In this document: positions 1 to 64,000 of the stretch, in pieces
Position numbering within the stretch: the stretch's first letter is position 1
Layout of the letters: the number at the start of each line of letters is the position of its first letter
DNA from: an uncultured delta proteobacterium
Lineage (GTDB): Bacteria > Myxococcota_A > Polyangia > Haliangiales > Haliangiaceae
DNA length: 64,000 nt
Assembly: GCA_963772655.1 (NCBI GenBank)
Contig: CAVYYE010000009.1
Location: 150,343 to 214,342 of the forward strand
Reading direction: 5' to 3'
Program-made: the position numbers and the translations under genes
Notes under the pieces: generated by a model
The model's database searches: none
What the model was told of the DNA's origin: nothing
Seen by the model: the letters and a program-made list of their open reading frames with translations, nothing else

Positions 1-158
1 ACGCGCGTGCGCTCCGCGACTTTTGCGTCGAGATGCGACGCAAGAACCTCGGCGCGATCCTCGCCCGGATCCGCGCGTAACAATTCCTTCGGGCTCACGC
101 CCGCAAAAGCCCGGGATTCCACGGGCGCCTCCTCGATCAGACGCTATGATCGAGAGCG

Positions 159-3100
159 ATGAGGCTCGGTCGTGTCCTGCTGCTTGCCCTCGTCGCGACC
201 GCTGCCATCGCGCCGGTTGCGGCGATCGCCGATGACTGGGGGGTCCAGCGCGATCCGTTCGACAAGAAGGAGATCGCGACCTACAAGCGCTACCTCGCGC
301 GCAACCCCCACGACGCTGGCGCGCTCGCGCGTCTGCTCGACAAGTACCGCCGCTACCGCACGGTCGATCTGCTGAAGAGCGAATACCAGAAGCAGATCGA
401 CAAGAACCCGAAGGACTGGGCCGCGCTGGTCGTGCTCGGCCACCTGTATCGCAAGACCGGCGATGATCCGCGCGCGCTCGACAACTGGAACCGCGCCGTC
501 GCGCTCCGGGACTCCGATGCCACGACCTGGATCGCGATCGGCGCCGTCCACAAGGCGAGCGGCAAGAACAAGGATGCGCGCGTCGCCTACGACAAGGCGC
601 TCGTCCACTCGAAGACCAAGAACCAGAAGAAGAAGGCGCTGCGCGCCCTCGCCGACCTCGCGCTCGCGACCGGTGACAACGACGGCGCCGACGCCTACTT
701 CAAGCAGTTCCTCGCGCTCGAGCCGCGCAACGCGCAGCTGTGGATCGAACGTGGCGACGCGATGCTCGCGGCCGGCAAGCACGAGGTCGCGCTCGACAGT
801 TACGCGCACGCCGAGAAGCTCCTCGGTGGCGACCCGTCGCGCCGGATCGACGTGGTCGCGCGCCGCGGCCAGGCCTTCGAGGGCATGGGCAAGGACGAGA
901 AGGCCGTCGCGGAGTACCGGCGCGCGATCAAGCTCGCGCCCAAGGGCTACTACCTCGAGGTCGAGCTCACCAACCGGATCATCGACATCTACCGCAAGAA
1001 GCAGGGCCTGCCCGGTTTGCTCGCGCACTACGAAAAGGCGTGGCCCGAGCGCATGCGCGGTCACTTCGAGTGGTCGACGCTCGGCAAGCTCTACGAGGAG
1101 ACCGGCGCCCAGGACAAGGCGATCCACGCGCTCAAGAAGGCGGTGCAGCGCGCTCCGACCGAGCTCGATACGCAGCGCCGGTTGATCACGCTGCTCGAGA
1201 ACTCGGGTCGCGACGACGAGGCGCTCCGCCAGTACGAGGCCGTGGTGCGCGCCGCGCCCGGCGATGCCCGGTTCCAGCTCGAGCTCGCCGATCGCTACCA
1301 GCGTCGCGGTCGCGACAAGAAGGCGCTCGAGGCGCTTGCCCGGTTGATCGCGCGGTTCCCCAACGACCCCGGCGTGCTCGGCGCCGTCGCCGACCTCTAC
1401 CAGCGATGGGGCAAGGAAGACCTCGCGATCGCGCAGTACGAACGGCTCGCCAAGCTCGAGCCCGACGATCCTTCGCACCTGGTCGCGCTCGGCGAGCAGT
1501 ACTGGCAGAAGGGCAACCGCAAGCGCGCGACCGAGACCTGGAAGCGGCTGATCAACATCGGCAAGGCCGCCGGCTACGCCAAGCTCGGCGAGGTGTTCAA
1601 CGAGCACAACATGCAGGAGGAAGCGCTCGCCCAGTACGCCAAGGCGATCGCGATGGATCCCAAGAAGGCGGCGTTCTACAAGGGGCGCGCCCAGGTCTGG
1701 GAGGCCAAGCGGATCTGGGGGCGCGCGCTCGCCGACCTCGACAAGGTGCTCGAGCTCCTCGGTCACAAGGCAACCGACCGCATGGCGCGTCGCGAGATCC
1801 GCCGGCGCTACGTCACGATCGTGACCCGCTACGCGGCGCGCGAGCCGCAGTACAAGAAGAAGTGGATCGACGGCTTCGCCGACGGCAAGGGTACGAGCGC
1901 GCAGGCGATCGAGGATGGCTACTTCCTCGCCGAGTACTACTCGCGCACCGGCAAGCAGGTGCGTGGACAGCCCGAGCGCGTGCTCGCGGCGCTGCACAAG
2001 CGGGTCCCCGACGATCAGGAGCTGACGCTCGAGCTGGTCAAGCAGTACCGGCTGATCCGCAACTTCGAGCCCGCGATCGCCCTGCTCCTCGAGCTCGCCA
2101 AGCAGGTGCCGAGCCGCGAGGCCGAGGTCTACAACATGATCGCCGACATCAAGATCGAGCAGCGGAAGGACTCCGAGGTCGCGATCTGGCGCCAGAAAGC
2201 GATCGCCAAGAGCCCGAACAGCCCGCTCGGCTACGAGAAGCTCGCCGAGGGCTACGTCGCGATGCAGAAGTTCCCCGAGGCGATCGCGGCGTACCAGAAG
2301 GTGCTCGAGCGCGACCCGCGCAACACCAAGGCGCTGTTCGCGCTCGCGCAGCTCCACATCCAGGCCGGCACGCCGCTCAAGGCGGTCGACCTACTACGTG
2401 CGGTGCTCCGCAACTCGACGAGCGAGGAGGATGTCGCGCGCGCCGGCCGCGAAGCGATCGCGCTCGAGGAGATGACCGACACGCTCGGCGAGCTCGAGAA
2501 GGTCCTGTCTCCGCTGGCGTTCATGATGGCGCACAAGCCGGTGTACCGGCGCGTGCTCGTCGACCTCTACCTCCGCTACGTGCCCCGGCTCGTCGAGCGC
2601 GAGCGCCACGGCACCGACGACGTCAAGAAGGCTGCCCGCGCCGAGCTCGCGCGCATCGGCGGTCACGGCCTGCAGCCGCTGCTCGAGGCGTTGCGTGACG
2701 AGAAAGAGCCGTCGCACCGCGCGGCGGTCGAGGTGCTCGGTCACCTCGGGAACAAGGGGGCGGCCGCGCCGCTGGTCCACCTCGCGCGCCAGGAGCCACC
2801 GCACGACACCCGGTTCATCGGCACGCTCACCGAGGCGCTCGATCGCGAGGTCCGCGTCGAGGCACTGGTCGCGGCCGGCCGGCTCGGCGATCCGCGCGTG
2901 CTATCCGACGTGTTGCCGCTGATGGATCATCCCGAGCTCGCGATGCGCGAGGCGGCCACGTTCACGATCGGTCGCTCGGGCGATCGGCGTGCCGTACCGG
3001 CGCTGGTCAAGGCGCTCGGCGATCGCCGTCCGAGCGTGCAGACACTCGCGTGCCTCGGACTCGCGCAGATCGACGACAAGCGTGGCGTGGCGGCGGCGAT

Positions 3101-4232
3101 CTCCGTGGTCGACGACGCGCGCCGGGCCGACGTCACCCGCGCCGCGTGTGCCTACGCGATCGGTGCACGCCGTGCGAGCAAGGGCATCCCCGCCCTCCTC
3201 GGAGCGCTCGCCGACAACCGCGGCGAGGCCCAGCGTCTCGCCGCGTGGTCGCTCGGTCAGCTCGGCGACGCTCGCTCGCTCGGTCCGCTCGTCCGCGCGT
3301 ATTACGCGCGTGCCGGACGCTCCGGCGGCGAGCTGGTGTGGGCGATCGGCCGGGTCAGCCGGGCCGGCGTGGCACCGGCGCAGCTGTCGACCTCGGGCGA
3401 CTACCCGATGAAGAGCGGCAAGTTCGATCCCGCGACCGCGATCGCCCAGATCCCCGGCGACCTTCCTCACCCGGCGACCTCGACCAAGCTCGTCGTCGAT
3501 CACGCCGACGACATCGCCAAGGGGCTCCTCGACGCGCTCGGCGAGCATCGCGACGTGGTGGTCTCGGTGCTCACCGATCTCGACAGCGATCCGGATCGGC
3601 TCTCGCTCGGGGCCCTGTCGGCATCGGCGTCGACCGATCCCAAGGTCACCGTCGCGATGGAGAAGATCGGGACGGCGCTGACCCCCGCGGTCAAGGGCCA
3701 GCTCGCGAGCGACGACCCGAAGGTCCGTGCACTCGCGGTCTCGGTGATCGCGAAGATCGGCGCCCCCGGCGTGGCCACGGCGGCGATCCAGAAGGGCCTC
3801 CAGGACTCGGCCGATCAGGTGCGCGCGGCGTCGATGCACGCGATCGCGGTGCTCGCCCATCACGGCGCGCCTCCGCGCGATCTCGTCGAGGCCCTGACTC
3901 GCACGCTGGCCAACGGCCGGTGGGCCGATCGGCGCGTCGCCGCCCAGGCGCTCGGTCGGATCGGCAAGGCCGGCGCGCCCGCGGCCCTGGTCACCGCGGC
4001 GCACGACTCGTCGAGCTTCGTCCGCGAAGCCGTCGCCGGGGCGCTCGGGGCGCTCGGGAAGACCCCCGGAGCGGTCGACGCCCTGCTCGCGCTGTCTCGC
4101 GACGAGGTCGCCCAGGTCCGAGCGGCCTCTGCCCGGTCGCTCGGACAGGTCAAGGACCCCCGCGCACGCAAACGGCGGGGCGAGCTCGAGCGCGATCCCA
4201 GCCCGATCGTCCGTCAGGCCGCCGCACACTGA
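159..4232 (+). CDS. Large secreted TPR-repeat / HEAT (PBS-lyase-like) repeat protein, 1357 aa
   Basis: Single long ORF. N-terminal hydrophobic signal-like segment (LLLALVATAAIAPVAA). Numerous TPR-like helices through about aa 850, then repeated HEAT-type motifs (AVPALVKALGD..., LGRIGKAGAPAALV...) to the C-terminus. High GC3 codon bias on this strand. The overlapping antisense 737-aa ORF is a shadow. Confidence 0.85.
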   Translation: MRLGRVLLLALVATAAIAPVAAIADDWGVQRDPFDKKEIATYKRYLARNPHDAGALARLLDKYRRYRTVDLLKSEYQKQIDKNPKDWAALVVLGHLYRKTGDDPRALDNWNRAVALRDSDATTWIAIGAVHKASGKNKDARVAYDKALVHSKTKNQKKKALRALADLALATGDNDGADAYFKQFLALEPRNAQLWIERGDAMLAAGKHEVALDSYAHAEKLLGGDPSRRIDVVARRGQAFEGMGKDEKAVAEYRRAIKLAPKGYYLEVELTNRIIDIYRKKQGLPGLLAHYEKAWPERMRGHFEWSTLGKLYEETGAQDKAIHALKKAVQRAPTELDTQRRLITLLENSGRDDEALRQYEAVVRAAPGDARFQLELADRYQRRGRDKKALEALARLIARFPNDPGVLGAVADLYQRWGKEDLAIAQYERLAKLEPDDPSHLVALGEQYWQKGNRKRATETWKRLINIGKAAGYAKLGEVFNEHNMQEEALAQYAKAIAMDPKKAAFYKGRAQVWEAKRIWGRALADLDKVLELLGHKATDRMARREIRRRYVTIVTRYAAREPQYKKKWIDGFADGKGTSAQAIEDGYFLAEYYSRTGKQVRGQPERVLAALHKRVPDDQELTLELVKQYRLIRNFEPAIALLLELAKQVPSREAEVYNMIADIKIEQRKDSEVAIWRQKAIAKSPNSPLGYEKLAEGYVAMQKFPEAIAAYQKVLERDPRNTKALFALAQLHIQAGTPLKAVDLLRAVLRNSTSEEDVARAGREAIALEEMTDTLGELEKVLSPLAFMMAHKPVYRRVLVDLYLRYVPRLVERERHGTDDVKKAARAELARIGGHGLQPLLEALRDEKEPSHRAAVEVLGHLGNKGAAAPLVHLARQEPPHDTRFIGTLTEALDREVRVEALVAAGRLGDPRVLSDVLPLMDHPELAMREAATFTIGRSGDRRAVPALVKALGDRRPSVQTLACLGLAQIDDKRGVAAAISVVDDARRADVTRAACAYAIGARRASKGIPALLGALADNRGEAQRLAAWSLGQLGDARSLGPLVRAYYARAGRSGGELVWAIGRVSRAGVAPAQLSTSGDYPMKSGKFDPATAIAQIPGDLPHPATSTKLVVDHADDIAKGLLDALGEHRDVVVSVLTDLDSDPDRLSLGALSASASTDPKVTVAMEKIGTALTPAVKGQLASDDPKVRALAVSVIAKIGAPGVATAAIQKGLQDSADQVRAASMHAIAVLAHHGAPPRDLVEALTRTLANGRWADRRVAAQALGRIGKAGAPAALVTAAHDSSSFVREAVAGALGALGKTPGAVDALLALSRDEVAQVRAASARSLGQVKDPRARKRRGELERDPSPIVRQAAAH

Positions 4233-4255
4233 CGCATCGTTGAGGGGTCCGTACT

Positions 4256-4285
4256 TTGACGGGCTTCGGCGAGAAGAGGTAGAAT
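4256..4285 (+). promoter_or_regulatory. Putative sigma-70-type promoter (TTGACG-N18-TAGAAT) about 9 nt upstream of the ATG of the first FHA gene; possibly a leaderless or short-leader transcript
   Basis: AT-rich hexamers TTGACG (4256-4261) and TAGAAT (4280-4285) stand out in a 70% GC background, placed immediately 5' of the ATG at 4295. Confidence 0.3.
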
Positions 4286-4294
4286 TTCGGCTCG

Positions 4295-5332
4295 ATGGAC
4301 GTCGGCCTGGTGTGCGACGCGTGCAGCGCGTTGACCCCGATCGGGGTACCGCATTGCAAGCGCTGCGGAGCTGACGTCGCGCTCGATCCGAGGCCGCGAT
4401 CACACAGTCAGCCACCACCGGACGGGCTTTCGCCGACGATTCCGGAATCCGCCAACCTCTCTTCGGCGACGACGACGTGCACCAAGTGTGGGAACGAAGC
4501 TTCCGATCACCTGAAGTTCTGCCCCAACTGCGGCGCGAAGCTGGGACCACCGAAGAACGCGTTCGACGTCGACATCGAGACCCGCGTCGGACCGCGATCG
4601 TCCGGATCGACTCCGGTCCCGAGCGATCCCGCCGTCGGCGGCGGGCCGATCAAGACCCCGCAGAAGACGTTGTTCTTCGGCGGTGCGCTGCAGTCGGCGC
4701 GCGCGAAGCTCACGCTGATCCGCGGCGACGGAGAGGACGGCGTGTCGTTCACGCTCGCCGGTACCGACCACGTCGCCGGGCGTGGCGACTGTCCGATCTC
4801 GTTTCCCGACGATCCGTTCCTGTCGCCGCATCACTGCAACTTCATCTATCGCGATCGCCAGCTGATCGTGCGCGACGAAGAATCGCTCAACGGCGTCTAC
4901 GTGCGGATCACCGACAAGGCCGACCTCCAGCCCGGTGGCACCGTGCTCGTCGGCGAACAGGTGCTCGTCGTGTCGCCCGTGAAGGCGCCCGAGGACCTTC
5001 CCGATGCGGAAGGCACCTATTACTCGACCAGCATCCAGCGGCCGGCCACGCTCGAGATCCAGCAGCAACTCCGCGGCGGCGCGGTCGGCTGGGTGTTCCG
5101 GCCCGAGGGCGACGTCGTGACGCTCGGTCGCGAGGGCAACGACATCAATTTTCCAGACGACCCGTTCATCTCGGGTCGTCATGCAGAGCTTCGGGTGACG
5201 GGTGGCGCGCTGTGCGTTACCGATCTAGGTTCGCGAAACGGCACGTTCGTTCGCATCGACGGCCAACGAGTGCTCGCACACGGAGACTACGTGTTCTTGG
5301 GACAGCAGCTGCTGCGCGTCGAAATCGTCTGA
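4295..5332 (+). CDS. Zinc-ribbon (double CxxC) protein with two FHA domains
   Basis: N-terminal CDAC...CKRCG and CTKCG...CPNCG zinc-ribbon motifs. Two FHA-like modules (VAGRGDCPISFPDDPFLSPHHCNFIYRD...; TLGREGNDINFPDDPFISGRHAELRV...SRNGTFV). Confidence 0.85.
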   Translation: MDVGLVCDACSALTPIGVPHCKRCGADVALDPRPRSHSQPPPDGLSPTIPESANLSSATTTCTKCGNEASDHLKFCPNCGAKLGPPKNAFDVDIETRVGPRSSGSTPVPSDPAVGGGPIKTPQKTLFFGGALQSARAKLTLIRGDGEDGVSFTLAGTDHVAGRGDCPISFPDDPFLSPHHCNFIYRDRQLIVRDEESLNGVYVRITDKADLQPGGTVLVGEQVLVVSPVKAPEDLPDAEGTYYSTSIQRPATLEIQQQLRGGAVGWVFRPEGDVVTLGREGNDINFPDDPFISGRHAELRVTGGALCVTDLGSRNGTFVRIDGQRVLAHGDYVFLGQQLLRVEIV

Positions 5333-5342
5333 GGGAGCCCAC

Positions 5343-6668
5343 ATGACCGTCTGCAACAGATGCGGGAAAGAAAACCAGGACCACTACAAGTTCTGCCTGG
5401 GATGCGGAGCCGAGCTATCGGCCGCACCGAAGCCGCCAGCGGGCGACATGGGCATGATGAAGACCATGATGGCGGACAACTCCCAGGGCTTCGGTCCGGG
5501 TGGTCCGGGTGGTCCTCCGGGACCGGGACCGGGACCGGGTCCGGGTGGACCGGGTCCGGGTCCGGGTCCGGGTCCGGTTGGTCCGGGTCCGATGGGACCG
5601 CCCCCGGGAATGCCCGGGATGCCGCCACCAGGACAGCAGCAGCGGGGGCCGTCCAACGCGATGCCGCAGCAGGGACCGCGTTCGGGTCCGATGGGCATGC
5701 CGCCCTCGGGACCGATCGGTGCGCCTCCGATGACACCTCCCCCGATGGGCCCGCCTCCCGGCGTGCCGGGATTCAATCCGGGCTTCGGACCACCCCCCGG
5801 TGGACCGAGTCCGTCGACCGGTCCGCGTCGCTGTCCGTCGTGCGGTAGCGACGTCCCGCCGACGTTCCGGTTCTGCGGCACGTGCGGCTTCCGCATGGAC
5901 GAGGGCTCGGCCCCGATGCAGATGCCGCAAGGCCCCGGCGGCGGACCCCCGATGGGTGGCCCCGGCCCGCAGATGGGTGGTCCGCAGATGGGTGGTCCGC
6001 AGATGGGTGGTCCGCAGATGGGTGGCCCGCAGCCCGCCCCCGCGCGACTGTCGATGACGCTGATCCGCCCGGACGGCACCGAGGGTGGCACCCACGAGCT
6101 GCGGCCCGGCGAGAACAAGATCGGTCGTAGCTTCGGTCCGATCTTCGAGAACGACGGTTACCTGTCGCCGGTCCACGCGGTGCTGATGATCCACGGCCCC
6201 AGCCAGGGCATGGTGAAGGACCTCGACAGCCTCAACGGCGTGTTCGTGAAGATGACGCAGGAGGAGGAGCTGACCTCCGGCCAGATCATCCGCATCGGAC
6301 AGGAGCTGCTGCGGTTCGAGCTCATCGCGTCGCCGGAGGCCACCCCCGACGGCACCGAGCTCATGGGCAGCCCCAACCCCGGCTACTGGGGCAAGCTGAC
6401 CGTGATCATCGGCCGCGACATCACCGGTGCGGCGTTCCCGCTCCTCGGCGACAACGTCACGCTCGGTCGCGAGCGCGGGGAGATCAACTTCCCCGACGAC
6501 GGTTATGTCTCGGGACTCCACGCGCGCGTCACGCTGCGTGACGGCCGGGTCTACCTCTCCGACCTCGGCAGCTCGAACGGCACGTTCATCAAGGTCAACG
6601 GAGAGCGCGGCGTCGGTAACGAGTCGTTCGTCCTCCTCGGCCAGCAGCTGTTCCGGCTCAACATCTAG
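5343..6668 (+). CDS. Zinc-ribbon / P-G-rich low-complexity / double-FHA protein (paralog of the upstream gene)
   Basis: CNRCG...CLGCG and CPSCG...CGTCG zinc ribbons. Long Pro/Gly-rich linker with (GPQMG)n and GPGPG repeats. Two FHA modules (KIGRSFGPIFENDGYLSPVHAVL...; TLGRERGEINFPDDGYVSGLHARV...SSNGTFI). SD-like GAGGGA upstream of the ATG. Confidence 0.85.
   Translation: MTVCNRCGKENQDHYKFCLGCGAELSAAPKPPAGDMGMMKTMMADNSQGFGPGGPGGPPGPGPGPGPGGPGPGPGPGPVGPGPMGPPPGMPGMPPPGQQQRGPSNAMPQQGPRSGPMGMPPSGPIGAPPMTPPPMGPPPGVPGFNPGFGPPPGGPSPSTGPRRCPSCGSDVPPTFRFCGTCGFRMDEGSAPMQMPQGPGGGPPMGGPGPQMGGPQMGGPQMGGPQMGGPQPAPARLSMTLIRPDGTEGGTHELRPGENKIGRSFGPIFENDGYLSPVHAVLMIHGPSQGMVKDLDSLNGVFVKMTQEEELTSGQIIRIGQELLRFELIASPEATPDGTELMGSPNPGYWGKLTVIIGRDITGAAFPLLGDNVTLGRERGEINFPDDGYVSGLHARVTLRDGRVYLSDLGSSNGTFIKVNGERGVGNESFVLLGQQLFRLNI
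5968..6033 (+). repeat. In-frame 15-bp tandem repeat (CCGCAGATGGGTGGT x about 4.4) encoding (PQMGG)n; upstream GGTCCG-type hexamer repeats at about 5492-5595
   Basis: Direct reading of the sequence: near-perfect head-to-tail copies inside the coding region of the second FHA gene. Confidence 0.9.
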
Positions 6669-6704
6669 CCGGGGTTCGGCGCACGGCGCCCGCGAAACCG
6701 GGCG

Positions 6705-7148
6705 CTATTTCTTTTTCTTGTGGGCGCCGCCGACGCCCTCGAGGTCGTCGACGGAGTATCCGGCGTCGTCCTTGCGGACGAACTTGAACGCCTTCTTGAT
6801 CGTCAGCTGACCGCCGGGATCGAAGATCACGAGCACGTCGACCACTTCGTCGGGCTTGCCACCCGGCGCCTGGACGATCAGCTCGGAGTCGCTCTGGAAC
6901 CGGATGATCGAACCCTGGCGAGATCCGAAGTAGACCTTGGCGTTGCGAGGACCGTCCTTGATGAACCGGTTCCCCTTGATCACCACGTAGGTCCCACCCT
7001 CGGTATCGCCGGTATCGGGCGATAGATCCGTCACCTTCAACTTGGGATCGTCATCGCCGCACGCCACTGCACCCAACGCGAGAGCCAGCAGCAACACGGG
7101 CCAGACGGCCCGTAACCACGGGGCATGCTGACGTCTCACGGCAGTCAT
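6705..7148 (-). CDS. Hypothetical small lipoprotein (147 aa)
   Basis: ATG at 7148 gives MTAVRRQHAPWLRAVWPVLLLALALGAVACG (signal peptide plus lipobox-like AVAC). C-terminal KKKK. The longer ORF extension upstream is low-complexity junk. Confidence 0.5.
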   Translation of the reverse strand: MTAVRRQHAPWLRAVWPVLLLALALGAVACGDDDPKLKVTDLSPDTGDTEGGTYVVIKGNRFIKDGPRNAKVYFGSRQGSIIRFQSDSELIVQAPGGKPDEVVDVLVIFDPGGQLTIKKAFKFVRKDDAGYSVDDLEGVGGAHKKKK

Positions 7149-7195
7149 GTACCGAAACCTACCCAAATACGGGCGCCGGCGCCAATCGCCGGCGA

Positions 7196-8572
7196 TTACA
7201 ACAGGTCCCGGCGTGCCAGAGCCCGGCGCATCTTGGCGAGCGCCTGCTCCTGGAGCTGGCGGATGCGCTCGCGGGACAGGTTGTACTTGTCGCCGATCTC
7301 CTTGAGCGTGAGCTCCTGCTCGGTCCCCAGCCCGAATCGCTGGCGCAGGATATCGGCCTCGATGGGGCGCAGCTCGCGGAGCAGGTCGCGGACCTCCGTG
7401 GTCAACGCTTCCCACTCGAGATCGTCGGTCGGGGACGTCGGATCGCGATCCGGGTCCTCGAGCACCTCACCCAGCACCCGGCCCTCGTCGTCGCCGACCG
7501 GCTTGTCGATCGACACCGAGCTCTCGAGCAGCCAGCTCCGCATTTTCTCGATCTTGTCGAGGGGCATCTGCGTCGCCTCTGCGAGCTCTTCGCTCGTGGG
7601 TTGACGACCCAGCTTCCCGGTGAGCTGACGGCGCGCCTTGGTGAGCCGGTGCTGGGCATCGATCATGTGCACCGGCAGCCGGACCTCGCGTCCCTTGTCG
7701 GCGAGTGCGCGGCTGATCGCGTGGCGGATCCACCAGCTCGCGTAGGTCGAGAACCGGAAGCCTCGGCGATAGTCGTAACGCTCGACCGCCTTGATCAGAC
7801 CGAGGTTGCCCTCCTGGATCAGATCGGCGAGTGCCATGCGACCGTGGTTGAAGCGGCGCGCGATGCTGACCACGAGCCGGAGGTTGGCCTTCACGAAGTC
7901 GTTGCGTGCCTCGGCGGCGGATCGGTTCGCGGTGTACACGCGACGAAGCCACTCGCTCCGTGCGCGTTCGCGCCCGAGCGACCCGACGGAGACGCCGCGC
8001 GATCCGATACCCAGCGAGATCCGATCGACGGTCATGAGCGCGGCGTCGATGAACAGGTGATCGACATCGGCGGAGCGAAGCTTGCGAGCCGTCTTCGCGA
8101 CCTGCTTGCTCCACGTCTTCTCGTTGGGCTTCTTGTCCTCCGCGGCACGCCGCAGCGTCTTGGCCTCGGTCGGGAGCGTCTCGATCAACTCCTCGACGGT
8201 CGCGATCACGTGCGCGACCGCCGGCGGATGCGAGAGCACCGCTTCCCACAACATGATCTCCAGCAGCTCGATCTCGCGCGCCGAGGTGAACTCCTCCTCG
8301 GGACGCAGCACGTCGAGCACCGCCATGTCGCGGAAGTACATCGACAGGTAGGTGCCGCTGTCGGGACGGGCGGGTTTCTCGTCTTTGTCCTGCCCTTCCG
8401 ATTCGGTGCGGACGTCGTCGTCGTCATCGTCGTCGTCCGGATCCTCCTGACGGGCGCGGGTACGCTTCGCCGCCTTGGCGGATACGCGAGCCGCGCGCTG
8501 CCGCGCTTCGGTCTTCTTCTGGTCTTTCTGCGGTCGACCAAAGCCTCCGAACTTCGTGACGATGGCTGCCAT
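7196..8572 (-). CDS. RNA polymerase sigma-70 family factor (RpoD-like, group 1/2), 458 aa
   Basis: Region 2 (DLIQEGNLGLIKAVERYDYRRGFRFSTYASWWIRHAISRALAD), region 3, and region 4 (LTLKEIGDKYNLSRERIRQLQEQALAKMR). N-terminal K/R-rich then poly-Asp segment. Confidence 0.9.
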   Translation of the reverse strand: MAAIVTKFGGFGRPQKDQKKTEARQRAARVSAKAAKRTRARQEDPDDDDDDDDVRTESEGQDKDEKPARPDSGTYLSMYFRDMAVLDVLRPEEEFTSAREIELLEIMLWEAVLSHPPAVAHVIATVEELIETLPTEAKTLRRAAEDKKPNEKTWSKQVAKTARKLRSADVDHLFIDAALMTVDRISLGIGSRGVSVGSLGRERARSEWLRRVYTANRSAAEARNDFVKANLRLVVSIARRFNHGRMALADLIQEGNLGLIKAVERYDYRRGFRFSTYASWWIRHAISRALADKGREVRLPVHMIDAQHRLTKARRQLTGKLGRQPTSEELAEATQMPLDKIEKMRSWLLESSVSIDKPVGDDEGRVLGEVLEDPDRDPTSPTDDLEWEALTTEVRDLLRELRPIEADILRQRFGLGTEQELTLKEIGDKYNLSRERIRQLQEQALAKMRRALARRDLL

Positions 8573-8817
8573 CTAGTGCCCTCTCTTCTCGCAGGCGCGA
8601 GACGCCTACCTAGGTAAGACGCGCGAGCCACCCAAATGTTTTGGACAACTCGCTCGATCGAAAACTCTCGCGTCACCCTCAATGACTCGCGAGACCCCCG
8701 AGTTATTCCATTGTCGTCGAGACGTTATGGGTGTCGCGGGCGTGCCACACCTGTCGCGTGCCGCGATGACACACGCGCGGAAGCCGACGCGCGAAAATGA
8801 CAACGCCGGACCAGACG

Positions 8818-10911
8818 TCAGCTTGCGGGCTGCGCGTCTTTTCGTTCGGCTAGGACAATGATGTGACGGGATTGGTTGCCGAAAAATCGCCCGCGCGTGT
8901 GATAGGCGCCGGAAACCTCCAACACCCTGAATCCTGCGGAGTGCATGAGCTTCCCGACCTCATGCAGGGAGTAGGCCCGCAGCGAGATCTCTTGCTCGAG
9001 CTGCCGGCCGTCGTCGAACACCACGGAACGATTCACCTGGATCCGGGAGCTGAAGTAGTTGAGCTCGACCTCTTCGAGCACCACGCAGCCATCGCCCTCC
9101 CACCACACGCGGGTGGGAAGGTCCGCGATCACGTAGTCGCGGTTGAGGATCTCGATCAGCACCTTGCCACCGGGTTTCAGTGCACGGGCGATGTTGGCGA
9201 CCGTCTTCTTGTTGGTCTCGTCGTCGAAGTAGCCGAACGTCGAGAACAGGCAATACGCGGCATCGAACTGCCCGTCGAAGTCGAGCTCCCGCATGTCACC
9301 GCGGATGAAGTTGATCGACAGCCCGCGGCGATGCGACTCCTCGCCACCACGCACGAGCAGTGGCGTCGACAGGTCGAGCCCGACCACGTGGAACCCACGC
9401 GCGGCGAGCTCCATCGCGTGGCGACCGTATCCACAGCCGACGTCGAGCACCTGCGCGCCGGGCGATAGCCCCATCGTGTCGATCACGAACTCGGCTTCCG
9501 CCTGCGTCGCTTGCGGCGTGAGGAACGGCAGCGTGCGGAGGTAGTCCTCGTCGAACAGATCGACGAACCACGGCTTGCCGCGTGGTGACTTGGGCTCGAC
9601 GGGTACGCGAGGCGCCGGCTTGGGGGACTCCGCCTTCTTCGGCGGCGGTGCGGGAGGTGGCTTGTGCGCCTTGTCGGCCTGCGCGGCCGGCGGCGGTGGG
9701 GGCGGTGCCACGTGACCACCCACCGGAGGCGGCACGCTCGGCGGACGCACACGCTTGGCCTCCGGTGCGGCCGCCGCGGCCTTGGTCTCGTCGTCGGACT
9801 CCTCGCCGACGTCGACCTCGATCTCGCCGGACGCCGAAGCCGCGCGATCCGACAGCTCCTGGATGTCGATTTCCGGAACCGACTGCGGCTCGTCGGACTC
9901 CGTCTTCACCACCTCGACATCGAGCGCGGTCAGCGGCTGGGTCTGGTTGCTCGGCGATGCCGACGGCGGCGCCGGTTCGATCGCCGCGACCGGAGGCGGC
10001 GCGGTCTCGCCGGTGGTGGTGCGGGCCGTTTGCGGCGGTGCGGGTGGCGTGGGAGCCGGCGGTGCGACCGCGGGCTGGGTCGCCGCGCGCACGGCATCGC
10101 GCACCTCTTCGAGATCGTCCTCGCTGAGCGCGACCGTCTTGAGCCGCTCGCGATGCTCGCGCGGCGCGATCGGCGATACCGGTGCCGACGACGTGTCGGT
10201 CGGGATCAGCGTCGGGATCGCGGCTTCGGGCGTCTCGGTGTCGATCGTCGGGCCTTCGAAGCCGGTCATGTCGACGTCGACATCGACTGGCGGCTCGGTG
10301 TCGTCGCGCGCCTCGATCTCCATCGACTCGATTTCCATCGAATCGAGTGATTCGCTCGAGTCGCGCGAATCGATCGATTCGACCGAATCGCTCGATTCGA
10401 TCGACTCGCGCGGTTCGACCGACTCCGACTCCATCGACGCGCGCGACTTCGATTCGGCCGGATCGGTGACCTGCATCGACTGCAGCCCGAGGGCCTCGAG
10501 GTCGACCGAGCTCATCTCGCGCGTCTTCATCTCGAAGTCGACGCTCTCGACCGGCGAGCTCGGCGGATCGATCACGGTCTGCATGGGTTCGGGAGCCGTG
10601 GGCTCGGGGAACGCGATCGGCGCGCTGTTGTTGTTCGGCTCCGAGTTGTTCGGCTCCACGTCCGACGAAGGCGTATCCATCGCGACGCGCGGAATCGGCT
10701 CGGATGCGTCGTTGGTGAAGCTGTACGCGATCGACATCGCGAGCGACGGATCCTCGGGCACCGGAGGGACCACCGGCGGTGTGGTGGTCCGGCGCGGCAC
10801 GTTGTCCGACGGTACGCGGAGTCCGCCACCACGACGACGACGACGACGGCGCTCGGCCGTCGTCATGCCGACCTCCATGTCGGCCTGCGAGTCGTCGTCG
10901 CGTTTGCTCAC
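8818..10911 (-). CDS. Class I SAM-dependent methyltransferase with a roughly 450-aa acidic/proline-rich intrinsically disordered N-terminal region
   Basis: C-terminal about 250 aa carry motif I (VLDVGCGYGRHAMELAARGFHVVGLDLS) and post-I/II motifs. The N-terminus is low complexity with ESIES/DSxES repeats and PPAP runs. The start overlaps the psd stop by 4 nt. Confidence 0.8.
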   Translation of the reverse strand: MSKRDDDSQADMEVGMTTAERRRRRRRGGGLRVPSDNVPRRTTTPPVVPPVPEDPSLAMSIAYSFTNDASEPIPRVAMDTPSSDVEPNNSEPNNNSAPIAFPEPTAPEPMQTVIDPPSSPVESVDFEMKTREMSSVDLEALGLQSMQVTDPAESKSRASMESESVEPRESIESSDSVESIDSRDSSESLDSMEIESMEIEARDDTEPPVDVDVDMTGFEGPTIDTETPEAAIPTLIPTDTSSAPVSPIAPREHRERLKTVALSEDDLEEVRDAVRAATQPAVAPPAPTPPAPPQTARTTTGETAPPPVAAIEPAPPSASPSNQTQPLTALDVEVVKTESDEPQSVPEIDIQELSDRAASASGEIEVDVGEESDDETKAAAAAPEAKRVRPPSVPPPVGGHVAPPPPPPAAQADKAHKPPPAPPPKKAESPKPAPRVPVEPKSPRGKPWFVDLFDEDYLRTLPFLTPQATQAEAEFVIDTMGLSPGAQVLDVGCGYGRHAMELAARGFHVVGLDLSTPLLVRGGEESHRRGLSINFIRGDMRELDFDGQFDAAYCLFSTFGYFDDETNKKTVANIARALKPGGKVLIEILNRDYVIADLPTRVWWEGDGCVVLEEVELNYFSSRIQVNRSVVFDDGRQLEQEISLRAYSLHEVGKLMHSAGFRVLEVSGAYHTRGRFFGNQSRHIIVLAERKDAQPAS

Positions 10912-11807
10912 GCACGACCTCCGGGATCAGGCATCGACCCGATCGCCTCGCCGAAGCGGACCATGCGGTCGGGCTCGAGCGCCAGCTGCGCACGACCTGC
11001 TTGCATCACCAGCACGACGGTCGAACCGAGCCGGAACGCGCCGAGCTCGTCGCCACGCGCGATCGGAATCTCCCCGAGCTCGACCCGCCGGCGTTCGTTC
11101 GCCTCCCGCAACGAGGCGCTGCTCGGGCCGTGCGCCAGCGTGATGTTGCCGACACCGGCGGCCGCAACCATGACCACGCAGACGTCGCCCGCCGACCCCG
11201 TGAGCTCGATGACGACGCGCTCGTTGCGCGCCAGTACGTTGTCGCGGCGTGCGGCGACCCGTGGATTGACCGGCCACAGCGCCCCGGGCAGATAGTCGTA
11301 GCCGACGAGCGTGCCGTCGACAGGAGCGTGCACGCGGTGGTAGTCGCGCGGAGACAGGTAGATGGTCGCGTAGTCGCCGCCGGCGAACCGCTCGGCGCGT
11401 GTCTCGCTCGCCAGGAGCGCGCCGAGCGTGTACTCCCGACCCTTGGCCTGGACGAGGATGCCGTCCGTGACGCGACCGCAGGCGGCGACCACGCCGTCAC
11501 ACGGCGCGCTGATCGCGCGAGGATCGGGATCGAGGGCGCGAGCACCATCGCGTAGTCGTCGCGCGAAGAAGTCGCCGAGCGACGGATACTCGTCGAGTGA
11601 CAGCTCGGGCTCCTCCAGGTTCGCACCGACCATGCGCGCGAACGCTCGGTACGCAAACGGTCGCAAACGCGTCGGTAACTCCTTCGCCGCGCCCCATCCC
11701 ACCAACGCCGAGTACATGCCGCCTACCGAACGACGGCGCAGACCGTGAGCGCCGACTGGCCACCGCTCCGTCGGCGAGACACCGGGTCCTGGCTTTTCGA
11801 AATCCAC
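10908..11807 (-). CDS. psd: Phosphatidylserine decarboxylase proenzyme
   Basis: YLSPRDYHRVHAPVDG motif and the C-terminal LGSTVV self-cleavage site (GST). GTG start at 11807; an alternative ATG at 11717 is possible. Confidence 0.85.
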   Translation of the reverse strand: MDFEKPGPGVSPTERWPVGAHGLRRRSVGGMYSALVGWGAAKELPTRLRPFAYRAFARMVGANLEEPELSLDEYPSLGDFFARRLRDGARALDPDPRAISAPCDGVVAACGRVTDGILVQAKGREYTLGALLASETRAERFAGGDYATIYLSPRDYHRVHAPVDGTLVGYDYLPGALWPVNPRVAARRDNVLARNERVVIELTGSAGDVCVVMVAAAGVGNITLAHGPSSASLREANERRRVELGEIPIARGDELGAFRLGSTVVLVMQAGRAQLALEPDRMVRFGEAIGSMPDPGGRA

Positions 11808-11953
11808 GCTGGTCGGAATCCCCCAGGCGTATCGTGGCGGTCACGAGGCCCGTTTTGGTGATTCTGCCAGGGGCCCCGCCGAGTTACAAGCACGGGGGGG
11901 CAGTGCGACGGTGGCTCGAATGAGGGAAATGGAGCCAGATGTAGGACGGAAAC

Positions 11954-12292
<339 letters not shown>

Positions 12293-12340
12293 CTACGTAT
12301 CGATAGCCCGAGATTTGTTTCTGGTGGGTTTCGACGGTCG

Positions 12341-14197
12341 TTATTGTTTCGGGATCTTCGCCATGAAGGCCTCGATCCGATGCATGCGTTCGGCCTGGGG
12401 CTTGTCGTACTGCAAGAAGATCATCAGCTCGTTGTACTCGCCGTCGAGCCGGCCGCCGTTCTTGGTCTTGTATGCGGTGTAGAGACGTCGCGCCTTCAGG
12501 AACTTGTTGGTCACCATGTCCTTGGTGATCTTGCTCGCGGTCTTGTCGGCGGACGGGGTCTCCTTGCGCGGGATCTTCGGATGGCTCGGGCGGACGCGCG
12601 GTCGCACCGGCGCGACCCTCGGCGAGTGGTCGGTACCGGTGTCGTCGGTGTCGTCGGTGTCGTCGGTGTCGTTGTCGTTGGCGCCGTTCGCATTCGAGCC
12701 CGCCGCGGCATGCGTGTGGGCGCTCGGCTCCTGCGTGGGCTCGGGAATCGGCTCGACCGTCATCGTGGTCGGCGGCGTGGTGGCCACCACGTCGTCGGTG
12801 TCGAGCTCGTCGTCGGCGCCGCCGCCTCCACGCATCACGAGCACGAGGATCAACACGACGGCCGCGGCCACCACCGCGCCGATCGCGTAGAGCCAGGTGC
12901 GGTCGCGGGCGAACGTGGGCTCCGGCGTGAACACCGTGCGTTCGGCGGTCCCGGTGCCGTCGGCAAGCGAGAGGTCGACATCGGATCCCGAGGCACCCGC
13001 GGGTACTGGTGGTGGCGTTGGCGGCAACGATCCGGGGCGTACGGAGGGACGCTGCGCCGACTGGCGCGTCGACACGCGCTGCGGTGGCGGGAGCTCGGCG
13101 GACGATGCCGGCAGCTGCGCGAGCGCGAACGACACCGTCGAGATCGTCTGGGTGTGAAACGCTTCCTGGAAGTCGGAGAGGTGCGCGCTGGCGACGCGAT
13201 CGTGGAGCTCGCGCTGCGCCGTCATCTCCTCGGAGAACAGATCGCGCATGTAGCTACCGAGCTGGTCGGTCGAGATCGTGGGGTTGACCGCGACCAGCGC
13301 TTGCTGGATCGCGTCGCGGAACTCGGCGGCCGACTGGTACCGATCCTCGGGCTTGGGGCGCAGCGCCGTCGCGACCAGATCGTCGTACGGCGCCAGCATC
13401 GGATCGATCTCCGAGGGCAACGGGTGCTCGCCCTTGGCGACCTTCTTGGCGAGCGCACGGTAGTCGGGCTCGGGACCGGCCTCGTAGAGACGCTGCCCGG
13501 TCAACAGCTCGTAGAGCACCACGCCCGCCGCGTAGATATCGGTGCGGTGATCGACGACGCCACCGCGGATCAACTGCTCGGGTGCCATGTACCCGAACTT
13601 GCCGAACCCCATCTTCGGATCGGTCGCGGTGCCGCGCAGCGCGCTCTTCGCGATCCCGAAGTCGATGACCTTGGTCTCGCCCTCGAACGACACCAGCACG
13701 TTGGGTGGCGAGATATCGCAGTGGACGAGGTTGAGCGAGGCACCGTCGATGCTGGTCCGCCGGTGCGCGTAGGCCAGGCCGTTGGCGAGCTCGCGACCGA
13801 TGAACAGGGCGAGGTCGACCGGCAGCCGCTCCTTCCTGCGACCGAGCAGCGACAGGATGCGCCGGAGGTCGCGCCCCTCGACGTACTCGAGCGCGAGGAA
13901 GTACTCGTCGCCGCAGCGTCCGACCTCGAACACCTGCGCGACGTTGACGTGCTGGAGCTTGATCGCGACCTGGGCCTCGTCGACGAACCGCGAGATGAAC
14001 GACTCGTCGGCCGCGAGGTGCGGCAGCACCTTCTTGATCACCGCGAGCTTCTCGAACCCGGCAAGGCCGTGCTTGGCCAGGAAGATCTCGCCCATGCCCC
14101 CGCGGGACAGCCGCTGGATCAGCAGGTACCGGCCGAACACCTGAGGGAGGCTCGGATCCTGTCGGCCGAAAGGCCCGCTGTGCGCAGCTTTATCCAC
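12341..14197 (-). CDS. Eukaryotic-like Ser/Thr protein kinase (non-RD type) with a C-terminal TM segment and Pro-rich tail
   Basis: Gly-loop LSRGGMGEIF, VAIK-like AVIKKV, catalytic loop VHCDISPPNVLV (HRD replaced by HCD), DFG (VIDFGIAKS), APE (YMAPEQ). Probable GTG start at 14197; the longer ORF to 14344 would abut the divergent gene. Confidence 0.85.
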   Translation of the reverse strand: MDKAAHSGPFGRQDPSLPQVFGRYLLIQRLSRGGMGEIFLAKHGLAGFEKLAVIKKVLPHLAADESFISRFVDEAQVAIKLQHVNVAQVFEVGRCGDEYFLALEYVEGRDLRRILSLLGRRKERLPVDLALFIGRELANGLAYAHRRTSIDGASLNLVHCDISPPNVLVSFEGETKVIDFGIAKSALRGTATDPKMGFGKFGYMAPEQLIRGGVVDHRTDIYAAGVVLYELLTGQRLYEAGPEPDYRALAKKVAKGEHPLPSEIDPMLAPYDDLVATALRPKPEDRYQSAAEFRDAIQQALVAVNPTISTDQLGSYMRDLFSEEMTAQRELHDRVASAHLSDFQEAFHTQTISTVSFALAQLPASSAELPPPQRVSTRQSAQRPSVRPGSLPPTPPPVPAGASGSDVDLSLADGTGTAERTVFTPEPTFARDRTWLYAIGAVVAAAVVLILVLVMRGGGGADDELDTDDVVATTPPTTMTVEPIPEPTQEPSAHTHAAAGSNANGANDNDTDDTDDTDDTGTDHSPRVAPVRPRVRPSHPKIPRKETPSADKTASKITKDMVTNKFLKARRLYTAYKTKNGGRLDGEYNELMIFLQYDKPQAERMHRIEAFMAKIPKQ

Positions 14198-14346
14198 CGA
14201 CGGTTGCAACGAGCAAATCCTAACCCAGCGGGGGATTCCTACAACGATCACCTCGCGGGCCCAAGCGATCTGTGGGACCTGGCATAAGCCGTTGTGATCC
14301 GAGTGGTTGTAGGTGTCCATGTGGGTCTGATAGGGTGCCTCCAAGC

Positions 14347-15969
14347 ATGCGGGGCCTGGCGCTCGTCTCCGCGGGACTGTCGCTCGGCCTTCTGGGAGGC
14401 TGCACGACGGAGGGGTCGTTCGACCTCGAGCTCGTGTTGCCGACCGATCCAGCGCTGCGGCCGACCGGCATGACGACCGTCACCGTGACGCTCACGTCGG
14501 AGGGCGCACCGCCGGTATCGACGACGAGCGTGCTCGACGGCAACTCGTTCTCGGCCGGCGACCTCGCGGTCGCCGACGACGTCAAGCTCTCGGTGCAGCT
14601 CCGCGACGTGTCGAATCGCCTGGTCGGCGTCGGTGAAGCGCCGGACCTGATCGACATCGTCGGCAGCCAGGCGACGGCGGTCTCGATCCCGGTGCGCCGG
14701 CCGTTCGTGTACGCGAGCAACGGCTCGTCGCTGCTGTCGTTCGATCCCACGCTCGACGCCACCGACACCAAGTTCCAGGGTCAGATCTCCGGGGTGTCGT
14801 CGCCGCGGGTCGCGGTGTCGGTCGGTGGCGACCGGCTCGCGATCGTCTCGAGCTCGCAGGTCAGCGTGATCGCCACCGACACCAACCAGGTCGTGGGCTC
14901 GCCGATCACGCTGTCCGGCGAGACACGCGATGCCACCGCGATCCCGAACTCGCGGCGGATCGCGATCGCCGGCGACAACGGGATCACGGTCGTCGACATC
15001 GACACCGGTGCGATGACCACGACACAGGTCAGCGGTGTCGACCGGATCACCGTCGGACCGGCGCAGGACGGACGGATGATCGTCCACGGCCTGATCGGGC
15101 GCGTCCAACCCGAGGTCAACCCGCTGCTCGGATGCACCGGCTCGTCGTCGATCGTCCAGTTCGACGTCGATGCGGCGCCCCAGAGCGTGACCCCGCAGAC
15201 GCTGCCCGAGCCGGTCTCGGATCTCGCGGCGGCCCCCGAGAACGTCGGCCTGTTCGCGACGCTGCCGTGCAGCGGCAAGGTCGTGCGCATCCAGGGCGAC
15301 ATCGAGACGGGCAACGCCACGTTCGAGGACTTCGCCACCCTGCCCCGCGCCGCCGCGGTCGCGGTCGCCGGCGGTCGCGTGATCGCCGCCGGCACCCAGA
15401 AATCGACGCCCGTGTGCCAGGACCAGAACGGCATGACCTCGTGTCGGCCCGACTCGTCGACCAGCTGCTCCGGCGGGGTGACCCAGACCGCGGTCGCGTT
15501 CGTCTCCGACGGCGCGCACCTGGTCGTGCTGTCGAGCCCGCTCGACGGCGGGATGCCGATCACGATCGACCTCCCGGATCGGCGCGAGACCATCGTCGAT
15601 ACCGGCGACGATGCCCAGCAACACGCGCAGGTGCTCAACGCGTTCGGCACGACGCCGATCGATCTGGTCGCCCTGCCCGGCGGTCAGCACGTCGCGGTCA
15701 TCACCCAGAGCAACTACGTGATCACGGCGCTGCGCGACAACCTCGGCAACCCGATCCTGCCGTGTCTCAACGCCACCACCGCCGACTGGCTGCTGGTCGA
15801 CCTCGCGACCACGTCGGTCGCGCAGCGCGTGCGGACGTCGTGCGGCGTCGATGTCGGGCCGTCGACCGTGTTCCCGCAGTGGGGATGCGATGTCCCGCCG
15901 CCCGGCGAGCGATCGAGCTTCGGCGAGTACACGCCGACGTCGGTCGGCGCCCTGTTCGGAGCGCGCTGA
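14347..15969 (+). CDS. Hypothetical lipoprotein (about 540 aa), secreted
   Basis: ATG at 14347: MRGLALVSAGLSLGLLGGCTTEG (lipoprotein signal). No recognisable catalytic motifs. Confidence 0.6.
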   Translation: MRGLALVSAGLSLGLLGGCTTEGSFDLELVLPTDPALRPTGMTTVTVTLTSEGAPPVSTTSVLDGNSFSAGDLAVADDVKLSVQLRDVSNRLVGVGEAPDLIDIVGSQATAVSIPVRRPFVYASNGSSLLSFDPTLDATDTKFQGQISGVSSPRVAVSVGGDRLAIVSSSQVSVIATDTNQVVGSPITLSGETRDATAIPNSRRIAIAGDNGITVVDIDTGAMTTTQVSGVDRITVGPAQDGRMIVHGLIGRVQPEVNPLLGCTGSSSIVQFDVDAAPQSVTPQTLPEPVSDLAAAPENVGLFATLPCSGKVVRIQGDIETGNATFEDFATLPRAAAVAVAGGRVIAAGTQKSTPVCQDQNGMTSCRPDSSTSCSGGVTQTAVAFVSDGAHLVVLSSPLDGGMPITIDLPDRRETIVDTGDDAQQHAQVLNAFGTTPIDLVALPGGQHVAVITQSNYVITALRDNLGNPILPCLNATTADWLLVDLATTSVAQRVRTSCGVDVGPSTVFPQWGCDVPPPGERSSFGEYTPTSVGALFGAR

Positions 15970-15970
15970 G

Positions 15971-16807
15971 ATGACGATGCGGACCCCGATCGCGATCGTG
16001 CTCGCGGCACTGGCGCTCGCCGCGGCAACGCGCGCCGAGGCCGACCCCGATCCCAAGCGCAAGGTCGCCGTGATCGAGTACCGCGCCGGCTCGTCGGGGC
16101 TGTCCGGGATCTCGGAGCGGATCTCGGCCGCGCTCGGCAAGCAGACCTCGCTCGGCGTGCTCGGCCCCGACCAGATGCGCGCGCTGTACGGGGACAAGCT
16201 CGAGCAAGCGATCGTCACGTGCGCCGGTCAGGCCGCGTGCGTGGCGAAGATCGGACGCAAGGTCGGCGCCGCCGAGGTCGTGCTGGTCGGCGTGTCCGAG
16301 CTCGGCGACTTGATCCTCACCCTGCAGCGGATCGACGTCGCGCGGCGCACCGTGGTCGGACGCGTCGCCGATTCGATCCCGCTCGGCTCTCCCCCCTCGG
16401 ACGCGCAGCTCGATACCTACCTGACCAAGCTGCTGCCGCCGAGCGACTTCCTGCGGTTCGGCGTGATCGACATCATCGCGTCGGAGGCCGGTGCACGCGT
16501 GCGCGTCGGCGACGAGCAACGGGGCCTGACGCCGATCCAACCGCTCCGACTGCGCGCGCCCGCGAGCTACGACATCAGGGTCGAGAAGGACGGCTTCGTG
16601 CCGTTCTCGACCCAGGTCCAGCTGCCGGCCGACGGCGAGCTCAAGGTGCGAGCGCAGTTGCAGCGCCCCGGCCGGACCGCCTGGTACCAGCACTGGTACG
16701 TGCTCGCCGGGATGGGCGTGATCGTCGCCGGTGCGGCCGGCGGTGCGATCTATTTCGCGACCAACGGGCCGAGCGATCGCGTCACGTTCAACGGGGTGAT
16801 CAAGTAA
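15971..16807 (+). CDS. PEGA-domain protein with signal peptide and C-terminal TM helix
   Basis: ATG 1 nt after the upstream stop. MTMRTPIAIVLAALALAAATRA signal. PEGA-like segment (ASYDIRVEKDGFVPFSTQVQLPADGELKV). C-terminal hydrophobic WYVLAGMGVIVAGAAGGAIYFA. Confidence 0.7.
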   Translation: MTMRTPIAIVLAALALAAATRAEADPDPKRKVAVIEYRAGSSGLSGISERISAALGKQTSLGVLGPDQMRALYGDKLEQAIVTCAGQAACVAKIGRKVGAAEVVLVGVSELGDLILTLQRIDVARRTVVGRVADSIPLGSPPSDAQLDTYLTKLLPPSDFLRFGVIDIIASEAGARVRVGDEQRGLTPIQPLRLRAPASYDIRVEKDGFVPFSTQVQLPADGELKVRAQLQRPGRTAWYQHWYVLAGMGVIVAGAAGGAIYFATNGPSDRVTFNGVIK

Positions 16808-16977
16808 CGTGGCCCGTCGCGCGAGCCCCGATGGGCATCGCGGCTCGCACCAGCCCCTAGAGAACGGGTCTCGCCTCCGGGCAACACCCAAATAACGTTG
16901 CCCGTCGCGCGAGCCCCGATGGGCATCGCGGCTCGCACCAGCCCCTAGAGAACGGGTCTCGCCTCCGGGCAACACCC
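16805..16977. repeat. Tandem direct duplication (2 x 85 bp, period 88 bp, 1 mismatch), each copy with a strong nested hairpin; sits between convergent genes
   Basis: Copy 1 16805-16889 and copy 2 16893-16977: TAACGT(G/T)GCCCGTCGCGCGAGCCCCGATGGGCATCGCGGCTCGCACCAGCCCCTAGAGAACGGGTCTCGCCTCCGGGCAACACCC. Stems GCGAGCC/GGCTCGC and CGATG/CATCG. Confidence 0.9.
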
Positions 16978-16994
16978 GGCTCCACCTGTCGACT

Positions 16995-17465
16995 TCACGC
17001 TGGCTCGGACAGGTCCAGGACCATCACGAGCGCGTCCTCGGCGTTGTCCTGGTAGTAGCCCGTGCGCACGCGCACCGTCGCGAACCCGGCGCGTTCGTAG
17101 AGGGCGATCGCCGGCGCGTTGCCGCGGCGCACCTCGAGCGTGGCGAGCGTGCAGCCCTCGGCACGCGCGTCGCCGAGCACCCGCGCGAGGAGCCGCCCCC
17201 CGATGCCGGCGCGGCGACGATCCGGGTGCGCGGCGACCGAGTGCACGTGGAGCTCGCCCGCGACCACCCACGCGACCAGAAACGCGATCGCCAGGCCGCG
17301 CGGATCGCGCGCGACCCACACGCGGGCGTGGTCGCGCTCGAGCTCGGCCGACAGCGCGGCGCGCGTCCACGGGCGAGGGAACGAGTGGCGCTCGATGTCC
17401 TCGATCGCGTCGAGGTCGGCGACGGTCGCGCGAGAGATCTCGGCGATCGCATCGTGGGCGCTCAC
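16995..17465 (-). CDS. rimI: GNAT N-acetyltransferase, RimI-like (ribosomal protein alanine acetyltransferase)
   Basis: 156 aa with GNAT motifs (VARDPRGLAIAFLVAWVVAGELHVHSVAAHPDRRRAGIGGRLL...). Lies 4 nt downstream of engB. Confidence 0.75.
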   Translation of the reverse strand: MSAHDAIAEISRATVADLDAIEDIERHSFPRPWTRAALSAELERDHARVWVARDPRGLAIAFLVAWVVAGELHVHSVAAHPDRRRAGIGGRLLARVLGDARAEGCTLATLEVRRGNAPAIALYERAGFATVRVRTGYYQDNAEDALVMVLDLSEPA

Positions 17466-17468
17466 GAC

Positions 17469-18116
17469 TTAGCCAGTACCCTTGGGGTGCGCCAGCGAGC
17501 TGCCAGGCGAGCCAGTACCCTTGGGGTGCGACGCCACCAGCCCGACGACCTGCTTCCACAGCGTCTCCATCGCGCCCGGGATCGGATCGAGCGTCGACAC
17601 CGCGACCGGATCGCGTGCGAGCGACAGCTGCGATCGCACCTCCTTCACGATCGGGACGCGCTTGTTCTTGGCGAGCTTGTCGGCCTTGGTCAACGCGACG
17701 ACCACCGGGCGCTGGCGCTCCCCCAACCACGGCACGAAGTCGAGCTCCTCTTCCTTGACCCCGCGGCGGATGTCGACGAGCAGCAGCACACCGGCGAGCG
17801 TGCCGCGCTGGTCGAGGTAGCTCTCGATCAGCGGGCGCCAGCTGTCGCGCATCTGGGGCGACACCTGTGCGTAGCCGTAGCCCGGCAGGTCGACGAGGTG
17901 GAACTTGGTCTTGCCGTCGATCGCGAACCAGTTGAGCAGCCGCGTGCGACCGGGCGTGCGCGAGGTGCGCGCGAGGCCGTCGTGACCGACCAGCGTGTTG
18001 ATGAGGCTCGACTTGCCGACGTTGGACCGCCCGACGACCGCGACCTCGGGAAGGTCCTCGGGTGGGAACTCGCTCGGCTTGCTCGCCGAGATCACGAAGC
18101 GGGCGGGGACTTTCAT
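17469..18116 (-). CDS. engB: Ribosome biogenesis GTP-binding protein EngB/YsxC (YihA)
   Basis: G1 VAVVGRSNVGKSSLIN, GRTRLLNWF, G3 DLPGYGYA, TKADK. ATGA overlap with the upstream cytochrome gene. Confidence 0.9.
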   Translation of the reverse strand: MKVPARFVISASKPSEFPPEDLPEVAVVGRSNVGKSSLINTLVGHDGLARTSRTPGRTRLLNWFAIDGKTKFHLVDLPGYGYAQVSPQMRDSWRPLIESYLDQRGTLAGVLLLVDIRRGVKEEELDFVPWLGERQRPVVVALTKADKLAKNKRVPIVKEVRSQLSLARDPVAVSTLDPIPGAMETLWKQVVGLVASHPKGTGSPGSSLAHPKGTG

Positions 18117-18604
18117 GGCGTCTTGTTCACCGGGTGTACGGGGGCGGTGGGGTCGAACAGGCTAGCCCGGGTTCGGCGCGATGCCACGTGGCAACGCGCG
18201 CACACCGCGGCGCGGAGCTTCGGCGTCGACAGGTCGACCAGCCCGAGCGCGCGGGACACCGGCGGGTCGCGCATGATGTCGTCCTCGGCGTAGTCGGCTC
18301 CCGAGCCGTGGCAAGCCTCGCATCCGACCTCGACGGCGATCGCCACGCCGGCCGGCGCCTCGCCGGTGCCGTGACACGCCAGGCACTTCGCTGGTGGTGG
18401 GGTGGTGGTCCAGCGACGCGCCGTCGTGGCGTGCGGTGTGGTCTTCCACGCGGCGAGCTCCGCGGGATGGCACCTGCCGCAGCGCGCGCTTCCGACCCAG
18501 TCGCGGCGCGAACCATCGGCGCGCCGCCCACCGATCAGGCCGAGCACGAGCGCGATCGCCGCGAGCGAGAAGACCGAGCGCATCCGGGGTGTTCTCCGTC
18601 CCAA
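18113..18604 (-). CDS. Small periplasmic tetraheme c-type cytochrome
   Basis: Signal peptide plus four CxxCH motifs (CGRCH, CLACH, CEACH, CARCH) in 163 aa. Confidence 0.75.
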   Translation of the reverse strand: MGRRTPRMRSVFSLAAIALVLGLIGGRRADGSRRDWVGSARCGRCHPAELAAWKTTPHATTARRWTTTPPPAKCLACHGTGEAPAGVAIAVEVGCEACHGSGADYAEDDIMRDPPVSRALGLVDLSTPKLRAAVCARCHVASRRTRASLFDPTAPVHPVNKTP

Positions 18605-18653
18605 ACCGTTCGCACCCTACCCCGACCCGCCGGCCCCGTGGTACCCAAGCGCC

Positions 18654-20426
18654 GTGGCACACGTGATCGGCCTGACCGGCGGTATCGCCTCGGGCAAGAG
18701 CACCGTGGCGCGGATGCTCGCCACCCGCGGTGCCGCGATCGTCGATGCCGACAAGCTCGCGCGCGAGGTCGTGGAGCCCGGTCAGCCGGCGCTCGCCGAG
18801 CTGGTGGCCCGGTTCGGCGCCGCGATCCTGACGCCCGACGGCACGCTCGATCGCAAGCGACTCGGCGCGATCGCGTTCTCGGATCCGGACGCACGGCGCG
18901 ACCTCAACCGGATCACGCACCCGCGGATCGCGGCGGCGAGCGCCACGGCGATCGCGACCCATGCAGACGCCGGCGCCAACGTGGTGTTCTACGAGGCCGC
19001 GCTGCTGGTCGAGAACCGCAGCCACGAGGCGATGGAGGCGCTGGTCGTCGTGGCCGCGTCGCCCGAGACCCAGATCGCGCGGATCGCCGACCGCGACGGG
19101 CTATCGCGCGAGGAAGCCGAGCAACGGATCGCCTCGCAGCTCCCGCTGTCCGACAAGGTCGATGTCGCGACCTGGGTGATCCACAACGACGGCGACCAGA
19201 CCGCGCTCGCCGCCGAGGTCGATCGCGTGGTCGCCGAGATCGAGCAGCAGTTCGGACCGATCCGGATACCGCGCCCGGCGCCGACCAAGCACCCGGCCCG
19301 CGCGAGCGGCGACGTCGCGCTGATCACCGGGTTCCCCGCGTTCACCGCCCGGCGAATGATCGCGAAGCTGCTCGCGAGCGAACCCGACACCCGGTTCTAC
19401 GTGCTCGCGCAGCCGCGGTTTGCCGACGCCGCCGACGAGCTGTTGCGCGGCCTCGAGGCCGGCGATCGCGCGGAGACGCTGGTCGGCGACATCTGCGACA
19501 TGGACCTCGGCCTGTCGAGCCGCGAGTACCGCGCGTTGTCGAAGGAGCTGACCTGGATCCATCACCTCGCCGGCATCTACTTCATGGGCATCGACGACGA
19601 CACCGCGCGGCAGGTCAACGTCGTCGGTACGCGCACGGTCCTCGATCTGGCGCGCGACACCGGCCGTCTCGAGCGAGTCGTCCACTGGTCGACCGCGATG
19701 GTGTCGGGTGATCGCCGAGGCACGTTCTACGAGGAGGACCTCGAGGCCGGCCAGAAGTTTCACAACGGCTACGAGCGCACCAAGTACGAGGCCGAACGGC
19801 TGGTCCGCACCGCGATGCGACAGCTACCGATCACCATACTGCGTCCGGGGATCATCGTCGGCGACAGCACCACCGGCGAGATCGACAAGCTCGACGGCCC
19901 CTACTACCTGATGGTGCTGATCGCGACCAATGCCTCGCGCCTGCGCTTGCCGCTGCTCGGCCGCGGCGACGTGCCGCTCCACCTGGTGCCGATCGACTAC
20001 GTGATCGATGCGGCATGGAAGATCGGCCGGCACGAGGCCGCCGCCGGCAAGACGTTCCACATCGTCGATCCCCAGCCGATGACCGCACGAGAGGTCTTCG
20101 AGCTGGTCGCCGAACACGCGCACACCGAGAAGCCCCGCGGGCACATCCCGCGGCCGCTCGCCCGCGCCGTGCTCAGGACACCGGGACTCGCCCGTCTCGG
20201 CCGTGGCCCGCTGGCGTTCGTCGACGTGCTCGATCACGTCGTTCATTACGACCAGACCAACACCGCGACCGTGCTCGCCGGCTCGCGGATCCGGTGCCCG
20301 TCGCTCGCCGACTACCTGCCGAACCTGGTGCGCTACGTCGTCGACGTCACGCGGCCGGTCGACAAGCGGGAAACCGCGCCGCGCGGCCCGTCGTCTCCCG
20401 ACGACGATCTCGATCCGCTGGCGTAG
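18654..20426 (+). CDS. coaE: Fusion protein: dephospho-CoA kinase (CoaE) N-terminal domain plus NAD(P)-binding extended SDR / epimerase-reductase-like C-terminal domain
   Basis: GTG start gives MAHVIGLTGGIASGKSTVARML (P-loop; CoaE family through about aa 200). It continues in the same frame with VALITGFPAFTARRMIAKLL (Rossmann GxxGxxG), ...YERTKYEAERLV (YxxxK), and VPIDYV. The upstream part of the listed ORF overlaps the cytochrome gene and is not coding. Confidence 0.8.
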   Translation: MAHVIGLTGGIASGKSTVARMLATRGAAIVDADKLAREVVEPGQPALAELVARFGAAILTPDGTLDRKRLGAIAFSDPDARRDLNRITHPRIAAASATAIATHADAGANVVFYEAALLVENRSHEAMEALVVVAASPETQIARIADRDGLSREEAEQRIASQLPLSDKVDVATWVIHNDGDQTALAAEVDRVVAEIEQQFGPIRIPRPAPTKHPARASGDVALITGFPAFTARRMIAKLLASEPDTRFYVLAQPRFADAADELLRGLEAGDRAETLVGDICDMDLGLSSREYRALSKELTWIHHLAGIYFMGIDDDTARQVNVVGTRTVLDLARDTGRLERVVHWSTAMVSGDRRGTFYEEDLEAGQKFHNGYERTKYEAERLVRTAMRQLPITILRPGIIVGDSTTGEIDKLDGPYYLMVLIATNASRLRLPLLGRGDVPLHLVPIDYVIDAAWKIGRHEAAAGKTFHIVDPQPMTAREVFELVAEHAHTEKPRGHIPRPLARAVLRTPGLARLGRGPLAFVDVLDHVVHYDQTNTATVLAGSRIRCPSLADYLPNLVRYVVDVTRPVDKRETAPRGPSSPDDDLDPLA

Positions 20427-20440
20427 CGCCGCCTAAGCGC

Positions 20441-21637
<1,197 letters not shown>

Positions 21638-21649
21638 AGGCCGAGGGTT

Positions 21650-23236
21650 CTAGCGCAGGATGCCGCGCAGGAACAGCTGGCACAGGTAGCGATAGGCCTC
21701 GATCTTCGGCATCCCGGACACGTCGAGGAGCTCGTCGAGGGTCAGCGTGCCGTCGACCCGCGACAGCAAGAACGCGGCGCGCGGGCTGATCGGTGCGTTC
21801 GCCAGCTCGTGCAGCGGACGCGCGAGTACCGGCTGGCGATCGAGGCTGCCGAGGAACGCCTGGAACACCGTCATCATGGTTTCGCGGTTGCGGTGGATCA
21901 GCTTCTGGCCGAGCGCGCTGTTGGGATCCTCGGCCATCGCGAGATCGATCGCCGCGACCGCGCGATCGAGCTCGCCGGCCTTGCCCCACTCCGCCGCCCG
22001 CTCGAACAGCGTCGTGATGCGGCGCCGGGTGCGATCCTCCAACTCCTCGTGGTCGGGGGCGCCCTCGTCGACGTCGTCGAGAATCTGCGCGCTGCGTACG
22101 CCGATCGGATCGAACGGCAGGTAGACATCGGCGCGCGTGCCATCACCGATCTCGCCGGAAACGGTTTCGGGCTCGGAACCCGGTGGGCGCAGCCCGAGAT
22201 CGCGCGTCGGAGCGCCCACCATGTCGGCGTAGGGCGAGCGCGGATTCGGCAGATCGCGCGTCGGCACTTCGCGCGAGTGCTCTGGTTTCTCCTGACGCGC
22301 GTTGGTCTTCTGGGACTCGAAGTCCTGGGTCGGCGCCGTGCCGTGTGAGGGATCGTCGATGGTCGGCGAGTCGATCGGCGGCGGACCACCGTTAGACGCC
22401 GCCGGTGGACGTAGCGACGGCGGCAGGTCCGCGGTGGCCGAGCGCGCCGCCCTCGACGGCGTCGGCGTCGGTAGCGAGCTCAGCAGATCGACATCCGGCG
22501 CGGGAGGCTCGACGTCGAGTGACAGCCTCTCGCCACCCGGCGCTTCACTCGGTGGCGGCGTCGGCGTCGGCGGCTCGCTCGGTGCGTCGCCCTCGCCCGA
22601 GATCTGCGGTGATAGCTCGATGTCGCCGAACGGATTGTCGCTGTCGTTCGCGTTGGCCGCCTCGGCCGGCGTGCGCAACGTCATCGACAGCTCCGGAGGC
22701 GACTTCGACGGAGCCCCGGTCGCGCGCACGAACCCGGTATCGCGTTCGCGCAGGTTGGTCGGCAGACTTCCGAATCCGCCCGCAGGGTCGACGCCAGGTG
22801 TGATCTCGATCTCCGCGAACTCGCTCGCGACCGGCGCGTGTGCGTCCGAGACGTCCTCGAGATCGAGCTGGAGCGCCTGCGAAGCCGGCGGCGGCTCGCT
22901 GGGCGGCTCGTCCTCGAGATCCCATCCGGCATCCACCCCCGGGGGGGGTTGGAGCTGCGGATCCGTCGCGTCTCCGTTGTCGGATGGAATCAGAACCTCG
23001 ATCTGGTAAGGCTCTTCGTCGAGCGCGAACGGCGCGTGTGCCTCGTCGTTGGCGACGTCGCCGGTGAGCATGTCGTAGTTCTGGCGCACGTAGTCGACGT
23101 AGCTCGATGCCTGGGCGTTCTCCGGGTCGGCTGACAACGCCTCCTCCCATGCCTCCAACGCACCATCAAGATCTCCTTGTCCATACAGCGTCAGTCCGTG
23201 CTCGATGAGGCGATCGATTTCGCCAGGCGCCACCAT
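21650..23236 (-). CDS. TPR-like N-terminus / long disordered Pro-Ser-Asp-rich linker / conserved C-terminal domain shared with the downstream J-protein
   Basis: N-terminal GQGDLDGALEAWEEALSADPENAQ (TPR-like). C-terminal PRAAFLLSRVDGTLTLDELLDVSGMP resembles the N-terminus of the J-domain protein (EEYFVLSRIDGSQTLRQILLSTGLS). Stop lies 4 nt from the dnaK-like start. Confidence 0.7.
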   Translation of the reverse strand: MVAPGEIDRLIEHGLTLYGQGDLDGALEAWEEALSADPENAQASSYVDYVRQNYDMLTGDVANDEAHAPFALDEEPYQIEVLIPSDNGDATDPQLQPPPGVDAGWDLEDEPPSEPPPASQALQLDLEDVSDAHAPVASEFAEIEITPGVDPAGGFGSLPTNLRERDTGFVRATGAPSKSPPELSMTLRTPAEAANANDSDNPFGDIELSPQISGEGDAPSEPPTPTPPPSEAPGGERLSLDVEPPAPDVDLLSSLPTPTPSRAARSATADLPPSLRPPAASNGGPPPIDSPTIDDPSHGTAPTQDFESQKTNARQEKPEHSREVPTRDLPNPRSPYADMVGAPTRDLGLRPPGSEPETVSGEIGDGTRADVYLPFDPIGVRSAQILDDVDEGAPDHEELEDRTRRRITTLFERAAEWGKAGELDRAVAAIDLAMAEDPNSALGQKLIHRNRETMMTVFQAFLGSLDRQPVLARPLHELANAPISPRAAFLLSRVDGTLTLDELLDVSGMPKIEAYRYLCQLFLRGILR

Positions 23237-23240
23237 GCCG

Positions 23241-25073
<1,833 letters not shown>

Positions 25074-25158
25074 GGCGGTCACATTTTCCCCTGAGATTGA
25101 GGGGGATAGCCAGCGAGACACCTGAATTTCGCCCTCGCGGCGATGGGCAACCGGGCGT

Positions 25159-26301
25159 TCACGACTGCGCGAGCAACCGGCGGACCTTCTCGAGGTCGTT
25201 CCGCAATTCCGCCATCAGGGTGTCGTTCTCGCTCTTCATCGCCATCGCCATCACCAGCACCTCCTCGGCATCGGTCAGCTTGCCAGCCGCCCGGAACGCG
25301 TCGGCCAACAGGCGGGCCGACGACGGGTCGTTGGGGGACATCCCGTTCGCCTTCTTCGCGTACTCGACCGCGCTGCGGGGCTGGTTGGCGGCGAGCGCAC
25401 AGCTCGCGGCGCGGCGGAGATAGCGGAGTTGCGCATCGACGCGCACCGCCGCGGCGAACAGCTTCATCGCCTGCAGCGCATCGCCCTGGACCTCGAGCTG
25501 GCAGGCCCGGTCGAACAGCTCCGAGGCATACGACTGCGGGGTCTGCGGCTCCTCGCTCTGGGCCCGCATCGAGTGGCTGGCCGCCGAGCTCGCCGCCTTG
25601 TTCTTCTTCGCCGTGTTGGTCAGCTGCCCGTACGCGCGGCTCACCGCTTCGAACGTCCGCGACATCCGCGCCCCGAAGCTGCCCAGCTCCTTGCCGTAGT
25701 AGCGATCCGGATGGATCTCCTTGGACAACAGGAAGTAGGCACGCTTGAGCTCTCGTGCGGTGGCGCTCGCCGACACGCCGAGAAGGGCGTGCAGATCCTG
25801 GCCGTCGACGAGCCGTTCGATCGCGAGGATCTTGCGACGGACCTTCTCGTCGAGCTCGTGCTTCTCCCCGAGCGCGACGAGCTCGTCGGCGGTCGTGTTG
25901 GGGAGCGTGAGGTCGTGACCGCGCTTGTTATCGACCGACGGGGTCGAGCTCGTGCCGGCCGCCCGCACGGGTTTCACCACCGGCGTACCGCGCGGTGCCG
26001 TCGAGGTGCGCGGTGGAACCGAGCTGCCGCGGGCCCGTGGCGCGGCCGGAGGGGCCGTCGTCTCGCCGGGCAACAGCACCGCCCCGAGCTCGCGGAGGCG
26101 CTGCACGATCGCGATGCTGTGCTCGAGCGAGAGGCCGGTCGACAGCAGGATCTGCCGGAGCGTCTGCGAGCCATCGATCCGCGACAGCACGAAGTACTCC
26201 TCGGGTTTGATCGGCGCATTGAGCGCGTCAAACCCGGGACTGACCCGAAGCTTCTGCTGGGTCGACCCGATTCCGGCGATCTCGGCCGGTACGGCACTCA
26301 C
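25159..26301 (-). CDS. J-domain (DnaJ-like) protein with an N-terminal domain shared with the TPR gene and C-terminal TPR repeats
   Basis: J-domain RELKRAYFLLSKEIHPDRYYG (HPD motif). C-terminal TPR-like helices (AMKLFAAAVRVDAQ...). N-terminal FVLSRIDGSQTL domain. Confidence 0.85.
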   Translation of the reverse strand: MSAVPAEIAGIGSTQQKLRVSPGFDALNAPIKPEEYFVLSRIDGSQTLRQILLSTGLSLEHSIAIVQRLRELGAVLLPGETTAPPAAPRARGSSVPPRTSTAPRGTPVVKPVRAAGTSSTPSVDNKRGHDLTLPNTTADELVALGEKHELDEKVRRKILAIERLVDGQDLHALLGVSASATARELKRAYFLLSKEIHPDRYYGKELGSFGARMSRTFEAVSRAYGQLTNTAKKNKAASSAASHSMRAQSEEPQTPQSYASELFDRACQLEVQGDALQAMKLFAAAVRVDAQLRYLRRAASCALAANQPRSAVEYAKKANGMSPNDPSSARLLADAFRAAGKLTDAEEVLVMAMAMKSENDTLMAELRNDLEKVRRLLAQS

Positions 26302-26348
26302 GTCGTCACCATATCACGGGAGCGTTTGCCCTCGTTTCTTCCAGCGCC

Positions 26349-27257
26349 TCACGCCATGACGTACTCGAGCAGTGCCTTCGCGATCGGAAGCCGGTTCCCT
26401 GCCTGGATCCATGCCAACGAACGTGGCCCGTCGAGCACCTCGCCGGTGATCTCCTCTCCTCGGTGCGCTGGAAGACAGTGCAACACGACCGCGTCCTTGG
26501 CTGCCCGATCGAGGAGGTCGTCATCGATCCGGTAGCCCGCAAACGCCTCGTGGCGGCGCGCCGCCTCGTCCTCCTGCCCCATCGACGCCCAGACGTCGGT
26601 CGACAACACGTGCGCCCCCGCCGCGGCGACCTCCAAATCGGTGGTCAGCTCGATCGACCCGCCCGTGGTCTTCTGGCGTGCCCGTGCCTCCGCGACGATA
26701 GTTTCGTCCGGCACGTAACCTTCGGGACACGCGATCACGAGCTCGAGCCCGAACAGACCGGCGGCCTCGATCCACGAGTTGGCCATGTTGTTGCCATCGC
26801 CGATCCACGCGTACCGGAGCTTGTCGATCCGACCGAAGTGCTGGCGCACGGTGAACAGATCGGTCGCGATCTGACACGGGTGGTGCAGATCGGTGAGCGC
26901 GTTGATCACCGGGACGCTCGACCACTTCGCGAACTCCTCGAGCCGGTCCTGCCCGAACGTGCGCACGACGATCGCCTGGCAGTACGAGGCGAGCACGCGG
27001 GCGGTGTCCTTGGCGGGCTCGCCGCGTCCGAGCTGGCTCCCGGCGGTTCCGATCACCACCGCGTGACCACCGAGCTCGAACACACCGACCTCGAACGACA
27101 CGCGGGTACGCGTCGAGGCCTTCTCCATCACCACCGCGACCGACTTGCTGGCGAGCGAGGTCGCGCATCGTTTCTCGACGAGGGCAGCGGCACGATCGAA
27201 CACGGCCGGCCACGCCTCGATCGGAACGTCGGCCATCGTCAAGAAGTGCTTCGGCAT
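26349..27257 (-). CDS. argF: Ornithine carbamoyltransferase
   Basis: MPKHFLTMADV..., STRTR carbamoyl-phosphate motif, HCLPAHRGEE. The ATG at 27257 overlaps the argD stop by 1 nt (TGATG). Confidence 0.9.
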   Translation of the reverse strand: MPKHFLTMADVPIEAWPAVFDRAAALVEKRCATSLASKSVAVVMEKASTRTRVSFEVGVFELGGHAVVIGTAGSQLGRGEPAKDTARVLASYCQAIVVRTFGQDRLEEFAKWSSVPVINALTDLHHPCQIATDLFTVRQHFGRIDKLRYAWIGDGNNMANSWIEAAGLFGLELVIACPEGYVPDETIVAEARARQKTTGGSIELTTDLEVAAAGAHVLSTDVWASMGQEDEAARRHEAFAGYRIDDDLLDRAAKDAVVLHCLPAHRGEEITGEVLDGPRSLAWIQAGNRLPIAKALLEYVMA

Positions 27258-28501
27258 CACGCGGCTCCCGTGCTCGGCGTCTCGCGGCCTTCGCCGAGCA
27301 CGTCGCGCAGGATCCCGACGGCCTCGTCGAGCTGGGCCCGCTCGACGATGTACGGCGGCGCGAACCGCACCACCTTGCCGCCGGCGACCGAGAGGAGCAG
27401 GCCCTTCTCGCGGCACTTCCCCACGATCTGTCCCGCCCGGCCGTCACCGGCGACCGCGATGCCACGGAGCAGACCGCGACCGCGGGTCTCGATCACCTGG
27501 CCGGGGAACTCGGTGACCAGCTCGCCGAGCACGCCGCCGAGGTACTTGCCCGACTCGACGACCTTCGCGAGCAGCCCCTCGGCCTCGATGATGTCGAACA
27601 CCGCGTTGGCCGCCGCGCACGCCAGCGGGTTGCCGCCGAACGTCGACGCGTGCGGGACCACTCCGCTCGCCGCCAACCCGAGCGCCGCCTTGTCGCTGCA
27701 CGCGATCGCGCCAATCGGCACGCCACCACCGAGTCCCTTCGCGAGCGACATCACGTCGGGCGCGACGTCGTCGTGCTGGTGGCCGAACCACGTGCCGGTG
27801 CGGCCCATGCCGGTCTGGACCTCGTCGAAGATCAGGATCGTGCCGGTCTCGGTGCACAGCGTGCGAAGCCCGGCGAGGTAGCCCGGCGGCGCCACCACGA
27901 TGCCGCCTTCGGCCTGGATCGGCTCGACGATCAGCGCGCAGGCCCCGCGATCCTCGAGCAGCTTGGTCGCCGCATCGAGATCACCGTAGGGAACGAACTC
28001 GACCGGACCGAACAGCGGACCGAAATCCTGCCGGTACTTCTCCTGCCCGGTGATCGATACCGTTCCGATCGAGCGACCGTGGAAGCTGCCGAGCGTCGAT
28101 ACGATCGTCGTGCGGTGCGGCGCCTCGGCGACCACCGACTGGTAGCGGCGTGCGAGCTTGAGCGCGGCCTCGTTGGCCTCCGCGCCGGAGTTGCAGAAGA
28201 ACACGCGGTCGGCGAACGACCGATCGACGATCGCCTTCGCCGCGAGGATCTGTTGCTCGTTCCAGTACAGGTTCGAGACGTGGACGAGCCGGGCCAGCTG
28301 CTCGGTGACGCGCGAGGTGAACCGCGCGTGCGCATGGCCGAGACCGCACACGGCGATCCCGGCGGTCAGGTCGAGGTACCGAGTCCCGTTGACGTCCCAC
28401 ACCTCGCAGCCGTGACCGCGCTCGAGCACGATCGGCTGCTGGCGGTAGTTCTTGACGAATACCTGGTCGGCGATGGCGAGGAGTTCCGCTTGCCTGGTCA
28501 C
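27257..28501 (-). CDS. argD: Acetylornithine aminotransferase (class III PLP aminotransferase)
   Basis: Class III fold motifs (GHGCEVWDVNG, LIFDEVQTGMGRTG, KGLGGGVPIGA). GTG start at 28501; the N-terminal extension of the ORF is low-complexity. Confidence 0.9.
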   Translation of the reverse strand: MTRQAELLAIADQVFVKNYRQQPIVLERGHGCEVWDVNGTRYLDLTAGIAVCGLGHAHARFTSRVTEQLARLVHVSNLYWNEQQILAAKAIVDRSFADRVFFCNSGAEANEAALKLARRYQSVVAEAPHRTTIVSTLGSFHGRSIGTVSITGQEKYRQDFGPLFGPVEFVPYGDLDAATKLLEDRGACALIVEPIQAEGGIVVAPPGYLAGLRTLCTETGTILIFDEVQTGMGRTGTWFGHQHDDVAPDVMSLAKGLGGGVPIGAIACSDKAALGLAASGVVPHASTFGGNPLACAAANAVFDIIEAEGLLAKVVESGKYLGGVLGELVTEFPGQVIETRGRGLLRGIAVAGDGRAGQIVGKCREKGLLLSVAGGKVVRFAPPYIVERAQLDEAVGILRDVLGEGRETPSTGAA

Positions 28502-28568
28502 GAAACGGGTGTACCAGAAAATTCCGCGAGCAACCCCTCGCAGACTCGGGACATGCTCGCTCGCTCCG

Positions 28569-29036
28569 CTATCCCGCGACCTGGGTCCACATCGCCGACT
28601 GATCACCCTCGTAGACGAGGTCCCCGTCCTGCTCGAACCGGAACTCGTAGCGCGCCAGGATCGAGCCCATGATCCGGCGGACCGAGGTCGCCTTGCAGAC
28701 CAGCGTCATCGGCGGTCCGATCTTCCCCATCCGGCGAAACCGCGCCTTGTGGATGTGCGTGCCGTAGCCGATCCACCCCTCGGCGTGTCGCAGCTCGAGC
28801 AGGAAGTACGCGTGCGCGAAGCCGACGATGCCGGTGGCGTGGATCATCAGCGCGCCCGAGACGTGGTGCGGATGTCGCTCGGGGTGTGCGCGCTGTTCGC
28901 GCGTCAGCGGGAAGTCGGCGCGCGTCGGCATGGACGCCACCAGCGTGTTGGTCTCGCGATCGATCGACACGATGTCATCGATCAACAGGCCTCCAGGGCC
29001 ATATGGACAGTCGGCGACGAACTCGGGTGGCAGCAT
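28569..29036 (-). CDS. Hotdog-fold (FabA/FabZ/MaoC-like) dehydratase / thioesterase-family protein, 155 aa
   Basis: ATG at 29036 right after the hslU stop. Core DFPLTREQRAHPERHPHHVSGALMIHATGIVGF and a central-helix glycine pattern typical of the hotdog fold. The upstream part of the ORF overlaps hslU and is rejected. Confidence 0.55.
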   Translation of the reverse strand: MLPPEFVADCPYGPGGLLIDDIVSIDRETNTLVASMPTRADFPLTREQRAHPERHPHHVSGALMIHATGIVGFAHAYFLLELRHAEGWIGYGTHIHKARFRRMGKIGPPMTLVCKATSVRRIMGSILARYEFRFEQDGDLVYEGDQSAMWTQVAG

Positions 29037-29044
29037 GGGATCGA

Positions 29045-30402
<1,358 letters not shown>

Positions 30403-30406
<4 letters not shown>

Positions 30407-30948
30407 GACAGCTCCTCGATCGTCAACGACGTGTTGGTGTAGATGCAGATCTCGGCGGCGATCGACATCGCGTGCTCGGCGATCGCGCGTGCCGACAGCT
30501 CGGTGTTGCGCACGAGCGCGCGCGCCGCGGCCAGCGCGTAGCTGCCGCCCGATCCGATCGCGCATACCCCGTCGTCGGGCTCGATCACGTCGCCCGAGCC
30601 CGACAGGATGAACGTGGCCTCGCCATCGGCCACCACCAGCATCGCCTCGAGCCGGCGCAGGGCGCGATCGGTGCGCCACTCCTTGGCGAGCTCGACCGCG
30701 GCGCGACGCAGCGGGCTGCGCTGCTCGCGGAGCTTGCCATCGAGCCGCTCGAACAGCGCGATGCCATCGGCGGCCGAGCCGGCGAATCCGCCGATCACGC
30801 GCCCGCCATCACCGAGCCGCCGAACCTTGCGGGCCCCACCCTTGACCACCGTGTTGCCGAGCGTGACCTGGCCGTCGCCCGCGATCACCACCGTGTCGTT
30901 GCGGCGGACCGACAGGATGGTCGTGCCGTGGATGTCCTGCTTCACCAC
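30403..30948 (-). CDS. hslV: ATP-dependent protease proteolytic subunit HslV
   Basis: [39 protein letters not shown] (N-terminal Thr nucleophile after Met removal), 181 aa. Confidence 0.95.
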
Positions 30949-31014
30949 CGATCCTCTAGCACGGTCTTCGGGGCGATGACGGCGCCGTGGCGAAGGTCCG
31001 TCGAGCGAATTCGA

Positions 31015-31524
31015 TCAGTGCAGGCAACGCGCGTAGGCCGGGTCGACCGCGATCAGCGATCGCTCGATGTCCTTCGGGAGCCGCCTGCCCGCCGCCCGCG
31101 CGGCCGGACAATCGCCCCGCTTCGCCGCGAAGCTCGCCTGCAACGCGAACTGGCGCTGGGACGGATCGGTGTACGTGATGTCGGCCGCGGGCAGATGGAC
31201 GACGGGTGGTGGGGGGCCGGGACGCGGTGGCGGCTGCATGGCAGCGATCCGCGCCTCGGCCTGCTGTTCGTTGCTCCGCTTGTGGATCCCGACCAACAGC
31301 GTGGTGACACCGACCAGGGCGATCAAGACCCCCAGCGTTTGCGTCTCGCCCTTGTCGACGCAAAACACTTCGCACGTCGATGGTGCCTCCGTGGCCGACG
31401 CGACGGTGATCAGGCCGACGCCTGCGGTGAGGCCGCCGACCACGATCGTCGGCCCGGAGCTGGCGCACCCGGCGACGAGGAACGCGATCGTGATCGTGGC
31501 GACCAGAGATCGAATCGCTTGCAT
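31015..31524 (-). CDS. Lipoprotein, paralog A, with a conserved Cys-containing C-terminal module
   Basis: MQAIRSLVATITIAFLVAGCAS lipobox. C-terminal ...TDPSQRQFALQASFAAKRGDCPAARAAGRRLPKDIERSLIAVDPAYARCLH is nearly identical to the C-terminus of the next gene. Confidence 0.6.
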   Translation of the reverse strand: MQAIRSLVATITIAFLVAGCASSGPTIVVGGLTAGVGLITVASATEAPSTCEVFCVDKGETQTLGVLIALVGVTTLLVGIHKRSNEQQAEARIAAMQPPPRPGPPPPVVHLPAADITYTDPSQRQFALQASFAAKRGDCPAARAAGRRLPKDIERSLIAVDPAYARCLH

Positions 31525-31564
31525 GGCTCGTTCATTGTAGGTCACGACCATCGAGGTGGGGCTG

Positions 31565-32113
31565 TCAGTGCAGGCATCGCGCGTAGGCTTCGTCGACCGA
31601 GATCAACGATTGCTCGATGTCGATCGGCAATCGGTCGCCGGCCACGCGCGCCGCTGCGCAATCGCCGCGCATCGCTGCGGCGCTCGCCTGAAACGCGAAC
31701 TGGCGCTGTGACGGATCGGTGTACCCGAGCGTGGCGGCCGGCAGCGGCTTCAATACGACCGGCGGTAGCGACCGCGGGGTCAGGGACGGCGGGGTCGTCG
31801 TGGCCACCGGCAACGGTGCTGGTGGCGCCTTGGCCGCGAGCTGTGCCTGCGCGGTCTCGCGCTTGTCGACGTCGTGATCCTGGCCGAGACCGATCAGCGT
31901 CATGATCACTCCGGTCGTCACCACGAGGAGAGCGGCATTGGTCTCGTCCTGCTGGTCGAACGGGCAGAAGTCCGAATCGCACTGGCTCGACGACGAGCCG
32001 ACCAGCGCGACCAGGCCGATCGTGGTGGTGATGCCTCCGGCGACCATCGTGGTCTTCGGAGAGCCGCACGCGGCCAGCGTACCCGCGAGTGCCGTGAACG
32101 CCAGGACGCGCAT
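31565..32113 (-). CDS. Lipoprotein, paralog B, with the same conserved C-terminal module
   Basis: MRVLAFTALAGTLAACGS lipobox. C-terminal ...TDPSQRQFAFQASAAAMRGDCAAARVAGDRLPIDIEQSLISVDEAYARCLH. Confidence 0.6.
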   Translation of the reverse strand: MRVLAFTALAGTLAACGSPKTTMVAGGITTTIGLVALVGSSSSQCDSDFCPFDQQDETNAALLVVTTGVIMTLIGLGQDHDVDKRETAQAQLAAKAPPAPLPVATTTPPSLTPRSLPPVVLKPLPAATLGYTDPSQRQFAFQASAAAMRGDCAAARVAGDRLPIDIEQSLISVDEAYARCLH

Positions 32114-32186
32114 GTGACATCCACCGTACGTCGCGGCGAGGGGTTCGGCAGTCTGGAAAACCCGGCAGCCACCAGCAGCGATCGGA

Positions 32187-33173
32187 CTACTTCGGTCCGG
32201 GCTTGGCCGCGCGCGGGTGGGCCTTGTCGTAGACCTCGGTCAGGTGGTCGAGCGAGACCTTGGTGTAGATCTGGGTGCTCGACAGGCTCGCGTGTCCCAG
32301 CAGGTCCTGGATCGTCCGCAGATCGACGCCCTCGTCGAGCAGGTGGGTCGCGAACGAGTGGCGAAGCCCGTGCGGCGTCGCGCGGTCGTGGATGCCGCCG
32401 GCGATCGTCCAGCGCTGCACCAGACGCTGCACCGACCGCGGGGTCAGCCGTGCCCCGTTCGCGTTGACGAACAGCGGGCCGGTCGTGGCCGCCCCGAGCT
32501 CGGTCCGAGCCGGGAGATACGCGGCGAGCGCGCGATCCGCCGCTCCACCGAGCGGGACCTGCCGCGACTTGCCACCCTTGCCGCGGCGCACGAGCACCAT
32601 CGGCATGCCGCCGGCGGCCGAACCGGCGAACCGCGCGCGATCGATGTCGCCGGTGTCGAGCGCGCACAACTCGGACACGCGGAGGCCCGTGCCGTACAGC
32701 ATCTCGAGCAAGGCGGCATCCCGTAGCCGGAGCAGGTCGTGGCGCGCCTGCTCGGCGGGCGACAGCGTGCGATGCGACGTGCGCCCGGTGGTGCCAGGCG
32801 CCTCGACCAGGCGGAATGCGGCGTCGACGTCGAGGGCGCGAGGCAACCCGCGATGCTTCTTCGGGCCCTTGATCGCGGCGGCCGGGTTGCCGGCGAGCAC
32901 GCCGCGCTTGACCAGGAACCGGCAGAACGCGCGCACGCTCGACAGCTTGCGACCGATCGTGGCCGCACCGTTGTCACCGTGCAGCGCCGCGAGTTGTCCG
33001 CGAACATCGAGGGCGGAGAGGCGCGACAGCGGGACATCGCGACCGCGCTTGTCGGCGAGGAACGTGCGCAACTTGGTGACGTCGCGCAGGTAGACCTCGA
33101 CGGTGCGCGGCGAATAGTTCCGCTCGACGGTGAGGTACTGCGCGAACGCGGTCTGGGCCTGGTCCCAGTCCAT
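32187..33173 (-). CDS. xerC: Tyrosine site-specific recombinase XerC/XerD family (chromosomal, in conserved synteny with hslVU)
   Basis: N-terminal core-binding domain (YLRDVTKL). C-terminal catalytic R..HGLRHSFATHLLDEGVDLRTIQDLLGHASLSSTQIYT (R-H-R-Y). Confidence 0.85.
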   Translation of the reverse strand: MDWDQAQTAFAQYLTVERNYSPRTVEVYLRDVTKLRTFLADKRGRDVPLSRLSALDVRGQLAALHGDNGAATIGRKLSSVRAFCRFLVKRGVLAGNPAAAIKGPKKHRGLPRALDVDAAFRLVEAPGTTGRTSHRTLSPAEQARHDLLRLRDAALLEMLYGTGLRVSELCALDTGDIDRARFAGSAAGGMPMVLVRRGKGGKSRQVPLGGAADRALAAYLPARTELGAATTGPLFVNANGARLTPRSVQRLVQRWTIAGGIHDRATPHGLRHSFATHLLDEGVDLRTIQDLLGHASLSSTQIYTKVSLDHLTEVYDKAHPRAAKPGPK

Positions 33174-33270
33174 CCCCCGACGATCGATCGCGCGGCCGCC
33201 GCGGGCGAGTTTTCAGCGGTACGGCGAGTCGAGCCGGGTGGCGTTGGACTGCACCCAGCTCACGCCCTTC

Positions 33271-33963
33271 TCACAACGCGCCGGCGGGCGGCGTGACGAT
33301 GACTTCCTCGACCGCGATCGCCGGTCGCGACACGATCGAGATCAGGAAGCCGGCGACGTCGTCGGGCTTCATCATCTTGCTGCGATCGAAGCCGGGTCGA
33401 TCGTCCCAGATCGGCGTGTCGGTGGCGCCCGGCAACAGCGCGGTGACGCGGATGTCGTACGGCCGCGCCTCCTCGGCGAGCACGCGCGACAGCCCGAGCT
33501 GACCGGCCTTGGCCGCCGTGTAGCCGCCGCAGTCGGTGAATGCCCGATGCGCGGCGTGCGAGCCGATGATCACGATATGGCCGCGCCGGCGCGGCATCAT
33601 CCGGCGAATCGCCTCGCGCGCGCACAGCATGGTGCCGACGATGTGAACCTCGAGCATCTCGCGCAACGCGTGGACCGACGCGTTGGCGATCGGACCGAAC
33701 GTGCCGACGCCGGCCGACAGCACGACCAGATCGAGCTCGGGGAGCTCGGCGAACCGCGTGCGAACCTGATCCTCGTCGGTGACGTCGAGGTGCGCGGGGA
33801 CCAGCTGGCCGAGGGCCGGGATCGCGGTCGGCCCGGATGGCACGCGGCGACCGCACGCGAACACCGCGGCCCCTTCGGCCGCGATCGCGGTCGCGCAGGC
33901 CGCGCCGATGCCGCTGGTCCCGCCGGTCACGATCGCGAACTTGCCGAGGAGCCGGTTTGCCAC
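33271..33963 (-). CDS. Short-chain dehydrogenase/reductase (SDR)
   Basis: IVTGGTSGIGAA (TGxxxGxG), catalytic Y..K (YTAAKAG), 230 aa. Confidence 0.85.
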   Translation of the reverse strand: MANRLLGKFAIVTGGTSGIGAACATAIAAEGAAVFACGRRVPSGPTAIPALGQLVPAHLDVTDEDQVRTRFAELPELDLVVLSAGVGTFGPIANASVHALREMLEVHIVGTMLCAREAIRRMMPRRRGHIVIIGSHAAHRAFTDCGGYTAAKAGQLGLSRVLAEEARPYDIRVTALLPGATDTPIWDDRPGFDRSKMMKPDDVAGFLISIVSRPAIAVEEVIVTPPAGAL

Positions 33964-33979
33964 GGCTAGACCGTATCAC

Positions 33980-35404
33980 CTACGACGCACGCCGCGCCTC
34001 GATCCCCGCGAGCCACGTCTCGAGATCCGCGCGAGCGCGCTCGGACATTCGCGGCTTCTTGTTGTCCTTTCGCACCCCCGCGAGCGGCGGCAACAGACCG
34101 TAGTTGACGTTGGTCGGTCCGTACTTGTACTTGCCGTCGCGCGGCGTCGTGACGTGCGCGTACAGCGCGCCGAGCATCGTCGTCGGCGGCGGTGGATCGA
34201 GGGTGCGCCCGGCGAGCTCGCCCGCGAGCAGCCACGCGACCACCAGGCCCATCGCGCACGACTCGATGTAGCCCTCGACCCCGGTGAGCAGGCCGGCGAA
34301 CCGGATCTGGGGCCGCGTGCGCAGCTCGAACCGTGTCCCGAGCTTGGCCGGCGCGTCGATGTACGTGTTGCGGTGGATCGATCCGAACCGCAGAAACTCG
34401 GCGTGTGCGAGCGCCGGGATCATCTGGAAGATCCGTTGCTGCTCGGGATAGGCGAGCCGGGTCTGGAACCCGACCAGGTTGTAGGCGGTGAGGTACTTGT
34501 TCTCGGGTCGCAGCTGGACCACCGCCCACGGGCGATGACCGGTGCGCGGATCGCGAAGTCCGATCGGTCGCATCGGCCCGAACCGCAGGGTCTGCGGCCC
34601 GCGCTCGGCCATCACTTCGATCGGCATGCAGCTCTCGAAGTAGCGCGGCTCCTCGAACGCGTGCGGCAGCACCTTGCGACCGCCGACCACCTCCGCGACG
34701 AATGCCTCGTACTGCGCCTTGTCGAGCGGGCAGTTGACGTAGTCGCCCACGCCGGTGTCGCCGCCGGCGGCGCGATGCTTCTTGTCGGCACCGTACGGAT
34801 CGGCGTCCTCTCGCCCCGAGGGCACTGGCTCGCCTGGCAGCTCGCTGGCGTCCCTGCCCCACCGCGATGCGCGAAACGCGTGGTCCCAGTCGATCGAATC
34901 GGCGGCCACGATCGGCGCGATCGCGTCGTAGAAGTACATCCGGTCGCCGCCGAGCTCGGCGCGGATCACCTCGCCGAGGCGTCCCTCGGTCAACGGCCCC
35001 GTCGCCACGATCACCGGCCCGTCCGGCAGGTCATCGAGTCGGCGCCGCTCGATCCGGATCCGCGGGTGCAGCGCGAGCCGCTGGGTGATCGCGCGGGCGA
35101 ACCCGAACCGCTCGACCGCGAGCGCCTGCCCCGCCGGCACGCGATGCCGATCGGCGCACGCGATCACCAGCGAGTTGCAGCGCCGGAGCTCGTGCTTGAG
35201 CAGGCCGGCCGGTGCTACCGGGTCGTCGCTGCGCAGCGAGTTGCTGCACACCAGCTCGCCGAGCAGCGGTGTCTGGTGCGCCGGCGACATCGCGCACGGC
35301 TTCATCTCGACCAGCGACACCTCGAGGCCGGCCTCGGCGAGCTGCCACGCCGCTTCGCTGCCGGCCATACCGCCGCCGACCACGGTGACGCGCTGCGAGG
35401 TCAA
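33980..35404 (-). CDS. trmFO: Methylenetetrahydrofolate--tRNA-(uracil54-C5)-methyltransferase TrmFO (Gid)
   Basis: VTVVGGGMAGSEAAWQLAEAG FAD motif, ...RFAGLLTGVEGYIES. Probable TTG start at 35404 overlapping the stop of the upstream small gene (TTGA). The N-terminal ORF extension is spurious. Confidence 0.9.
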   Translation of the reverse strand: MTSQRVTVVGGGMAGSEAAWQLAEAGLEVSLVEMKPCAMSPAHQTPLLGELVCSNSLRSDDPVAPAGLLKHELRRCNSLVIACADRHRVPAGQALAVERFGFARAITQRLALHPRIRIERRRLDDLPDGPVIVATGPLTEGRLGEVIRAELGGDRMYFYDAIAPIVAADSIDWDHAFRASRWGRDASELPGEPVPSGREDADPYGADKKHRAAGGDTGVGDYVNCPLDKAQYEAFVAEVVGGRKVLPHAFEEPRYFESCMPIEVMAERGPQTLRFGPMRPIGLRDPRTGHRPWAVVQLRPENKYLTAYNLVGFQTRLAYPEQQRIFQMIPALAHAEFLRFGSIHRNTYIDAPAKLGTRFELRTRPQIRFAGLLTGVEGYIESCAMGLVVAWLLAGELAGRTLDPPPPTTMLGALYAHVTTPRDGKYKYGPTNVNYGLLPPLAGVRKDNKKPRMSERARADLETWLAGIEARRAS

Positions 35405-35700
35405 TCCCCGCGCCTCGGCACGACGCGCGCCGCGGGAATCGGATCGCGCGCCCCGGCGTCCCAGGCATCGCGATCGATCATCGGGCCCTTGTCCTGGCGC
35501 CGGAACTCGGCACCGCAGCTGATGCAGTGGAACTTGATCGCGCCCGACTCCCGATCGACGCCGGCGAAGTCCTCGCGCACGTCGAGCTCGACCGTCGGTT
35601 GCCGGCAGCGCGGACACCGCACGCGCGCGATCACCATCACCACGAGCATGATCGCTCCGGCGCCGACGAGCGCGAACAAGGTCAAGAGCTCGAACACCAT
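35401..35700 (-). CDS. Small membrane-anchored zinc-ribbon protein (99 aa), paralog 1
   Basis: N-terminal TM helix (LLTLFALVGAGAIMLVVMVIA), then CPRC...CISCGAEFRR zinc ribbon. Translationally coupled to trmFO. Confidence 0.55.
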   Translation of the reverse strand: MVFELLTLFALVGAGAIMLVVMVIARVRCPRCRQPTVELDVREDFAGVDRESGAIKFHCISCGAEFRRQDKGPMIDRDAWDAGARDPIPAARVVPRRGD

Positions 35701-35724
35701 CGCCCTGCGCCCATCATAGCGGGG

Positions 35725-36030
35725 TCAGTCCCGCCGCACGAGCCTCGCCTCGGGCAGCGATGCCCGCGCGCGCATCCGCTCCCACTCGTCGAGCGCGAAC
35801 ACCTGGCCGAGACCGATCCGCCGGAACTCGCCCTCGCACGACGCGCAGCGCAACTTCTTGGCTCCGGTGTCGTGATCGATCCCCAGGCCGCGGCGGACAT
35901 CCGGTACGAGTTCCGGCTCGCCGCACCCCGGGCAACGCGGACGGACGATCTTGAACGTGATCGCACCGACGGCATAGGCGATGAACAAGAACGCCGGAAA
36001 GAACACCGCCTGGCCGATCGAGACGCCCAC
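35725..36030 (-). CDS. Small membrane-anchored zinc-ribbon protein, paralog 2
   Basis: Same architecture: TM (VFFPAFLFIAYAVGAITF), CPGC...CASCEGEFRR. Probable GTG start at 36030 just after the topA stop. The upstream part of the listed ORF overlaps topA and is rejected. Confidence 0.5.
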   Translation of the reverse strand: MGVSIGQAVFFPAFLFIAYAVGAITFKIVRPRCPGCGEPELVPDVRRGLGIDHDTGAKKLRCASCEGEFRRIGLGQVFALDEWERMRARASLPEARLVRRD

Positions 36031-36062
36031 CCGATCAGCGTACCGGGTCAGCCGCGATCGAG

Positions 36063-38699
36063 CTACGCCGCGCTTTCCTCGGACTCGTCGACGCCCTGCT
36101 TCCAGTCGCACTCGAGGCAGCGCAGCGTCACGCCGCTCTTGTTCTCCTTCTTGACCACGAACTTGGCGCCGCAGTCGGGGCACGGCTGAGGGACCGGGCG
36201 ATCCCACGCCACGAAGTCACACTGCTTCTTCGCCCAGTTGGAGCACCCGTAGAACGGCTTGCCGCGCCGCGACCGCTTCTCGGCGATGTACCCGCCGCAG
36301 CCGGGCCGCGGGCACTTGACGCCGAGCGAGATCGCCTTGGTGGTCTTGCAGTCCGGGTAGCGCGTGCAGGCGAGGAAGCTGCCGAACCGGCCGCGCTTGA
36401 TCGTCATCGGCGCACCGCAGGTCTCGCAGATCTCGTTGGTGGTCGGTGGCGGCACCTTCTCCCACGTGCCGTCGAGGTTCTTCACGACCTCCATCGTGTT
36501 GCGGCACTCGGGGTAGCCCTGACACGCGAGGAAGCTGCCGTTGCGGCCCCACTTGATCACCATCGGCTTGCCGCACTTCTCGCACGTCCACTCGGTGGGA
36601 ATCTCCTCGCGCTTGACGTCGCGCATCTCGGTGCGCGCCTTCTCGAGCTCGTCCTTGAAGGGAGCGTAGAACCCACCGAGGAGCTCGCGCCAGTTGCGCT
36701 GACCTTCCTCGACCTTGTCGAGGTCACCCTCCATCTTGGCGGTGAACTCGCTCGACACGATCTCGGGGAAGCTCTCGACGAGCAACCCGTTGACCAGGAT
36801 GCCGAGCTCGGTCGGCCGGAACCGCGCGCTCTCCTTCTCGACGTAACCGCGGTCGACGATCGTCGACATGATCGACGCGTAGGTCGACGGCCGGCCGATG
36901 CCACGCTCCTCGAGCTCCTTGACCAGCGAGGCCTCGGAGAACCGCGGGGGCGGCTGGGTGAAGTGCTGTTCGGGCCGGATCGAATCGAGCGTGATCGCGT
37001 CGCCGACCTCGAGGGGCGGCAGCAGGCGATCGGCGCTCTCGGCGGCCTCGGCCTTGGCGTCGTCGGTCTCCGACACCTCGTAGACCTTGGTGTAGCCGGC
37101 GAACTTCATGACCTGACCGGTCGCGCGAAGCCGCGCCTCGCCGCGCTCGATATCGATCGTGGTCGCGTCGTACACGGCGGGCACCATCTGCGACGCCACG
37201 AACCGCTGCCAGATCAGCGTGTACAGCTTGACCAGCTCGGGGCCCTCGGGGTGACCGGCGAGTGCCGCCGCGACGCGTTCGGGGGTGAGCTCGACCTGGG
37301 TCGGCCGGATCGCCTCGTGGGCGTCCTGCGCGCGCTCCTTGTTGCCGTACGTGTTGGGCTTCTCGGGCAGGTACTCGGCGCCGTACGTGCTGACGACGAG
37401 CTCGCGTACCGCCGTCATCGCGTCGTCGGAGATCCGCGTCGAGTCGGTACGCATGTACGTGATGAGGCCGGTCGGGCCGTCCTCGCCGATGTCGACGCCT
37501 TCGTACAGGCGCTGCGCGAGCGCCATCGTGCGCTTCGCGGAGAACCGCAGCTTGCGCGCGGCGTCCTGCTGCAGACGCGACGTGATGAACGGCGCCTGCG
37601 GCTTCTTGCGCCGTTCCTTGCGCTCGACCGACGCCACCTGCGCCGCGCCTGCCGCGAGCTCGGTCGCGATCTCGTCGGCCTGCTCCTTGGTCTTGGGCTC
37701 GGCCTTCTCGCCCTTCCAGCGAAAGATCCGCGACTCGAACGGCGGCGGCGTCCCCGGCTTGCTGCACGTGACGTCGACCGACCAGTACTCCTCGGGCTTG
37801 AACGCGTTGATCTCTTCCTCGCGCTCGCACACCAGCCGCACCGCGACGCTCTGCACGCGACCCGCCGACAACCCGCGCTGGACCTTGTTCCACAAGATCG
37901 GGCTGATCTCGTAGCCGACCAGGCGATCGAGGATCCGACGCGTCTGCTGCGCGTTGGTCTTGTCCATGTCGATCTCGCGCGGGCTCTCGATCGCCTGGGT
38001 GACCCCCTTCTTCGTGATCTCGTTGATCAGGATGCGGCGGAGGTTCTTGTTCTCGCCGCGGATCTCCTCGGCGATGTGCCACGCGATCGCCTCGCCCTCG
38101 CGATCGGGGTCGGAGGCGAGGTACACGGTCTCGTTCTCGCGCGCGGCCTTGCGGATCTCCGCGACCACGCGCTTCTTGCCCTCGATGATCTCGTACGTGG
38201 GCTCGAACTGATTCTCGAAGTCGACGCCGATCTTCGACTTCGGCAGGTCGCGCACGTGACCCACGGACGCCTTCACGACGTAGTTGGGGCCGAGGTACTT
38301 GCCGATGGTCTTGGCCTTGGCGGGTGACTCGACGACCACCAGCGCGGAGCCCGGCTTGACCTTCTTGGGCTTCTTCTTCTTCTCCGCGGCCTCCATGGCC
38401 TCGGCTTCGAGGTCGTCCTGCTTGGCCTTCTGGCGGCGGAGCTGTGCCCTGGTCAGCTTCTTCGGAGCCTTGGCCTTGCCCTTGGCGGCGCTGCCCTTGG
38501 TGACCGGTGCTTGCTCGTCGGCGTTGACGGGCTTGGCGCCCTTCTTGGCGCCGGTCTCCTTGGGGCTCGACTTCGTGGCCTTCGCGGTCTTCTTGCTCGC
38601 CGGCTTCTTCGCCGACTTGCTCGTCGAGGTCTTCGACTTCGACTTCGACGAAGTCGCCTTCTTCTTCGTGGTCTTCGTCTTGTCGTCGGTTTTGCTCAC
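36063..38699 (-). CDS. topA: DNA topoisomerase I with an about 120-aa Lys/Ala/Ser-rich N-terminal extension and four C-terminal C4 zinc ribbons
   Basis: Toprim (ALVVVESPAKAKTIGKYLG), the active-site Tyr region, and four CxxC...CxxC ribbons at the C-terminus. The N-terminal MSKTDDKTKTTKKKATSSKSKSK... tail is histone-H1-like. Confidence 0.95.
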   Translation of the reverse strand: MSKTDDKTKTTKKKATSSKSKSKTSTSKSAKKPASKKTAKATKSSPKETGAKKGAKPVNADEQAPVTKGSAAKGKAKAPKKLTRAQLRRQKAKQDDLEAEAMEAAEKKKKPKKVKPGSALVVVESPAKAKTIGKYLGPNYVVKASVGHVRDLPKSKIGVDFENQFEPTYEIIEGKKRVVAEIRKAARENETVYLASDPDREGEAIAWHIAEEIRGENKNLRRILINEITKKGVTQAIESPREIDMDKTNAQQTRRILDRLVGYEISPILWNKVQRGLSAGRVQSVAVRLVCEREEEINAFKPEEYWSVDVTCSKPGTPPPFESRIFRWKGEKAEPKTKEQADEIATELAAGAAQVASVERKERRKKPQAPFITSRLQQDAARKLRFSAKRTMALAQRLYEGVDIGEDGPTGLITYMRTDSTRISDDAMTAVRELVVSTYGAEYLPEKPNTYGNKERAQDAHEAIRPTQVELTPERVAAALAGHPEGPELVKLYTLIWQRFVASQMVPAVYDATTIDIERGEARLRATGQVMKFAGYTKVYEVSETDDAKAEAAESADRLLPPLEVGDAITLDSIRPEQHFTQPPPRFSEASLVKELEERGIGRPSTYASIMSTIVDRGYVEKESARFRPTELGILVNGLLVESFPEIVSSEFTAKMEGDLDKVEEGQRNWRELLGGFYAPFKDELEKARTEMRDVKREEIPTEWTCEKCGKPMVIKWGRNGSFLACQGYPECRNTMEVVKNLDGTWEKVPPPTTNEICETCGAPMTIKRGRFGSFLACTRYPDCKTTKAISLGVKCPRPGCGGYIAEKRSRRGKPFYGCSNWAKKQCDFVAWDRPVPQPCPDCGAKFVVKKENKSGVTLRCLECDWKQGVDESEESAA

Positions 38700-39508
38700 T
38701 GCCTACCTCTCGCGAGTGCGCGGATCACCTCGCGCACCGACAACTTCGTTGTGTTGACGATCTCGTCCACCCCTCGTGCCCCCTCCGCGATCGCGCGTTG
38801 CACGCGCTGCGTGATCGGATCCAGCGCCGGCGGTTCGAACCGGCGCGGTCGACCGTCGAGGATCGCGTCGACATCGGTGATGCCTTCGACGACGGACGCC
38901 CCGGTCGCGAGCAAACGGCTACAGCCGCGACTGCCCGGCCACGCGGCGACGATCCGCCCCATCTCCGCGGCCGCCCGCGCGGTCGACAGCGATCCGCTCC
39001 GCAGATCGGCCTCGACCACGATCACCGCGTCCGCCAGCGCCGCGATCAGCGGGTTGCGCTGTACGAACGTCGACCGCCGCGGCGGCATGCCATCGGGCCA
39101 CATGCTGACCAGCACGCCACCACGCTTCACGACCTCGGCGAACAGAGGTGCGTGACGAGATGGATACGCGACGTCGACACCGCTCCCGAGCACCACCGTG
39201 GTGGGACCACCGCCCGCGAGCGCACCGCGATGTGCGGCACCATCGACCCCGAGCGCGCCACCCGACACCACGCGCACGCCGCGACCGGCCAGGTGCTTCG
39301 CGATCGTGTGGGCGCGATCCATGGCATTGCGCGAGGCCGCGCGGGCTCCGACGATCGCGATCGCCGGGCCATCCATCGCGAGCGGGCCGCGCACGTACAC
39401 CGGTCGCTTCCACCCGATCGCCCGAAGGCGGACCGGGAAGCAATCCCAAGAAAGCTGCACCGTGCTCACAAGGGGAATGCAATTAGCTACCTGGCGCTGG
39501 TCCGTCAA
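38696..39508 (-). CDS. dprA: DNA processing protein DprA (Smf)
   Basis: Rossmann-like DprA core AIVGARAASRNAMDRAHTIAKHLAGRGVRVVSGGALGVDGAAH...FVQRNPLIAAL. 4-nt overlap with the topA start. The true start may be the internal ATG at 39376. Confidence 0.85.
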   Translation of the reverse strand: MTDQRQVANCIPLVSTVQLSWDCFPVRLRAIGWKRPVYVRGPLAMDGPAIAIVGARAASRNAMDRAHTIAKHLAGRGVRVVSGGALGVDGAAHRGALAGGGPTTVVLGSGVDVAYPSRHAPLFAEVVKRGGVLVSMWPDGMPPRRSTFVQRNPLIAALADAVIVVEADLRSGSLSTARAAAEMGRIVAAWPGSRGCSRLLATGASVVEGITDVDAILDGRPRRFEPPALDPITQRVQRAIAEGARGVDEIVNTTKLSVREVIRALARGRQ

Positions 39509-39620
39509 GTGCGTGTGACACGCACCGAATAATTACAGCCAGTTGCAGATGGGAGATCGGCCCCATCTTAGAGCTTGCTCTTTATATAAGGTGCGTGCTG
39601 GCGAGGTCGGGAGCGGTGCC

Positions 39621-40841
39621 CTACCGCGCCTTCTGCATCATCACGAGGTCGCCCACGCTCATCTCCTGGACCGCCAGCGTGACCACGCCGACCGAGATGT
39701 TCTGACCGACATCGACGATCACGATCTCGCCCAGCGCGCGTGCCGGGAACCGGCGATCGTCGGCGCCGACGTTGCCGCTCATCGTGCCGGGATAGGCGTC
39801 GCCCCGGCGCACCACGTACATCCGGTTGCCGGGAACGAGTCCGGTGTTCTTGCCCAGCGCCACGAACACGACCTCGCCGCGGTCGCCGATCAGCTGATCC
39901 TTCGTCAGCATCGCGACGATCGTCCCCTGCAGGTCGACCTTGGGCGGCACCGGCGGCACGTTGCGGAACTTGGTGATCAGCGGACCGACCTTGGCGCCGC
40001 GCTCGATCTCCATGTTGGCCTGGAGGATCCGTCCGCGCGCGCGCTTGTCGCGCTTGACGCTCACCACCTCGAGCGAACCGAGCAACCGCACGTACGAGCC
40101 GTAGCCCTTCACCGGGCGGTCGGGGAGATAGACCGAGTAGGTCTTGCCGACCTGCGGCGGCTTGCCCGTGTAGCTGAGGTAGACCTCGTCGCCGGGACCG
40201 AGCAGCATCTTCTCCTCGACGGAGCCGTCGATCGTGATCGACTTGTCGAGGTCGGACTTCTCGACGAACGCGGTCGACGTCACCGACGATTCGATGTGGT
40301 GCTGGGGCGGCGGCACGACGTCCGGCGGAGTACCGCCATCGCCATCGGGCGGCGGCTCGGTCTGGTTGCCGACGTTGAACGTGCCGCGCGGCAACAGGCG
40401 CACCAGGTCGCCGGGATAGATCCAGTGCGGGTTGGTGACCTGCGGGTTGTACGACCAGATCTTCGGCCACTGCCACGGATCGCTGAAGTAGTACCAGCAG
40501 ATGTCCCACAACGTGTCACCGCTACGAACCACGTGGAGCTCGGGGGTGGGTCCCGAGTGCACGACGGTCGGCTCCCGGTACGGGTTGCCGTCGTTGTTGA
40601 CGAAGTAGCCGTGCGGTTCCTCGGCGGGCTCGGTCGTCGTGACCTTGCCGTCGGGACCGACGACGATCACCGGTGCGCGCTGCGGCTTGGGAGCCGGCGG
40701 CGGCGCCTTCTTCGGAATCTGGGTGCCCGACGCACCGGGGTTGAGGGTGACGGGCACGTCACCGGTCGTCGGCACCTGCGCGTTGGCGGCCGCCGGCACC
40801 AGCAACACCCACAGTCCATACCGGATCGCGCAGTGTTTCAC
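39621..40841 (-). CDS. Secreted LysM-domain protein (about 406 aa)
   Basis: GTG start at 40841 (GTGA overlap with the cpoB stop) with GGAGAC SD. Signal peptide MKHCAIRYGLWVLLVPAAANA, Pro-rich region, LysM (HVVRSGDTLWDICWYYFSDPWQWPKIW...GDLVRL). The N-terminal 270 aa of the listed ORF overlap cpoB out of frame and are rejected. Confidence 0.75.
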   Translation of the reverse strand: MKHCAIRYGLWVLLVPAAANAQVPTTGDVPVTLNPGASGTQIPKKAPPPAPKPQRAPVIVVGPDGKVTTTEPAEEPHGYFVNNDGNPYREPTVVHSGPTPELHVVRSGDTLWDICWYYFSDPWQWPKIWSYNPQVTNPHWIYPGDLVRLLPRGTFNVGNQTEPPPDGDGGTPPDVVPPPQHHIESSVTSTAFVEKSDLDKSITIDGSVEEKMLLGPGDEVYLSYTGKPPQVGKTYSVYLPDRPVKGYGSYVRLLGSLEVVSVKRDKRARGRILQANMEIERGAKVGPLITKFRNVPPVPPKVDLQGTIVAMLTKDQLIGDRGEVVFVALGKNTGLVPGNRMYVVRRGDAYPGTMSGNVGADDRRFPARALGEIVIVDVGQNISVGVVTLAVQEMSVGDLVMMQKAR

Positions 40842-41701
40842 GGAGTCTCCAGTCGCTTCGAGGCCAACGCAGCAGGTTGGCTCTTGGGATAGAGGGTGAC
40901 GACCTGTTCGAGCACGGCCTTCGCCTTGTCGGTCTTTCCGAGCGCCAGGTAGCAGTATCCCACCTTGAGTAGCGCGTCGGGGACCTTGTTTCCGCGCGGG
41001 TAGGTCTCGATCACCGCACGAAACTCGGTGAGCGCCTGTTTGAAGTTCTTGTGCTTGTAGAACGCCTCGCCGAGCCAGTACTGCGCGTTGTCGGCGTAGT
41101 CGTGGTGCGGGTGGCGCGACACGAACGTGCGGAGCGCGGCGATCGCGTGCTCGAGATCGGAGTTGCGCACGAGATCGACGGCCGCACGATACTCGGTGGC
41201 AGCATCGCCATCTCGATCGGGGGCTCGCTCGCGCGTCGGCATCCGCGACTGCCGCGCGTAGGTGCGTCGCTCGGAGCGATCGGCGCGGGCGCGACGCGGT
41301 GCCGGCGTCGGGAGCATCGACTCGGGCATCCCGCTCTTGCCCGCGGCGGCGTCGCCCTCGTACACGATCTCGACGCCGTCGTCGGTCACGCCGACGACGC
41401 GCGGTGCGGTCGGCGATGGTGCCGGTGCGGGCGGAGGCGTTTTGGGCATCGCGACCTCGACCGGCAACGGCGGTGCGTCGTCGTAGGTCGCCGCGACCAG
41501 CTTCTCGCGCGCGTGATCGAGCTGGCGTTGCAGGTCGCGGATCCGCCGCTCCTGTGCACGTCGCTCGGTGCGCAGGTCGGACACCGACTGCGTCAGCCGC
41601 TGGTTGTCGCTGCGCAGTGCGGAGATCTGCGACGCGCAGCCGGTGCCCAGCGCGGCACACAGCGCGATCCCGATCGCCGAGAGAGCTCGATGTTGTTTCA
41701 C
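40838..41701 (-). CDS. cpoB: Tol-Pal system protein CpoB/YbgF-like (lipoprotein, coiled coil plus C-terminal TPR)
   Basis: MKQHRALSAIGIALCAALGTGCAS lipobox. Coiled-coil LRTERRAQERRIRDLQRQLDHAREKL. C-terminal TPR (AQYWLGEAFYKHKNFKQALTEFRAVIETYPRGNKVPDALLKVGYCYLALGK). Confidence 0.8.
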   Translation of the reverse strand: MKQHRALSAIGIALCAALGTGCASQISALRSDNQRLTQSVSDLRTERRAQERRIRDLQRQLDHAREKLVAATYDDAPPLPVEVAMPKTPPPAPAPSPTAPRVVGVTDDGVEIVYEGDAAAGKSGMPESMLPTPAPRRARADRSERRTYARQSRMPTRERAPDRDGDAATEYRAAVDLVRNSDLEHAIAALRTFVSRHPHHDYADNAQYWLGEAFYKHKNFKQALTEFRAVIETYPRGNKVPDALLKVGYCYLALGKTDKAKAVLEQVVTLYPKSQPAALASKRLETP

Positions 41702-42217
41702 GTCATCGTGATCGTAGGAGGTGGACTTACCCGGCGCAAAAAAACCTCACCCGGGGAGACCTCGCACGCTCGATGGCGCATCACTTCGCTAAGCGATTAC
41801 CGAAGCCGATGTCTACGTCGATCAGCCGGCGAGCTGGAGCACGAGCACCGTCGCCAGCGCCAGCGCGACACCGATGACGAACCCGATCGCGGGTCCCGGA
41901 TGCCACGGCTTGCCGGGCTCGCGGCGGCTGCGGCGTCGACCTACGCGCCGACCGTACGCGGTGCGACGACGACGGTGCCTGGAACGACGCGACGCGCCGG
42001 GCACCTCGAGCGTCTCCGCCAGGGCCACGTCGCCCTCCATCTTGTTGATCGATGGCATGGCGCTTCGGCATAGCGACGATCGTGCCGGCAGCTAACCGGG
42101 CATCGTGTCGTCCACGACCGGCGAGGTTCCACCACCGTCGAACACCCGCCACCACGTCCCTGACGCCGCCGACCTGACGCCGCACCCGCGAAACCGACTA
42201 CGCGTTACGCTGGTCGC

Positions 42218-43066
42218 GTGACCTCCGTCGAGCGGCGACCTCCGGTGATCGCGCTGTGCGTCACCGCGTTGATCGGGTTCGCCGCCAACTCGCTCTTGTG
42301 CCGCTCGGCGCTCGGCGACGGTGCGATCGACGCCGCGAGCTTCACCGCGATCCGCATCGGCTCGGGTGCGATCGTGCTCGTCGTATTGTCGCGTGCGCGC
42401 TACCGCGGCCACGGTAGCTGGGCGTCGGCGGCGGCCCTGTTCGCGTACGCCGCGGCGTTCTCGTTCGCGTACCTCCGGCTCACCACCGCGACCGGTGCGC
42501 TCGTGCTGTTCGCCAGTGTGCAGGTCTCGATGATCGGATGGGGCATCGTGCGCGGTGCACGCCCGCGTTCGATCGAGTGGCTCGGCATCGCGATCGCCGC
42601 CGCCGGGCTCGTCGTACTCGTACTTCCCGGTCTCGCCGCCCCCGACCCACTCGGTGCGGCACTGATGGCGGTATCCGGAACCGCGTGGGGCGTGTACTCG
42701 CTCCGCGGGCGCGGTGCCTCTCGTCCGCTCGCATCGACCGCCGACAACTTCGTTCGCGCGCTGCCACTCGCCGCACTCCTCCTGATCGCCATCCCGATCG
42801 CGGGCGACGGCACGCTCTCGACCACGGGCGTCGTGCTCGCGGTCACCTCCGGTGCCCTCGCCTCCGGCGTCGGGTACAGCCTGTGGTACGCGGCGCTCCC
42901 CCACCTCGCGCCCACCCGCGCCGCGATCGTGCAGCTCGCCGTGCCGGTGTTCGCCGCGGCCGGCGGTGCCGTCGTGCTCGGCGAGGTGGTCACCACCCGA
43001 CTGGTCGTCGCATCGCTCGCCATCCTCGGCGGCATCGCCCTCACGCTCCTCGGCAAGCAACGCTGA
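42218..43066 (+). CDS. EamA/DMT-family transporter (10 TM)
   Basis: Two EamA repeats, hydrophobic throughout (ALCVTALIGFAANSLLCRSAL...). Confidence 0.85.
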   Translation: MTSVERRPPVIALCVTALIGFAANSLLCRSALGDGAIDAASFTAIRIGSGAIVLVVLSRARYRGHGSWASAAALFAYAAAFSFAYLRLTTATGALVLFASVQVSMIGWGIVRGARPRSIEWLGIAIAAAGLVVLVLPGLAAPDPLGAALMAVSGTAWGVYSLRGRGASRPLASTADNFVRALPLAALLLIAIPIAGDGTLSTTGVVLAVTSGALASGVGYSLWYAALPHLAPTRAAIVQLAVPVFAAAGGAVVLGEVVTTRLVVASLAILGGIALTLLGKQR

Positions 43067-43148
43067 GGCGTCGTGGTCCGACGTCGCTTCCCCGGTCGAC
43101 CTGGTTGCCGGGTGTCCGCTCGCGAAGTCTCCGTGCTACACACCAGGA

Positions 43149-43511
43149 ATGTCGCGGGTCCGCATCGGAACGTGTTCGGGGCTGGCCGATGCGGCGGTGG
43201 TTCGCGCCGCGCTCGAGGCCCACGACATTCCCGTGGTCATCAACGCCGAGCAGCACGCCAGCATGCTCGGGGGCCTCGGCGGTAGCTTCGTTCCGCTCCA
43301 CATCTTCGTCGACGACAGCGACGCCGAGGATGCCGCCGCGATCCTCGCCAAGATGCGCGACCACGGGGGCGCCGGCGAGGAGCTCGACGAGGACGAGCCG
43401 ATCGACGTCGAGGCCGAAGCCGCGCCAGACTTCGAGGACGAGGACGACGACCGCGACGAGGACGACGACGACGACGACGAGACGAGGACGACGAGGACGA
43501 CAACGCGGTGA
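43149..43511 (+). CDS. DUF2007-like small protein with an extremely acidic C-terminal tail
   Basis: MSRVRIGTCSGLADAAVVRAALEAHDIPVVINAEQHASMLGGLGG..., then poly-D/E encoded by a (GAC)n/(GAG)n repeat. The ATG at 43149 sits inside a longer low-complexity ORF. Confidence 0.6.
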   Translation: MSRVRIGTCSGLADAAVVRAALEAHDIPVVINAEQHASMLGGLGGSFVPLHIFVDDSDAEDAAAILAKMRDHGGAGEELDEDEPIDVEAEAAPDFEDEDDDRDEDDDDDDETRTTRTTTR

Positions 43512-43726
43512 TGCTCGCCCACGCCGACCGCCGTCGCCGGGTCGGCATCATGCTGCTGCTGTCGCTCGGGATCATGGTCGCCGCGCCCTACGCGTTCATC
43601 CACCCGGTGATCGGCACGAGCGCCGTGATCGCCGGCCTGATCGCGATGGCGATCCTGCTCGGTCGCTGGAGCACCGGCCGCCCGCGGCCGCCCGACGAGC
43701 TCCCGCGCGCACGGGTCAAGCGCTGA
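43511..43726 (+). CDS. Small two-TM membrane protein (71 aa), translationally coupled (TGATG)
   Basis: MLAHADRRRRVGIMLLLSLGIMVAAPYAFIHPVIGTSAVIAGLIAMAILLGRW. Start overlaps the upstream stop. Confidence 0.4.
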   Translation: MLAHADRRRRVGIMLLLSLGIMVAAPYAFIHPVIGTSAVIAGLIAMAILLGRWSTGRPRPPDELPRARVKR

Positions 43727-43775
43727 CCCGCGCTAACGATTGCCCTGACCTCGGCACGTTCGCTATCGTGAGTGC

Positions 43776-44876
43776 GTGCAGCGGGTGGTGATCGTGTTCG
43801 GGTGTCTGGCCGCATGTGCTGCCGGTGCGATCCACCACGACGACGCACGACTCGTCGCGCGCAACGCGATGATCCGAGCGAGCGGCGACGCAGCGGCGCT
43901 ACGTCGAATGCTCCGCGACTCGGTCACCGACGGCGGGTTACGGTTCGTGGACGACACGTGCAACGACCGGTTCGGCAAGCCGCAGGAGATCCACGGTGAC
44001 GCGCAGCTCGACGCGTTCGCACGATGCCTCGCGACGCTACCGATCGTGCAGAGTACGCGCGACGATGCGCTCGCCGATGTCGCGGTCCTCCAGTATGCGC
44101 CGGGGTTCGAGATCGAGGCCCGCCTGGTCGAGAGCGATTCCCCTCACCTGATGTGGATCGGTGCCTCGGCGCGCAGGAGCACCGACACGGCACCAACCAT
44201 CACGTCCGAGGCACTCGAGACCCATCGCCTGACCGGGGACCGCGACGGGCCCCTGACCGTGGCGCTCGCGGAGCTCGAGGACCCGGCCCATCACGCGGGG
44301 TTCGTGCAGTCGTGGCTGAAGGTCTGCGTCGACGACCAGGGGACCGTGACCTCCGCGGACTCGTTCGAGACCAACTCGCTGCTCGCCGATCAGGCGTTCG
44401 TCGCCGCCGCGAAGCAGTGGACGTTTCGACCGTTCGAGGTCGACGGCGCCGCGATCCCCGTGTGTGCGATGACCCGGATGACGTATCCCTCGGGTGCCAA
44501 CACGCAGGCCGAGGTGATCCCGCTTCCTCCCCCACCATCGCGAGGCAAGCGGCCACCGGTGATGTTCTCGCAGAGCGCCGCGAAGCTCGTGGAGGGCCAC
44601 CGGATCGCCGGCACGCGCCTCGTGGTCCCCGATCCCGAGGACAAGATGACGATGATGTCTCGTGGAGAGACGCGCGCGAAGGGACGCTTTCGCGTCTGCA
44701 TCGACGAACACGGCACGGTCGAGTCGGTGGTGCCGGTCGTGTCGACGGGCCTGCCGCGCTACGATCGTCAGATCGTCCTCGCGCTCGACGCGTGGCGCTA
44801 CTCACCGTTTCTTGTCGACTCCGAACCCGTACCGATCTGCACGTACATCACGTTCGTGTACACGCAGCACCGTTAG
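43776..44876 (+). CDS. Secreted protein with two TonB C-terminal-like domains
   Basis: GTG start, N-terminal signal (VVIVFGCLAACAAGA). Two segments match the TonB_C pattern (AAKQWTFRPFEVDGAAIPV...; LALDAWRYSPFLVDSEPVPICTYITFVY). Confidence 0.5.
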   Translation: MQRVVIVFGCLAACAAGAIHHDDARLVARNAMIRASGDAAALRRMLRDSVTDGGLRFVDDTCNDRFGKPQEIHGDAQLDAFARCLATLPIVQSTRDDALADVAVLQYAPGFEIEARLVESDSPHLMWIGASARRSTDTAPTITSEALETHRLTGDRDGPLTVALAELEDPAHHAGFVQSWLKVCVDDQGTVTSADSFETNSLLADQAFVAAAKQWTFRPFEVDGAAIPVCAMTRMTYPSGANTQAEVIPLPPPPSRGKRPPVMFSQSAAKLVEGHRIAGTRLVVPDPEDKMTMMSRGETRAKGRFRVCIDEHGTVESVVPVVSTGLPRYDRQIVLALDAWRYSPFLVDSEPVPICTYITFVYTQHR

Positions 44877-46417
44877 TCGGCGCCATAGAGCTCGAGGCCG
44901 AGCGTGATCGCGTACGCGGGGTCGCTTCCGCCGGCATCGATCACGCCGCCGCGCAGATACGGCCCGACGCCGGCGTGCGCGCGCGGCCAGTACGTGCGAT
45001 CGCCGGGCAGCCGCAGCGCGATACCCGCCTGCGCGAGATCGCTCGACAGCGCCGCCGCTCGCGCCGGATCGCCGGCGATCCGGTAGTCGAGCTGCGCGTC
45101 GATCGTCGCGTGGAATGGACCCAGCGGCAGCTCGAGCCACGCGCCGACGGGAACCGCCGCGTGCAGCCCGTCGGGAATCGTCGAGATCCCGCCGGCGACA
45201 CCGAGCATCGCGCCACCCAAGCGCACGCCGATGCCGATCGGCATCAACGCGCCGGCGAAGCCGTCGGACGTGATCGTCGCGCGCGCCGCGCCACCGAGCC
45301 CGATCGGAACGCGCTTGCCGAAGTGCACGCGTAGCTCGCCGAGCCCGGATTTCGACGTGGTGCCGCCGCTGGAGACCAGCCCGAGCCCACCACCGAGCTC
45401 GATGCCGAGCACGGTCCCGCTCGGATCGCCGCGCAGCGGACCCGTGAAGATCGGCGGCGGCTTCACCGCGGGTCCACCGGTGTGCGCCGCAAGCCACGCG
45501 AGGATGTCGTCCTCGACGCGCGTGCCGTCGGGCTCGTGCACGAGGTCGTGTTTGAAGCCCTCGTAGATCCGCAACGTCTTGTCGGTGGCCGGCGCGGCCT
45601 CGATCAACGCGCGGCTTCCCGACGGCGCGGTCAGCAGATCCTTGGTGCCGTGCAGCGCGAGCACCGGCATGGTCAGACGATCGATGTGGGCCCAGAACGA
45701 CGCCGCCCCGGCGGCGAGCCCGGCGGCGGTGCGCGCCGGGTTGGGGCCGAGCTCGACCAGCGGATCCTTCTTCATCGCCGCGACCACGGCGGGGTCGCTC
45801 GAGAAGTCCTCGGGCTTCAGGTCGAGGGCCCCGAGGTTCGGCGCGATGACGCCGAGCAGCCGCACGCCGGCGACGCCGATCGGCGGCACGCCGAGGTTCA
45901 GTGCCGCACCCGACAGGATCACGCCCGCGATCCCCGGTGGCTGTCGCTCGACCACGGTGGCCGCGACGATCGCGCCGCCCATCGAGTGACCCATGATGAA
46001 GATCGGTTGGCCCGGCTCGGCAAGGTGTACGAGGCCGATGAACCGATCGAGATCGTCGACGTAGTCCTGCCAATCCCTCGGTGCGACGCGCGGTCCCGCG
46101 GAGCGCGCGTGACCGCGGAGGTCGGCTGCGTAGACGGCGAACCCCGCCGCGGCGGCGCGACGCGCGAGGTGATCGTAGTTGTCGGAGTGATCGTTGAGAC
46201 CGTGCTGGATGATCAACACGCCCTTCTGCGGCGCGGAGGTCGCGGGCCACTTGCGGCGGAATAGCTGGGTGCCGTCGGCGGCCTGGAAGCTCCCGACCTC
46301 CTCGCCCGCCGGCGCCGGCGTCTCGGGTCGAAACGGTACGTTCGGTGCGTGCGCACACGCAAACAGCGCGAGCATCAGCACGAGCGAAACGGCGGCAACA
46401 CGCATGACGCGCAGCAT
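44873..46417 (-). CDS. Alpha/beta hydrolase (lysophospholipase / monoglyceride-lipase family) with an about 190-aa Gly-rich C-terminal extension
   Basis: ATG at 46417: MLRVMRVAAVSLVLMLALFACAHA signal. HGLNDHSDNY, nucleophile elbow GHSMGG, and His near the domain C-terminus (FKHDLVHEPD). C-terminal alternating Gly/hydrophobic pattern (LGIELGGGLGLVSSGG...ITLGLELYGAD). Confidence 0.8.
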   Translation of the reverse strand: MLRVMRVAAVSLVLMLALFACAHAPNVPFRPETPAPAGEEVGSFQAADGTQLFRRKWPATSAPQKGVLIIQHGLNDHSDNYDHLARRAAAAGFAVYAADLRGHARSAGPRVAPRDWQDYVDDLDRFIGLVHLAEPGQPIFIMGHSMGGAIVAATVVERQPPGIAGVILSGAALNLGVPPIGVAGVRLLGVIAPNLGALDLKPEDFSSDPAVVAAMKKDPLVELGPNPARTAAGLAAGAASFWAHIDRLTMPVLALHGTKDLLTAPSGSRALIEAAPATDKTLRIYEGFKHDLVHEPDGTRVEDDILAWLAAHTGGPAVKPPPIFTGPLRGDPSGTVLGIELGGGLGLVSSGGTTSKSGLGELRVHFGKRVPIGLGGAARATITSDGFAGALMPIGIGVRLGGAMLGVAGGISTIPDGLHAAVPVGAWLELPLGPFHATIDAQLDYRIAGDPARAAALSSDLAQAGIALRLPGDRTYWPRAHAGVGPYLRGGVIDAGGSDPAYAITLGLELYGAD

Positions 46418-46466
46418 ACGACCGTGATCGCCGATCGGATCGATCAACGCGCTCGCGAAACCGGGC

Positions 46467-46949
46467 TCAGAAGTCGCCAGCCACGCCGACGCCCGGCACG
46501 GTATCGAACGTACCGTCGACCACGACCGGCGCGAGCGATAGCGTGAAGTGCGGGTCTTCGTGGCGGGGCAGGCGGCGATAGACCTCGCGACGAAGCACGC
46601 GCCAGATCCACGGCATCTCGAACGCGGGCCGTCGCGCCACCGGCGCGCGCAACGCGAGCGACACCGGCTGCGGATGATCGACGTGCAGCGCGGGACGGAG
46701 TGACACCGTGCGATCGGCGGCATTTGGAGTGCTCGCCGTCTCGCTACCGGAGTCATCGCCACCCGACTTCGCTTCCGCGGCCCCACCTCGGTGGGGCATG
46801 CGGACGAGCGCGATGCGCTGTCGAGAGTGCTCGGCGGGGCCGCTCGCGGAGTCTCGTGTCTCCGCGACCACGCACGTGGCCCCCCTGGGACACGCCGACG
46901 CGATCGGTGCGCCTGCGATCAGGACGATGGACAGCACGAGGAGGCGCAC
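46467..46949 (-). CDS. Hypothetical small secreted protein
   Basis: MRLLVLSIVLIAGAPIASACPRG signal-like N-terminus. No recognisable domain. Weak coding evidence. Confidence 0.35.
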   Translation of the reverse strand: MRLLVLSIVLIAGAPIASACPRGATCVVAETRDSASGPAEHSRQRIALVRMPHRGGAAEAKSGGDDSGSETASTPNAADRTVSLRPALHVDHPQPVSLALRAPVARRPAFEMPWIWRVLRREVYRRLPRHEDPHFTLSLAPVVVDGTFDTVPGVGVAGDF

Positions 46950-47134
46950 GTAGCTGGTTCACGCAAGCACCGTACCGCCCGGTGGGTGCCGCCAACTCGG
47001 CGTGTTGCCTCGCGAACGCGCCGGGTCTTCCGTCCGTGGATGCCCGACTTGCCGGGACGGACGTCCCCGAGACCTCGTCTAGATCGTGGGCGGGCCTGGT
47101 CGAAGGATCGACACGGGCGAGCTCGGCGGGGGGG

Positions 47135-48091
47135 TCAGTTCGTCGCCTGCAAGATCTCGGCGGCCCCGCGTCCGAGCAGATCCCGAGCGATGCCCTTGCC
47201 GAGCGCCTCGGCGTCGTCGGGGCTGCCCTCGGCCTCGGCGCGGAGGATCTTCGAGCCATCCGGCATCCCGCACATCGCGACGATCCGGATCTGACCGCCG
47301 GCGTCGACCGCATGCGCGGCGAGCGGGGTCTGGCAGCTGCCACCCATCTCGAGCAGGAACGCGCGCTCGGCGGCGACACGGCGCGCCTCGGCGGCATCGT
47401 GGATCGCGCGATGGACGAGCTCGAGCACGAACGGATCGGACTCGTAGGTCCGGCTACGCGTCTCGATCCCGAGCACGCCCTGCCCGACCGCGGGGATCGA
47501 GATCTCGAGCGGCAACTCCTGGGTGATGTGATCGGCCATGCCGAGCCGCGTGAGCCCGGCAGCGGCCAGGACGATGGCGTCGAACTCGCCGGCCTCGAGC
47601 TTGCCGACCCGCGTCGGCACGTTGCCGCGGAGCATCAGGATCTCGAGGTCGGGTCGCTTCGCGAGTAGCTGGCACTTGCGCCGCAGGCTCGACGTCCCGA
47701 CGCGTGCGCCCTTCGGCAAGGCGTCGAGCGTCGTGGCGCCGACACCGTCGCGTACGCACAGGGCGTCCCACGGCACCTCGCGGCTCGACACCGCGAACAG
47801 CTCGAGCCCGCGCGCGAGCTCGGCCGGGACATCCTTCATCGAGTGCACGGCGAGGTCGGCGCGCTTGTCGAGGAGCGCCTGCTCGATCTCCTTGACGAAC
47901 AGTCCCTTGCCGCCGACCTCGGCGAGTGGGCGATCGAGGATCATGTCCCCGGAGGTCTTGATCACCTCGAGCGCGACCTCGAGCCCCGGCATCACGGCCA
48001 TCATCCGCGCCTTGAGGTGCTCGGCCTGCCACAGCGCGAGCTTGCTGCCGCGCGTCGCGATCACGATCCGTTCGCTCATTACTGATTGCAC
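47135..48091 (-). CDS. hemC: Hydroxymethylbilane synthase (porphobilinogen deaminase)
   Basis: IVIATRGSKLALWQAEHLKARM...GGKGLFVKEIEQALL...the cofactor-binding Cys region. 318 aa. Confidence 0.95.
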   Translation of the reverse strand: MQSVMSERIVIATRGSKLALWQAEHLKARMMAVMPGLEVALEVIKTSGDMILDRPLAEVGGKGLFVKEIEQALLDKRADLAVHSMKDVPAELARGLELFAVSSREVPWDALCVRDGVGATTLDALPKGARVGTSSLRRKCQLLAKRPDLEILMLRGNVPTRVGKLEAGEFDAIVLAAAGLTRLGMADHITQELPLEISIPAVGQGVLGIETRSRTYESDPFVLELVHRAIHDAAEARRVAAERAFLLEMGGSCQTPLAAHAVDAGGQIRIVAMCGMPDGSKILRAEAEGSPDDAEALGKGIARDLLGRGAAEILQATN

Positions 48092-48095
48092 CTCG

Positions 48096-49481
48096 TCATT
48101 GCATCCCGGCCTTCTTCTGCACGGTCTCCGACTCTGCCACGGAAGCCGGCGCCAGCGTCGGCTCGGACTCGGGGTTTGTCGTGTCGGTCCCGGCGGCCTC
48201 CTCCTCCTCGGGATCGATCCCGAACAGGGCGCACGCGACCTCCGCCCGGAGCATCGCCTCGTCCCCCACCGACTCGCGCAGGGCCGCGGTCGGCGTGTGG
48301 AGCAGCTTGTTGACGATCAGCTGCACGGTGCGCTGCAGCAGCTCGCGTTGCTGGTCGCGCGAGTAGTCGCGGCGCGACAGCTGCTCGAGGGCCTTCTGGA
48401 GCTCGCCGTCGGCCACGGCGTGGAACCGCTCGCGCAGCGCCTTGATCGTCGGCACCACGCCCTGGACGCGCAGCCACTGCTCGAACTGTCCGGCCTCGTG
48501 CTCGACGATCCGCCCCGCCTGCTCCGCCGCCTTCGCGCGCTCCGACAGGTTGGCCGCGACGATCTTCTCGAGGTCGTCGATGTCGAACAAGTACACGCTA
48601 TCGAGCTCGCCGATCGCGGGGTCGGCGTCGCGTGGCACCGCGATGTCGATCACCGCGATCTGGCGCCACTTGCGCTTCTTCATCACCTTCTTGAACAGCG
48701 CACGCGTCAGGATCGGCTCGCGCGCGCCGGTCGAGCTGATCACGATGTCGGCATCGATCAGCAGCTGTTCGAGCTGCTCCCACGGCCGCGCGACACCGTC
48801 GATCTCGGCGGCCAGGATCTCCGCCTTGGCCGGCGACCGGTTGGTGACGGAGATGTCCTGCGCGCCCGAGGCGTACAGGTGGCGGGCCGCCAGCCGCGAC
48901 ATCTTGCCGGCGCCGACCACCAGCACGCGCTTGCCGTCGAGGTCGTCGAACACGCGACGGGACAGCTCGACGGCGACCGTCGAGACGTTGGCTGCACCGC
49001 GCGAGATCGCGGTCTCGGTGCGAACTCGCTTGGCGACGCCGAACGCACGCTCGAGACAGCGGCCGAGCACGGGGCCCGACGTGCCGGCGGTTCCGGACGT
49101 CGCGTAGGCCGCCTTGAGCTGACCGAGGATCTGGGCCTCGCCGATCACGAGAGAATCGAGTGCGCTCGCGACCTTGAAGATGTGGCGCACGGCGGAGTCG
49201 CCTCGGTGGTCGTAGAGCACGTCGGCGACCGCGGCGAGCGCCAGCCCGCGCTGCTCGGCGAGGAACGTCCGGACCGCGCCGATCGCGTCGGTGCCGGGCC
49301 GCGCCACGCCGTAGACCTCGACCCGGTTGCACGTCGAGACCAGCAGCGCCTCGGCCACCGGATGCGCGGTGACCAGCGCGCGCAATGCCGGCTCGATCTC
49401 GTCTTCGGGGAATGCCAGCTTCTCGCGCACCGCGACCACCGCGGTCCGCCAGCTGATCCCGACGACGAACAGCTCGCTCAC
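48096..49481 (-). CDS. hemA: Glutamyl-tRNA reductase
   Basis: GTG start with GGAGGA SD: MSELFVVGISWRTAVVAVREKLAF..., LLVSTCNRVEVY (catalytic Cys), NADPH Rossmann VLVVGAGKMSRLAARHL. The upstream part of the ORF overlaps the next gene. Confidence 0.95.
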   Translation of the reverse strand: MSELFVVGISWRTAVVAVREKLAFPEDEIEPALRALVTAHPVAEALLVSTCNRVEVYGVARPGTDAIGAVRTFLAEQRGLALAAVADVLYDHRGDSAVRHIFKVASALDSLVIGEAQILGQLKAAYATSGTAGTSGPVLGRCLERAFGVAKRVRTETAISRGAANVSTVAVELSRRVFDDLDGKRVLVVGAGKMSRLAARHLYASGAQDISVTNRSPAKAEILAAEIDGVARPWEQLEQLLIDADIVISSTGAREPILTRALFKKVMKKRKWRQIAVIDIAVPRDADPAIGELDSVYLFDIDDLEKIVAANLSERAKAAEQAGRIVEHEAGQFEQWLRVQGVVPTIKALRERFHAVADGELQKALEQLSRRDYSRDQQRELLQRTVQLIVNKLLHTPTAALRESVGDEAMLRAEVACALFGIDPEEEEAAGTDTTNPESEPTLAPASVAESETVQKKAGMQ

Positions 49482-50317
49482 GCCGCGATCCTCCGCAGCA
49501 AATAGATCACGAGCACCAGCACCGCAGCGGCGAACCCGGCGAGCGAGAGCCGAGCGGCCTTCCGCCCGCGCCAGCCGTAGACCTGACGTGCGACGAGGAG
49601 GCCCCCGAACGCCAGCCAGGTCACCGCCGCGAGCGGGTACTCCGGGCGATCGAGCGACTCGCCGAGCTTGCTGACCCAGATCGCACCGAGCACGAGGGCG
49701 AGCGTGAAGATCGGGAACCCGATCCAGATCAACCGGTGGCTGACCCGGTCGAGCGCCTCGAGCGGCGCGCCGCGATCTTTGAACGCCGCGGCGTCGAACT
49801 TCTTCTTTCTGAGCGCGCGATCCTCCACCAGGTAGATCGCCGACAGCGCGCTCGCGAGTGCGAACACGCCGACCCCGACGGTCGCGAGCGAGATGTGGAT
49901 CCGCCCGAGCACCGACAGGTCCTCTCGCGCGGACCCCGCGGGCGTCAGCCGGGCGGCGAGCAGCATGATCATCGACACCGGCATCAACAAGACGCCGCCG
50001 ATCGTGAGGCGATAGCGTGCGCTCGCGAGCAGGTAGCCGCCGGTGATGATGAAGGCCAGAAAGCCGATCGCCTCGCGCACCGACTGCGCCGGGTGCACGT
50101 GCTCGGTGCCGCGCCACCCGATGTCGGTGCCGTGCGCCGCGAACGCGACCGCCACCAGGGCGATCGCGAGCGGGCGCGCCTTGGCCTTGCCGGCGAGCAC
50201 GCCGAGGAGCGCCGCGGTCGCCGCCGCGTAGGCCGCGATCGCGACCCAGAACGCCGGCGATGGGGCGACCGAAAGGAGCCGCTGCCCCGCCGTCACAGCA
50301 TCGAGCGGTGCGCTCAC
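49478..50317 (-). CDS. CcsA/ResC-like cytochrome c assembly family membrane protein (HemX-like position upstream of hemA)
   Basis: 8 predicted TM helices. The W-rich region is reduced (WIGFPIFTLALVLGAIWVS). GTGA overlap with hemA. Confidence 0.75.
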   Translation of the reverse strand: MSAPLDAVTAGQRLLSVAPSPAFWVAIAAYAAATAALLGVLAGKAKARPLAIALVAVAFAAHGTDIGWRGTEHVHPAQSVREAIGFLAFIITGGYLLASARYRLTIGGVLLMPVSMIMLLAARLTPAGSAREDLSVLGRIHISLATVGVGVFALASALSAIYLVEDRALRKKKFDAAAFKDRGAPLEALDRVSHRLIWIGFPIFTLALVLGAIWVSKLGESLDRPEYPLAAVTWLAFGGLLVARQVYGWRGRKAARLSLAGFAAAVLVLVIYLLRRIAA

Positions 50318-50333
50318 ACTCCGCCCACCTCGC

Positions 50334-50633
50334 TCACGGCGGTAGCGGCTCGCCGATGAAGCCGTCGATCACGTCGTACGCGGTATCCTTGAGGATCACC
50401 GAGCTTTCGAACTGCTCGCCGCCGTGCTCGTCGAGCCATTCCTTGGATTTCACCAGACCCACGAGGTCGTTGGGGTCGTGATCTTGGCCGGTGGCGCGGA
50501 TGAAGTGGACGCCGGGCTTCATCACGAATGCGCGTCCGAGCTCGGTGAGCGTCATCCGATCACCCTCGAGTGACGCACGCCCCTCTGCTGTCCACGCATC
50601 GAGGCGCTCCACCGAGATAAAGAGGCGCGACAT
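50334..50633 (-). CDS. Hypothetical 99-aa protein upstream of the ccsA-like / hemA genes
   Basis: Uninterrupted ORF with reasonable codon bias. MSRLFISVERLDAWTAEGRASLEGDRMTLTELGRAFVMKPGVHF... No known motif. Confidence 0.45.
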   Translation of the reverse strand: MSRLFISVERLDAWTAEGRASLEGDRMTLTELGRAFVMKPGVHFIRATGQDHDPNDLVGLVKSKEWLDEHGGEQFESSVILKDTAYDVIDGFIGEPLPP

Positions 50634-50737
50634 GCTTGGGAGAATTCTACCGCTCGGGGATGCAGCCGCCTAGGTGTCCAGGTTGCCAGCAGCACCCCAG
50701 GGGGTTACATAAGGGGACCTTCGGAGGTAAACGACCT

Positions 50738-51067
50738 ATGGCCAACGCGAACGTCAAGGAGCTCACCGATAGCAACTTCGAGTCGGAAGTCCTCAAATCC
50801 GAGATTCCGACGCTGGTGGACTTCTGGGCCGTATGGTGTGGCCCCTGCAAGCAGATCGCGCCCACCGTCGACGCGCTCGCCACCGAGTACCAGGGCCGGC
50901 TCAAGGTCGCCAAGATGGACGTCGACCATCACCAGGTGGTCCCGCAGCAGTACGGCATCCGCTCGATCCCCACGCTCTTGATCTTCAAGGGTGGCAAGGT
51001 CGTCGGCCAGCTGGTCGGCGCGGCCCCCCGCAGCAAGCTCGAAGCCGAGATCCAGAAGCACCTGTAG
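50738..51067 (+). CDS. trxA: Thioredoxin
   Basis: WCGPCK active site, MANANVKELTDSNFESEVLKSEIPTLVDFWAVWCGPCKQIAP. GGAGGT SD 9 nt upstream. Confidence 0.95.
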   Translation: MANANVKELTDSNFESEVLKSEIPTLVDFWAVWCGPCKQIAPTVDALATEYQGRLKVAKMDVDHHQVVPQQYGIRSIPTLLIFKGGKVVGQLVGAAPRSKLEAEIQKHL

Positions 51068-51098
51068 ATCCGGCCCCGCGGCCGCGTTCTCGTCCGAT

Positions 51099-52016
51099 TC
51101 ACCGGCGCAAGCTGGTGATGTACTCGTGCGCGCTCTCGCGGAGCACGTCGGCGAGGAGCTTGTACTCGCGCAACCGCGCCGAGCTGGTGCGCCACACCAG
51201 GCCGATCGTGCGACCCGGCGGATGCGTGATCGGCGCGGTCATCACCGGTCCGCGGCGGGTCACCAGGGCGCTGGCCGCCGCCTCCGGCAACAGCGTGATG
51301 CCGATCCCACCTGCCACCATCTGCACCAGCGTCGGCAGACTGGTCGCACGGACCTCGAGCGACTCGACGGCACCGGCTCGTTCGCACACGGCGAGCGCCT
51401 GATCGCGCAAGCAGTGACCGTCCTCGAGGAGAAGCACGGTCTCGTCGTCGAGATCCTTCTCGTGGATGCGACCGCGCTTCTTGATGATCGGTGCGTCGCG
51501 ATGGGCCGCGACCACAAAGCGCTCGTGAACGATCTCGGTCGCGGTGACATCCCCCGGTACCGGCAACGCGAGCAACGCGACGTCGAGGCGCCCGGCATCG
51601 AGCTGGGCGAGCAGTCGCGCGGTCTGGTCCTCGACGAGGATCAGCTCGAGCTCGGGATAGCACTCGCGAACCGCCGGCAAGAGCGCCGGCAACCAGTACG
51701 GCGCGATCGTCGGGATCACGCCGAACCGGAACGGTCCGACCAGCGGCTCTCCGCGTCGTCGAGCAGCCGACGCCACCTCGTCGACGGCAGTCAGCGCGAG
51801 GCGCGCGCGCCCGATCACCTCCTCGCCCGCCGGCGTGACCAACACGCTCCGGCGATCGCGTTCGAACAGCTGGACCCCGAGCGTGCGTTCGGCACTCTGG
51901 ATCTGCGCCGACAGCGCCGGTTGCGAGATCCCGAGCGCTCGGGCGGCGCGGTGGAAGTTGCCGTGGTCGGCCACGGCTACCGCGCACTCGAGCTGGCGGA
52001 TCGAGGGACGGTCCAT
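51099..52016 (-). CDS. LysR-family transcriptional regulator, divergent from the Tpt1-PARG gene
   Basis: N-terminal wHTH MDRPSIRQLECAVAVADHGNFHRAARALGISQPALSAQIQSAERTLGVQLFERDRR, plus a LysR substrate-binding domain. Confidence 0.9.
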   Translation of the reverse strand: MDRPSIRQLECAVAVADHGNFHRAARALGISQPALSAQIQSAERTLGVQLFERDRRSVLVTPAGEEVIGRARLALTAVDEVASAARRRGEPLVGPFRFGVIPTIAPYWLPALLPAVRECYPELELILVEDQTARLLAQLDAGRLDVALLALPVPGDVTATEIVHERFVVAAHRDAPIIKKRGRIHEKDLDDETVLLLEDGHCLRDQALAVCERAGAVESLEVRATSLPTLVQMVAGGIGITLLPEAAASALVTRRGPVMTAPITHPPGRTIGLVWRTSSARLREYKLLADVLRESAHEYITSLRR

Positions 52017-52105
52017 GATAGGAACACCTTGTCACATCTCGCGCAGTAATCGAGCGGGCGAGGCGTCGATGGCACAAAGTGGCGGCGTCGCCGATCGAAA
52101 CCATC

Positions 52106-52133
52106 TTGACGGCGTTTCTTGTTCGTGTATATT
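52106..52133 (+). promoter_or_regulatory. Sigma-70-type promoter TTGACG-N16-TATATT for the Tpt1-PARG gene
   Basis: TTGACG at 52106-52111, TATATT at 52128-52133. An AT-rich island in a 70% GC genome, about 25 nt upstream of the GTG start. Confidence 0.55.
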
Positions 52134-52154
52134 GAACACCATCTAATGGTGTTC
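52134..52154. promoter_or_regulatory. Perfect palindromic operator GAACACCAT-cta-ATGGTGTTC overlapping the TSS/RBS region; a third half-site (GGAACACC) at 52026-52033 lies next to the LysR start
   Basis: 9-3-9 perfect inverted repeat read directly. Matching octamer on the opposite strand 110 bp away near the divergent LysR gene. Confidence 0.6.
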
Positions 52155-52158
52155 CATC

Positions 52159-53556
52159 GTGTCGACTCGTCTATCCAAGTTCCTGTCCCTCGTCCTCCGC
52201 CACCAGCCCGACCTGATCGGCATCACGCTCGATGACGCCGGCTGGACCGGCGTCGAGGCGTTGCTCGCGGCGGCGGCGGCACACGGCACGCCGATCACGC
52301 GCGCCGAGCTCGACGATATCGTCCGCAGCTCCGACAAGCAGCGATTCGCGCTGTCGCCCGACGGCGCGAAGATCCGCGCGAACCAGGGCCATTCGGTCGG
52401 GGTCGATCTGGCCCTCGCCCCGGCGCCGCCACCGGCCGTGCTCTACCACGGCACCGTCGACAAGGTTCTCGCGAGCATCCGCACGGGCGGCCTGATCAAG
52501 GGCGCACGTCACCACGTCCACCTGTCGGCCGATCGCGACACGGCGACCAAGGTCGGAGGCCGTCGCGGCAAGCCGGTGATCCTGACCGTGCGTGCCGATG
52601 CGATGGCGGATGCCGGACACGTGTTCTATCGGTCGGCGAACGGCGTGTGGCTGGTCGAGGCGGTGCCACCGGCGTTCCTGGTGTTCCCGAACGTCGGCGA
52701 CGCCGTCGACCCGTACGATCGGGTGAACCACGTCTCGCGCGGAGCCAAGGCACAGATCGCGAAGACCACGCTGACGGCGTGCGAGCTCGGCGAGTACACC
52801 AACGCGCGCGGACAGCGCGTCGCGATCGGCGAGGCGCTCGCGGCCGCGCACGACGGCACGCGCCTCTACGAGCTCGGCGATGGATCGCTGCGACCCACCG
52901 GCGGCGCGCGGACACCGAGCCGCACCACGATCGAAGTGACGCACGAGACCACGATCGAGGCGATCGTGCGCCTCGCGTCGCGGTCGGGAGGTCACCTCGC
53001 GTGCCTGAACTTCGCCTCGGCGAAGAACCCGGGTGGCGGGTTCCTCGGTGGTGCGCAGGCGCAGGAAGAGTCGCTCGCGCGATCGAGCGCGCTGTATCCG
53101 TGCCTGCTCGCGCAACGCGACCACTACGATCGCAACCGCGCACACCGTTCGGTGGTGTACCTCGACCTCGCGATCTGGTCGCCGCACGTGCCGTTCTTCC
53201 GCGACGACCGTGGCGACTGGCTCGACGCACCGGTGCTGGCATCGGTGATCACGTGCGCCGCGCCGAACGCCGGTGCACTCCGCCAGCAGGAGCGCTTCGA
53301 CGCCGAGGTGGTCGAGGCGGCGTTGCGCCGGCGTGCGGGGCTCGTGCTCGCGGTGGCGGTGCACCACCGCGTCGCGCGCCTGGTGCTCGGCGCGTGGGGC
53401 GCGGGCGTGTTCGGCAACGATCCGGTGATGGTCGCCGACGCGTTCGGAGCGTTGCTCGAAACAGACTACGCGGGTGCGTTCGACGAGGTCTGCTTCGCGG
53501 TGATCGGCGGGGAAGGCTCGCCGAACCACGCCGCGTTCGCTCGGCGTTTCCGGTAG
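52159..53556 (+). CDS. kptA: Fusion protein: RNA 2'-phosphotransferase Tpt1/KptA (aa 1-185) plus bacterial-type PARG / DUF2263 macrodomain (aa about 200-465)
   Basis: The N-terminus aligns end-to-end with KptA: SKFLSLVLRHQPDLIGITLDDAGW...SSDKQRFALSPDGAKIRANQGHSVGVDL...LYHGT...HVHLSADRDTATKVGGRRGKPVILTV...ANGVWL (R-H-R-R catalytic residues present). The C-terminus carries the LACLNFASAKNPGGGFLGGAQAQEESLARSSALYPCL signature (PGGG-X7-QEE) of the microbial PARG / TIGR02452 macrodomain family. Single uninterrupted ORF, GTG start. Confidence 0.85.
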   Translation: MSTRLSKFLSLVLRHQPDLIGITLDDAGWTGVEALLAAAAAHGTPITRAELDDIVRSSDKQRFALSPDGAKIRANQGHSVGVDLALAPAPPPAVLYHGTVDKVLASIRTGGLIKGARHHVHLSADRDTATKVGGRRGKPVILTVRADAMADAGHVFYRSANGVWLVEAVPPAFLVFPNVGDAVDPYDRVNHVSRGAKAQIAKTTLTACELGEYTNARGQRVAIGEALAAAHDGTRLYELGDGSLRPTGGARTPSRTTIEVTHETTIEAIVRLASRSGGHLACLNFASAKNPGGGFLGGAQAQEESLARSSALYPCLLAQRDHYDRNRAHRSVVYLDLAIWSPHVPFFRDDRGDWLDAPVLASVITCAAPNAGALRQQERFDAEVVEAALRRRAGLVLAVAVHHRVARLVLGAWGAGVFGNDPVMVADAFGALLETDYAGAFDEVCFAVIGGEGSPNHAAFARRFR

Positions 53557-53743
53557 GGAACCTCCCGAACACGACGATCGAACCGGACGATCGAGCGCGA
53601 CGGGCTTGCGCTCGATCGTCCGGACCATCGCCAGACGTGCGCGCGGATCGCCGTAACCGTGCGGACCACCCGGTGGCGCGAGGCCTGCAGGTGCTCCGCG
53701 CACCTCGTTGCCGTAGCCCCTCCCCTCACCCTGGAGCCGCCCC

Positions 53744-54220
53744 ATGGTGTTCGCCGAAGGATCGACCGAATTCGCGCTCGAAGATCTCCCCCGCGACCGC
53801 ATCCTGGTCGCGCACGCCGGAACGGACGCGCAGACCGCCGCGATCGTGCGGGCCCTCGTGCTCGAGCTCGAACACCGCGCCGGAACCTCCGAGGTCCCCG
53901 CGTTCGAGGCCGGCTCGGCGCCACCTCCTCACGACTTCCGTGCGGTCGCCATCGTCTCGCCGGTGCGGTTCGGTCGGTTCGCGCGCTCGGCGATCGAGTA
54001 CGTCGTCGAACACGCCGCCGCGCTCGCCCGGATCCCCGGCTTCGTGATCGGGTTTTCCCGCGAACGGCGAGGCGTGCGCCGCGCGTTCGAGCACCTGATG
54101 CGGTCGTCGCGATGGCAGCCCACGCTCAGCGTGTCCCTCGAACGCGCCGGGTGGTTCGGCGATCCCCGGTCGGTACCGGCGCTGCAGATCCACGAGCTCG
54201 CGCGCTCGATCGCGTCGTGA
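53744..54220 (+). CDS. Flavodoxin-like protein resembling HemG (menaquinone-dependent protoporphyrinogen IX dehydrogenase)
   Basis: ILVAHAGTDAQTAAIVRALVLELE...FRAVAIVSPVRFGRFARSAIEYVVEHAAALARIPGFVIGFS parallels the HemG flavodoxin-fold pattern. 158 aa. Confidence 0.45.
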   Translation: MVFAEGSTEFALEDLPRDRILVAHAGTDAQTAAIVRALVLELEHRAGTSEVPAFEAGSAPPPHDFRAVAIVSPVRFGRFARSAIEYVVEHAAALARIPGFVIGFSRERRGVRRAFEHLMRSSRWQPTLSVSLERAGWFGDPRSVPALQIHELARSIAS

Positions 54221-54495
54221 CCCGAAACGGACGACGGCCCGGGCGAGCGACTCGGACGTGGTGGGTGTCTCGCCGGAGTCGATCGCCATCGGCGTCGTTC
54301 TCGTCGAGGGACCTCGTGGGAGGTCTCGTCCGAGCGGCTCGTCGAGCCGCCGATGACTCCGAGAAGAGCAAGCCACGTGCCGCGAGAACACGTGGGTTTT
54401 GGCGTTCGTTCACGCGGCCGGTGCACGTCACGTGTTCGCCGCGTGCACCGGATTCGCGAAGTCGCGATCTCCCGATCGACGGAGGCGCGAGCGCG

Positions 54496-55092
54496 TCAGA
54501 GACTGGAGACGTAGCTACGGATCAACCCGACCTCGGCGTCGGTGATCTCCGTGGCGGTCCACGACGGCATGTAGCTCGTGCGCGAGCCGTAGCTGGTGCC
54601 ACCGTGCCCGAACCGGATCAGCAAGCTGACGTTGTTGGCCTCGCGCGCGATGTTCTTACCGACCCGACCACTGCGACCGTCGGCGCCGTGGCAGTTGGTA
54701 CAGAACCGACCGTACAACTCCGCGCCCGTGGCCGGCTTCTCGGCCTCGCCGAGGTAACCGAGGATCGACGTCAGCTCGGCGTCGGTCACCGCGTTGGCGT
54801 CGAGGGCGGCCATGCCCCCACCCGGAAAGCCCATCTCGTTGCGGCCGTGGCGCACGACGTACGTCGCGTAACCGGTGACCGGGTTCAGGATCGTCGGGCC
54901 GAGGTTGCCCCCGCTGCCATCGCCGTGACAGCTCGCGCAGTTCTTGACGAACAGCGTCTTGCCGTCGCTCTGGGTCGCGCCGTCTGGGGTCGTGCCATCG
55001 TCTCCGCCACCGGTGGAGTCGGTGCCGCAAGCAACGAGTGCGGCGGTGACCGCGATCGAGAACAGGGACGAACGTACAGACGTGTGGATCAC
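54496..55092 (-). CDS. Dihaem c-type cytochrome (c4-like) lipoprotein
   Basis: GTG start gives MIHTSVRSSLFSIAVTAALVACG (lipobox). Two CxxCH motifs (CASCHGDG, CTNCHGADG), each with a downstream Met ligand. Confidence 0.75.
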   Translation of the reverse strand: MIHTSVRSSLFSIAVTAALVACGTDSTGGGDDGTTPDGATQSDGKTLFVKNCASCHGDGSGGNLGPTILNPVTGYATYVVRHGRNEMGFPGGGMAALDANAVTDAELTSILGYLGEAEKPATGAELYGRFCTNCHGADGRSGRVGKNIAREANNVSLLIRFGHGGTSYGSRTSYMPSWTATEITDAEVGLIRSYVSSL

Positions 55093-55225
55093 GGCACACG
55101 GATATCGCGGCCGGGAATCGACGACAACCGACAACGCCGGTCGGGTCACCGGCAGCGCTTATCCGATCGATGCGTGCGATACGCGCGTGGTGTTCAGCGA
55201 TCGCGCAGCGATCGTACAGCGACGA

Positions 55226-56358
55226 TCAATACCCGTGCTTGCGCAGGGATACGTTGGCGACCAACCCCATCGCGCACAGGAACACGACCAGCGAGCTGCC
55301 CCCGTAGGAGATGAACGGCAACGTGACGCCGACCACGGGCGCGAGCCCGAGCACCATCGCGATGTTGACGACGACGTGCCAGAACGTCATCGCCCCGACG
55401 CCGACGCAGATCGCCGCGCCCATCCGATCGCGCGCGGACAGCGCGGCGTTCAAGATCCACACGAGCAAGAACCCGAAGATCACGACCAGCACGACCGACC
55501 CGACAAAGCCCCACTCCTCGGCCCACACCGAGTACGGGAAGTCGGTCCAGTGCTCGGGCAAGAAGTCGAACTGGTTCTGCGTGCCCTCGCCGAACCCCTT
55601 GCCCCAGATCTTCCCGGAGCCGACCGCGAAGATCGACTGCCGGGTGTGCCAGCCGTTACCGGTCGGATCGGAGCCCGGATCCAGGAATGCCAGGATCCGG
55701 TTCTTCTGGTAGTCGTGCATCGTCTCCCAGAGGATCGGGATCGACAGCAGACCGGCGAGCGTGACGTGAACCATCGGCCACACCGACGGCATCACCAAGA
55801 AGCCGACGGTGAGCACGATCAGCGCGAGCAGCACCGCGCTTCCGAGGTCGGGCTGGATCGCGATCAGCCCGATCGGGATCGCGAGACCGAGCGCCTTGGC
55901 GGCGAGCACGATCGGTGGGGTGTGCGTGAGATCGTCGGAGAACAGCTGGGCGAGCGCGAGGATCACCATCAGCTTGGCCAGCTCCGACGGCTGGATTCCC
56001 ATCCCGAAGATGTTGAGCCAGCGGTAACTGCCCTTGCCGTGGGCGTCGTCGCCGATCAGTCGTACGACGACGAGCAGGAGGATCGCGACACCGAGCCCGA
56101 TCCAGGCGAGTCGCACGAGCGCCCGGTAGTCGATCGCGGTGGCGACCACGAACCCGATCGCCCCGACCACCATCCACTTCACCTGGGTGTCGAACTTGGT
56201 GTGGTGACGGGTGCCGTGCGTCGCCGAGTACAGGTTGAGCAGGCCGATCGTGCACAGCGCGATCACGGCCAAGATCAACGGCCAGTCGACCGCGGCCCGG
56301 AACCGGCGCCAGCGGCTGACACCGATCGTCGCACGCGGCAGCTGGAGGCCGGTGCCCC

Positions 56359-56362
<4 letters not shown>
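55226..56362 (-). CDS. rodA: Rod shape-determining SEDS protein RodA
   Basis: GTG start overlapping the mrdA stop (GTGA). DWPLILAVIALCTIGLLNLYSATHG..., GSYRWLNIFGMGIQPSELAKLMVILALA, PDLGSA. Confidence 0.9.
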
Positions 56363-58295
<1,933 letters not shown>

Positions 58296-58296
<1 letters not shown>

Positions 58297-58838
58297 CAGG
58301 GCGCCAACCCTTCCAGCGCGGCATCGCGCTCGCGATGCGTGCGCGCGAACGCCGCGTCGATGCGGCGGAACAACCGGTACACCACCGGTCCGGCGAGCGC
58401 GGTCGCGAGCGTGACCAGCGCGATGTGCTGGAGCGTGACCGCCGTGCCGAGACCGGGCACGCCGTACAACGCGCCGACGACCAGCGTGACCACGCCGACG
58501 CTGACGGCGACGAACGCCGAGAAGCCGATCGCCATCGCCACGCCGCGCACGTAGATCCGTTGCTGCGCCGCGCGGGCGATCAGGCAGGTGAGCCCGAGCA
58601 CGAGCGCCGCGAGTCCCGGCGGCGTCCCCGAGATCAGATCGGACAGATAGCCGAGCACCACCGAGCCGCCGACCGCGGGGGCGACGTTGCGGCGCGCGGT
58701 CAGCCCGAGATACGCCGCGGTCAGCGCACCGATGTCGGGGATCGCGTCGTGGAGGAACGCGATGGGCATCAGGCGCCAGATCGCGGCGACCACCACGCAC
58801 GCGAGGTACGCGACGAGCACGAGCGTTCCCGTCCTCAT
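58296..58838 (-). CDS. mreD: Rod shape-determining protein MreD
   Basis: 180-aa polytopic membrane protein in the canonical position between mreC and mrdA. Confidence 0.8.
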
Positions 58839-58920
58839 GGAACGCCTCGCTTTCGCGAGCTACCCCGGCGAGCGCTCTCGAGATCGCGCGACGTGGGCAC
58901 GGGGTGCTCGCTCGCGAGGC

Positions 58921-59820
58921 TCACAGCGCCCTCTCTTCGAACGCGCGCGGGCTGCGCTTGTGGCTCTTGGCGTCGGGATCGGCGGGCGGCGGCGGCGCCA
59001 GCAGCACCATCACCGCGCGGAGTCGACCGAAGTCGACCGACGGCTCGACCTCGACCTTCTGGTCCATGCCGTCGTCTCCCTCGAGCTTGCTGATCTTGCC
59101 GACCACGAGACCGGGCGGAAAGATCGTGCCGCGGCCGGAGGTCACGATCTCGTCGCCGACCTTCGCGCGCAGATCGGGCTGACTCGCGAGCACGAGCGAT
59201 TCGATCTTGCAGGCGTACGAGTCGTTGCGCCCGAGCCCGACGAGGAACCCGCGGCGACCGGTGCGCTTGACCACGACGTCGATCGACGACCGGATGTCGC
59301 TGACCAGCACGACGTCGGCGTAGTCACCGAACACCTTGTCGATCCAGCCGACGGGCCCCTGCCCGGCGATCACGCCCATGTTCGGGCGCACCTCGCGCTC
59401 GCCGCGATCGATCCGCAGCCGCAGCACGCGGAACTGCGGCGACACCGGCGCGCCGATCACGCGCGCACCGACCATGTCGGCGTCGGTCCGGCGCTTGACC
59501 AGCGCGAGATCCTCGAGCGCCTCGACGTCGTACGCCTTGCGCGTCATCGTCGCGAGCTCTTTGCGCAGACGATCGTTGTCGGCGCGGAGCTCGTCGTTCT
59601 CGTCCTCGACGTCGACCAGCGCGACGTAGCTCGACCACAGCCCACCGACCCCCTCGACCACCCACGACACCGCCGCCTGCAGCGGCGCGGTGATCCGCAG
59701 CACCGCGCTGTCGAGCGTGCTCGGCTCGCCACGCGACAGGCTCGCGCGCAGCACCAGCGCCGGGATCAGGATCAGGAGCCCGGTCAGGCTCCAGTCCACG
59801 ATCCGACGGCGCAACGTCAT
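58921..59820 (-). CDS. mreC: Rod shape-determining protein MreC
   Basis: ATG at 59820: N-terminal TM (LLILIPALVL), coiled coil (ENDELRADNDRLRKELATM), beta-domain GVIAGQGPVGWIDKV...IVTSGRGTIFPPGLVVGKI. Confidence 0.9.
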   Translation of the reverse strand: MTLRRRIVDWSLTGLLILIPALVLRASLSRGEPSTLDSAVLRITAPLQAAVSWVVEGVGGLWSSYVALVDVEDENDELRADNDRLRKELATMTRKAYDVEALEDLALVKRRTDADMVGARVIGAPVSPQFRVLRLRIDRGEREVRPNMGVIAGQGPVGWIDKVFGDYADVVLVSDIRSSIDVVVKRTGRRGFLVGLGRNDSYACKIESLVLASQPDLRAKVGDEIVTSGRGTIFPPGLVVGKISKLEGDDGMDQKVEVEPSVDFGRLRAVMVLLAPPPPADPDAKSHKRSPRAFEERAL

Positions 59821-59834
59821 CACGACGGCGACAC

Positions 59835-61040
<1,206 letters not shown>

Positions 61041-61087
61041 TCAGTGCGGTCGGGGAAGCTAGAACCCGGTACAACCCGGCGGTCCCC

Positions 61088-63160
61088 ATGCTCGACTCCA
61101 TGCGCCGTCAAGGCGCGTCCATCTTTCTGTATCTCGTGTTCGGTCTGCTGATCGCGATCTTCGTGATCAACATCAACCCCGGTTCGTCCGGGGAAGGTGG
61201 GTGCGGTACCGGCGGCGGCGCATTGGTCACGGTCGGCAACACCAAGGTCGGCAAGAACGCCTATCTGGTCGCGTACTCGAACCGCTTCATCTCCGAGTTC
61301 ATGCGGATGTGGGGCTTCAAGACGTCGCTCGAGCGCGAGTTCGCCGCCGTCGAGATCCTGATCCGTCGAGAGATCCTCGCCGACGCCGCGACCAGCCGCG
61401 GCCTCCGCGTCGACGACGAGATGGTGTTGGAGGAGATCAAGAAGGGGAACTTCTTCATCGGCGGTCAACGGATCCCACTCGGCGAGTGGATCTTCGACAA
61501 GCACGACGACGGCAGCAAGACCTGGAACATCGACAAGTTCACCAACTGGTACCGCAGCATGAACGTGTCGCGGACGAGCTACGTCGACGAACAGACCCGC
61601 GGGATGGAAGCGGCGATGATGGAGGAGCTGCTGATCAACTCCGTGCGGGTGTCGCTCGACGAGGTCCGCGACGCGTACATCCAGGACAAGACCACGGTGT
61701 CGTACGACGTCGTCCCGTTCCAACCGTCGGTGTACCGCGGCGCGATGCGGCTGACCGACGCCGACGCCCAGCGCTACCTGGCCGCCCACGAGGACGAGGT
61801 CAAGGCGCGGTTCAAGGCCGACGAGCGGACGTACAAGAACGTCAAGCCGCAGCTGAAGCTCCGCGAGATCTTCATCGCGAAGCCGGAGGAGCCGAAGCCG
61901 GAGCCCGCGGGTGCGGGAAGCGGCAGCGGTAGCGCGGCGGGGAGTGCCGCCGGCAGTGGTGCCGGGAGCGCGGCCAAGCCCGCCACGCCCGAGAAGCCGA
62001 AGAAGAAGACAGGCATGCCGGTCGCCGAGGCCAAGGCCAAGCTCGAGGCCGTGCGGCGTGCGGTGGTCGCCAACAAGAAGAAGTTCGCCGACGCCGCCAA
62101 GATGCTCACCACCGACGAGGCGATGAAGGCCAACGGCGGTGACCTCGGCTGGCGCACGGCCGAGAGCCCGGGGCTGCCCGACAAGGCGCTCAACGACCAG
62201 GTCAAGGCACTCAAGGCCGGCGAGATGACGCCGGTGATCGAGACCGACAAGGGCGTGTACCTGATCCGCGTCGAGGACACGCGGCCGGTCGGCGACGCGA
62301 AGGACCTGACCTACGATCAGGTCAAGCTCGAGATCGCGGCCGACCTCGCGCGCGACGCGTGGAGCAAGGAAGCCGCCAAGCGGGCCGCGCTCGAGGCGCT
62401 CGCCACGGTGCGCGGTGCCCACAAGAACCTGTCCGATCTGTTCCAGGAGTCGATCGAGGATCAGATCCGCCGCCAGTTCTCCAAGGGTGGCGCCGGCGGT
62501 CTCAACATCCAGCACGACGAGCAGATGGCGTGGAAGCCGAGCGACGACGATGCGAGTGGCTCGACGGGCGGCAGTGGCAGCGGTGGCAGTGACAGTGACA
62601 GTGACAGTGGCAGTGGCAGCGGCAGCGGCGGTGACAGCGGCAGCGGCAGCGGCAGCGGCAGCGGCAGCGGCAGCGGCAGCGCCGGCACGGGTGCGCCCAA
62701 GCCGGCGACCCCCGCGATCCCACCGGTCGTCGCCACCACGGACGTGCTCCCCACGTTCGGCGATGTCCCCGCGCCCAACCTGAAGAAGTACGAAGCGACG
62801 CCGCGGCTCCCGATGATGCCGGGGATCAGCAAGGAGCTGATCCCCGTGCTGTTCGACCAGCTCGCCGCGGGCATGCTGGCGGACCGGGTCTACGAGTCCA
62901 ACGGCGCCTACATCCTGGTCCAGGTCACCGCGAAGGGTGAGGCCAGCATGAAGGAGTTCGACAAGGAGGCGCCCAAGTTGATGGCGCAGATGCGCCTGAT
63001 GCGCGCTGCCGAGCTGATCGAGGACTACCTGAAGAACCGCTGTCTGGCGCTCGCCAAGGACGACAAGATCCAGGCGTCGCGGGCGCTGTTCCAGAACGGG
63101 AAGCCCGACGAGAAGGGCACGCCGCCGCCGACCTACCACCCCTGCATGACGTTCCGGTAG
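61088..63160 (+). CDS. Membrane-anchored parvulin-type peptidyl-prolyl isomerase (PpiD/SurA-like) with Gly/Ser-rich low-complexity inserts
   Basis: N-terminal TM (IFLYLVFGLLIAIFVI), SurA_N-like region. Parvulin domain (DEAMKANGGDLGWRTAESPGLPDKALNDQVKALKAGEMTPVIETDKGVYLIRVED). (GS)n inserts. Confidence 0.8.
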   Translation: MLDSMRRQGASIFLYLVFGLLIAIFVININPGSSGEGGCGTGGGALVTVGNTKVGKNAYLVAYSNRFISEFMRMWGFKTSLEREFAAVEILIRREILADAATSRGLRVDDEMVLEEIKKGNFFIGGQRIPLGEWIFDKHDDGSKTWNIDKFTNWYRSMNVSRTSYVDEQTRGMEAAMMEELLINSVRVSLDEVRDAYIQDKTTVSYDVVPFQPSVYRGAMRLTDADAQRYLAAHEDEVKARFKADERTYKNVKPQLKLREIFIAKPEEPKPEPAGAGSGSGSAAGSAAGSGAGSAAKPATPEKPKKKTGMPVAEAKAKLEAVRRAVVANKKKFADAAKMLTTDEAMKANGGDLGWRTAESPGLPDKALNDQVKALKAGEMTPVIETDKGVYLIRVEDTRPVGDAKDLTYDQVKLEIAADLARDAWSKEAAKRAALEALATVRGAHKNLSDLFQESIEDQIRRQFSKGGAGGLNIQHDEQMAWKPSDDDASGSTGGSGSGGSDSDSDSGSGSGSGGDSGSGSGSGSGSGSGSAGTGAPKPATPAIPPVVATTDVLPTFGDVPAPNLKKYEATPRLPMMPGISKELIPVLFDQLAAGMLADRVYESNGAYILVQVTAKGEASMKEFDKEAPKLMAQMRLMRAAELIEDYLKNRCLALAKDDKIQASRALFQNGKPDEKGTPPPTYHPCMTFR
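62567..62684 (+). repeat. Hexanucleotide microsatellite (GGCAGC / GACAGT)n, about 19 units, in frame (GS/DS repeats) inside the PPIase gene
   Basis: Direct reading: ggcagtggcagcggtggcagtgacagtgacagtgacagtggcagtggcagcggcagcggcggtgacagc(ggcagc)8. The antisense ORFs (VAVAVTVTV, CRCRCRC) are artefacts of this repeat. Confidence 0.9.
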
Positions 63161-63339
63161 AGGCAGGGCTTCGCGAGACCTCACACCCGATCGGGCGGAC
63201 CCACAGGATCCCCGCTGGATCCCCGAGCCCGAGCACGAGCACGTGGACGTGCTCGCCTCACGGATTCGCCCCACCCCACCCCAATCGCTGCGTTCGCCTC
63301 CTCCGCCCGGCGAGAATATTCGGTAAATTCTCGACTCCG

Positions 63340-64000
63340 TGCCAGAGGGGGCATCGTCCGGATCGCGGCGCCTACCGTTCGTCTTCCAGACCAGCGGCGG
63401 ACTGGGTCGACTCGTCCTCGATAACCTGGTCGTCGGCCCGTTCGTGGTCGATCACCTCGAGCTCGAGGTCTCCGATCTCGGCACCGATCCGGGAGTCGCG
63501 CCACCTCCGGAGCGCTTCCAGCGCCGGCGCACCCATCTCAAGTCGGTCGCCGTCCGCGTCGTCGCGGGCGCGATCGAGGAGCGCCTGGCGCAGGTGCGCA
63601 AGCAGCTCGCCGCGCTCGGGATCGCGCAGCTGTCGGCGCGCCTCAACGACGGCTTCGTCTCGGTGCGCGCGCGTGCCGCCGACGGGCTCGCCGCCGCCGA
63701 CATCAGCTTCCGGATCCAGCTCGTCCACGCCGGTACCCACCTGCGCGCACTCGCCAGCGTGATCCGCGTCCACGGGCACCTACCGTCTCCCGGTCCGGTG
63801 ATCGCGGATCGCATCCTCGCGACGCTGCTCGGCGCGACCGAGAGCGCCGGTGTGATCGAGCGCCCGCGATCGCGCGGGCTGTGCGACGTCGAGATCGATC
63901 TGATCGACGGCCTGCTCTGGTACCTGATGCCGCCGAACGGCTGGCGCTTGCCGGCTGTCACCGACATCGAGCTGGTCGCGATCCGGATCCACCGGAGCTC
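63340..64000 (+). CDS. Probable 5'-partial-window CDS (GTG start, runs off the end), hypothetical
   Basis: A 220-codon open frame from GTG 63340 to the window end, with strong GC3 bias (ctc/gtc/gac/ggc). It is absent from the ORF table, which lists only the three overlapping minus-strand ORFs here; those are R/S-rich and look like shadows. Confidence 0.3.

Follow-up and report, generated by a model that had tools for sequence, protein, structure and literature searches.

What could two adjacent genes that each join zinc ribbons to a pair of FHA domains be doing in a myxobacterium, and what do the in-frame microsatellites in one of them contribute? This is the question raised by the locus studied here, which lies in a stretch of 64,000 nucleotides that was analysed as a whole (the window). 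The host is a myxobacterium of the family Kofleriaceae. The kinomes of myxobacteria are very large, and to our knowledge few phospho-reader proteins have been assigned in these organisms, although most of the known reading of Ser/Thr-kinase signals in bacteria is done by FHA adaptors. No characterised zinc-ribbon/tandem-FHA protein from myxobacteria was found in the literature, and the named or cultured members returned by a profile search were generic "FHA domain-containing protein" entries from MAGs and one Nannocystaceae isolate-like record.

The two open reading frames, here called A and B (Table 1), are coding-type in composition, with GC3 values of 0.81 and 0.83, and are paralogous, with 38% identity in a 213-aa alignment that covers both FHA domains (E = 2e-40). 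This is in agreement with an earlier note on the sequence, which had described adjacent genes of common architecture at these positions. Orthologs of A, found at 80 loci, measure 320–378 aa. No transmembrane segments are present in A or B (maximum KD 1.24 and 1.04, respectively), and the two are probably a paralogous pair of soluble cytoplasmic adaptor proteins.

Table 1. Positions of the A/B genes, their encoded modules and flanking signals, counted from the first nucleotide of the window.
Feature	Position	Strand	Remarks
Promoter-like site, sigma-70 type, TTGACG-N18-TAGAAT	4256..4285	+	-10 ends 9 nt before the A ATG
Gene A	4295..5332	+	345 aa; two zinc ribbons with a short spacer between them, then a further spacer and the tandem FHA
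A zinc ribbon 1 (C7xxC10...C21xxC24)	4313..4366	+	profile match and ortholog alignment
A zinc ribbon 2 (C62xxC65...C76xxC79)	4478..4531	+	58% identity with B ribbon 1 in a 24-aa alignment
A motif K124-T125-L-F-F	4664..4678	+	Thr in at least 95% of orthologs; counterpart of B K-T-M-M
A tandem FHA module (aa 135–345)	4697..5329	+	Pfam, A/B alignment, orthologs
Gene B	5343..6668	+	441 aa; GGGAG Shine-Dalgarno upstream; start 10 nt past the A stop
B zinc ribbon 1 (C4xxC7...C18xxC21)	5352..5405	+	residues 1–25 nearly invariant
B linker 1 (aa 26–160)	5418..5822	+	Pro/Gly/Met-rich, predicted disordered; 85–186 aa in orthologs
Island M38-M-K-T41-M-M-A-D45 in linker 1	5454..5477	+	candidate site of phosphorylation or docking
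GGTCCG/GGACCG-type microsatellite, periods 6, 9 and 33	5493..5591	+	encodes a GPGGPGGP...(GP)n run
Island P-M-G-P-P-P-G-V-P-G-F-x-P-G-F (aa 134–148)	5742..5786	+	just upstream of ribbon 2; candidate Pro-rich ligand
B zinc ribbon 2 (C164xxC167...C178xxC181)	5832..5885	+	profile match and ortholog alignment
B linker 2 (aa 186–233)	5898..6041	+	48 aa, longest of 70 orthologs (range 18–48, median 25)
15-bp in-frame array CCGCAGATGGGTGGT x4.4	5967..6032	+	TRF, 98% matches; encodes (PQMGG)4
B tandem FHA module (aa 234–441)	6042..6665	+	208 aa; 80–89% identical in most orthologs, without indels
Terminator-like GC-rich hairpin followed by a T-run	6685..6716	+	directly after the B stop; faces the convergent TIG-domain gene

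Two CxxC pairs at ribbon spacing, with profile scores above the cut-offs, are found in both proteins. The scores for B are 44.4 bits for Zn_Ribbon_1 (PF13240, cut-off 25, in two stretches) and 39.9 bits for DZR (PF12773, cut-off 27.3), and those for A in Pfam are 30.9 bits for DZR and 26.8 bits for Zn_Ribbon_1. The suggestion that B carries an extra zinc ribbon is incorrect, as there are two in A (aa 7–24 and 62–79) and two in B (aa 4–21 and 164–181). The pattern C..C-8-16-C..C occurs twice per protein in 80/80 A orthologs and 70/70 B orthologs, and the N-terminal 32 aa of A are nearly invariant among its orthologs.

The assignment of two FHA domains per protein stands on the Pfam profile PF00498, which matches A with 84.8 bits (E = 5.4e-24) and B with 63.0 bits (E = 3.5e-17), in two stretches each and far above the gathering cut-off of 20.7 bits. 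All four FHA domains possess the phosphothreonine-binding residues R, S-x-x-H and N-G. In B these are G261-R262, S275/H278 and N298-G299 in the first domain and G375-R376, S390/H393 and N412-G413 in the second, invariant among 48 homologues, and the corresponding residues are conserved among 80 A orthologs. In a family sample 42–69% identical, R31/H47/N67 of FHA1 and R145/S159/H162/N181 of FHA2 are invariant, and the Ser of the FHA1 S-x-x-H motif is replaced in some distant relatives. The strong profile matches, the invariant binding residues and the existence of kinase-fused relatives all bear out the proposed role of the FHA pairs as phosphothreonine readers, with binding itself as a prediction.

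An AF2 model of the B tandem alone (aa 232–441) was obtained with a pLDDT of 87.1 and a pTM of 0.82. It shows the FHA beta-sandwich fold and gives Foldseek matches of probability 1.00 to solved FHA domains. Among the fold matches of B are FhaA, GarA/OdhI, ArnA, CT664 and EmbR, as well as structures of DgcB and MDC1. The connector between FHA1 and FHA2 in B is short (~20 aa) and highly conserved, and the domains are modelled as one unit; the tandem is thus predicted to be a single rigid body. The full-length model of B is poor (pLDDT 63, pTM 0.44), its Foldseek E-values are weak, and within it neither a ribbon nor a motif docks onto the FHA domains. Ortholog comparison shows strong purifying selection on the tandem, whose length is fixed.

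The linkers of B, described in the earlier note as about 180 aa of Pro/Gly-rich sequence encoded partly by in-frame repeats, do have this character. They total 183 aa (P 33%, G 30%, M 11%), both arrays are in frame, and both rise far above a codon-shuffled null: the exact self-match run is 44 nt at offset 15 and 22 nt at offset 6, vs a null maximum of 15 in each case (0/2000 shuffles reach either run). Within the first microsatellite, TRF delineates a TCCGGG-type hexamer array of 11.7 copies at 5516–5591 (81% matches), and the (GP)5 run of B is the maximum among 70 orthologs, which derive from Kofleriaceae/Haliangiales genomes. In the second array, a single synonymous T>C change sets the fourth CCGCAGATGGGTGGT unit apart from the other three, which are identical. 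The view that B acquired its linker is wrong, since the long linker and the second ribbon go back to the ancestor of the B lineage and are present in 70/70 orthologs. The nearest relatives of B have one PQMGG copy; the fourfold PQMGG repeat is, on sequence comparison, a recent expansion specific to the lineage of the window and the sole new part of the B linker.

Embedded in linker 1 is an island whose residues M38 to M43 do not vary among 48 aligned homologues, at least 90% of which also have A44 and D45; the motif occurs in fused relatives too.

Across species, linker 1 spans the range given in Table 1 vs a length of only 207–209 aa for the FHA module in B orthologs. In-frame tandem DNA repeats are present in 56 of the 70; the arrays in the linkers have periods from 6 to 69 that, with two exceptions, are multiples of 3, and their units differ by lineage (GPGPM, GGGPM, PPMQP and PQMGG). 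In six ortholog clusters of at least ~90% identity, indels are confined almost entirely to the linkers and correspond to gains or losses of repeat units. These within-cluster comparisons stood in for strain-level repeat counts of B itself, A and B being singletons at 90% identity among ~15 billion proteins, with the nearest relative ~80% identical. The expectation that slippage drives variation in linker length is upheld at the level of the family, where the length range, the frequency of repeats and the within-cluster indels all point the same way; for strains of this organism it is a prediction. From the alignments, the linkers are free in length and constrained in composition, and hold a few invariant short motifs. 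The microsatellites are probably no separate device but the ordinary route by which such Pro/Gly/Met-rich linkers evolve, through slippage during replication that stays in frame and involves units from 6 to 45 bp or longer. The B family offers a clean natural example of a disordered linker in which composition and motifs are conserved while length drifts via in-frame microsatellite slippage.

A and B belong to a wider family, defined by a C-terminal collinear tandem FHA of ~208 aa with one or two four-cysteine ribbons upstream, the first at about residue 4. With B as the query, at least 317 clusters at 50% identity were recovered (E ≤ 1e-30), in which the tandem is matched as one C-terminal stretch, and A fits the same family with 36–38% identity. 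In a sample of 109 members the majority carry two ribbons, and the first of these lies at residue 4. The family is mainly myxobacterial (class Polyangia) and has the layout ribbon, disordered linker, ribbon, disordered linker, tandem FHA. In some relatives this layout is fused to further domains: P0230 and P0232 are Pkinase-TIR-ribbon-ribbon-tandem-FHA proteins with 50–53% identity over the tandem, and P0221 is a TIR-ribbon-ribbon-tandem-FHA protein with 63%. The K-T-hydrophobic motif was considered as a universal signature of the family and rejected, its strict form occurring in 13 of 109 diverse representatives; this is an enrichment over the chance expectation of 0.7%, and the motif is invariant only within Kofleriaceae orthologs.

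The promoter-like site upstream of A agrees with the consensus at 10/12 positions, where 0.2 sites are expected per region, and it recurs at 72 of 77 orthologous loci, always 8–11 nt upstream of the A ATG. Translation of A is predicted to start without a leader. Gaps between A and B measure 7–81 nt across loci. Taken together with the terminator-like hairpin, these sequence signals make the pair look like a bicistron. The Ser/Thr kinase gene that the earlier note had pointed to at 12.3 kb was confirmed at 12341–14344 on the minus strand. It is the one kinase in the 64-kb window, in which A and B are the only FHA proteins, and a kinase lies 5–8 kb from A/B in synteny at 32 of 40 loci. The abundance of Ser/Thr-kinase signalling that the earlier note had ascribed to this genome is not evident from the window. 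Since the whole ~14-kb region is syntenic, proximity is weak evidence of a functional link. A kinase gene inserted between B and the TIG gene, considered as a regular feature, occurs at locus L081 only and is absent from the window and the other 80 loci. Every Kofleriaceae genome sampled contains the locus, which forms part of a stable core region inherited vertically and is free of effector signatures, mobile-element signatures and GC anomalies.

On sequence grounds, the A/B family most likely represents a bivalent phosphothreonine-reader scaffold. The tandem FHA would read threonines phosphorylated by Hanks-type Ser/Thr kinases, two at once, further partners would be recruited through the zinc ribbons and through two conserved stretches of linker (M-M-K-T-M-M-A-D and P-P-M-G-P-P-P-G-V-P-G-F), and A and B would thereby act as scaffolds for complexes that depend on phosphorylation. 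A kinase may also act on the invariant K-T-hydrophobic motif itself, which would then be read in cis or in trans. Precedents for an FHA domain reading a phosphorylated stretch of its own protein are GarA/OdhI, DgcB, MDC1 and Rv1747, and GltJ/AglZ provides a precedent for a myxobacterial zinc ribbon that binds its own disordered linker and for proline-rich GYF ligands. We consider the full explanation, comprising co-transcribed A/B adaptors, a bivalent reader and slippage-evolved linkers, to be likely (confidence roughly 0.7).

A phospho-switchable scaffold that assembles itself, like Rv1747 or T6SS Fha, would refine this explanation rather than exclude it, and we regard it as a tentative, somewhat unlikely elaboration. 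A kinase would phosphorylate the invariant Thr of K-T-M-M in B and of K-T-L-F-F in A, the tandem FHA of another A/B molecule would bind the phosphothreonine, and oligomers or condensates would result, with assembly properties that depend on the length of the Pro/Gly/Met-rich linker. Published work has shown that the FHA-linker-FHA module of Rv1747 phase-separates upon phosphorylation by PknF, and that LLPS of T6SS Fha requires the FHA domain and a disordered region. The invariant Thr-containing motifs within otherwise variable linkers fit such a scheme, as do the fixed arrangement of two intact FHA pockets per protein, the long disordered linkers and the two co-expressed paralogs, the last two as predictions. 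However, the K-T-hydrophobic motif is not family-wide, no cis docking appears in the full-length AF2 model, and the +3 residue after the Thr of B is Ala, which is not among the classic +3 preferences of FHA domains. That A and B constitute a kinase-switched multivalent condensate or polymer, in which the rigid tandem FHA of one protein reads the K-T-hydrophobic phosphothreonine of its partner in trans, is unlikely. If true, the linkers would set the reach or material properties of the A/B assembly, slippage would keep re-tuning their length, their methionine content of 11% could in addition render them sensitive to oxidation, and the kinase-TIR-fused relatives would be an "all-in-one" version of the A/B circuit.

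Sulfolobus ArnA is both a sequence and a fold match and belongs to a phosphorylation-dependent repressor module, which raises the prospect of an ArnA-like or EmbR-like gene regulator whose ribbons bind nucleic acid or the transcription machinery to give kinase-responsive control, for example via the conserved neighbouring sigma-70 gene (7196–8572, adjacent to A/B at 39 of 40 long loci). This is distinctly unlikely: the sigma gene is convergent and not co-transcribed with A/B, its adjacency is not specific given the regional synteny, the neighbouring genes include no vWA (ArnB-like) partner, and four-cysteine ribbons are generic interaction modules, with no DNA-binding domain detected by Pfam. 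It is very doubtful that the microsatellites are selected hypermutable switches of a contingency locus that gives adaptive strain-to-strain variation of B, even though copy number varies between near-identical relatives in the family and the arrays in the window are nearly perfect at the DNA level. Both arrays (periods 15 and 6) are in frame, which precludes on/off switching of the gene through frameshifts, whereas a phase-variable tract would have a coding unit that is not a multiple of 3 or would lie in the promoter; furthermore, the protein is cytoplasmic and without evident diversifying pressure, and lineage-specific units are as expected from neutral drift of a composition-constrained disordered region. 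A role in anti-phage defence or another conflict system is suggested by the kinase and/or TIR domains that accompany the ribbons and tandem FHA in P0230, P0232 and P0221, and the fused relatives do match PADLOC kinase (PD-T4-6) and TIR models, but these matches reflect generic kinase and TIR homology. A and B themselves matched 0 families of PADLOC-DB 2.0 at E ≤ 1e-3, which does not support a defence-system reading, and the stable core character of the locus argues against it as well, so that we consider this role highly improbable.

None of this overturns current understanding; its value is for annotation and for generating hypotheses. The analysis defines a large, conserved and unstudied reader family, unusual for its rigid tandem of two intact FHA domains and for invariant linker motifs that are testable as phospho- or docking sites, and the natural kinase/TIR fusions point to its signalling partners.

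The compact tandem-FHA reader is not known from any solved structure or studied protein. The best sequence match of B to a solved structure is FhaA (Rv0020c/TB39.8) of Mycobacterium tuberculosis (PDB 3oun, E = 8.8e-8), with an alignment that extends through the Gly/Pro/Gln-rich stretch before the FHA domain. FhaA, which according to the title of entry 3oun binds a phosphorylated pseudokinase domain, resembles B as an adaptor whose FHA domain is C-terminal and whose disordered linker is long, but differs in its N-terminal domain, its single FHA domain and its lack of zinc ribbons. Scores for the NCBIfam equivalogs fall far below the cut-offs, at 76.2 vs 125 bits for FhaB/FipA (NF049868), 58.2 vs 200 bits for OdhI (NF041660) and 38.9 vs 120.25 bits for T6SS TagH (TIGR03354). 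In GarA/OdhI and in Bdellovibrio DgcB, the FHA domain binds its own phosphorylated N-terminal tail. These fold and sequence matches could, by analogy, serve as a model for the upstream Thr motif as an intramolecular switch, which is hypothetical here; they differ from A/B in having a single FHA domain, short tails, no ribbons and defined enzyme targets.

The regulatory module of the Rv1747 ABC transporter (FHA-1, disordered linker, FHA-2) undergoes kinase-dependent multivalent self-association and, like A and B, combines two FHA domains per polypeptide with a disordered region. In Rv1747 the phosphothreonine-bearing disordered linker separates the FHA domains and an ABC transporter is attached, whereas in A/B the disordered regions are upstream of the tandem, the FHA domains form one modelled unit across a conserved connector, and Pfam detects no transporter domain. 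ArnA of Sulfolobus acidocaldarius (PDB 5a8i) is the zinc-finger and FHA half of the ArnA-ArnB module of archaellum repression and binds its partner in a phosphorylation-dependent manner. It shares with B an N-terminal four-cysteine ribbon, a linker and a C-terminal FHA domain with a functional phospho-recognition motif, and in phmmer it aligns weakly (E = 1.2e-4) to the B ribbon (3–42) and FHA2 (370–417). Unlike B, ArnA is archaeal, has one ribbon and one FHA domain, lacks a Pro/Gly-rich repeat linker and has the vWA protein ArnB as partner; the doubled ribbons and FHA domains set the present proteins apart from a module of one zinc finger, one FHA domain and a vWA partner.

The N-terminal region of GltJ from Myxococcus xanthus consists of a zinc ribbon, a 95-residue disordered linker and a GYF domain, with the ribbon binding its own linker, and proline-rich sequences are ligands for bacterial GYF domains. 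Like B, it has a cytoplasmic N-terminal zinc ribbon, a long disordered linker and discrete binding motifs; GltJ has no FHA domain and is a membrane-anchored component of the gliding motor, and the likeness is one of generic ribbon type. FraH of Anabaena sp. PCC 7120 has a double zinc ribbon, a proline-rich region and a C-terminal FHA domain, and in this module order of ribbons, Pro-rich linker and FHA it would be like B. Set beside A/B by description, FraH differs in its single, not tandem, FHA domain and in its origin from cyanobacteria and Deinococcus; the gene of a Deinococcus FHA protein described as a FraH ortholog shares its operon with genes for a kinase, a PP2C phosphatase and a vWA protein.

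Genes A and B lie on the same strand in a window of about 68% G+C, with coding-type codon bias (GC3 of 0.81 and 0.83, respectively). A Pfam search places two FHA stretches in each protein (E=5.4e-24 for A, E=3.5e-17 for B), and zinc-ribbon models exceed their cut-offs in both, which bears out the description in the earlier note of two adjacent genes with ribbons and paired FHA domains. Matches of A and B to the NCBIfam models of named FHA regulators (FhaB/FipA, OdhI and TagH) are all sub-threshold, and no stretch of either protein is hydrophobic enough to cross a membrane. The two proteins align collinearly across both FHA domains (38% identity, 213 aa, E=2e-40), and ribbon 2 of A aligns to ribbon 1 of B with 58% identity; A and B are therefore paralogs, and the FHA tandem is older than their duplication. 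Since A as well as B has two four-cysteine ribbons, B does not carry the extra ribbon that the note had assigned to it.

Features of the A-B region (nucleotide positions in the window unless marked aa)
Feature	Position	Strand	Remark
TPR/HEAT-repeat gene	159-4232	+	1357 aa; apparent N-terminal signal peptide
Sigma-70-like promoter	4256-4285 (in 4240-4297)		TTGACG-N18-TAGAAT; ends 9 nt before ATG of A
Gene A	4295-5332		345 aa
Four-cysteine ribbons of A	aa 7-24, aa 62-79		
Gene B	5343-6668		441 aa
Four-cysteine ribbons of B	aa 4-21, aa 164-181		
Linker 1 of B	5418-5822		
GGTCCG/GGACCG-type array	about 5493-5591		TRF
Linker island	M38-M-K-T-M-M43		invariant; then nearly invariant A-D
Linker island	M119-P-P		invariant
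Linker island	P134-M-G-P-P-P-G-x-P142		invariant; extended by nearly invariant V141 and G-F-S-P-G-F 143-148
Linker island	R-M-D-E, after ribbon 2		invariant
Linker 2 of B	5898-6041		
CCGCAGATGGGTGGT array	5967-6032		TRF; x4.4, 98% matches
Tandem FHA of B	6042-6665		
IPT/TIG-domain gene	6705-7118	-	small, lipoprotein-like; C-terminus KKKK
RpoD-like sigma-70 gene	7196-8572	-	457 aa
Ser/Thr kinase gene	12341-14344	-	
ORF	14272-15969	+	565 aa; GC3 0.90, strong coding bias

Scanning genomes with A gave 80 loci, every one of them in a metagenome-assembled genome of Kofleriaceae/Haliangiales/Polyangia, with a best identity of 72%. The block kept in these loci comprises the TPR/HEAT protein, A, B and, on the opposite strand, the TIG-domain lipoprotein and the sigma-70 factor, and the region beyond (phosphatidylserine decarboxylase, P-II and the Ser/Thr kinase) is kept as well. 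Every one of the 70 recoverable B orthologs shows the same layout, in which ribbon 1 (residues 4-21), a long linker and a second ribbon precede a short linker and the tandem FHA module. The long linker and second ribbon are therefore ancestral and were not gained in this genome; the linker was thus wrongly described as acquired.

The TPR/HEAT gene directly upstream of A retains its synteny with the pair in 37/40 long loci, and its product has only sub-threshold NCBIfam matches (PrsT, GltE and Tgl-like TPR lipoproteins). The TIG and sigma-70 genes are convergent with B, an adjacency kept in 39/40 long loci, and the N-terminal part of the sigma factor contains an acidic run with eight consecutive Asp. 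In one close relative, locus L081, whose B is 80% identical, a 251-aa kinase-like gene (11303-12058, minus strand) lies between B and the TIG gene, with no counterpart in the window or the other 80 loci. The 565-aa ORF has no match in Pfam or NCBIfam; its called start overlaps that of the divergent kinase gene by ~70 nt, and the start codon of one or the other has probably been called wrongly.

The promoter is strongly conserved: within L001-L080 it is present in 72 of 77 orthologous loci, with the consensus CGTTCTTTGACG-N17/18-GGTAGAAT. Since it is always found 8-11 nt before the ATG of A, the A mRNA is probably leaderless or near-leaderless (1-3-nt leader); no Shine-Dalgarno sequence fits in the promoter-ATG gap of A, and B has its own. 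The conserved promoter, the short A-B gap (10 nt in the window, 7-81 nt in orthologs) and a hairpin followed by a T-run directly 3' of B indicate that A and B most likely form a bicistron apart from the upstream TPR/HEAT gene.

The Pro/Gly-rich, repeat-containing linker of about 180 residues reported for B is confirmed as 183 aa in two linkers (P 33%, G 30%, M 11%) with TRF-detected arrays. In register, the CCGCAGATGGGTGGT array encodes four PQMGG units; three of them match one another over the full 15 bp and the fourth has one synonymous change, so the expansion is recent. Exact self-match runs reach 44 nt at offset 15 and 22 nt at offset 6, versus a null maximum of 15 at either offset in 2000 codon shuffles of the same B linker. 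The Met content is high, in the window and in the family (11% and 9% for linkers 1 and 2), and P-M-G and M-P-P units recur; possible readings are metal binding, oxidation sensing, or codon/composition drift.

Across 70 species, the tandem-FHA module spans 207-209 aa, apart from a single ORF-calling outlier, and is mostly 80-89% identical to that of the window; the length of linker 1 varies over 85-186 aa (sd 21.6), that of linker 2 over 18-48 aa. Linker 2 of the window is the longest, and its excess is the PQMGG array, a motif present as a single copy in the three closest relatives and absent from all others. DNA tandem repeats are detectable in 56/70 orthologs, almost all in linker 1; those in the linkers have periods that are nearly all multiples of 3 (mainly 12, 15, 18 and 27), and the expanded pentapeptides differ by lineage (GPGPM x5, GGGPM x7, PPMQP x4). 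Within six ortholog clusters, each with identities of about 88-94% or higher among its members, lengths are as much as 17 aa apart; gap columns number 12-37 in linker 1, 0-4 in linker 2 and none in the ribbons, and the linker gaps correspond to gain or loss of repeat units. The FHA region has gaps only in cluster 3 (10 columns), which probably stem from error-laden read-level sequences. Repeat number is therefore clearly not identical in all relatives. Sequence collections hold no relatives of B closer than about 80%, and the proposed strain-to-strain variation is backed by proxy only, through orthologs and ortholog clusters. Being in frame, the arrays tune linker length and do not switch expression on or off.

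The linker islands, invariant over 48 aligned homologues, stand out from an otherwise variable background. The counterpart of the K-T-M-M island in A is K124-T125-L-F-F, just ahead of the FHA module, with the Thr kept in at least 95% of orthologs. A strict K-T-hydrophobic motif is carried by 13 of 109 diverse representatives of the family versus 0.7% of shuffled controls, and is thus enriched in the family, not universal.

The canonical phosphothreonine-binding residues are all invariant in both FHA domains of B and conserved in A; R/H/N of FHA1 and R/S/H/N of FHA2 are also invariant in a family sample of 42-69% identity. The inter-domain connector P-x-x-T-x-D-G-T-E-L-M-G-S-P-N-P-G-Y-W-G-K is almost invariant, and the tandem alone is modelled with pLDDT 87.1 and pTM 0.82, which implies a predicted defined mutual orientation of the two domains.

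With the tandem as query, an exhaustive search gave 6584 representatives at E<=1e-3, of which 317 reach E<=1e-30, and the tandem is matched as a single C-terminal stretch. Most of the members sampled carry one ribbon at residue 4 and another at variable distance. Many family members among P0365-P0483 are only ~220 aa and consist of the tandem FHA with no ribbons, such as P0413, which stands for a cluster of 69 sequences; truncation on short contigs may account for some, but others are on contigs >6 kb. In three relatives, P0230, P0232 and P0221, the full B-type layout (ribbon, K-T-M-M, P/G linker, ribbon, tandem FHA) follows an uncharacterised conserved region and a TIR domain within one fused protein, and two of the three (850-1007 aa) also have an N-terminal protein-kinase domain upstream; P0221 keeps K-T-M-M-A and the R-R-C-P-S-C-G...R-M-D-E ribbon. 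These fusions are the strongest computational link to Ser/Thr-kinase signalling. Source names are all generic ('FHA domain-containing protein', in Kofleriaceae, Polyangia, Nannocystaceae and 'Deltaproteobacteria' records), the literature yielded no characterised member, and PADLOC defence models do not match A or B.

The earlier observation is real and mostly accurate, and its interpretation is broadly right once the acquisition and the extra ribbon are set aside. The best-supported reading is that A and B are a pair of soluble, putative bivalent phosphothreonine-reader scaffolds, in which ribbons and linker motifs would recruit further partners and disordered linkers would evolve through ordinary in-frame slippage. 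Their value lies mainly in a defined family, testable motifs and natural kinase fusions.

Foldseek against the PDB retrieves single FHA domains only, covering half of the tandem model (TMq <=0.33); the solved structures that match best in sequence are M. tuberculosis FhaA and Sulfolobus ArnA, the latter with an alignment to B that also spans the ribbon. Published systems illustrate how parts of this kind can operate. In GarA/OdhI, DgcB and MDC1 an FHA domain reads a phosphorylated stretch of its own protein, Rv1747 combines dual FHA domains with a disordered region in assemblies that cluster upon phosphorylation, T6SS Fha forms condensates from FHA and a disordered region, and in GltJ/AglZ a myxobacterial zinc ribbon is bound to its own linker, with proline-rich ligands for GYF domains. 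Any of these GarA/OdhI-, Rv1747-, T6SS Fha- or GltJ-like workings may apply to A and B, which represent an uncharacterised architectural variant of FHA adaptors, themselves a well-known class of proteins.

Follow-up and report, generated by a model that had tools for sequence, protein, structure and literature searches.

Closest Described Systems

Dephospho-CoA kinase (CoaE) is an essential enzyme, generally regarded as a housekeeping protein that stands alone. In eukaryotes, the CoA synthase COASY is a PPAT-DPCK fusion. The protein described here, encoded within a 64-kb stretch of DNA termed the window, resembles COASY (2f6r) in that DPCK is fused to another enzyme and the DPCK fold is matched by Foldseek. 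The partners differ in nature and position: COASY has the enzyme of the preceding pathway step as its N-terminal partner, whereas the partner in the window protein is C-terminal and is a putative reductase that does not belong to the canonical CoA pathway.

Mycobacterial CoaE carries a C-terminal UPF0157/GrpB domain, which is not a kinase and affects the folding or regulation of CoaE (PMC2765170). The window protein is likewise a bacterial CoaE with an extra C-terminal domain, and its CoaE half matches both the mycobacterial CoaE-UPF0157 family (PRK03333) and the structure 6n39. The C-terminal domain, in contrast, belongs to an unrelated fold and family, and the match to PRK03333 covers only positions 4-191 of 395 with 186.7 bits, below the cutoff of 215. 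The premise of the original prediction, that CoaE is normally standalone, is broadly correct, with mycobacterial CoaE-UPF0157 and COASY as exceptions.

The best solved-structure matches of the C-terminal half, in both sequence and fold, are the terminal R domains of NRPS/PKS (MxaA R, 4u7w/4w4t; S. coelicolor PKS TR, 8v1x). The extended-SDR fold, the C-terminal substrate subdomain, the Ser/Thr-Tyr-Lys residues and the motifs GD..LGLS, NVxGT and RPGxxxGxSxTG are shared with these domains. However, the identity is only 21-26%, TGFPAFTA takes the place of TGATGFLG, an acidic DPL tail is present, and the upstream partner is CoaE instead of a carrier protein, no PP-binding domain being found by Pfam. 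The model for NRPS/PKS terminal R domains, TIGR01746, gives 117 bits against a cutoff of 213.35. Proteins of the PRK07201 type, bacterial two-domain fatty acyl-CoA reductases such as Marinobacter Maqu_2507 and M. tuberculosis AcrA1/Rv3391, share with the window protein the entire reductase module including the C-terminal subdomain, and this family acts on free acyl-CoA rather than on carrier-bound substrates. Unlike these proteins, the window protein is devoid of the classical-SDR second half and has CoaE as the N-terminal partner; its 244 bits fall below the full-length PRK07201 cutoff of 549.

A seemingly orthologous locus, with both halves homologous, is present in Anaeromyxobacter sp. K (CP001131.1), where engB and cytochrome c genes are followed by coaE and then, 8 bp downstream, by the SDR gene. 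In contrast to the window, coaE and SDR are two genes in this strain, the SDR carries TGYPGFIG, and a MaoC/hotdog pair comes after them. The SDR gene of Anaeromyxobacter sp. K is annotated as “male sterility domain protein”.

The Fused Gene and Its Recurrence

The features of the locus are summarized in Table 1. The ORF list contains one frame that is open from position 18402 to the stop codon at 20424-20426, and a GTG at 18654 (VAHVIGLTGG...) is the likely start: it coincides with the N-termini of the homologues, and the stretch of ORF upstream of it overlaps with a conserved gene for cytochrome c on the opposite strand. At ~70% GC a long ORF is by itself weak evidence, and the list holds numerous spurious overlapping ORFs; both domain matches are far beyond chance (E 2.1e-56 for PF01121 and 1.2e-41 for PF07993). 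The original prediction described a frame that runs from CoaE into a second Rossmann domain, and Pfam indeed places both domains in a single 590-aa ORF, whose translation contains each of the strings quoted, IGLTGGIASGKST, ITGFPAFTARRM and YERTKYEAE. The gene is monocistronic in the window, since argG is convergent to it.

Table 1. Features of the fused gene and its surroundings in the window
Feature	Position	Strand	Basis
Whole fused gene CoaE-SDR	18654..20426	+	590 codons + stop, GTG start; ORF list and translation
Dephospho-CoA kinase (CoaE) domain, aa 1-205	18654..19268	+	PF01121, TIGR00152, AF2, Foldseek
Inter-domain linker, aa 206-221	19269..19316	+	pLDDT, variable alignment columns, junction comparison
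Thioester-reductase / fatty-acyl-reductase-like extended SDR, aa 222-562	19317..20339	+	PF07993, PRK07201, 4u7w alignment, Foldseek
Acidic disordered C-terminal tail, aa 563-590	20340..20423	+	pLDDT <50; D587, P588 and L589 invariant
GNAT acetyltransferase (RimI-like), synteny marker	16995..17465	-	Pfam; also in L051/L052, L134
EngB/YihA-type GTPase (MMR_HSR1), synteny marker	17469..18116	-	Pfam; also in L051/L052, L133, L134
Small multi-haem cytochrome c gene (context)	18113..18604	-	Pfam Cytochrome_C554/C7; divergent from coaE
Argininosuccinate synthase (argG)	20441..21637	-	Pfam; convergent to fused gene

More than 120 protein clusters contain the same full-length fusion; the best 120 share 73-83% identity over 95-100% of the query and have both domains in every case. 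The fusion is also kept in related genomes, a continuous ORF being present in 30 of 32 Kofleriaceae-type (Kofleriaceae/Haliangiales) species genomes, while one of the remaining two loci ends at a contig edge and the other (L032) is frameshifted. Independent assemblies of the Kofleriaceae clade are therefore generally free of the stop or frameshift between the domains that the original prediction named as evidence against a fusion. Across >100 independent clusters, as well as 51 loci that stem from many samples, the in-frame junction reads FGPIR[IV]P, and 21 metagenome loci are fused as well. These observations confirm that the CoaE-SDR fusion is a real single gene.

The CoaE Domain

PF01121 matches aa 4-181 with 190.9 bits (cutoff 27), and since the match extends over profile positions 2-177 of 180, the domain is complete, as had been proposed. 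The equivalog model for dephospho-CoA kinase, TIGR00152 (NCBIfam), gives 164.2 bits against a cutoff of 65.55. The P-loop GGIASGKST (aa 9-17, nt 18678-18704) conforms to GxxxxGK[ST], and the acidic DxD after strand 2 is present as D31-A32-D33; both are invariant in an alignment of 34 sequences. This part of the AF2 model has a pLDDT of ~90 and assumes the DPCK fold, with Foldseek matches to 4i1u, 6ari and 1n3b at target-normalised TM-scores of 0.8-0.86 and rmsd of 2-3 Å. No second CoaE was detected by tblastn within the window. The N-terminal domain is most likely the ordinary dephospho-CoA kinase of the organism, predicted to catalyse the final reaction in CoA synthesis.

The SDR Domain, Linker and Tail

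The C-terminal half has two subdomains, one of the Rossmann type and a C-terminal one for the substrate. NAD_binding_4 (PF07993) matches aa 224-453 with 143 bits (cutoff 20.1) over profile positions 1-257 of 258 and is the best among the SDR families, which agrees with the earlier assignment to the male-sterility/thioester-reductase type of extended SDR. The best NCBIfam match is PRK07201 (aa 223-578, profile positions 4-366 of 657), and the best curated matches comprise PRK07201, the thioester-reductase family, MxcG, OleD and carboxylic acid reductase (CAR). Among solved structures the MxaA R domain (4u7w) is the closest, with a sequence alignment at an E value of 3e-25. Foldseek matches to 4w4t, 4u7w and 8v1x extend over ~380 aligned columns; together with the PRK07201 alignment reaching aa 578, those with MxaA R reveal the ~100-aa C-terminal substrate-binding subdomain. 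AF2 confidence in this subdomain is moderate, with pLDDT <50 in 413-436 and 492-526.

The canonical cofactor motif of these enzymes is T-G-x-x-G-x-x-G, as in TGATGFLG (PMC8024701). In the window protein the motif reads TGFPAFTA (aa 225-232, nt 19326-19349), in which the second and third glycines are replaced by alanine, and the replacement is invariant in the fused clade; SDR orthologues of the Anaeromyxobacter type have the fully canonical TGYPGFIG. Binding of NAD(P)H by the window SDR is only putative because of this invariant degeneracy. The other motifs are GDICDMDLGLS, HHLAG, WSTA (aa 345-348) and YERTK (aa 373-377, nt 19770-19784), and the Ser/Thr-Tyr-Lys triad is present as S346/T347, Y373 and K377. 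GD..LGLS, HxAG, NVxGT and RPGxxxGxSxTG have aligned counterparts in MxaA and show little or no variation among the 34 aligned sequences.

The CoaE part ends in the clade-specific junction FGPIRIP, which precedes a Pro/Arg-rich linker of ~20 aa that varies in length and sequence between homologues and is disordered in the AF2 model (pLDDT <50 at aa 208-217). At the other end of the protein, the tail terminates in a conserved D-P-L-A (DPL at aa 587-589, nt 20412-20420), and DP[LF] occurs within the final 12 residues of 48 of the 51 fused and 30 of the 44 adjacent-type proteins. The full-length AF2 model has a pTM of 0.54, a disordered linker and no confident inter-domain interface, and channeling between the two domains is therefore without structural support.

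Catalysis or Sensing

As an overall explanation we favour, at about even confidence, a bifunctional protein in which CoaE is joined to an NAD(P)H-dependent reductase of pantetheine thioesters (acyl-CoA), derived from a pair of genes. The SDR domain would use NAD(P)H to reduce a pantetheine-linked thioester, most plausibly acyl-CoA, whereby CoA would be released and an aldehyde or alcohol formed. The fusion would hold the supply of CoA and a reduction that consumes acyl-CoA at fixed stoichiometry and in close proximity. For the SDR domain taken separately, catalysis is a tentative reading that we hold with somewhat less than even confidence. The retained Ser/Thr-Tyr-Lys, the conserved reductase motifs and the conservation of the SDR as a whole nevertheless likely point to it. 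The SDR half is conserved at least as strongly as the CoaE half (76.3% vs 73.5%), the value being higher for SDR in 33 of 41 loci. Chemistry on thioesters or acyl-CoA appears to be favoured by the best curated matches and by the MaoC/hotdog hydratase pair that lies 3' of the coaE-SDR pair in 13 loci of the Anaeromyxobacter clade; this hydratase pair was found neither in the window nor in Kofleriaceae loci.

It is possible, though rather unlikely, that the main task of the SDR domain is regulation or the sensing of ligands. The domain would then bind NADP(H), CoA or acyl-CoA without turnover and thereby modulate CoaE, stabilise it or direct its localisation. NmrA/HSCARG-type SDR-like sensors provide a precedent for such a role, as does the non-catalytic UPF0157 of M. 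tuberculosis for a folding or regulatory domain at the C-terminus of CoaE (PMC2765170). A glycine motif that is degenerate and yet invariant fits this possibility, and the conserved acidic disordered tail with its terminal DP[LF] resembles a protein-interaction peptide. Furthermore, the family readily yields pseudo-enzyme paralogues, and the SDR domain is still kept in fused lineages (L028, P0123, P0125, P0139) in which the catalytic Tyr and Lys are lost while the CoaE P-loop is intact, which speaks against redox catalysis as the basis of the partnership in every case. Against regulation as the main role stands the distribution of the catalytic residues: 50 of the 51 fused and 47 of the 52 adjacent-type proteins retain Tyr and Lys, and Ser/Thr, Tyr and Lys together are present in 97 of 103 coaE-linked SDRs and lost in unlinked paralogues, the pattern expected from purifying selection on catalysis. 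The canonical glycine motif of the Anaeromyxobacter-type orthologues also speaks against it, and the linkage to a MaoC hydratase suggests a metabolic pathway. Two of the unlinked paralogues, P0358 and P0334, lie in a different neighbourhood of unknown proteins, with GDSL-lipase genes beside P0358; being without Tyr and Lys they serve as a contrast group and are uninformative on CoaE. The family may be viewed as a natural series that leads from a canonical enzyme through a degenerate cofactor motif to an apparent pseudo-enzyme.

The Gene Pair and Its Apparent Repeated Fusion

The architecture, its conservation and its origin from a conserved gene pair constitute the part of the explanation in which we are most confident, and we consider architecture and origin nearly certain. 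The fused gene arose when the stop codon that separated coaE from the SDR gene was lost; in Myxococcota these two genes are conserved as a pair and often overlap. In L051/L052, separate coaE and SDR genes overlap by 4 bp in the same GNAT/engB neighbourhood as in the window, and the same is seen on one further contig. Among 71 metagenome loci with ≥700 nt of upstream sequence, a separate coaE lies directly upstream of the SDR in 49, the two are fused in 21, and one has no coaE. Outside the Kofleriaceae clade, a neighbour-joining tree places further fusions in L077/L082, in P0124 and in the clade of P0123/P0125/P0139/P0175. The linkers of these outlying fusions differ, and their closest relatives carry a stop codon at the junction. 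The tree and the junction comparison together suggest at least three separate fusion events.

A neutral origin, in which long-standing but functionally unrelated neighbours were joined by loss of a stop codon with no selective meaning, appears improbable. The unrelated engB, cytochrome c and GNAT genes are likewise syntenic across the phylum, and the linker is long and disordered with no predicted interface, as such an origin would allow. The cytochrome c gene in particular keeps its position from Anaeromyxobacter to Kofleriaceae: tblastn matches lie upstream of coaE in most loci, including the window (18179-18553), and the gene is also found in the gene tables of L133 and L134. As synteny is equally strong for engB and cytochrome c, both of which are divergent, a part of the conserved gene order may be plain inheritance. 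The coaE-SDR pair, however, is co-directional and tightly spaced or overlapping, the gap from one matched coding region to the next being -4 to 170 nt (median 60), and it survives divergence to ~40-50% identity. The apparent recurrence of fusion, its retention in all sampled Kofleriaceae and a constraint on the SDR half as strong as that on CoaE argue further against neutrality.

The two activities probably work together, because the fused gene corresponds to the side-by-side pair of many myxobacteria. The functional link between the halves that the original prediction had proposed gains support from the adjacent genes conserved in other Myxococcota and from the apparent occurrence of more than one fusion; between channeling and a moonlighting role, both of which it had offered, the data do not choose.

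Less Probable Readings

A more speculative possibility, to which we assign a low probability, is that CoaE acts as a built-in carrier, gripping the ADP “handle” of acyl-(dephospho-)CoA and presenting the thioester to the SDR domain, or that the altered Rossmann site (GxxAxxA) now binds a CoA-type nucleotide in place of NAD(P)H. If CoaE were such a carrier, the protein would be a carrier-protein-free analogue of the PCP-R didomain of NRPS. In both cases the pair would represent an unrecognised phylum-wide module that links the final step of CoA synthesis directly to thioester processing or to sensing of the CoA pool.

An NDP-sugar epimerase or dehydratase in place of a thioester reductase is highly improbable and was rejected on the HMM scores. 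Weak Pfam matches to Epimerase (E 1e-11), 3Beta_HSD (5e-10), RmlD_sub_bind and GDP_Man_Dehyd are present, and sugar epimerases and dehydratases appear further down the Foldseek list. NAD_binding_4 (1e-41), however, is better by 30 orders of magnitude, which disfavours the NDP-sugar-type reduction offered in the original prediction; the top-ranking hits among curated families and solved structures are without exception thioester or acyl reductases, the reductase-specific GD..LGLS and RPGxxxGxSxTG are present, and dTDP-glucose dehydratase, RmlD and similar models score far under their cutoffs. A missing reductase of the CoA pathway (ketopantoate reductase) was also considered, but the close matches are all pantetheine-thioester reductases with a matching C-terminal subdomain. 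Lone frame disruptions in relatives (L032, P0121) indicate that such errors do occur in metagenome-assembled genomes, but an indel that falsely joined two genes has a negligible probability and was dropped, given one identical in-frame junction in so many independent clusters and loci.

Significance

Both domains come from well-known families, and their fusion is undescribed in the literature searched: queries on a CoaE-reductase fusion, on CoaE in myxobacteria or Kofleriaceae, and on dephospho-CoA kinase with thioester reductase returned nothing relevant. The conserved pair and its apparent repeated fusion tie CoaE to a thioester-reductase-like protein in lineages of two myxobacterial classes. 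Such a paired and fused pattern is a classic “Rosetta stone” signal, which here would connect CoA synthesis with acyl-thioester reduction or with sensing of acyl-CoA/NADPH. The connection between CoA synthesis and the SDR is directly testable, since Anaeromyxobacter is cultured. The practical stakes are modest, as the domain families are well known and the sequences already public; the named ones among the database entries are mostly labelled plain “dephospho-CoA kinase”.

Organization of the fused gene

The window protein is a predicted bifunctional polypeptide that arose by fusion of a conserved coaE-SDR gene pair. The open frame on the + strand extends from 18402 to a stop at 20424-20426, which by itself proves nothing because the DNA of the window is ~70% GC and full of long spurious ORFs. 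The start is placed at GTG 18654, giving a 590-aa product, since aligned homologues open with M-x-x-HVIGLTGG and part of the ORF stretch 5' of this codon is occupied by a conserved cytochrome c gene of the other strand. Two strong, non-overlapping Pfam matches, to CoaE and NAD_binding_4, are found in this protein and bear out the original prediction that a single frame (18654-20426) joins CoaE to a second domain. That domain had been likened to both thioester reductases and epimerases; NAD_binding_4 (E 1e-41) far outscores Epimerase (1e-11) and 3Beta_HSD (5e-10), and a sugar-epimerase identity is essentially excluded. In NCBIfam, the dephospho-CoA kinase equivalog TIGR00152 scores 164 bits (cutoff 66), and the N-terminal acyl-reductase half of PRK07201 matches the C-terminal 356 residues with 244 bits. 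Lesser matches of the C-domain include the thioester-reductase family, MxcG, OleD, Lys2 and carboxylic acid reductase.

An AlphaFold2 model based on a 34-sequence alignment has a mean pLDDT of 76. The CoaE domain is predicted to be well defined (about 90) and the SDR domain moderately so, with linker residues 208-217 and the C-terminal tail disordered; the pTM of 0.54 for the full-length model means that the inter-domain orientation is not trustworthy. Foldseek/PDB matches of the N-domain are bacterial DPCK structures, and those at the top for the C-domain are the terminal R domain of myxalamid synthetase (4w4t/4u7w) and a Streptomyces PKS thioreductase (8v1x). MxaA is the best solved relative by sequence as well (E 3e-25). 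The reductase hallmarks in the MxaA alignment, GD-x(5)-LGLS, H-x-A-G, NVxGT, xSTA, YxxxK and RPGxxxGxSxTG, are invariant or almost so within the clade (34-sequence alignment). The canonical cofactor glycine motif of reductases is TGATGFLG (PMC8024701). Here it reads TGFPAFTA, with alanines replacing the second and third Gly, in 34 of 34 aligned Kofleriaceae sequences.

Features of the window and of related loci (L-numbers) and homologous proteins (P-numbers)
Feature	Location	Strand	Remarks
CoaE domain, PF01121	window protein, aa 4-181	+	Pfam E 2e-56
NAD_binding_4 ('male sterility' family), PF07993	window protein, aa 224-453	+	Pfam E 1e-41
Disordered acidic C-terminal tail	window 20340-20423 (aa 563-590)	+	ends in invariant D-P-L-[A/D/E]
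Small multi-haem cytochrome c (Cytochrome_C554/C7)	window 18113-18604	-	CxxCH x4; divergent from coaE
Cytochrome c gene, same position	L133 4314-4838; L134 7430-7954		
MaoC dehydratase + hotdog FAS1_DH_region after coaE-SDR	L133 7250-8138; L091 5149-6029; L075 5140-6023		13 Anaeromyxobacter-type loci in all
CoaE-SDR fusion on metagenome contigs	L077 1811-3547; L082 3350-5056		continuous ORFs
Fused, SDR Tyr/Lys and glycine motif degenerate	L028 6001-7599; P0123, P0125, P0139		CoaE P-loop intact
Tyr/Lys-less paralogue clade	L050 6001-7128; L115; L135 8001-9116; P0127, P0130, P0132, P0144		e.g. NAVEETL

Conservation of the fusion

A search of 5.8 billion proteins gave 1323 matches. At 73-83% identity and 95-100% coverage of the query, the best 120 clusters all contain both domains, and their lengths range from 566 to 727 aa (mostly about 580-600). 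Their named members, from Kofleriaceae, Myxococcales and Deltaproteobacteria metagenome-assembled genomes, are nearly all 'dephospho-CoA kinase'. Because even the closest match is only 83% identical, the window organism is, judged by this protein, a new species-level relative. With each GTDB species represented by a single genome, a scan found the gene in 32 species-level genomes, every one of Kofleriaceae/Haliangiales type. CoaE and SDR share one unbroken frame in 30 of these; the other two are a locus truncated at a contig end and L032, which carries a frameshift. The fusion originally read from one sequence is thus kept in relatives and continuous in independent assemblies, and with its occurrence in the 120 best clusters as well, an artefactual joining of two genes is essentially excluded. 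The clade-wide junction is E-x-x-[FY]G-x-I-[RK]-[VI]-P; the linker after it, some 15-25 residues long, is variable in both length and sequence. The reading frame is broken within the gene in two Kofleriaceae-type copies, L032 (2189-3926) and protein P0121, probably through assembly errors of metagenome-assembled genomes rather than true gene splits.

The separate coaE-SDR gene pair

Among 1.84 billion cluster representatives searched with HMMER, the fused ones under 60% identity are just P0123, P0124, P0125, P0139 and P0175 (38-47%). Stand-alone proteins of 350-400 aa match aa 220-565 by the hundreds at 36-48% identity, the named ones being 'thioester reductase-like protein' or 'SDR family oxidoreductase' of Myxococcales and Polyangiaceae. 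The genes of P0341 and P0316 each lie directly 3' of a separate coaE; upstream of these pairs, as upstream of the window gene, are a divergent EngB-type GTPase and a GNAT acetyltransferase. Metagenome contigs were scanned with a profile of the stand-alone members, and loci were classed by tblastn and frame walking. In the 80 loci most similar to the query profile, whose counts apply to this subfamily rather than to NAD_binding_4 proteins at large, a separate coaE lies directly upstream in 49 (matched coding regions separated by -4 to 170 nt, with a median of 60), 21 are fused, nine have too little upstream DNA to be classed, and one is without an upstream coaE. The two genes overlap by 4 bp in L051/L052.

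A further profile search identified Anaeromyxobacter as the most distant coaE-linked clade. In Anaeromyxobacter sp. K, whose complete genome is CP001131.1, the genes run engB(-), cytochrome c(-), hypothetical(+), coaE(+), SDR(+), MaoC(+), hotdog FAS1_DH_region(+), and SDR starts 8 bp downstream of coaE. Since a small cytochrome c gene lies between engB and coaE in the window and in nearly all other loci, we infer that the coaE-SDR locus is orthologous between two Myxococcota classes. We also note that the constant position of this apparently unrelated gene, from Anaeromyxobacter to Kofleriaceae, represents unusually deep synteny.

Probable recurrence of the fusion

Neighbour-joining of the SDR parts of 110 sequences (BLOSUM62 distances; tree without support values) groups all Kofleriaceae fusions in one clade. 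Fused L077 and L082 are situated at the base of its otherwise unfused sister clade, P0124 is nested within unfused genes, and P0123/P0125/P0139/P0175 form a distinct fused long-branch clade. The L077/L082 linkers are unrelated to that of Kofleriaceae, and in the loci most closely related to them (L078, L074, L070, L093) coaE ends in a stop codon and SDR begins at an ATG of its own; this fusion apparently arose independently. The tree placements and junction differences together suggest at least three events of gain or loss. When conserved neighbours that are co-directional and closely spaced fuse more than once, this is classically taken as a sign of functional coupling, and CoaE-SDR provides a clean Rosetta-stone link that is testable.

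Function of the C-terminal domain

We tentatively regard the C-domain as a reductase that would use NAD(P)H to reduce a thioester carried on pantetheine, acyl-CoA being the most plausible substrate. Of the coaE-linked proteins, 50 of 51 fused and 47 of 52 adjacent forms have the catalytic Tyr and Lys. Both are replaced (e.g. V...L) in the coaE-unlinked paralogues L050/P0130, L115/P0127, P0132 and P0144; L050 and L115, the two loci examined, are without an upstream coaE. These paralogues are likely pseudo-enzymes with a separate function of their own. Genes for GDSL lipases and for unknown proteins 540-580 aa long surround L050. The glycine motif of the Anaeromyxobacter orthologues is fully canonical (TGYPGFIG). 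The MaoC/hotdog pair after their coaE-SDR genes is HadAB-like; such pairs make up heterodimeric dehydratases of (R)-hydroxyacyl thioesters, as in HadAB or PhaJ. It points to acyl-thioester metabolism and suggests a four-gene acyl-thioester operon in this clade; neither the window nor the Kofleriaceae loci have this pair.

The degenerate glycine motif of the fused clade argues against catalysis. In fused L028, P0123, P0125 and P0139, Tyr/Lys are lost and the CoaE P-loop is kept, and the SDR domain has been retained there though redox catalysis is probably lost. In the main alternative, the C-domain would sense NADP(H), CoA or acyl-CoA and regulate or stabilise CoaE, which we consider somewhat unlikely. 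SDR-like sensors such as NmrA exist and are one precedent for such a role. Another is M. tuberculosis CoaE, in which the UPF0157 domain is non-catalytic (PMC2765170). A purely neutral fusion of coaE and SDR is quite improbable given that the fusion apparently recurred and that the SDR half is under constraint. This half is slightly better conserved in the Kofleriaceae clade than the essential CoaE half (76.3% against 73.5%, and the higher in 33 of 41 loci), which also speaks for catalysis.

Relation to known systems

The CoaE half agrees with its family in every membership test that can be run on a sequence or model. Pfam places the C-half in NAD_binding_4, but this half stays below the curated cutoffs for PRK07201 and for the model of NRPS R domains, is without the carrier-protein partner of NRPS R domains, and departs from the canonical reductase glycine motif. 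COASY and mycobacterial CoaE-UPF0157 are also CoaE fusions, each with a partner different from the reductase-like domain. Both domains of the window protein belong to well-known families; their combination appears to be new, but not the kind of system. No account of a CoaE-reductase fusion or of the coaE-SDR gene pair emerged from a literature search covering part of the journals; fusion sequences are already public, the named ones mostly as plain 'dephospho-CoA kinase'.

C-terminal tail and 3' neighbour

A tail motif D-P-[LF]-[A/D/E] (DDDLDPLA, LEDEVFDPFD, VDDPLD) forms the C-terminus of most L001-L132 proteins, and within this Myxococcota SDR family the D-P-[LF] tail is shared by fused and adjacent forms and even by unlinked paralogues that are catalytically dead. 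The tail resembles a short linear motif for interaction, or else an autoinhibitory peptide. The gene just past argG (window 21650-23236, - strand) encodes a 528-aa protein that has one N-terminal TPR and, in its middle, a long low-complexity stretch rich in Pro, Ser and Asp.

Follow-up and report, generated by a model that had tools for sequence, protein, structure and literature searches.

The Tpt1-PARG fusion gene in the window (the whole 64-kb stretch of DNA that was analysed) is, as judged from the sequence of its promoter and of related loci, most likely induced by ADP-ribose rather than through the OxyR-like LysR regulator next to it. A predicted NrtR box lies around the -10 element of its promoter, and it is very probable that NrtR represses Tpt1-PARG, that ADP-ribose relieves this repression and that the regulon is shared with pncB-prs-nadE-nrtR. 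NrtR and the motif class are already known; Tpt1-PARG is a newly predicted member of the NrtR regulon. The features involved are the following:

52159..53556, + strand: Tpt1/KptA (RNA 2'-phosphotransferase) plus microbial-type PARG fusion, the proposed target (Pfam, NCBIfam)
52106..52111, + strand: -35 hexamer TTGACG (promoter scan)
52128..52133, + strand: -10 hexamer TATATT, at the junction of left half-site and spacer of the 21-bp box (promoter scan)
52139..52142, + strand: predicted transcription start, placed 6-9 nt 3' of the -10 hexamer
52122..52142: predicted NrtR-type 21-bp operator TTCGTGT-atattga-ACACCAT (TTCGTGTatattgaACACCAT), with half-sites at 52122-52128 and 52136-52142 (matrix, alignment)

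The fusion ORF encodes 465 aa, opens with GTG at 52159 and combines the Pfam domains PF01885 and PF10021 (NF002014 and TIGR02452 in NCBIfam), joining the NAD-dependent Tpt1 with the ADP-ribose-releasing PARG in one product. The GTG start is backed by the orthologue at locus L081, which has an ATG in the corresponding position (MSTR(L/I)SK). At least 120 close homologues of the fusion exist, with 63-77% identity and many of them named Kofleriaceae (Myxococcota). In Kofleriaceae, Tpt1 and microbial PARG form a single protein, whereas Planctomycetota and Verrucomicrobiota have them as separate proteins. For comparison, the orthologous loci L081-L084 and L206-L209 were taken by exact protein look-up and L001-L004 from a metagenome scan, and the gene order around the fusion is shuffled among orthologous loci. 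ORFs of 239 aa beside Tpt1-PARG in L081 and in the pncB operon of L115 were considered as related and found not to be, the one in L115 being a wrong-frame artefact over prs.

The intergenic DNA upstream of the Tpt1-PARG start reads ...CTTGACGgcgtttcttgttcgtgTATATTGAACACCATctaATGGTGTTCcatcGTG and contains, at 52106-52133, the sigma-70 promoter TTGACG-N16-TATATT that had been proposed in the initial annotation. In a promoter scan, this is the sole sigma-70-type match in 50500-54000, agreeing with the consensus at 10 of 12 positions, whereas 0.2 such sites are expected from shuffled sequences. Its hexamers, 16-bp spacing and a position kept among orthologues are those of a sigma-70-type promoter: in all 11 boxed Tpt1-PARG promoters a TTG stands at a fixed distance upstream of the box start (17 bp, in the window 16 bp), and the relatives have a TAnnnn equivalent of the -10 at matching places within the box. 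The scan for promoters and terminators gave no terminator-like site here. The GC content of roughly 70% previously ascribed to the intergenic region is that of the flanks, the region itself having ~49-62%. The Tpt1-PARG mRNA is predicted to have a leader of about 17-20 nt without a strong Shine-Dalgarno sequence, which agrees with the short leader suggested earlier (about 18 nt as predicted here). In two orthologues (L207 and L004) the start codon follows the box by 0-3 nt, so that their mRNAs would be leaderless.

The conserved element across the 11 Tpt1-PARG promoters, which come from Kofleriaceae-like Myxococcota, is a 21-bp palindrome, TTnGTGT-N7-ACACnAA, and their common upstream layout is TTG(nnn)-N11-[TT(A/C)GTGT-N7-ACAC(C/T)AA], with the -10 (TAnnnn) inside the brackets. 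At 52122-52142 the window has such a 21-bp palindrome with the GT-N7-AC core of NrtR operators, which encloses the -10 hexamer (52128-52133) and is separated from the GTG by 16 nt, a geometry suited to a repressor. The box is kept upstream of the orthologous target genes in 11 of 12 cases (window, L081-L084, L206-L209, L002 and L004), scoring 22.9-33.2 bits and lying 21-49 nt before the start codon; in L001, a fusion orthologue with 66% identity, the box was sought by matrix and not found. Each orthologous locus (2-9 kb) has one promoter box, which is its sole match above 12 bits. The L081 box is a perfect 7-7-7 palindrome (TTAGTGTattaacgACACTAA), and the window box is among the weaker ones, its half-sites TTCGTGT and ACACCAT matching as a palindrome at 5 of 7 positions.

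The symmetric matrix used for scoring was built from 17 sites at non-Kofleriaceae loci, nearly all of which encode nrtR. On both strands of the 64 kb, the window site at 52122-52142 ranks first with 26.3 bits, compared to 7.7 bits for the runner-up, and it lies above the best score in 200 shuffles (18.7 bits). Furthermore, when 19 promoters were aligned (11 of Tpt1-PARG and 8 of pncB), the sole invariant columns were GTGT and the A-C-C of ACAC, with the remaining A of ACAC nearly invariant. In 80 metagenome loci (314 kb), matches above 18 bits occur at nrtR-encoding loci, at L002 and L004, and once at L013, a locus at which no nrtR was detected.

The metagenome scan for relatives of the fusion was dominated by stand-alone Tpt1 genes, and it was there that nrtR-tpt1 operons came to light. 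When all fetched loci were searched for GTGT-N7-ACAC with a regular expression, matches appeared at many distant stand-alone Tpt1 loci, typically as tandem pairs just after TTGAC. The gene behind these tandem boxes begins M.YTYEYPR.ALT and carries the NUDIX and NrtR_WHD domains, which identifies it as NrtR; the motif, often in tandem at 22-23 bp, lies directly upstream of such genes. L012 and L080 have nrtR as the first gene of nrtR-pncA-tpt1 operons, and in L012 an ADP-ribosylglycohydrolase gene comes after the operon. The proteins closest to this NrtR carry names from Planctomycetota and Verrucomicrobiota. In other phyla, Tpt1 or PARG genes adjoin nrtR in L107, L120, L125, L142, L146, L155, L180, L188 and L194, with PARG immediately 3' of nrtR in L120 and L146. 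Because the motif is found before genes with NUDIX and NrtR_WHD domains, LexA/SOS, CRP, PadR, GntR and NrdR were dropped as owners of the box. Known boxes among these are CTGT-N8-ACAG, GAAC-N4-GTTC and, in Xanthomonas, TTAG...CTAA for LexA, TGTGA-N6-TCACA for CRP and ATGT-N8-ACAT for PadR. The NrtR of L067 was left aside, as it is of a divergent type (44% identity) and its motif, GTTG-N7-CAAC, is another one.

The best 120 matches of a profile search for NrtR homologues had only names of Planctomycetota/Verrucomicrobiota type and none from Kofleriaceae. Two invariant NrtR peptides (FELLP..DKRNFR) were back-translated with G or C at third codon positions, and GTDB genomes were scanned for the resulting pattern, TTCGAGCTSCTSCCS-N57-63-GACAAGCGSAACTTCCGS. 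This pattern gave at least 120 loci, and all those listed encode a full-length NrtR; among the matches listed, identity to the L012 protein is about 43-78%, in most cases above 60%. The box motif recurs at most of the 120 listed nrtR loci, which come from Myxococcota, Planctomycetota, Verrucomicrobiota and others. The NrtR subfamily is present in at least 17 Kofleriaceae/Haliangiales MAGs and also in Sorangium, Archangium, Myxococcus and Corallococcus. No nrtR gene lies within the 64-kb window; the cognate nrtR is present in related genomes, and one MAG, GCA_035715365.1, has both a boxed Tpt1-PARG (L209, 28.9 bits, contig DASTLB010000048.1) and nrtR (L154, contig DASTLB010000050.1).

In the Kofleriaceae locus L115, a pncB-prs-nadE-nrtR operon ends with nrtR. 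The remaining Kofleriaceae loci that were inspected have nrtR directly after a nadE-like 3' end, with pncA next in some. A box of 22-34 bits is located ~4.5 kb upstream of nrtR in L096, L115, L117, L122, L134, L138, L152, L156 and L174, nine Kofleriaceae-type loci that include every named Kofleriaceae/Haliangiales locus with enough upstream sequence. The L115 box was confirmed at the pncB promoter, where it follows a TTGACA, surrounds the -10 and is separated from the start codon by a few nt, a layout shared with the window. In the same lineage as the fusion, boxes of the same motif stand upstream of pncB-prs-nadE-nrtR, as in an autoregulated nrtR operon. Counted against the NrtR reading are the spacing of 16 bp to the -35 compared to 17 bp in the relatives, the weaker window box, the unboxed L001 and the missing nrtR in the window.

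NrtR recognises 21-bp palindromes built around a GT-N7-AC core; its sites overlap promoters, which implies repression, and tandem sites are functional (Rodionov 2008, NAR 36:2047, PMC2330246). Binding of NrtR to DNA is suppressed by ADP-ribose and phospho-ADP-ribose (PMC2330246), and both binding and release by ADP-ribose have been demonstrated for the NrtRs of Shewanella, Synechocystis and M. smegmatis (PMC2330246, PMC6800001). By its sequence, the box in the window is of the NrtR type as defined by the motif class of Rodionov 2008, since it shares the 21-bp palindrome and the GT-N7-AC core overlapping promoter elements; in addition, its motif is identical to that at nrtR operons of the same clade and at Planctomycetota-like loci. 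Regulon members listed for NrtR are prs-nadV in Shewanella, nadA/nadE/nadM-nadV in Synechocystis, pncB-nrtR-pncA in Blastopirellula and nrtR-draG in Streptomyces (PMC2330246). The last of these is a precedent for NrtR control of an ADP-ribose hydrolase (PMC2330246), and the target in the window is likewise an NAD-consuming, ADP-ribose-releasing enzyme. The auto-repressor site of the Mycobacterium smegmatis NrtR, a dimeric Nudix-wHTH protein that releases DNA upon binding ADP-ribose, is GTTTTCGA-N7-TCGAAAAC (eLife 2019, PMC6800001). It resembles the window site as an N7-spaced palindrome, but its half-sites have another sequence, its regulon (nadABC) is a different one and its NrtR belongs to a distant subfamily. 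By analogy with these systems, we infer that NrtR binding, repression and ADP-ribose as the effector also apply here.

The window departs from the described NrtR operators in several respects. It has a single box instead of the common tandem pair, its predicted regulator is unlinked to the target, and it adds an inverted half-site that makes a perfect 9-3-9 palindrome. Furthermore, the Tpt1-PARG fusion is not named as a target in the main text of the 2008 paper (0 matches for kptA or phosphotransferase), and a literature search, covering the main text of that paper, found no publication that links NrtR to Tpt1/KptA, PARG or Myxococcota.

The additional palindrome and the half-site within it are located as follows:

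52134..52154: perfect 9-3-9 palindrome GAACACCAT-cta-ATGGTGTTC, the left arm of which overlaps the right half of the box
52146..52152, + strand: extra NrtR-like half-site ATGGTGT in the right arm, lineage-specific

This palindrome had been described in the initial annotation as a perfect 9-3-9 operator 4 nt before the GTG, and it is present as described at 52134-52154, with CATC between its end and the GTG start (52159). Its role as the operator did not hold up, as the conserved element is the box at 52122-52142, which contains the left arm only. The occurrence of the palindrome in orthologous loci, a test named at the time, likewise turned out negative: the right arm ATGGTGTTC (52146-52154) has no counterpart in any of the 10 box-carrying relatives and is therefore lineage-specific and of uncertain function. 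The motif search that had been proposed for defining a regulon gave no second copy in the 64-kb window, even with 3 mismatches allowed. Perfect inverted repeats with arms of 9 bp or more and loops no longer than 10 nt number 14 in the window compared to 15 +/- 5 in dinucleotide shuffles, so that the palindrome is notable for its position and not for its existence, and the case for any element here rests on position and conservation.

Perfect 9-bp arms centred on the predicted start could suggest a separate operator for a lineage-specific dimeric regulator that acts at the transcription start on top of NrtR, the more so as the chance of a perfect inverted copy within 10 nt, once the left arm is given, is ~1 in 10,000 (an estimate from 4^-9 x 11 positions). 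This is nevertheless considered unlikely, with only a small probability left to it: the palindrome is unique in 64 kb, even at 3 mismatches, and thus gives no sign of a regulon, none of the relatives has it, such repeats are no commoner than in shuffles, and the right arm resembles an NrtR half-site (ATGGTGT). A complete second tandem NrtR box at 52146 was rejected as well, for it scores -3.8 bits, lacks a right half and would stand in a 24-bp register. No partner half-site follows ATGGTGT (52146-52152) downstream, and its GTGT lies 24 bp after the GTGT of the box, compared to 22-23 bp for tandem NrtR boxes elsewhere.

The right arm, an inverted copy of the box half that begins 3 nt further on and is confined to this lineage, is most likely either accessory or neutral. 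As an accessory element, it may be an extra half-site that strengthens NrtR occupancy or extends it over the transcription start. That the arm is instead a neutral by-product without function, for example of templated repair that copied the adjacent half-site, is a serious possibility that falls somewhat short of being probable; the lack of conservation, the 24-bp register in place of the 22-23 bp of real tandem boxes and the -3.8 bits of a full second box speak for it, whereas a perfect 9/9 match at a regulatory hot spot speaks against it. The perfect 9-bp copying of the right arm is left unaccounted for by the NrtR explanation.

The palindrome might also work at the RNA level, where a hairpin close to the 5' end would stabilise the transcript or mask the start region. 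Folding of the RNA of 52134-52175 gives a 9-bp hairpin (-11.2 kcal/mol, z = -2.6), and the relatives have small palindromes at the same place with arms that differ but stay complementary. However, the left arm begins 1 nt after the -10 and should consequently not be transcribed from this promoter: a transcript from ~52140 should exclude it, and RNA from 52140 has no significant fold (-3.1 kcal/mol, z = +0.7). In addition, the relatives form weak hairpins whose z-scores are not significant, and there is no Rfam match at E<=1, which makes an RNA hairpin very unlikely. A structured RNA element or terminator was dismissed on the same grounds, the predicted transcript being unstructured and without an Rfam match. 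The small palindromes that follow the box in the relatives are GC-rich and unrelated (TGCCAGCCGGCA, TGACCGaacCGGTCA, TGACCcactcGGTCA); a short dyad just after the box may be a recurrent feature.

On the other side of the promoter, the intergenic region borders on a LysR-type regulator:

51099..52016, - strand: OxyR-family LysR regulator (NCBIfam, PDB matches)
52017..52033: degenerate OxyR-type element GATAG-gaacacc-TTGTC (GATAGGAACACCTTGTC), abutting the LysR start and holding the GGAACACC octamer

The best NCBIfam match of the LysR protein is OxyR, with 249 bits and below the equivalog cut-off of 329, and its best PDB matches are OxyR too (E=7.5e-57), with the redox cysteine pair GHCLRDQ...C aligned. 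The initial annotation had proposed that this divergently encoded LysR binds recognition and activation sites in the intergenic region, formed by the palindrome and by an octamer placed at 52026-52033, which actually lies at 52021-52028. According to such a scheme, the OxyR-like LysR would bind the 9-3-9 palindrome and the GGAACACC octamer and control Tpt1-PARG under oxidative stress. The two genes are divergent and 142 bp apart, and the core of the box, TGT-N7-ACA, is an N7-spaced dyad that formally fits T-N11-A, the generic LysR recognition pattern. Moreover, GGAACACC occurs 5 times in the window compared to 1.3 expected, with 2 copies within the intergenic region.

The divergent arrangement, however, is limited among the loci compared to the window and its identical copy L205 and is not a conserved regulator-target pair. 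L081 has LysR and Tpt1-PARG in convergent orientation and keeps the box; L082-L084 and L206-L209 all keep it too, with no LysR gene called in the stretches fetched around their Tpt1-PARG genes, and the same box stands at pncB and nrtR operons without a LysR nearby. The motif is of another type as well. The element at the start of the LysR gene is of the ATAG-N7-CTAT kind, which we take to be the OxyR motif, and the half-sites of the box are GTGT/ACAC, not ATAG/CTAT. No ATAG-N7-CTAT element occurs at 52100-52158; a degenerate one stands at 52017-52033. In the L081 orthologue, a perfect GATAGG-ctgca-CCTATC without the octamer abuts the ATG of LysR, which makes the octamer the spacer of a degenerate OxyR-type element and not a conserved site. 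Unlike OxyR/LysR promoters, the window has one dyad over the -10 instead of recognition and activation sites upstream of the -35. A LysR/OxyR operator at the Tpt1-PARG promoter was rejected on synteny and motif type, and control of the fusion by this LysR is regarded as highly improbable; judging from the sequences compared, the LysR neighbour is probably not the regulator of the box. The alternative that had been offered alongside, a separate repressor occluding the transcription start, was essentially right in that a repressor-type operator sits on the promoter.

Under control by NrtR, Tpt1-PARG would be read from the sigma-70-type promoter, the -10 of which is embedded in the 21-bp box. A dimer of NrtR, a Nudix-related repressor presumably encoded elsewhere in the genome, would bind the box and block RNA polymerase at the -10 and the start. 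Upon a rise in ADP-ribose, NrtR would leave the DNA and Tpt1-PARG would be expressed. ADP-ribose stems from NAD-consuming reactions and from ADP-ribose-removing enzymes such as PARG itself. As Tpt1 consumes NAD and PARG releases ADP-ribose, expression of the fusion would rise alongside NAD salvage once ADP-ribose reports that NAD is being turned over.

To our knowledge, bacteria do not make the 2'-phosphate splice junctions that yeast Tpt1 repairs. A biochemical pairing of Tpt1/KptA as writer and PARG as eraser has been described, in which Tpt1 caps 5'-phosphates with ADP-ribose and bacterial PARGs remove such caps (NAR 2025, PMC11833690). The damage-induced operon DRB0100-PARG(DRB0099)-DRB0098 of Deinococcus radiodurans resembles the window in having a microbial-type PARG under inducible control of a stress type, but it belongs to a DNA-damage response without NrtR, and its proteins are separate whereas those of the window are fused (PMC11833690).

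With NrtR as the likely regulator, the perfect palindrome would show only part of an operator of known type, and the LysR neighbour would be a red herring. A further extension is a serious possibility, though somewhat short of probable: Tpt1 and PARG would regularly belong, with pncA/pncB/prs/nadE, to an NrtR regulon that responds to ADP-ribose, and in this lineage the extra half-site would add a second layer, by extended NrtR occupancy or a cruciform over the start. NrtR regulons are predicted to extend to Myxococcota, with nrtR ending the pncB-prs-nadE-nrtR operon. The conserved box and the presence of tpt1 and parg in nrtR operons of other phyla provide a testable hypothesis of ADP-ribose induction and co-regulation with NAD salvage, for which a defined 21-bp site and candidate regulator sequences are now available. 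What this implies more widely for bacterial Tpt1 and PARG biology is modest. If the two are indeed regular members of such a regulon, the Tpt1-PARG pair would be induced when free ADP-ribose rises, and bacterial Tpt1 and PARG would be a writer-eraser pair in an NAD/ADP-ribose cycle, acting for example on the 5'-phosphate ends of nucleic acids.

An ATAG-N7-CTAT-type dyad directly adjoins the start codon of the OxyR-like LysR gene next to the Tpt1-PARG fusion gene, both in the window and at L081, the locus of an orthologous fusion:

Window 52017-52033: degenerate dyad, GATAGgaacaccTTGTC
L081, about 6085-6105, minus strand: perfect dyad, GATAGGctgcaCCTATC

The dyad is probably the autoregulatory site of the LysR gene itself. 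The octamer GGAACACC near the LysR start, which the initial annotation had matched to the operator at the fusion gene, is accounted for by this dyad as spacer sequence.

Two orthologous fusion genes (L207 3980-4003; L004 2980-3003) have their start codon 0-3 nt past the NrtR box, the predicted palindromic operator, and their transcripts should therefore be leaderless. No box was found upstream of the fusion gene of L001 (2800-3001; 66% identity), so control by this operator is not universal among Tpt1-PARG fusions. Other orthologous leaders carry short GC-rich palindromes 2-9 nt past the box (TGCCAGCCGGCA, TGCCGGCCGGCA, TGACCGaacCGGTCA, TGACCcactcGGTCA), at these approximate positions:

L082 2980-2991
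L084 2980-2991
L206 183-194
L083 1174-1185
L209 3980-3994
L208 3980-3994

The sequence of their arms varies from locus to locus while complementarity is kept; folded as RNA, they form weak hairpins of -5 to -7 kcal/mol that are not significant.

Comparison of window 50334-56722 with L081-L084 and L206-L209 showed that the neighbourhood hemA, ccsA, trx, LysR, tpt1-parg, cytochrome c, rodA and pbp2 is syntenic across Kofleriaceae. Within it, the orientation and position of tpt1-parg and LysR vary among genomes, which points to local rearrangements. The window holds two further perfect palindromes:

45064-45083: CCGGATCGCCGGCGATCCGG, 10-bp arms, no loop
62820-62846: CGGGGATCAGCaaggaGCTGATCCCCG, 11-bp arms, 5-nt loop

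The literature searched yielded no account of an NrtR regulon from Myxococcota. Kofleriaceae-type myxobacterial genomes carry a pncB-prs-nadE-nrtR operon (L115 758-5938; also L096, L117, L122, L134, L138, L152, L156 and L174), followed in some by pncA. Its promoter has a single NrtR box around -10, ending 2-6 nt before the start codon, a spacing that suggests a leaderless mRNA. At Planctomycetota- and Verrucomicrobiota-type loci, tandem boxes 22-23 bp apart precede nrtR-pncA operons that contain or adjoin tpt1, microbial PARG and ADP-ribosylglycohydrolase genes:

L012 1613-4326
L080 1527-3519
L120 5215-6722
L146 3378-4495
L155

The high-GC locus L067 (1403-1553) carries a divergent nrtR-tpt1 pair. 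Its NrtR is of a distant type (44% identity), with VDKSGFRTR replacing LDKRNFRKK, and the dyad, TAGTTGttcaatgCAACCAA, differs from the usual NrtR box; regulator and motif appear to co-vary.
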